Assembly (NCBI GenBank): GCA_050125095.1 | Contig: JASFEA010000044.1 | Coordinates: 1 to 20,502, forward strand | DNA: 20,502 nucleotides | Source: a bacterium | GTDB taxonomy: Bacteria > Arandabacterota > Arandabacteria > Arandabacterales > JALGWA01 | Reading direction: 5' to 3' | Shown: in pieces, positions 1-20,502 of the stretch | How positions within the stretch are numbered: position 1 is the first letter of the stretch | Layout of the letters: every line of letters starts with the position of its first letter | Translations under genes and position numbers: made by a program | Notes under the pieces: generated by a model | The model's input: only the letters and a program-made list of their open reading frames with translations | Database searches by the model: none | What the model was told of the DNA's origin: nothing

Positions 1-1
1 G

Positions 2-130
2 GCGGCCAAGGCCAAGAAGGCCACCGGGAAGGCGGCCAGGAAAACTGCAAAAAAGACCGCCGGGAAAGCCGCCAGGAAGACCACCAAGAAGGCCGCAAAG
101 AAGACCGCCAAGAAAGCGAAGAAGAAGTAG
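2..130 (+). CDS. 3' end of a gene with a Lys/Ala-rich, histone-H1-like low-complexity C-terminal tail (5' end outside window)
   Basis: Frame 2 reads AAKAKKATGKAARKTAKKTAGKAARKTTKKAAKKTAKKAKKK-stop. TAG at 128-130 overlaps the deoB GTG start (TAGTG). Confidence 0.75.
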   Translation, partial: AAKAKKATGKAARKTAKKTAGKAARKTTKKAAKKTAKKAKKK

Positions 131-1344
131 TGAACCTCGTGTTTAAGCGGGCCCTCCTCATTATTCTCGACGGCGTCGGAATCGGGGCCCTGCCGGACGC
201 GGACCTCTACGGGGACGCCGGAAGCAATACCCTCGGCAACCTGGCCCGCGCCGTGGGCGGGTTCGATCTGTCCAACCTCGCCAGCCTCGGGCTCGGCAAT
301 ATCGCCCCTCTGGAGGGCATGCCCCCGGCCGCCGAACCCCTGGGAGCGTACGGCGTCATGCGGGAGGCCTCGCCGGGCAAAGACTCCACGTCGGGGCACT
401 GGGAGATGACAGGCGTCCAGCTCAAAGCTCCGTTCCCCACCTATCCGGACGGTTTCCCGCCCGAGGTGATGCAGGCCTTCGAGAAAGCTATCGGGAGGGG
501 CACGCTGGGCAACTACGCGGCCTCGGGCACAGTCATCATACAGGACCTGGGCGACGAGCATGTAAGGACGGGAAAGCCAATCGTCTATACCTCCGCCGAC
601 AGCGTGTTCCAGATAGCGGCACATGAAGACGTGATACCCGTCGAAGAGCTCTACGATATGTGCCGGAAGGCGAGAAAGATCCTGGCGGGCAAGCATGCCG
701 TGGGACGCGTGATAGCCCGGCCCTTTGTGGGTTCGAGCGGGAATTATACGCGCACCACCCGCCGCAAGGACTTCTCCTTGGAGCCCATCGACAGAACCCT
801 TCTCGACCTGATGAGCGAGGCCGGCTATGATGTGGTCACGGCGGGCAAGGTGTGTTATCTTTTCGCAAGCCGCGGGGTCACGGAGTCGGTGAAGGCGCCC
901 ACCAACAAGGACGTCACCGACTCGGTCATCTCGCTTCTTGGTGGGGACCAGACAGGACTTCTATTTGCCAATCTCGTGGATTTTGATATGCTCTGGGGGC
1001 ACAGGAACGATGTCGAGGGTTTCTATCGGGGCCTCAGGGAATTCGACAGGAGGTTGCCCGAGATCATGTCGGCCATGCGCGATGACGATGTGCTCTTCAT
1101 AACGGCCGATCATGGCAATGACCCGACGACGCCGAGCACCGATCACTCGCGCGAGCAGGTGCCGGTGCTGGCATATGGCGCCGGGGTGAGGCCCGGCGTC
1201 GACCTGGGCGTGCGCGCGTCCTTCGCCGACCTGGGCGCGACAATAGCGGAGAACTTCGGCATCGCGCTTAAGGCCGGGAAGAGCTTTCTGAGCGAGATCG
1301 CAGCCTCTCGGGGCCCGGTCGGGGAGTCAGACAATGACGGATAA
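130..1344 (+). CDS. deoB: Phosphopentomutase
   Basis: Motifs LDGVGIG, GKDSTSGHWE, YTSADSVFQIAAHE, NLVDFDMLWGHRND, TADHGNDP and DHSRE; 404 aa; deo context. Confidence 0.96.
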   Translation: MNLVFKRALLIILDGVGIGALPDADLYGDAGSNTLGNLARAVGGFDLSNLASLGLGNIAPLEGMPPAAEPLGAYGVMREASPGKDSTSGHWEMTGVQLKAPFPTYPDGFPPEVMQAFEKAIGRGTLGNYAASGTVIIQDLGDEHVRTGKPIVYTSADSVFQIAAHEDVIPVEELYDMCRKARKILAGKHAVGRVIARPFVGSSGNYTRTTRRKDFSLEPIDRTLLDLMSEAGYDVVTAGKVCYLFASRGVTESVKAPTNKDVTDSVISLLGGDQTGLLFANLVDFDMLWGHRNDVEGFYRGLREFDRRLPEIMSAMRDDDVLFITADHGNDPTTPSTDHSREQVPVLAYGAGVRPGVDLGVRASFADLGATIAENFGIALKAGKSFLSEIAASRGPVGESDNDG

Positions 1345-1714
1345 GGAGCTCCTGGAGAAGGCGATAGAGGCCAGGGCCAGGGCCTACGCCCCCTATTCCG
1401 AGTACCATGTGGGCGCGGCGGCGCTGGCGGCGAGCGGCAAGGTCTACACCGGCGCCAATGTCGAGAACCGATCCTACGGCCTCACAGTATGCGCCGAGCG
1501 GAACGCCATATTCGCGGCCGTGGCAGCGGGGGAGAGGAATATAGTCAAGGTGGCGATCGTCGCCGACGGGAAGCGCGTGCCGCTTCCATGCGGGGCATGT
1601 CTGCAGGTGATGGAGGAGTTCGGCGTCAATGAGGTGGTCGTGGGAAGGCCGGACGGAACGTTCGAGACACATGCATTCGCGGACCTCCTGCCCAGGCCCT
1701 TCACCTGGGAATGA
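1334..1714 (+). CDS. cdd: Cytidine deaminase, homotetrameric type
   Basis: AYAPYS, GANVEN, zinc motifs CAE and PCGAC, C-terminal LLP.PF; SD GGAG upstream; 126 aa. Confidence 0.96.
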   Translation: MTDKELLEKAIEARARAYAPYSEYHVGAAALAASGKVYTGANVENRSYGLTVCAERNAIFAAVAAGERNIVKVAIVADGKRVPLPCGACLQVMEEFGVNEVVVGRPDGTFETHAFADLLPRPFTWE

Positions 1715-1752
1715 GGGGGGCGCGTCGCTAATCGCCGGGAGGCCCTCAGGTT

Positions 1753-1852
1753 GAGTCGCATAGACAGAGTCGCATAGACGGGAGTAACGTAGACAGGATT
1801 CGCATGGATAGAGTCGTGGTCATTGAGGCGTATAGATAGAGGCGCGTAGATA
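1753..1852 (+). repeat. Degenerate 14-15 bp tandem repeat, 7 units, consensus about GAGTCGCATAGAYA
   Basis: Units start at 1753, 1767, 1782, 1797, 1811, 1825 and 1839. The last unit ends at the rpiB ATG and supplies a GAGG SD. Confidence 0.8.
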
Positions 1853-2440
1853 ATGGATGAGGATATCACCAGGCGGGTGGCAGAGAAGGTAAAGCAGGTG
1901 CTCGGGGAGAAGGAGACCGTACGCCTAGAGGCGCCGGCCCGGAGGCCTGAGGAGCGAGTGCCGGGCGGTGGGGCTTCCCCGCTCAAGGTGGCCATAGGCT
2001 CGGACCACAGGGGATTCACGCTCAAGACCCAGCTCGCAGAGTACATGGCCGAACTCGGCCATTCCGTGGTCGACTGCGGCATGAAGGAAGGCGAGCCCAG
2101 GGACTATCCCGACATAGCGCTCGCCGTCGCGGAGAAGGTGGCCCGGGGCCTCTGCGACCGCGGCGTTCTCATAGACATGGTGGGGGTGGGCTCGGCCATT
2201 GCCGCCAATAAGATAAAGGGCATAAGGGCCGGTACATGCTATGACGTCGAGGCGGCCAGGTCGAGCAGGCTCCACAATGACGCCAATGTGCTGGTTCTCG
2301 GCTCATCCTTTGTCAACCGCGGGCTCGCCCGCCGCATGGTCCGCATCTGGCTGGAGACGCCCTTCGAGGGCGGCCGCCACCAGAAACGCGTGGATAAGAT
2401 AGCCAGGCTGGAGAGGGAAGGCCTTGACACAAGATTTTGA
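1853..2440 (+). CDS. rpiB: RpiB/LacA/LacB-family sugar-phosphate isomerase with N-terminal extension
   Basis: [41 protein letters not shown]; about 43 extra N-terminal aa; atypical IDMVGVGS loop. Confidence 0.88.
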
Positions 2441-3281
2441 GAGAATAGTCGAGGAAGTCGTCCAGCAGGTGCTCAAGAAACTGGGCGACGAACGGCGGCT
2501 CACGGAGGGAGAGGGCGAATGCGCCGTATGCGTGCTGTGCGGGCAATGCGCCGACAAGGTGCCCGAGGTCGTGGGCAAGATCAAGGACGCCGGCGCGACC
2601 AGGATCTCGTGTACGCCGGGCGTAACCAATGTACGCAAGGACATCGCCCCCCTGATCGACCATACCCTGCTTAAGCCGGACGCCACGCAGGCCCAGGTTG
2701 CGCAACTGTGTTGCGAGGCCCGCGAGCTCAATTTCGCCTCCGTATGCGTGAATCCGGCTTACGTGAAGCAGGCGGCGAGTTTACTTGAAGGGACGGGTGT
2801 CGTAACGTGTTCGGTCGTCGGATTCCCACTGGGGGCCTCTAAGAGGGAAATAAAGGCATACGAGGCGCGAAGGGCGGTGCTCGACGGCGCGCGTGAAATC
2901 GATATGGTGATGAACGTGGGCGCCATGAAGTCGGGCGACTACAAGCTGGTGGAGGATGACATGTCGGCCGTGCGCGAGGCCTGCGGACGCAACGTGGTGC
3001 TCAAGGTGATTATAGAGACGGCGCTGCTCACCGATGAGGAAAAGGTGAAAGCTTGTGAGATAGCGAAAAAAGTCGGCGTGGACTTCGTCAAGACCTCGAC
3101 GGGCTTCGGCCCGGGCGGCGCCACCGTGGAAGATGTCAGGCTCATGCGCAGCGTCGTGGGAGCCGAAATGGGAGTTAAGGCTTCGGGCGGCATAAGGGAC
3201 ACCGAGGCCGCGGAGCAGATGATCGCGGCGGGCGCCTCCAGAATAGGGGCGAGCGCCAGCGTCAAGATCGTGAGCGCCTGA
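2424..3281 (+). CDS. deoC: Deoxyribose-phosphate aldolase (DERA) with N-terminal helix and Cys-rich extension
   Basis: [34 protein letters not shown], Schiff-base KTSTGF, KASGGIR, RIGAS; TTG start after purine-rich GGAGAGGGA, overlapping the rpiB end. Confidence 0.95.
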
Positions 3282-3350
3282 TCGCGGGCGCGGTCGGCGC
3301 CTGACCCTTGCCTGACCGGCGCGCGTCCTGCGCACAGATAGCGACGGAAG

Positions 3351-4706
3351 ATGAAACATCTCGAATACTCACCCGTTGATATAATCGCCAGGAAGCAGGC
3401 CGGCGGGCGCCTCTCCACGGACGAGATCCGCTGGTTCGTCGCAAATACCACCTCCGGGCGCGTGCCCGATTACCAGCTCTCGGCGCTTCTCATGGCCATA
3501 TATTTCCGCGGCATGAATCTCAAGGAGACGCGCGACCTTACAGAGGCAATGGTCGACTCGGGCGAAGTGCTGAGGCTCAAGAGCGTCAGGGGAATCCGCG
3601 TGGACAAGCATTCGACCGGAGGGGTGGGGGATAAGATATCGCTCATCGTGGGTCCGCTGGTGGCGGCGGTAGGCGTTAAGGTGCCCATGGTGTCGGGCAG
3701 GGGCCTCGGCCATACGGGGGGTACGCTGGACAAGCTGGAGGCCATCCCGGGCTTCAAGACGGCCCTTACGCCCGCCAGGTTCGAGCGCGTTGTGAAGGAC
3801 GTGGGCATATCGATCATAGGCCAGTCGGGCCGCATCGCTCCGGCTGACCGCAAGTTCTACGCAGTGCGTGACGTGACTTCCACCATCAGGTGCCAGCCCC
3901 TTATCGTGGGCAGCATACTGAGCAAGAAGATAGCCTCGGGCGCGGATGCGGTCGTCTTCGACATCAAGTGCGGCAAGGGCGCCTTCATGGAGACGCTGGC
4001 CGATGCCAGGTCCCTCTCTGTCATGCTGTCCAGGGTGGCCGCCATGATGGGCAAGAAGGTCGTCTCGGTTGTGACCCGCATGGACGAACCGCTGGGGAGT
4101 ACCGTCGGCAATGCCCTTGAGGTGAGGGAGTCCATCCAGGTTCTCAAGGGCAAGCATGTGGGGGATCTCCTTGACGTGACCTTCGCGCTGGGCGCCGAGA
4201 TGGTGCTCCTGGCGGGCAAGGCCAAGACGCGTGGAGAGGCGCAGACGCTCCTGCGTAGCGCGCTTCTGGGCGGCAAGGGCTTTGAGAAACTCAAGCAGAT
4301 GGTGCGTGCCCAGGGCGGCGACACCCGTGCCATCGACGATCCTGACCGGCTCCCGCGGGCGCGGTATCACTTGAACGCGGTAGCCCGGCGGCGCGGCTAC
4401 ATAAAGGGCATTGACGCGCTGGAAGTCGGAAGGATAGCCACGCTCCTGGGGGCTGGGCGACTCCGCAAGGAAGACGACGTGGACCACGCGGTGGGGATAG
4501 AGTTTCTGAAGAAGACCGGAGCCAAGGTCGCCAGGGGAGAGACGGTCGCCGTCATTCATGCCTCCAGCCGCTCGCGCGGCAGGCGCTGCGCCGGACTTCT
4601 GGAAGAGGTCATCGAGATAGGCTCCGCGCGCGCGAGGCCGCGGTCAGTGGTACTCGGGCGTGTGCACGCTGGTAGAATCGAGAAGATCCGCCTGGTCGAA
4701 GACTGA
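3351..4706 (+). CDS. pdp: Pyrimidine-nucleoside/thymidine phosphorylase
   Basis: VDKHSTGGVGDK, SGRGLGHTGGTLDKLE, SILSKK, GNALEV, LGAGR; 451 aa. Confidence 0.93.
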   Translation: MKHLEYSPVDIIARKQAGGRLSTDEIRWFVANTTSGRVPDYQLSALLMAIYFRGMNLKETRDLTEAMVDSGEVLRLKSVRGIRVDKHSTGGVGDKISLIVGPLVAAVGVKVPMVSGRGLGHTGGTLDKLEAIPGFKTALTPARFERVVKDVGISIIGQSGRIAPADRKFYAVRDVTSTIRCQPLIVGSILSKKIASGADAVVFDIKCGKGAFMETLADARSLSVMLSRVAAMMGKKVVSVVTRMDEPLGSTVGNALEVRESIQVLKGKHVGDLLDVTFALGAEMVLLAGKAKTRGEAQTLLRSALLGGKGFEKLKQMVRAQGGDTRAIDDPDRLPRARYHLNAVARRRGYIKGIDALEVGRIATLLGAGRLRKEDDVDHAVGIEFLKKTGAKVARGETVAVIHASSRSRGRRCAGLLEEVIEIGSARARPRSVVLGRVHAGRIEKIRLVED

Positions 4707-6704
4707 CCTTTCGTAGTGCTTGTTGCACATCCTCAAGGGCTCGGTCCCGCTCACGAAAACCTCCGCATGGGGACTGGGGCAGTTCGCCGTGGCCAGGAGC
4801 CCCGTCTCTTCACATACTTCCCGCACCACTATGCCATGCGGCGTCGGAAACGGCCTGTCCGGATAGGCCTCGAGTGCGGTCTTCATGAAGTTGACCCAAA
4901 TCGGCAGCGCCACGCGCGCGCCCTCCTGGCCCTCGCCCATTGTCTGCTTGGCGTCGAAGCCAACCCATACGCCGGCTACTATGTCGGGCGAATAGCCCAC
5001 AAACCAGGCGTCGGTGTATTCGTCCGTGGTGCCGGTCTTGCCGGCCACGGTGTTGGTAAGCCCCCTCCATTTGACCGAAGCCCCGGTCCCATAGTCGACC
5101 ACGCTCTCGAGCATGTCGGTGACGACATAAGCCGTCTGGGCGTTCAGCACCTCGGTCTTCACGGGGTTGTTCCGCTCGAGCACCTCGCCGTCGCGCGTCT
5201 CTATCCTTATGATGGTCATGGGCTCGGCCCTTATGCCTGAGGCCGCGAGCACCCCGATGGCGGAGGTGAGTTCGAGGAGGGTGACCTCGAAGGAGCCCAG
5301 CGCGATCGACCGGTAGGGGCGCAGGCGGCTCGATATGCCCATGCGCTGGGAGTAGTCCACCACCGTCTGCTGGCCGAGGCGGTCGGCGAGCTTAATCGCC
5401 GGAATATTGATGGACTTGGCCAGGGCGTAGCGCAGCGAGACCGGCCCGAAGTACTTGTCCTTGTAGTTCTTGGGCCGCCACTGGCTGCCGTCTGGCATAT
5501 CCACCACCATGGGATCGTCCATAATTATGTCAGCCGGCGTGTAGCCGTTGTCTATGGCCGCCGTGTAGACGAATACCTTGAAAGCCGAACCCGGTTGGCG
5601 TAGTGACTGGGTGGCCCGGTTCCAGTTGCTCTCGATGTAGTCGCGTCCCCCCACCATCGCGAGCACGTAGCCGGTGGATGGGTCGATGGCAATGAGCGCA
5701 CCCTGTATGTAATCGGTCTGGACGGCATCATCGGGGGTGGCCTCGATGCCCATGGTGTCGCGAACGACGTAGTCGAATGCGCCTTCCAGGCGGCGCAGGT
5801 GATCTTCCACGGCCTTTTCGGCGGCTATCTGCATGTCGAGGTTCAGGGTGGTGTAGACGCGGAGGCCCTCCCGGTATATCGCGCTGGCGCCGTAGTCATG
5901 CTCGAGCTTGCGCCGGACGTGCTCGGCGAAATAGGCGCCCGGCTCGGCCTTCTCGCGTTCGACGAGGACTATGGTGTCGGCCTTTGCCTCGGCGGCCTCG
6001 GCAGCGGTTATCATGCCCATCTCGTTCATGGACCGGAGGACTATGGCCTGGCGCTTCTTGGCGACGTCGAAGTGTCTCCGCGGAGAGTAGGCGTAGGGAT
6101 TGCGGGGGAGCCCCGCGAGCAGCGCCGACTCGGCCAGGGTGAGGTCGCTCGCCGGCTTGCCGAACAGGTGCCGCGCGGCGGCCTCCACACCGTAGGCGCC
6201 GTCGCCGAAGTATATCTGGTTGAGATACATCTGAAGAATCTCATCCTTGGTGTAATGGCGTTCGATCCTGACGGCGACTATGGCTTCCTTGATCTTGCGC
6301 GTAAGCGTCTGTTCCTGGGTGAGGAAGAGATTCCGGGCGAGCTGCTGCGTGATGGTGCTCGCCCCGCGGACGATACGCCTGGCCACTATATCCTCGTAAA
6401 GCGCCTTTCCTATGGCCAGCATATTGAGGCCCCAGTGCTGGTAGAACCTCCTGTCCTCGACTGCGATGAAAGCGTTTATGACATGCTGGGGGACCTCATC
6501 CAGGGAGACTATGACGCGGTCCTGCTCGTAGAAAGACTTTATGGGCTTGCCGTTTATGTCGTAAAGCACCGTGCGGATCCAGGGCTTAACGTCCATGAGA
6601 TCGTCGGTGGAGGGGAGGTCGCGCGAGAAGTAGGAATACAGGACGATGCCCCCGACCACCACGAAACAGGCTGCGATCGCAACGGCAACCGTTTTCCTTC
6701 TCAA
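4644..6704 (-). CDS. Class A penicillin-binding protein (PBP1A family, transglycosylase plus transpeptidase)
   Basis: N-terminal TM anchor; GT51 motifs EDRRFYQHWG, GASTITQQL, RKIKE, KDEILQMYLN; transpeptidase motifs SAFK, SIN, KTG; TTG start with SD AAGGAGG. Confidence 0.95.
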   Translation of the reverse strand: MRRKTVAVAIAACFVVVGGIVLYSYFSRDLPSTDDLMDVKPWIRTVLYDINGKPIKSFYEQDRVIVSLDEVPQHVINAFIAVEDRRFYQHWGLNMLAIGKALYEDIVARRIVRGASTITQQLARNLFLTQEQTLTRKIKEAIVAVRIERHYTKDEILQMYLNQIYFGDGAYGVEAAARHLFGKPASDLTLAESALLAGLPRNPYAYSPRRHFDVAKKRQAIVLRSMNEMGMITAAEAAEAKADTIVLVEREKAEPGAYFAEHVRRKLEHDYGASAIYREGLRVYTTLNLDMQIAAEKAVEDHLRRLEGAFDYVVRDTMGIEATPDDAVQTDYIQGALIAIDPSTGYVLAMVGGRDYIESNWNRATQSLRQPGSAFKVFVYTAAIDNGYTPADIIMDDPMVVDMPDGSQWRPKNYKDKYFGPVSLRYALAKSINIPAIKLADRLGQQTVVDYSQRMGISSRLRPYRSIALGSFEVTLLELTSAIGVLAASGIRAEPMTIIRIETRDGEVLERNNPVKTEVLNAQTAYVVTDMLESVVDYGTGASVKWRGLTNTVAGKTGTTDEYTDAWFVGYSPDIVAGVWVGFDAKQTMGEGQEGARVALPIWVNFMKTALEAYPDRPFPTPHGIVVREVCEETGLLATANCPSPHAEVFVSGTEPLRMCNKHYERSVFDQADLLDSTSVHTPEYH

Positions 6705-6736
6705 TACACAACCTCCTTGTTCGCCCCTTCAGACGG

Positions 6737-6765
6737 AATGTATATCATAATCCGGCCCACTTCAA
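6737..6765 (-). promoter_or_regulatory. Putative sigma70 promoter for the PBP1A gene
   Basis: Minus strand TTGAAG (6765-6760), 17 bp spacer, TACATT (6742-6737). Confidence 0.55.
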
Positions 6766-6795
6766 GTCTGAAGGGGTCCCATATGGGTCCCATAT

Positions 6796-7250
6796 GGGGT
6801 CAGGTCTCAAAATGCACAAACTGACGGGGTCAGGTCTTGAAATGCACAGTCGGATGTTTGGCGCCCGGGCCTCTGAGGAAGGGCGCTTTCTCATCCCCCG
6901 GACCGCGTCAGCGGCGTTTGCGTTATCCGCCCCTCTTGCGGCGCCAACTTGGCTCCTTGCTGCCGCTGCGAGGTCCGGGGGCAATCTCATTGTCTTATCT
7001 CCTTGTACCGGCCCGGGCGCCATATCGTTCCCCGCTCCTCTTCCGCTTCCCGGGGGATTAGACGCCGGCGGCCCCGCTTTGCCCACACAAAAACGCCGGG
7101 CGCGCCCGGGGCGTTAGGGCGCACGCAGTTGTGGCGTGAGCCGGCATCCGCCCCTCGGGGACTCCAGGGCCCGAACCCAGGAGCATGTGCATTTCAAGAC
7201 CTGACCCCAGGTGTGACCCTAGGTGACTGTGCATTTCAAGACCTGACCCC
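6796..7250. repeat. REP/MITE-like element: two 23-bp repeats on the left in inverted orientation to two on the right
   Basis: GGGGTCAGGTCTYRAAATGCACA at 6796-6818 and 6826-6848; reverse complement at 7186-7208 and 7228-7250; 6826-6851 is a perfect 26-bp inverted repeat of 7225-7250. Confidence 0.85.
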
Positions 7251-7257
7251 AAGGGGC

Positions 7258-7286
7258 TTGACCGGGGGTGGCCGGCGTGTTACCTT
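7258..7286 (+). promoter_or_regulatory. Putative sigma70 promoter for tyrS
   Basis: TTGACC, 17 bp spacer, TACCTT with extended -10 TG; SD GGGAGG at 7298-7303. Confidence 0.6.
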
Positions 7287-7308
7287 GCTTTCTAACCGGG
7301 AGGATCCC

Positions 7309-8565
7309 TTGAGTTCAGACATCGCGAAGGAAGTTGAGCATCAGCTCGACATCATAAGGCGGGGCACCACTGAGATAATCTCCGAAGAAGAGCTCGCCGC
7401 CAAGATCAAGAAGTCTTTAGAGACGGGAAAGCCCCTGAGAGTCAAGCAGGGCTTCGACCCCACCGCGCCCGACATTCACCTGGGCCATGCGGTGGGAATA
7501 CGCAAGCTCCGCGACTTCCAGAACCTGGGCCACACGGTGGTCCTCATAATCGGCGACTACACGGCCCTCATAGGAGACCCCAGCGGCAGGAGCAAGACCC
7601 GCCCGCGCCTCTCCGAAGAAGAGGTTAAGCAAAACGCCAGGACTTACCTCGAGCAGTTCTCACGCATCGTGGATGCGGAGAAGTCCGAGATCCGCCATAA
7701 CGGCGAGTGGTTCAGTAAGATGACTTTCCTCGACTGCCTCAACCTCACGGGGCTCACCACGGTGGCCCGCATCTTAGAGCGCGACGACTTCGAGAAGCGC
7801 TTCAAGGACCAGGCGCCCATCGGCCTTCACGAGCTCATGTATCCCATCATGCAGGCCTACGACTCGGTCGCCATCGAGGCCGACGTCGAGCTCGGCGGCA
7901 CCGAGCAGAAGTTCAATCTGCTCCTCGGACGGCAGATGCAGCAGAGCCGCGGCCAGGAGCCGCAGGTCGCCGTCACGGTGGCCATCTTAGAGGGCATATC
8001 GGGCAAAGACCGCATGTCCAAGTCGCTGGGGAATTACATCGGCATAACCGACGAGCCGGTGGACATGTACGGCAAGGTCATGTCCATACCGGACGACCTC
8101 ATTCTTCACTATTTCGAGCTCGCCACCGAGATAGACGGGGCCGGTCTCGGCGAAGTCGAGAAAGCTCTCAAGGCGGGGGTGGAGAACCCGAAGAACATTA
8201 AGGCCCGCCTGGCCAGCGAGATCGTGCGCATTTATCACGGCCAGAGCGCCGCCGAGACTGCCGCGCTCGAGTTTGAAAAACGCTTCGGCAAACTCAGGGG
8301 CACGACCGACCTCGATCAGGTCGAGGAAGTCACGCTCGAGGTTGCCGGGGACAAGATATGGATCGTGAACCTCCTCCGGGAGACCGGCCTGGCCAGGAGC
8401 GGGGGGGAAGCCCGCCGCAAGATAAAAGCGGGCGCGGTGAGGATAGACCAGGAGAAGGTCACGGACGTGGATTTGGAGGTTCCCGTGGGGGCCGGAGAGC
8501 CCCTGCTTCTGAGCCTCGGCAGGGAATTTAAGAAAATTCTGTTAAAAAAGGCAAATAGGCCTTGA
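7309..8565 (+). CDS. tyrS: Tyrosine--tRNA ligase with C-terminal S4 domain
   Basis: GFDPTAPDIHLGH (HIGH), IGDPSG, YPIMQAYD, GGTEQKFN, RMSKS (KMSKS), S4-like SGGEARRKIKAGAVRID. Start reassigned to TTG 7309 behind the SD and promoter. Confidence 0.95.
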   Translation: MSSDIAKEVEHQLDIIRRGTTEIISEEELAAKIKKSLETGKPLRVKQGFDPTAPDIHLGHAVGIRKLRDFQNLGHTVVLIIGDYTALIGDPSGRSKTRPRLSEEEVKQNARTYLEQFSRIVDAEKSEIRHNGEWFSKMTFLDCLNLTGLTTVARILERDDFEKRFKDQAPIGLHELMYPIMQAYDSVAIEADVELGGTEQKFNLLLGRQMQQSRGQEPQVAVTVAILEGISGKDRMSKSLGNYIGITDEPVDMYGKVMSIPDDLILHYFELATEIDGAGLGEVEKALKAGVENPKNIKARLASEIVRIYHGQSAAETAALEFEKRFGKLRGTTDLDQVEEVTLEVAGDKIWIVNLLRETGLARSGGEARRKIKAGAVRIDQEKVTDVDLEVPVGAGEPLLLSLGREFKKILLKKANRP

Positions 8566-8590
8566 CAGGCTGCCGCGCCGGTGCTACATT
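8562..8590 (+). promoter_or_regulatory. rrn promoter P1
   Basis: TTGACA, 17 bp spacer, TGcTACATT; A-rich UP-like tract upstream inside the tyrS 3' end. Confidence 0.75.
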
Positions 8591-8636
8591 ATGAGCCGGA
8601 CGTGACAGTCCTAAGTATAGTCAATTAAGAAAGTTC

Positions 8637-8665
8637 TTGACATATACCGGGGTTTTACTTAGTCT
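8637..8665 (+). promoter_or_regulatory. rrn promoter P2
   Basis: TTGACA, 17 bp spacer, TAGTCT, with AT-rich upstream sequence. Confidence 0.7.
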
Positions 8666-8707
8666 ACGTCGGCTTAAGGGGTAGTGTCACCCTTCTCTAT
8701 ATCCAGA

Positions 8708-8719
8708 GCTCTTTGAAAA
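8708..8719 (+). promoter_or_regulatory. rrn leader boxA antitermination site
   Basis: GCTCTTTGAAAA, close to the boxA consensus, preceded by a small hairpin. Confidence 0.75.
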
Positions 8720-8807
8720 AAGAATAGCGCACATAGGCCTGCTTTGTGTAAGAGTCCTTGTCAAATTAGTAAAGAGCGGTCCTTCGGGACTGTTCGAAGA
8801 TATTCCG

Positions 8808-10392
<1,585 letters not shown>

Positions 10393-10486
10393 AGTAGTGG
10401 TATTACCACTCACTTCCAGGTCGATACTCTTACCGAGCGACCTGTGTGCGCTATCTAAGTATAACTGGTGGGTTCAAAACCCAGCG

Positions 10487-10563
<77 letters not shown>

Positions 10564-10613
10564 GCAAAGGGAGAGTTTGCTCCAGCTGGCGGCTCTCTTT
10601 TTGATGCGCTTTC

Positions 10614-10689
10614 GGGGATATAGCTCAATTGGGAGAGCGCCGGCTTTGCAAGCCGGAGGTTACCGGTTCGATCCCGGTTATCTCCACCA
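10614..10689 (+). tRNA. tRNA-Ala (TGC)
   Basis: Acceptor stem GGGGATA/TATCTCC with G3:U70, anticodon loop TTTGCAA, encoded CCA; 76 nt. Confidence 0.98.
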
Positions 10690-10734
10690 GAATACAAGCG
10701 ACTTCAGCCGGCCCATGCCGGTCGGAGATAAATC

Positions 10735-10746
10735 GCTCTTTGACAA
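10735..10746 (+). promoter_or_regulatory. Spacer boxA antitermination site
   Basis: GCTCTTTGACAA after the hairpin CCGGC-CCAT-GCCGG; runs into the 5' arm of the 23S processing stem (10741-10774, complementary to 13918-13954). Confidence 0.75.
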
Positions 10747-10820
10747 CTGCATAGGGGATAAAGAAGCAAGCATCTTTAGAACGCTAGTAGGATTACGATC
10801 TACGCTAGCTTAGGTATTTT

Positions 10821-13891
<3,071 letters not shown>

Positions 13892-14055
13892 TTGCAATCA
13901 TTGCAGTGTTACTATTTGATGCTTGTGATCTTTATCCCCTTTTTGCAGTTGTCATGATAAATAGCCTGGTGTGGGGTGGGGATGATACTCAGTTCTTGCG
14001 GATTCGGTCTGTGTTCTGAGCGCCCGAACTCGTACCAGGCGACTAAATAGCCGGA

Positions 14056-14094
14056 GGGGTCTGGCTACCGAGCGTAGCGAGCGTGCCTGACCCC
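14056..14094. repeat. REP-like imperfect palindrome in the 23S-5S spacer
   Basis: GGGGTCTGGC...GCCTGACCCC, with the same GGGGTC/GACCCC termini as the 6796-7250 repeats. Confidence 0.65.
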
Positions 14095-14107
14095 AAGGCA
14101 TCAGAAG

Positions 14108-14224
14108 TTCCGGTGGTAATGGCGGAGGGGCCACACCCGTTCCCATTTCGAACACGAAGGTTAAGCCCTCCAGCGCCGATGGTACTGCATGGGAGACTGT
14201 GTGGGAGAGTAGGACGCCACCGGG
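14108..14224 (+). rRNA. rrf: 5S ribosomal RNA (intact)
   Basis: Helix I TCCGGTGG/CCACCGGG, CCCATTTCGAAC loop C region, GCCGATGGTACT, GGGAGAGTAGG; followed by T6. Confidence 0.98.
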
Positions 14225-14305
14225 CTTTTTTATGCCCATCCTGGCGGCCCCCTGTTTGGGCCATGTGTGCAGGAATACCCCGCCCCTGGTGTCAATATAA
14301 AGAGC

Positions 14306-14358
14306 TTGACACGACTGACAGTCATTGCATAGTATGTCCACGAAACGTGGACATACTA
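14306..14358 (+). promoter_or_regulatory. Promoter and palindromic operator of the abiE operon
   Basis: TTGACA (14306-14311), 18 bp spacer, TAGTAT; perfect inverted repeat TAGTATGTCCACG-AAA-CGTGGACATACTA (14330-14358) covering the -10 and start site. Confidence 0.7.
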
Positions 14359-14381
14359 GCTTCTAAATAGACGGGGTGTAA

Positions 14382-15035
14382 ATGGACGAAGCCACACGCA
14401 TACGACGGGAAATGGCAGGGGAGATCTTCGACTACCAGGCCCTGACCTCAGCTCTGTCTGACTACAGCAAGCCCCGTGACAAGATCACGAGGTTGCTTGC
14501 GAGCGGTGCCATCGTCCGGATCAAGAAGGGTCTGTACTGCTTCGGGGAGAGCTTGCGCAAGGGGCCGCTCAGCCGTGAGCAGATTGCCAATCTTATATAT
14601 GGCCCGTCCTATGTCAGCCTTGACTATGCTCTCAGCTATCATGGCATGATTCCCGAGCGGGTCGAGGTGGTTACGTCTGTGACGACGCGCCGCTCCCGCA
14701 CCTTCACGACACCCGTTGGATCCTTCTCTTACCGCACGCTCCAGGAAGCCAGGTATTCGACGGGCGCAATCCTGGAATCCGGGGGCAACACCGCATTTCT
14801 GGTCGCGACTCCGGAGAAGGCGCTCATAGACAGGGTATGGACGGACAGGCGGTTCAGCGGCGGGCGCGTGGCCGATTTCGAGGCGTATCTGCTGGACGAT
14901 CTCAGGATCGATGAGGAAGCGCTCAGCCGGCTCGACGAGTCCCGCCTTCAGTCCATCGCGTTTGCCTACGGTTCGGCCAAGGTCAACAGACTTGTGCGCT
15001 ACCTCAGGGGCCGGGAGGGGGCTTCTCATGCATGA
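14382..15035 (+). CDS. Type IV TA antitoxin, AbiEi-like transcriptional regulator
   Basis: Winged-helix IVRIKKGLY, then PSYVSLDYALSYHGMIPE, TSVT and ATPEKALID; overlaps the toxin start (ATGCATGA). Confidence 0.88.
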   Translation: MDEATRIRREMAGEIFDYQALTSALSDYSKPRDKITRLLASGAIVRIKKGLYCFGESLRKGPLSREQIANLIYGPSYVSLDYALSYHGMIPERVEVVTSVTTRRSRTFTTPVGSFSYRTLQEARYSTGAILESGGNTAFLVATPEKALIDRVWTDRRFSGGRVADFEAYLLDDLRIDEEALSRLDESRLQSIAFAYGSAKVNRLVRYLRGREGASHA

Positions 15036-15894
15036 GGCTATACGCAATATGCTGGACCGCTACGAGTGCCGTACGCGGGATGACTACACCAACGCGCTCA
15101 GGGAGATCCTTCAGGATGTCGCCCTGCTCGGCCTCTGGCGCAGCAAGTTCTTCGAGCACGCGGCCTTCTATGGCGGCACCGCCCTCAGGCTCCTCCATGG
15201 ATCGGAAAGGTACTCCGAAGATATCGACTTCTCGCTTCTTCAGGCTGACGACTCATTCTCCCTGGGGACCTATGGAGATGCCCTGCTTCGGGAGATAAGC
15301 AGCTTCGGTTTCGACGTTGATTTCGAGGCTCGAAAGAGTGAGCGAACCGGGGCCATTGAGTCAGCCTTCCTGAAGGCCAGCACATACAGACAACTGGTCG
15401 TAATCGGTGTTACAGAAGAACTGCTGCATGATCTCCATCCTGCTAAGAACCTCAAGATCAAGATCGAAGTCGATACCGATCCGCCAGGCGGCTTCCAAAC
15501 GGAGACGCGATATGTTCTGCAGCCTGTTCCCTTTTCAGTCCGCACATATACGCTGCCCGATCTCTTCGCAGGCAAGCTCCATGCAGTCCTGTGTCGCAGG
15601 TGGAAGACCCGGGTGAAGGGCCGGGACTGGTATGACATGGTCTGGTATGCCGCCAACCATCCGGAGGTCCGTCTTGCGCATCTTGAGGCCAGAATGAGGC
15701 AATCAGGCGACTACACGGATGACGGGCCGCTTGATGCCGAGACCATGAGGGCGATGCTGCACACGGCCCTGGAGGACCTGGATGTCGATGAGGCCCGCCG
15801 TGAGGTTGCACCCTTTATCAGAGATCAGAGAGCTCTGGATCTGTGGTCCATTGAGTTCTTCGCGGAGATTATCGGGCGCATCGATACGATATGA
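15028..15894 (+). CDS. Type IV TA toxin, AbiEii/DUF1814 nucleotidyltransferase
   Basis: FYGGTAL, RYSEDIDF, KIEVD, AGKLHA, RDWYD; start reassigned to ATG 15028, coupled to the antitoxin stop; 288 aa. Confidence 0.9.
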   Translation: MHEAIRNMLDRYECRTRDDYTNALREILQDVALLGLWRSKFFEHAAFYGGTALRLLHGSERYSEDIDFSLLQADDSFSLGTYGDALLREISSFGFDVDFEARKSERTGAIESAFLKASTYRQLVVIGVTEELLHDLHPAKNLKIKIEVDTDPPGGFQTETRYVLQPVPFSVRTYTLPDLFAGKLHAVLCRRWKTRVKGRDWYDMVWYAANHPEVRLAHLEARMRQSGDYTDDGPLDAETMRAMLHTALEDLDVDEARREVAPFIRDQRALDLWSIEFFAEIIGRIDTI

Positions 15895-15902
15895 ACGGGC
15901 TC

Positions 15903-15988
15903 GATGTTTGTTCGCTTTATCCCCTTTTTGCAGTTGTCTAACGAAATAGCCTGGTGTGGGGTGGATGTTACTCAGTTCTTGCGGATTC
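15903..15988 (+). repeat. Diverged copy of the proximal 23S-5S spacer (13918-14005)
   Basis: CTTTATCCCCTTTTTGCAGTTGTC is identical at 13930-13953 and 15915-15938; AAATAGCCTGGTGTGGGGTGG and TACTCAGTTCTTGCGGATTC are also shared. Confidence 0.92.
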
Positions 15989-16071
15989 CGAACACGCAGG
16001 TTAAGCCCTCCAGCGCCGATGGTACTGCATGGTGGACTGTATGGGAGAGTAGGACGCCACCGGGCTTTTTT
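15989..16071 (+). pseudogene. 5'-truncated 5S rRNA copy 2
   Basis: 15989-16065 matches 14149-14225 with 4 mismatches in 77 nt, then T6. Confidence 0.93.
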
Positions 16072-16082
16072 CATGGCTTCGC

Positions 16083-16850
16083 CTACGGCGGGTCCAATGG
16101 CTCCAGGAAGAGCATAAAGGAATCAATCCCTGTCGGGCCGAACACGATCGGTGTGATTAGGGAATCTGGTTTGTGTCCTTCCATCTCAAGTCGGACAACG
16201 TGGTTATTCCACCACTCCGCAATATGCAGGGTTGCGCTTGTGGTCTTGCCCGTATGCTTTCCGTCGAATACTACCGCTGCACCGCTAGGTCTCGAGAGGA
16301 TACGAGTAACATAGACTGGACGGCCTCCGTACGCGTGAATCCTTCCCGCGAAGCGACTCAGCTTGATGTGACATGAATCGCTTCCGAGTGTAGGGAAGTC
16401 AATCGTAAGTAGGCCCTTGGAGAGTGAGTCCCCGGTCGGGGCTATCCAGGCTGCTCTTTCCTCCACTTCCCAGTGCTGGCAATGTCCAGTGGAGTCATGA
16501 CAGATGGCACTTCTTTTCCGTAGCGGAGCGATGTAACCAATCGTCGAGCCCCAGTGGACATCCTCCGGTATGCCGTTGGCGGTCAGGAACCTGAAGACCA
16601 TCTCAGTGGTGTCAAGCAAAGCCGGCTCCAGGTAGTCGAAGTGGGTGATTCTGACTACGTAGGGTATATTTTGGGCCTCACACGGGTGCGGATCGACGCA
16701 GCCATCGTCTGTACACGATACCAGTAACGCAACGAGGCCATGCACGAGAAACAGAGCGATCAGGAACCTAGGGGTCGTCGAGTCCCCTCTGCGTCTTCTT
16801 CCACCAGTTGCAGCTGAATCATTCGACCTCAAGGTCATTGAAGTCTCCAT
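16083..16850 (-). CDS. Hypothetical lipoprotein with C-terminal PEGA-like domain (start uncertain: 16871, 16850 or 16838)
   Basis: Basic N-region, hydrophobic stretch and lipobox LVSC; C-terminal SRPSGAAVVFDGKHTGKTT...VVRLEMEGH resembles PEGA; ORF fills the space between two repeats. Confidence 0.65.
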   Translation of the reverse strand: METSMTLRSNDSAATGGRRRRGDSTTPRFLIALFLVHGLVALLVSCTDDGCVDPHPCEAQNIPYVVRITHFDYLEPALLDTTEMVFRFLTANGIPEDVHWGSTIGYIAPLRKRSAICHDSTGHCQHWEVEERAAWIAPTGDSLSKGLLTIDFPTLGSDSCHIKLSRFAGRIHAYGGRPVYVTRILSRPSGAAVVFDGKHTGKTTSATLHIAEWWNNHVVRLEMEGHKPDSLITPIVFGPTGIDSFMLFLEPLDPP

Positions 16851-16902
16851 TCTCGACAGCCGCGATCCCACTCAGATCATGAGTATACATGTTCCCGCTT
16901 TG

Positions 16903-16934
16903 GTGGGAGAGTAGGACGCCACCGGGCTTTTTTT
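16903..16934 (+). pseudogene. 5'-truncated 5S rRNA copy 3 (3' end only)
   Basis: GTGGGAGAGTAGGACGCCACCGGGC is identical to 14201-14225, then T7. Confidence 0.9.
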
Positions 16935-16948
16935 GTGCTCTCGAAATA

Positions 16949-16983
16949 AACGTCTTGACGTTATGACGTTATAATGCTATCAT
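16949..16983 (+). promoter_or_regulatory. Promoter/operator of the RHH-RelE operon, probably leaderless
   Basis: TTGACG (16955-16960), 17 bp spacer, TGcTATCAT (-10 at 16978-16983); palindrome AACGTC-TT-GACGTT and tandem TGACGTTA repeats; ATG follows 6 nt after the -10. Confidence 0.65.
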
Positions 16984-16989
16984 ATCGCC

Positions 16990-17223
16990 ATGAATGACCA
17001 GAACAAAAGAGCCACAGTCTACTTCGACCCTGATCTCCACATGGCTCTGCGCCTCAAGGCCGCTGAAACGGACAAGTCAATTTCCGAGTTGGTGAACGAA
17101 GCGGTCAGAAACGCCCTGGCGGAGGACGCCGAGGACCTTGAAGCGTTTGCCGATCGGGTCAAGGAGCCGACGCTTCCTTTCGAGGATCTCGTGAAGGACC
17201 TTAAGCGCCGTGGCAAGATATAG
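16990..17223 (+). CDS. Ribbon-helix-helix (CopG-like) antitoxin
   Basis: KRATVYF strand plus two helices (LHMALRLKAA, SISELVNEAVR), acidic C-terminal half; directly upstream of and overlapping a RelE gene. Confidence 0.85.
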   Translation: MNDQNKRATVYFDPDLHMALRLKAAETDKSISELVNEAVRNALAEDAEDLEAFADRVKEPTLPFEDLVKDLKRRGKI

Positions 17224-17473
17224 GATCGTCATCAAGGCGTCGGCTGCTAGAGAGATCGAGGAGATCAGTTCCCGCGGGGACCGACGACGCGTAGTAGACC
17301 GGATAGCGGCCCTCGCCGAAGATCCCCGTCCCCGGGGATGTGAGAAGCTCTCTGGCCGGGACATATACCGGATACGCCAAGGCCCCTACCGCATTCTCTA
17401 TTCGCTCCAGGATGAGCAGCTTGTAGTACACGTGGTCAAAGTCGGCCACCGACGGGATGTCTACAAGGGCTGA
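17210..17473 (+). CDS. Type II TA toxin, RelE/ParE family
   Basis: YRIVIKASA, DPRPRGCEKLSG, YRIRQGPYRILY, VVKVGHRRDVY; basic, 87 aa. Confidence 0.92.
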   Translation: MARYRIVIKASAAREIEEISSRGDRRRVVDRIAALAEDPRPRGCEKLSGRDIYRIRQGPYRILYSLQDEQLVVHVVKVGHRRDVYKG

Positions 17474-17521
17474 CGCTGTTGAGTGGGGCAAGACCTGGCC
17501 AGGCTCGTCCGCTTGTCTGCG

Positions 17522-17590
17522 GCACCGATGGTACTCAATGGGAGACCGTGTGGGAGAGTAGGACGCCACCGGGCTTTTTTTATGCCCATC
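17522..17590 (+). pseudogene. 5'-truncated 5S rRNA copy 4 plus native downstream flank
   Basis: 17522-17574 matches 14173-14225 with 4 mismatches in 53 nt, then the T-run and ATGCCCATC as after the intact gene. Confidence 0.92.
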
Positions 17591-17633
17591 TGCGACTGCC
17601 CCAGAAGCCCAGAACTCTGTGGGCCTTCGGGGG

Positions 17634-17662
17634 TTGACACAAGTCAGCGGTAGGTATAGACT
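17634..17662 (+). promoter_or_regulatory. Putative sigma70 promoter for the MalT-like regulator
   Basis: TTGACA, 17 bp spacer, TAGACT. Confidence 0.65.
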
Positions 17663-17774
17663 CATCAAAAAGTCCCTCAGAAAACCGGGGCTGCGGGACG
17701 CTCGGTAGCCCGGGAGCTGTGCTGGCCTACTGCCCGCTCAGGGCGCTTTTGTCAGATACACGGACGGGGGATCA

Positions 17775-20502
17775 ATGGAGCAGCGCGAGTCTTTCGAGAC
17801 CATACTCACTACCAGACTTCACCCCCCTCCCATATCCTCCGATATCGTGGCCAGGCCGCGGCTTCTGAAGACGCTCATGGAGGGGCGCCGAAGGACGATG
17901 ACGCTCATATCGGCTCCTGCCGGGTACGGAAAGAGCGTGCTGGCGAGCCAGTGGCTGGCCGGGGAGAAATGCCCCGGCGCCTGGGTTTCCCTGGATGAGG
18001 ATGACGGCGATCCGCGTACGTTCCTCGCTTACGTTCTGGCGGCCATCCAGAATACATTCCCGGAGGCGGAGCTGAAGACCCAGCCCCTGCTCCAGGCTGC
18101 CGAGATGCCTCCTCCCAAGGTTCTTGCCCGCCACCTGCTGAACGACATGGAGCGGATCGGCGAAGAGTTCATTCTGGTACTGGATGACTACCATCACATC
18201 ACCGAGTCATCGATACACGATCTCATTGTCGAGATGTTGCGCCACCCGTCGCCTAATATGCACCTGGCTGTGCTCACCCGGCGCGACCCGCCTTTCCCGA
18301 TACATGCCTTGCGGGCCGGGGGCGAGATGACCGAGATCGGCGTCCAGCAGCTCCGCTTCACGCCGGCCGAGACACGGGAGTTTCTGGATAGGCTGGTCCG
18401 TATTGATATCGATGAGGATACGGCGGCTCTTCTCGAGGAGAGATTGGAGGGCTGGGCGTCGGGGTTGAGACTGGTAGCCATCACCATGGCGGAGACGGGT
18501 GAATATGACCGCATGATCGAGGTTATCAGGGATGGGTCACACTATTTACAGGAGTACCTGTTGCGGGAAGTGCTTTCCCATGTGTCACGCCCTATTTCCG
18601 ATTACCTCCGGTATACCTCGCTGCTTGACCGTTTCTGCGCGCCTCTCTGCGAGGCGGTACGGCCGACTCGTGAAGATCCGGGGGGGGACCCGGCTGCACT
18701 GAGCGGGCATGACTTCATCGAATGGCTGGAGCGGACCCATCTCTTCGTCATCCCTTTAGACTCCCGACACGAGTGGTTCCGCTATCACCATCTCTTTCAG
18801 CAGCTTCTCAAGAGGGAACTTGAGAAGGCATCGGAGCCCGGCGAGATTGAGGCTGCCCACTTGCGGGCGGGTGCCTGGTTTGCCGAAAACGGCCGCATAG
18901 AGGAAGGCATACGACATTTGCTGGCCGGGGGAGATGTCGACGCCGCGGCCGGGCTGGTTGAGAAGAACCGGATTGCAGTGATCAACACTGACAGCTGGCA
19001 GGTCTTCAGAAAATGGCTTTCGCTGTTTCCCGAGGAGGAAATCCAGAGGCGCATTGGGCTTCTTCTTGCCCGGCTCTGGTTGCACACGGAGTTGTATGAG
19101 GTTCAAGAGCTCCTGGGACTGCTTCGCTCTATTGAGCCGCTGACTTGTGATCTGCCTCCGGGGGATCCCTTGAGAGCTGAGGTTGACCATTTCCGGGGCT
19201 ATGTTGCCTATATCCTCAACGACGGTGCCGAGAGCCTCAAGCACCTAGAGGACGCGCGGCGAGCAATGCCCGATACGCATCACGAGATTAAGGGCCAGAC
19301 CGAAATGCTCTGGGGAATGGCGAGCCAGATGCAGGGGGAAAAAGACAAGGCGGTCGGTGAGCTTAGAGACATAATCCTGAAGGAGAACCCGCATCCGATA
19401 AGAGTCACGCGCCTGCTCGCCGGGCTCTCCTTTATGCACACCATCGCCGGCGAACTGGAGGAAGCAGCTGAGGTGAGTCGGGAGTTCGAGGAAATCTCAG
19501 CAAAGCACGGTTACGATTTTGCCAGGGCGTGGGCGGTGTACATGCGGGGCTGCACAAGCTTTTATCGAAACGAGCTTGGCTTTGCCATAGGCCACCTGAA
19601 CGAGTCGAGTGAACTCAGGCACATCTCGCATAACCGCGCTGCAGTTGACGGCATGGCCGGACTGGTTCTGGCCTATGAAGCCGCGGGCCATCCCGATAGA
19701 GCCGACCGTGCCCTCCGCGACCTCTCCGAGCATTCCGATGGCCTCCGGGATTCATCCTATTCAGTGATCGCCGCCTCCTGCGGCGCAAGGCTCTCCATCA
19801 TGCGCGGAGAGACCGAGGCCGCTCTGAGCTGTCTGCAGGGAGGGGCTCCTCCAGTTGAGAACATGGTATTCTGGATGGAGGTTCCCTGTCTCACCTACTG
19901 CCGCGCTCTTCTTTCCGAGGGCTCTGACTCGAGCCTGAAAGAAGCGGAGAAGAGGCTGGAGGAGTGTCTTAAACTCAACCAGGACAGTCACAACGTCTGC
20001 AATTCCATATGTGTCATGACGCTGCTCGCGATGGCGTATGACGGACTGGACCGGCTGGACGACGCGCTCGCCATGCTTGAGCGCGCAGTGATCGCGGCTG
20101 ACCCCGGGGGGATCGTCCGCCCGTTTGCCGAAATCGGCCCTCCCGTGATTGAGCTATTGAATATACTCATCGAGCAGGGTAAGTCCGTCGAGCCCGTCGA
20201 ACGCCTGCTTGCCTCGCTTGATAGGCCTCAGCCCGCGGTGCCGGAAGAGATTGCACACGCCGCCGTCCGCCGGTCGGGCACTGAGCAGAGCTCGGGATCG
20301 AAGCGGCAGGCCCCTCACGGCGAGCCGGTTCCCGAGCTGACCCGCCGAGAGCTTGAGATACTCAATCTCCTGGGGGAGGGACTCAGAAACCAGGAAATCG
20401 CGGACCGTCTGTTCATATCCACTGAGACCGTGAAGAGTCATGTCTACAATCTCTTCCAGAAGCTCGAGGTCAAGGGCCGGGTGCGCGCCGTCAAGCGGGC
20501 AA
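17775..20502 (+). CDS. MalT-like STAND ATPase with C-terminal LuxR HTH (3' end beyond window; missing from the ORF track because no stop is reached)
   Basis: MEQRESFETILTTRLHPP..., Walker A APAGYGKS, WVSLD, Walker B LVLDDYH, EGWASGL, FRYHHLF; LTRRELEILNLLGEGLRNQEIADRLFISTETVKSH is in the same frame. Confidence 0.92.
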   Translation, partial: MEQRESFETILTTRLHPPPISSDIVARPRLLKTLMEGRRRTMTLISAPAGYGKSVLASQWLAGEKCPGAWVSLDEDDGDPRTFLAYVLAAIQNTFPEAELKTQPLLQAAEMPPPKVLARHLLNDMERIGEEFILVLDDYHHITESSIHDLIVEMLRHPSPNMHLAVLTRRDPPFPIHALRAGGEMTEIGVQQLRFTPAETREFLDRLVRIDIDEDTAALLEERLEGWASGLRLVAITMAETGEYDRMIEVIRDGSHYLQEYLLREVLSHVSRPISDYLRYTSLLDRFCAPLCEAVRPTREDPGGDPAALSGHDFIEWLERTHLFVIPLDSRHEWFRYHHLFQQLLKRELEKASEPGEIEAAHLRAGAWFAENGRIEEGIRHLLAGGDVDAAAGLVEKNRIAVINTDSWQVFRKWLSLFPEEEIQRRIGLLLARLWLHTELYEVQELLGLLRSIEPLTCDLPPGDPLRAEVDHFRGYVAYILNDGAESLKHLEDARRAMPDTHHEIKGQTEMLWGMASQMQGEKDKAVGELRDIILKENPHPIRVTRLLAGLSFMHTIAGELEEAAEVSREFEEISAKHGYDFARAWAVYMRGCTSFYRNELGFAIGHLNESSELRHISHNRAAVDGMAGLVLAYEAAGHPDRADRALRDLSEHSDGLRDSSYSVIAASCGARLSIMRGETEAALSCLQGGAPPVENMVFWMEVPCLTYCRALLSEGSDSSLKEAEKRLEECLKLNQDSHNVCNSICVMTLLAMAYDGLDRLDDALAMLERAVIAADPGGIVRPFAEIGPPVIELLNILIEQGKSVEPVERLLASLDRPQPAVPEEIAHAAVRRSGTEQSSGSKRQAPHGEPVPELTRRELEILNLLGEGLRNQEIADRLFISTETVKSHVYNLFQKLEVKGRVRAVKRA

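What the first reader, a model, noticed from the sequence alone, without database searches (positions are those of the whole stretch)
14108..17590. Integrase-less gene-cassette array delimited by repeated 5S rRNA 3' ends
Seen: the identical 30-mer TGGGAGAGTAGGACGCCACCGGGCTTTTTT (5S 3' end plus T-run) occurs as direct repeats at 14202, 16042, 16904 and 17551, giving units of 1840, 862 and 647 bp. Only the first copy is a complete 5S; the others share the 3' end but keep different lengths of 5S match (about 77, 25 and 53 nt). Each unit holds one compact module: AbiEi/AbiEii, an orphan lipoprotein on the opposite strand, and RHH/RelE. Stop codons lie 8, 11 and 48 nt from the repeated sequence. 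No recombinase or transposase is in the window. Known: islands usually duplicate tRNA/tmRNA 3' ends and carry an integrase, and TA pairs plus orphan genes are typical integron cargo. Inference: the 5S 3' end is a reusable capture site. It could be an att site for a recombinase acting in trans, or an anchor for homology-facilitated illegitimate recombination of rrn-linked DNA. The second model explains the variable 5' truncation and predicts that the newest cassette sits next to the intact 5S.
Basis: partly seen in the sequence, partly recalled or inferred. Interest (0 to 1): 0.88.

Follow-up and report, generated by a model that had tools for sequence, protein, structure and literature searches.

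The report
Gene modules stacked between 5S leftovers
Just after this uncultured bacterium's only ribosomal RNA operon, three small acquired gene modules sit between leftover copies of the operon's tail, a pattern that recurs in its relatives and suggests that the conserved rRNA tail serves as a landing pad for new genes without a dedicated integration enzyme.

Summary
The 30-mer (last 24 nt of 5S plus T6) occurs four times exactly (0 of 100 shuffles). It lies behind the only rrn operon of the assembly and brackets AbiEi/AbiEii, a PEGA lipoprotein and RHH/ParE.

The copies are relics of whole rrn tails, not simple att repeats. Copy 2 also keeps 86 nt of 23S-5S spacer and has a 142-nt internal deletion. 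Related loci keep pieces of 23S.

A 5S followed by cargo and a 5S relic is seen in 4 of 18 genomes of the phylum, in 3 genera, each with its own 5S sequence. No such pattern was seen in 133 outgroup genomes. No integrase lies on any of these contigs. An IS91-type transposase abuts the 5S tail at two other loci.

A 95%-identical metagenome relative carries different genes in the middle slot. The last 24 nt of the relics are better kept than the rest.

Best reading (about 0.5): insertion and exchange anchored on rrn homology, not an integron-like system. This is a new variant of known kinds (E. coli tRNA-linked repeats, SAR11 HVR2). The scan noted a similar 5S-bracketed cassette before on other DNA (e1-1231243).

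The parts
8808..13892 (+). 16S rRNA (8808-10386), two tRNAs (10487-10560, 10614-10686) and 23S rRNA (10821-13892): the only rrn operon in the assembly
   Evidence: Rfam gathering hits. blastn of 16S and 23S against the genome finds only this copy.
13893..14108 (+). 23S-5S spacer. Its part 13918-14005 is repeated in front of copy 2.
   Evidence: the repeat finder D3/D4; blastn 87.6% over 89 nt.
14109..14231 (+). Functional 5S rRNA (14109-14225) plus T6 terminator run: repeat copy 1
   Evidence: RF00001 96.8 bits, full length; 30-mer at 14202.
14232..15902 (+). Unit A. Promoter-like site 14306-14335; 13-bp inverted repeat 14330-14358; AbiEi 14382-15035; AbiEii 15028-15894.
   Evidence: Pfam AbiEi_4 and AbiEii; NCBIfam TAA_AbiEi, below cut-off; promoter scan; palindrome read from the sequence. 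DNA homology to a G008 AbiE module spans 14299-15836.
15903..16071 (+). Relic 2: 86 nt of spacer, a 142-nt deletion at a TTCG microhomology, 5S positions 37-117 (5 differences), then T6
   Evidence: cmscan 30.8 bits, E 0.0014.
16072..16902 (-). Unit B: PEGA-domain lipoprotein gene 16083-16871 on the opposite strand. Only about 30 nt separate its start from relic 3.
   Evidence: ORF list; Pfam PEGA E 7.1e-6. No homologue in the 17 other genomes of the phylum at E<=1e-6. GC 0.548 against 0.602 for the genome.
16903..16934 (+). Relic 3: 5S positions 93-117 plus T7, no difference from the functional 5S
16935..17521 (+). Unit C. Promoter-like site 16955-16983; RHH antitoxin 16990-17223; ParE-family toxin 17210-17473.
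   Evidence: Pfam Antitox_RHH and ParE_toxin; promoter scan. Homologous unit in L022 (95%) and L021 (78%).
17522..17590 (+). Relic 4: 5S positions 65-117 (4 differences, all upstream of the last 24 nt), T7, and 9 nt shared with the flank of copy 1
17775..20502 (+). MalT/LuxR-type regulator (runs off the contig): the resident gene to the right of the array
   Evidence: Pfam TPR_MalT and GerE; collinear in L022.

Best explanation
The region is an accretion array at the tail of the cell's single rRNA operon. It holds one working 5S gene followed by three leftovers of earlier operon tails, with three acquired modules between them.

Most likely mechanism: each unit entered by recombination anchored on rRNA homology. 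Incoming DNA from a related lineage carries an rrn tail with its own downstream genes. It pairs with the resident 23S/5S on its left. On its right it joins either by illegitimate joining inside the resident rrn tail or by short homology with a 5S relic. The donor's 5S becomes the working gene, and the resident tail is pushed rightwards as a relic that then decays by point changes and deletions.

Once 5S and relics bracket a unit, they provide two-sided homology by which units can be swapped between lineages, with no integrase needed.

The last 24 nt plus T-run stay intact for one of two reasons. That part either ends up in the working 5S at the next exchange, or it serves as a 3'-processing and terminator signal, as proposed for E. 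coli tRNA-linked repeats.

Shown: the repeats, the make-up of the relics, their recurrence in relatives, the lack of a recombinase on the contigs, and the slot difference between close relatives.
Inferred: the recombination route, the source of the DNA, the order of events, and the reason for core conservation.
For: 1. Relics are rrn tails, not a fixed core. Copy 2 keeps 86 nt of spacer. C60 relic A keeps the last 55 nt of 23S plus spacer, and C60 relic B keeps 76 nt of spacer plus a whole 5S. G009 relic 2 keeps 80 nt from inside 23S. Left ends range from inside 23S to 5S position 93.

2. The pattern recurs with each lineage's own 5S. A 5S followed by cargo and a relic is seen in 4 of 18 genomes of the phylum (G000 at two loci, G002, G009, G013; 3 genera, 2 families). 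No such pattern was seen in the 133 other genomes of the same scan. In G013 the relic equals its own 5S tail, 102 of 103 nt.

3. No integrase at these loci. There is no recombinase family in the window. The genome's three PF00589 genes lie on other contigs. None was found among the cargo ORFs of G009 and G013 tested.

4. Turnover. The 95%-identical contig L022 has a different gene left of copy 3 and a longer, degenerate relic.

5. In G009 the leading 5S and the relics carry different 5S alleles, including matching changes in both strands of helix I. This is expected if a donor 5S arrives with the insert.

6. Cargo looks acquired. GC is 0.548-0.579 against 0.602 for the genome. There are no paralogues in the genome. 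AbiEii and ParE homologues in other genera lie in unrelated contexts without 5S pieces.

7. The last 24 nt are kept better than the rest: 0 of 72 against 9 of 87 positions in the window (p 0.004), and 2 of 168 against 21 of 363 over seven relics (p 0.019).

8. Precedents: rRNA genes as recombination flanks of SAR11 HVR2 (PMC2217521, passages read), and units ending in the 3' end of the upstream 5S or tRNA in E. coli (PMC8144298, passages read).
Against: - No donor, empty site or circular form was seen. Only k=31 contigs, not reads, could be laid, and they break at the repeat.
- Microhomology at the cargo-relic joints cannot be checked because donor sequences are unknown.
- The cargo's left ends all lie within about 3-15 nt after the T-run, and 10 of 13 flanks begin with the same three bases. 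That could mark a precise target site as well as the limit set by selection on the terminator.
- Unit ends hug the genes (8 and 11 nt from stop codons), which is tidier than random illegitimate joints would give.
- The ParDE unit with its right-hand relic also occurs in L021 with no 5S to its left.
- The better-kept 24 nt could simply reflect where 5S varies least, and the relics are not independent.
- ComEC and DprA are present, but they are also found in 10-11 of 14 control genomes, so they say nothing about competence.
Confidence: 0.5

Rival explanations
1. Site-specific recombination. The last 24 nt of 5S plus the T-run is an att core used by a tyrosine or serine recombinase encoded elsewhere, and each unit is an integrase-less element flanked by att repeats. 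This would resemble tandem tRNA/tmRNA islands or cis-mobilizable elements.
For: - The core is perfectly kept in all four copies and is better kept than the rest of the relics.
- Cargo starts within a few nt after the T-run in nearly all copies.
- All copies are direct repeats at the 3' end of a stable RNA gene.
- The ParDE unit travels together with its right-hand relic.
Against: - Relics include spacer and 23S pieces and have scattered left ends.
- The same pattern occurs in other genera with different 5S tails.
- No integrase lies on any of the five contigs, and the genome has only three PF00589 genes, all on other contigs.
- No viral contig carries the core.
Confidence: 0.15
2. IS91/ISCR-type mobilisation. 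A rolling-circle transposon that landed behind a 5S gene overruns its end, carries upstream DNA (5S tail plus neighbouring genes) as circles or single strands, and these are rescued by recombination with the 5S gene. This is how duplicated common regions arise in complex class 1 integrons (mechanism recalled, not from a call).
For: - An IS91-family gene (Y2_Tnp plus Zn_Tnp_IS91) begins about 150 nt after the 5S T-run, with the same junction, in G002 C206, G000 C60 and metagenome contig L025.
- Its right end is followed by CAAG in C60.
- The C60 array sits away from any rrn operon, next to a BamA-like gene with only 55 nt of 23S. That would fit transport of an rrn tail array.
Against: - There is no IS91 sequence in the window.
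- The genome holds only fragments of the transposase.
- Copies of the element in G013 have no 5S beside them.
- G009 and G013 arrays have no such gene among the ORFs tested.
- The identical 5S-IS junction in three places is as easily one old insertion spread by homology.
Confidence: 0.12
3. Home-grown operon tail repeats. The rrn tail was duplicated in tandem, as in E. coli tRNA-linked repeats. The copies are kept because their 3' ends act as RNA processing or terminator signals, and genes were inserted between them later by unrelated events.
For: - E. coli loci hold 1-5 units, each ending in 18-19 bp of the upstream tRNA or 5S 3' end. Three of them follow 5S genes and are co-transcribed by read-through (PMC8144298, passages read).
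- Here the kept part is likewise the very 3' end plus terminator.
- Units A and C face the same way as the operon.
- The predicted fold of copy 2 closes a 5S-like helix just before the T-run.
Against: - Units share nothing but the rrn tail, so they are not duplicates of one unit.
- Units are 647-1840 bp with protein genes that have their own promoters.
- Unit B faces the other way.
- Fold energies are no better than shuffles (z -0.8 to +0.6).
- Slot content differs between close relatives.
- No RNA data could be laid.
Confidence: 0.13
4. Assembly artefact: separate rrn flanks or strain variants were joined through the shared 30-32 nt.
For: - The genome is a 268-contig metagenome bin.
- k=31 contigs break at copies 3 and 4, so the graph is branched there.
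Against: - The exact repeat is only 30-32 nt, shorter than a read.
- A Logan contig runs from inside copy 2 through its 30-mer and unit B into copy 3.
- L022, assembled independently, has copy 3 - ParDE - copy 4 - regulator in the same order.
- L024 and an X4 contig have 5S followed by AbiE, and another X4 contig has the end of AbiEii followed by the spacer part of copy 2.
Confidence: 0.03

Closest known systems
E. coli tRNA-linked repeats (TLRs), including rrA, rrB and rrF behind the 5S genes of rrnA, rrnB and rrnD (Stenum et al. 2021, PMC8144298; passages read)
   Same: Units lie directly downstream of a stable RNA gene, with 1-5 per locus. Each ends in an exact copy of the 3' end of the upstream gene (18-19 bp there, 24 nt plus T-run here). 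The copy is thought to act in 3' processing or termination.
   Different: TLR units are roughly 100-180 bp and non-coding (sRNA). Here units are 647-1840 bp and hold unrelated protein-coding modules, one on the opposite strand. Relics also keep spacer or 23S pieces, and content differs between close relatives.
[quoted passage not shown] 2007, PMC2217521; passages read)
   Same: A variable gene set is bracketed by rRNA sequences, and those sequences are proposed to serve as sites of homologous recombination that spread variants.
   Different: HVR2 is about 48 kb, splits the operon, and is flanked by two working genes. That paper notes an integrase gene inside HVR2. Here the operon is intact, and small units stack behind it between 5S and decayed 5S relics.
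Tandem islands at tRNA/tmRNA 3' ends and cis-mobilizable elements flanked by att repeats (recalled; no paper read here)
   Same: Direct repeats of the 3' end of a stable RNA gene, with several elements in a row, some lacking an integrase.
   Different: Those rest on a tyrosine integrase and a defined core. Here no integrase was found, and the repeat left ends scatter over more than 500 nt of rrn sequence.
Homology-facilitated illegitimate recombination (de Vries and Wackernagel 2002; Prudhomme et al. 2002; seen only as cited in PMC8504540 and PMC3646047)
   Same: A one-sided homology anchor plus a joint at little or no homology explains variable right-hand joints close to the anchor.
   Different: It is known from laboratory transformation of competent species. 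Repeated natural use of one anchor to build an array has not been described, as far as my searches show.
Integron cassette arrays
   Same: A row of small, mostly one-operon units rich in toxin-antitoxin modules, each followed by a repeat.
   Different: No IntI, no attI/attC hairpin sites and no common promoter. The repeats here are rRNA fragments.

Membership tests
Integron | IntI tyrosine integrase next to the array | tested here: not met
   No recombinase family in any large ORF of the window. The three PF00589 genes of the genome are on contigs C66, C38 and C224.
Integron | attC sites: imperfect inverted repeats after each cassette | tested here: not met
   The repeats are direct copies of the 5S tail. 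No inverted-repeat pair marks the unit ends.
Integron | Mostly promoterless cassettes read from a common promoter | tested here: not met
   Units A and C have their own promoter-like sites, scoring 10 of 12. Unit B is on the other strand.
Integrase-driven island at a stable RNA gene (tRNA/tmRNA type) | Direct repeat of the 3' end of the target RNA gene at the far end of the element | tested here: met
   Four direct copies of the last 24 nt of 5S plus the T-run.
Integrase-driven island at a stable RNA gene (tRNA/tmRNA type) | Integrase gene within the element, or a demonstrated helper | tested here: not met
   None in the window or on the C60, G002 C206, G009 C25 or G013 C178 stretches examined. 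A helper in trans cannot be excluded.
Integrase-driven island at a stable RNA gene (tRNA/tmRNA type) | Repeat limited to a defined core shared by attL and attR | tested here: not met
   Relic left ends vary from inside 23S to 5S position 93 and include spacer.
tRNA-linked repeats (E. coli TLR) | Unit directly downstream of a tRNA or rRNA gene, with its 3' end identical to the 3' end of that gene | tested here: met
   Each unit ends in the 24-nt 5S 3' end. Definition taken from PMC8144298.
tRNA-linked repeats (E. coli TLR) | Short, non-coding unit transcribed with the operon | tested here: not met
   Units are 647-1840 bp with protein genes. Transcription is not testable, because no RNA run holds the stretch.
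rRNA-flanked hypervariable region (SAR11 HVR2 type) | Variable gene content between conserved rRNA sequences across close relatives | tested here: met
   The slot left of copy 3 differs between the window and the 95%-identical L022.
rRNA-flanked hypervariable region (SAR11 HVR2 type) | Region lies between the working 23S and 5S genes | tested here: not met
   23S and 5S are 216 nt apart, and the array lies behind the 5S.
ISCR/IS91-associated duplicated common region | IS91-family (Y2) transposase at one end of the duplicated region | tested here: not met
   Absent from the window. Present at G000 C60 and G002 C206.
Homology-facilitated illegitimate recombination product | Long homology on one side and a microhomology joint on the other | tested here: inconclusive
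   The anchor (rrn) is present. Donor sequences are unknown, so the joints cannot be scored. Only the internal deletion of copy 2 shows a 4-nt microhomology.

The most novel reading that the evidence does not exclude
The tail of the rRNA operon works as a recombinase-free cassette system in this phylum. A unit made of a gene module plus a 5S relic can be excised, passed between lineages and re-inserted at any 5S tail by the cell's own homologous recombination. The universally conserved 5S end plays the part that attI and attC play in integrons, and the terminal 24 nt are held constant because they must rebuild a working 5S at each insertion. A bolder variant is that an unrecognised enzyme, possibly the IS91-type transposase, acts on this core.
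Probability: 0.3. Interest if true: 0.8.

Novelty: new variant of a known kind. Interest (0 to 1): 0.55.

Why it matters
Hotspots of gene gain without any mobile-element gene are common in bacterial genomes and poorly explained. This case offers a concrete, testable one. The most conserved sequence in the cell, the rRNA operon tail, appears to act as portable homology that lets small defence and toxin-antitoxin modules enter and be exchanged between lineages without an integrase, leaving a readable trail of relics.

It also links two separate observations under one idea: E. coli tRNA-linked repeats and the SAR11 rRNA-flanked island. Units parked behind stable RNA operons keep the RNA's 3' end.

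In practice, extra 5S fragments behind rrn operons may be a cheap marker of such hotspots in metagenome bins.

Tried and rejected
- Reads. Only Logan contigs (k=31) were on offer. They break at the repeat and cannot show order, empty sites or circles. The joint 14188 to 16902 in X4 has its short side inside the repeat and says nothing. Unit B has no cover at 90% likeness in X4, which is not evidence of absence.
- Pattern scans. The core gave 0 hits in genome contigs (the window's own genome may be left out) and 0 hits in viral contigs.
- ParE and AbiEii homologues in other genera. 9 loci other than the window's own were examined, and none has a 5S piece within the roughly 1.5 kb held on each side.
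- IS91-like copies outside the genus. 9 loci examined, none with a 5S beside it, so the 5S is not part of the element.
- Folding of the relics as terminators. Energies are within shuffle range, and the consensus terminator scan did not call any relic.
- 5S-like reading of spacer 13964-14042 and of the 5' end of copy 4. This rests on low-probability cmscan columns and was not pursued.
- Retroposition of pre-rRNA 3' ends, which would also give 3'-anchored, 5'-truncated copies. Rejected because the copies cluster directly behind the operon, share bases beyond the T-run, and carry internal deletions.
- Xer/dif-type modules. Considered, but the core has no dif-like two-arm symmetry (read).
- Competence genes. 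Present but uninformative.
- Truncated ORF at the L022 joint. No full-length homologue was found to prove the truncation.
- Outgroup pairs. The G077 pair is a 16S-5S-tRNA-23S-5S operon. In G142 the weak hit lies 10 kb upstream of the strong one and was not followed.
- Literature searches. None returned a paper on cargo bracketed by 5S 3'-end repeats. Supplements were not consulted.

Full report
**Observation**

None of 100 dinucleotide-preserving shuffles gave any match. It consists of the last 24 nt of 5S rRNA plus six T.

Rfam places a complete rrn operon just upstream:
- 16S at 8808-10386
- two tRNAs
- 23S at 10821-13892
- 5S at 14109-14225, 96.8 bits

This is the only rrn operon in the 268-contig assembly. 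The window is the whole contig C44, so it cannot be extended.

The units between the repeats:
- AbiEi/AbiEii (Pfam E 1.9e-5 and 9.4e-35)
- a PEGA-domain lipoprotein on the opposite strand (7.1e-6)
- an RHH antitoxin with a ParE-family toxin (1.1e-6 and 4.5e-12)

Genes left of the operon are housekeeping: phosphopentomutase-type enzyme, cytidine deaminase, RpiB, DeoC, pyrimidine nucleoside phosphorylase, PBP1 and TyrRS. To the right lies a MalT/LuxR-type regulator. No recombinase or transposase family is present in the window.

**What the repeats are**

They are not simple 5'-truncated 5S ends.

- Copy 2 (15903-16071) starts with 86 nt homologous to the 23S-5S spacer (13918-14005, 85-89% identical). 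It then jumps over 142 nt at a TTCG microhomology and continues with 5S positions 37-117. cmscan aligns it end to end at 30.8 bits.
- Copy 3 is 25 nt of 5S plus T7.
- Copy 4 is 5S positions 65-117 plus T7, plus 9 nt that also follow copy 1.

The same genome holds a second locus on contig C60:
- A BamA-like gene is followed by the last 55 nt of 23S, about 50 nt of spacer, a deletion, and 5S positions 32-117.
- Next comes a zeta-toxin-like kinase gene (Pfam Zeta_toxin E 8.1e-11).
- Next come 76 nt of spacer and a whole but mutated 5S (74.7 bits).
- Last come fragments of an IS91-family transposase.

The relics are therefore leftovers of rrn operon tails of varying length that later lost internal pieces.

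**Relatives**

In congener G002, contig C206 reads: 5S, a Fic gene on the opposite strand, a 5S relic (positions 41-117), then an intact IS91-family transposase gene (Y2_Tnp and Zn_Tnp_IS91).

In G009, of another family, contig C25 reads:
- 5S
- two small genes on the opposite strand
- a relic made of 80 nt from inside 23S fused to about 50 nt of 5S tail
- a PRiA4_ORF3 protein gene
- a whole 5S broken by an insertion of about 105 nt

The G009 relics carry a different 5S allele from the leading 5S, with matching differences in both strands of helix I.

In G013, the last 93 nt of its own 5S plus 12 nt of terminator are repeated 2.5 kb downstream. There is 1 difference in 103 nt, and a GH13 amylase gene on the opposite strand lies between the copies.

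An Rfam 5S scan gave this pattern (a strong hit plus a weaker hit a few kb downstream on the same contig and strand) in 4 of the 18 genomes held for the phylum. It gave none in the 133 other genomes of the same call. One outgroup pair turned out to be a 16S-5S-tRNA-23S-5S operon. Another has its weak hit 10 kb upstream and was not followed. Two caveats apply: kin are not independent, and relics under about 50 nt are invisible to this scan.

Relics also occur alone or truncated at the other end (G001 C51, G004 C7, G002 C30).

**Variation between close relatives**

- L022 (metagenome contig) is 95% identical to the window from copy 3 through ParDE, copy 4 and the regulator. Left of copy 3 it carries a 455-aa gene and a short ORF that runs into the relic. 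Its relic is 50 nt long and degenerate.
- L021 has a 78%-identical ParDE unit with its right-hand relic (5S positions 60-117, 2 differences) in another context with no 5S to its left. Homology to the window begins 13 nt after the place of the T-run.
- L024 has 5S followed by an 80%-identical AbiEi gene broken by an IS3-type element.
- Contigs of run X4, a relative about 91-94% identical, show 5S followed by AbiE, the end of AbiEii followed by the spacer part of copy 2, and ParDE through copy 4 to the regulator.

So the outer junctions are shared among relatives, while the middle slot differs.

**Assembly**

Logan contigs of two runs cover each unit at 99-100% identity. One contig runs from inside copy 2 through its 30-mer and unit B into copy 3. 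Contigs stop at copies 3 and 4, which share 32 nt. Together with L022, L024 and X4, every adjacency has independent support. A misjoin is unlikely.

**Mechanism**

An att-type site for an integrase is not favoured:
- Relic left ends scatter over more than 500 nt of rrn sequence and include spacer and 23S.
- The pattern recurs in genera whose 5S tails differ.
- No integrase lies on any of the five contigs.
- The genome's only three PF00589 genes are on other contigs.
- No viral contig carries the core.

The data fit recombination anchored on rrn homology. In this model, incoming DNA brings its own rrn tail and downstream genes. The right-hand joint falls somewhere in the resident tail, which is displaced and decays. 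The 5S and relics then give two-sided homology for swapping units.

Several observations agree with this model:
- Cargo GC is below the genome mean: 0.548-0.579 against 0.602, where the 5th percentile of 800-nt windows is 0.556.
- The cargo has no paralogues in the genome.
- The lipoprotein has no homologue in the other 17 genomes.
- AbiE and ParE relatives in other genera sit in unrelated contexts.

A pure one-off scar model does not explain why the last 24 nt are kept better than the rest. In the window, 0 of 72 positions differ there against 9 of 87 upstream (Fisher p 0.004). Over seven relics with a same-genome reference, the counts are 2 of 168 against 21 of 363 (p 0.019). Reuse of the relics would explain it, because the 3' part is renewed from, or must rebuild, the working 5S. 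A role as a processing or terminator signal would also explain it. So might the uneven variability of 5S itself.

**Points against my reading**

- Cargo begins within about 3-15 nt after the T-run in all copies, and 10 of 13 flanks start with the same three bases.
- Two unit ends lie 8 and 11 nt from stop codons.
- The ParDE unit keeps its relic in a context without 5S.

These features would also suit a precise enzyme. The IS91-type element is a candidate helper. Its left end abuts the 5S T-run with the same junction in three contexts, and its right end is followed by CAAG in C60. Against it: it is absent from the window, broken in this genome, not linked to 5S in G013, and absent from the G009 and G013 stretches tested.

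**Comparison with what is known**

- E. coli tRNA-linked repeats are 22 units at ten loci, 1-5 per locus, each ending in 18-19 bp identical to the 3' end of the upstream tRNA or rRNA gene. Three of them follow 5S genes and are read through as small RNAs (PMC8144298, passages read). The present units share that end rule but are ten times longer, carry protein genes, and turn over.
- SAR11 HVR2 lies between 23S and 5S, and the rRNA genes were proposed as homologous recombination sites that spread variants (PMC2217521, passages read).
- Homology-facilitated illegitimate recombination was seen only as cited in two papers.
- Six searches found no paper on cargo bracketed by 5S 3' ends. Supplements were closed and not consulted.
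I treat it as a lead, not as support.

**Verdict**

The feature is real and more general than the window. It is best filed as a new variant of known kinds: a hotspot at the rrn tail built and renewed by homology. Confidence is about 0.5. Interest is 0.55.

Noticed in passing
window 14330-14358: A perfect 13-bp inverted repeat with a 3-nt spacer overlaps the -10 element of the AbiE promoter-like site. It is a likely operator for AbiEi autoregulation (function recalled from AbiE literature, not tested).
   Followed up: no
L007 (G000 C60) 4899-12944: The IS91-family transposase gene is split. Its N-terminal half lies at 4917-5510, its C-terminal half at 12348-12941, and an extra C-terminal piece at 9803-10015. 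About 6.8 kb lies between the halves, including an 1143-aa repeat-rich secreted protein. Right after the element's end, a short piece resembles the 3' part of the window's PEGA lipoprotein gene (88% over 49 nt).
   Followed up: partly
L020 (G009 C25) 385-543: The best-scoring 5S of G009 (81.5 bits) is 159 nt long because of a roughly 40-nt internal partial duplication. It is unclear whether this genome has an intact 5S.
   Followed up: no
window 13964-14042: Part of the 23S-5S spacer looks faintly like a decayed 5S. Its helix-I-like ends could pair, and in copy 2 this spacer part replaces the 5S 5' third in register, giving a 116-nt 5S-like unit. The cmscan support is weak.
   Followed up: partly
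window 14042-14103: Relatives (L023, L025, runs X2 and X4) have a different, shorter spacer segment here (24-28 nt in place of about 60). C60 relic B has the window's version. Two spacer variants therefore circulate.
   Followed up: no
L064 (G002 C30), last 90 nt of the contig: A 5S copy truncated at its 3' end (about 88 nt, mutated) is fused to unrelated DNA and a 1011-aa secreted protein gene. This is a relic of the opposite kind.
   Followed up: no
L022 8290-8400 (- strand): A short ORF with a signal-peptide-like start runs straight into the 5S relic, as if a gene had been cut by the joint. No full-length homologue was found.
   Followed up: partly
L020 546-1438 and L061 1026-1945: A conserved pair of small overlapping genes (about 185 and 115 aa, no Pfam or NCBIfam match) lies near the rrn tail in both G009 and G013. 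It may be an undescribed toxin-antitoxin-like pair.
   Followed up: no
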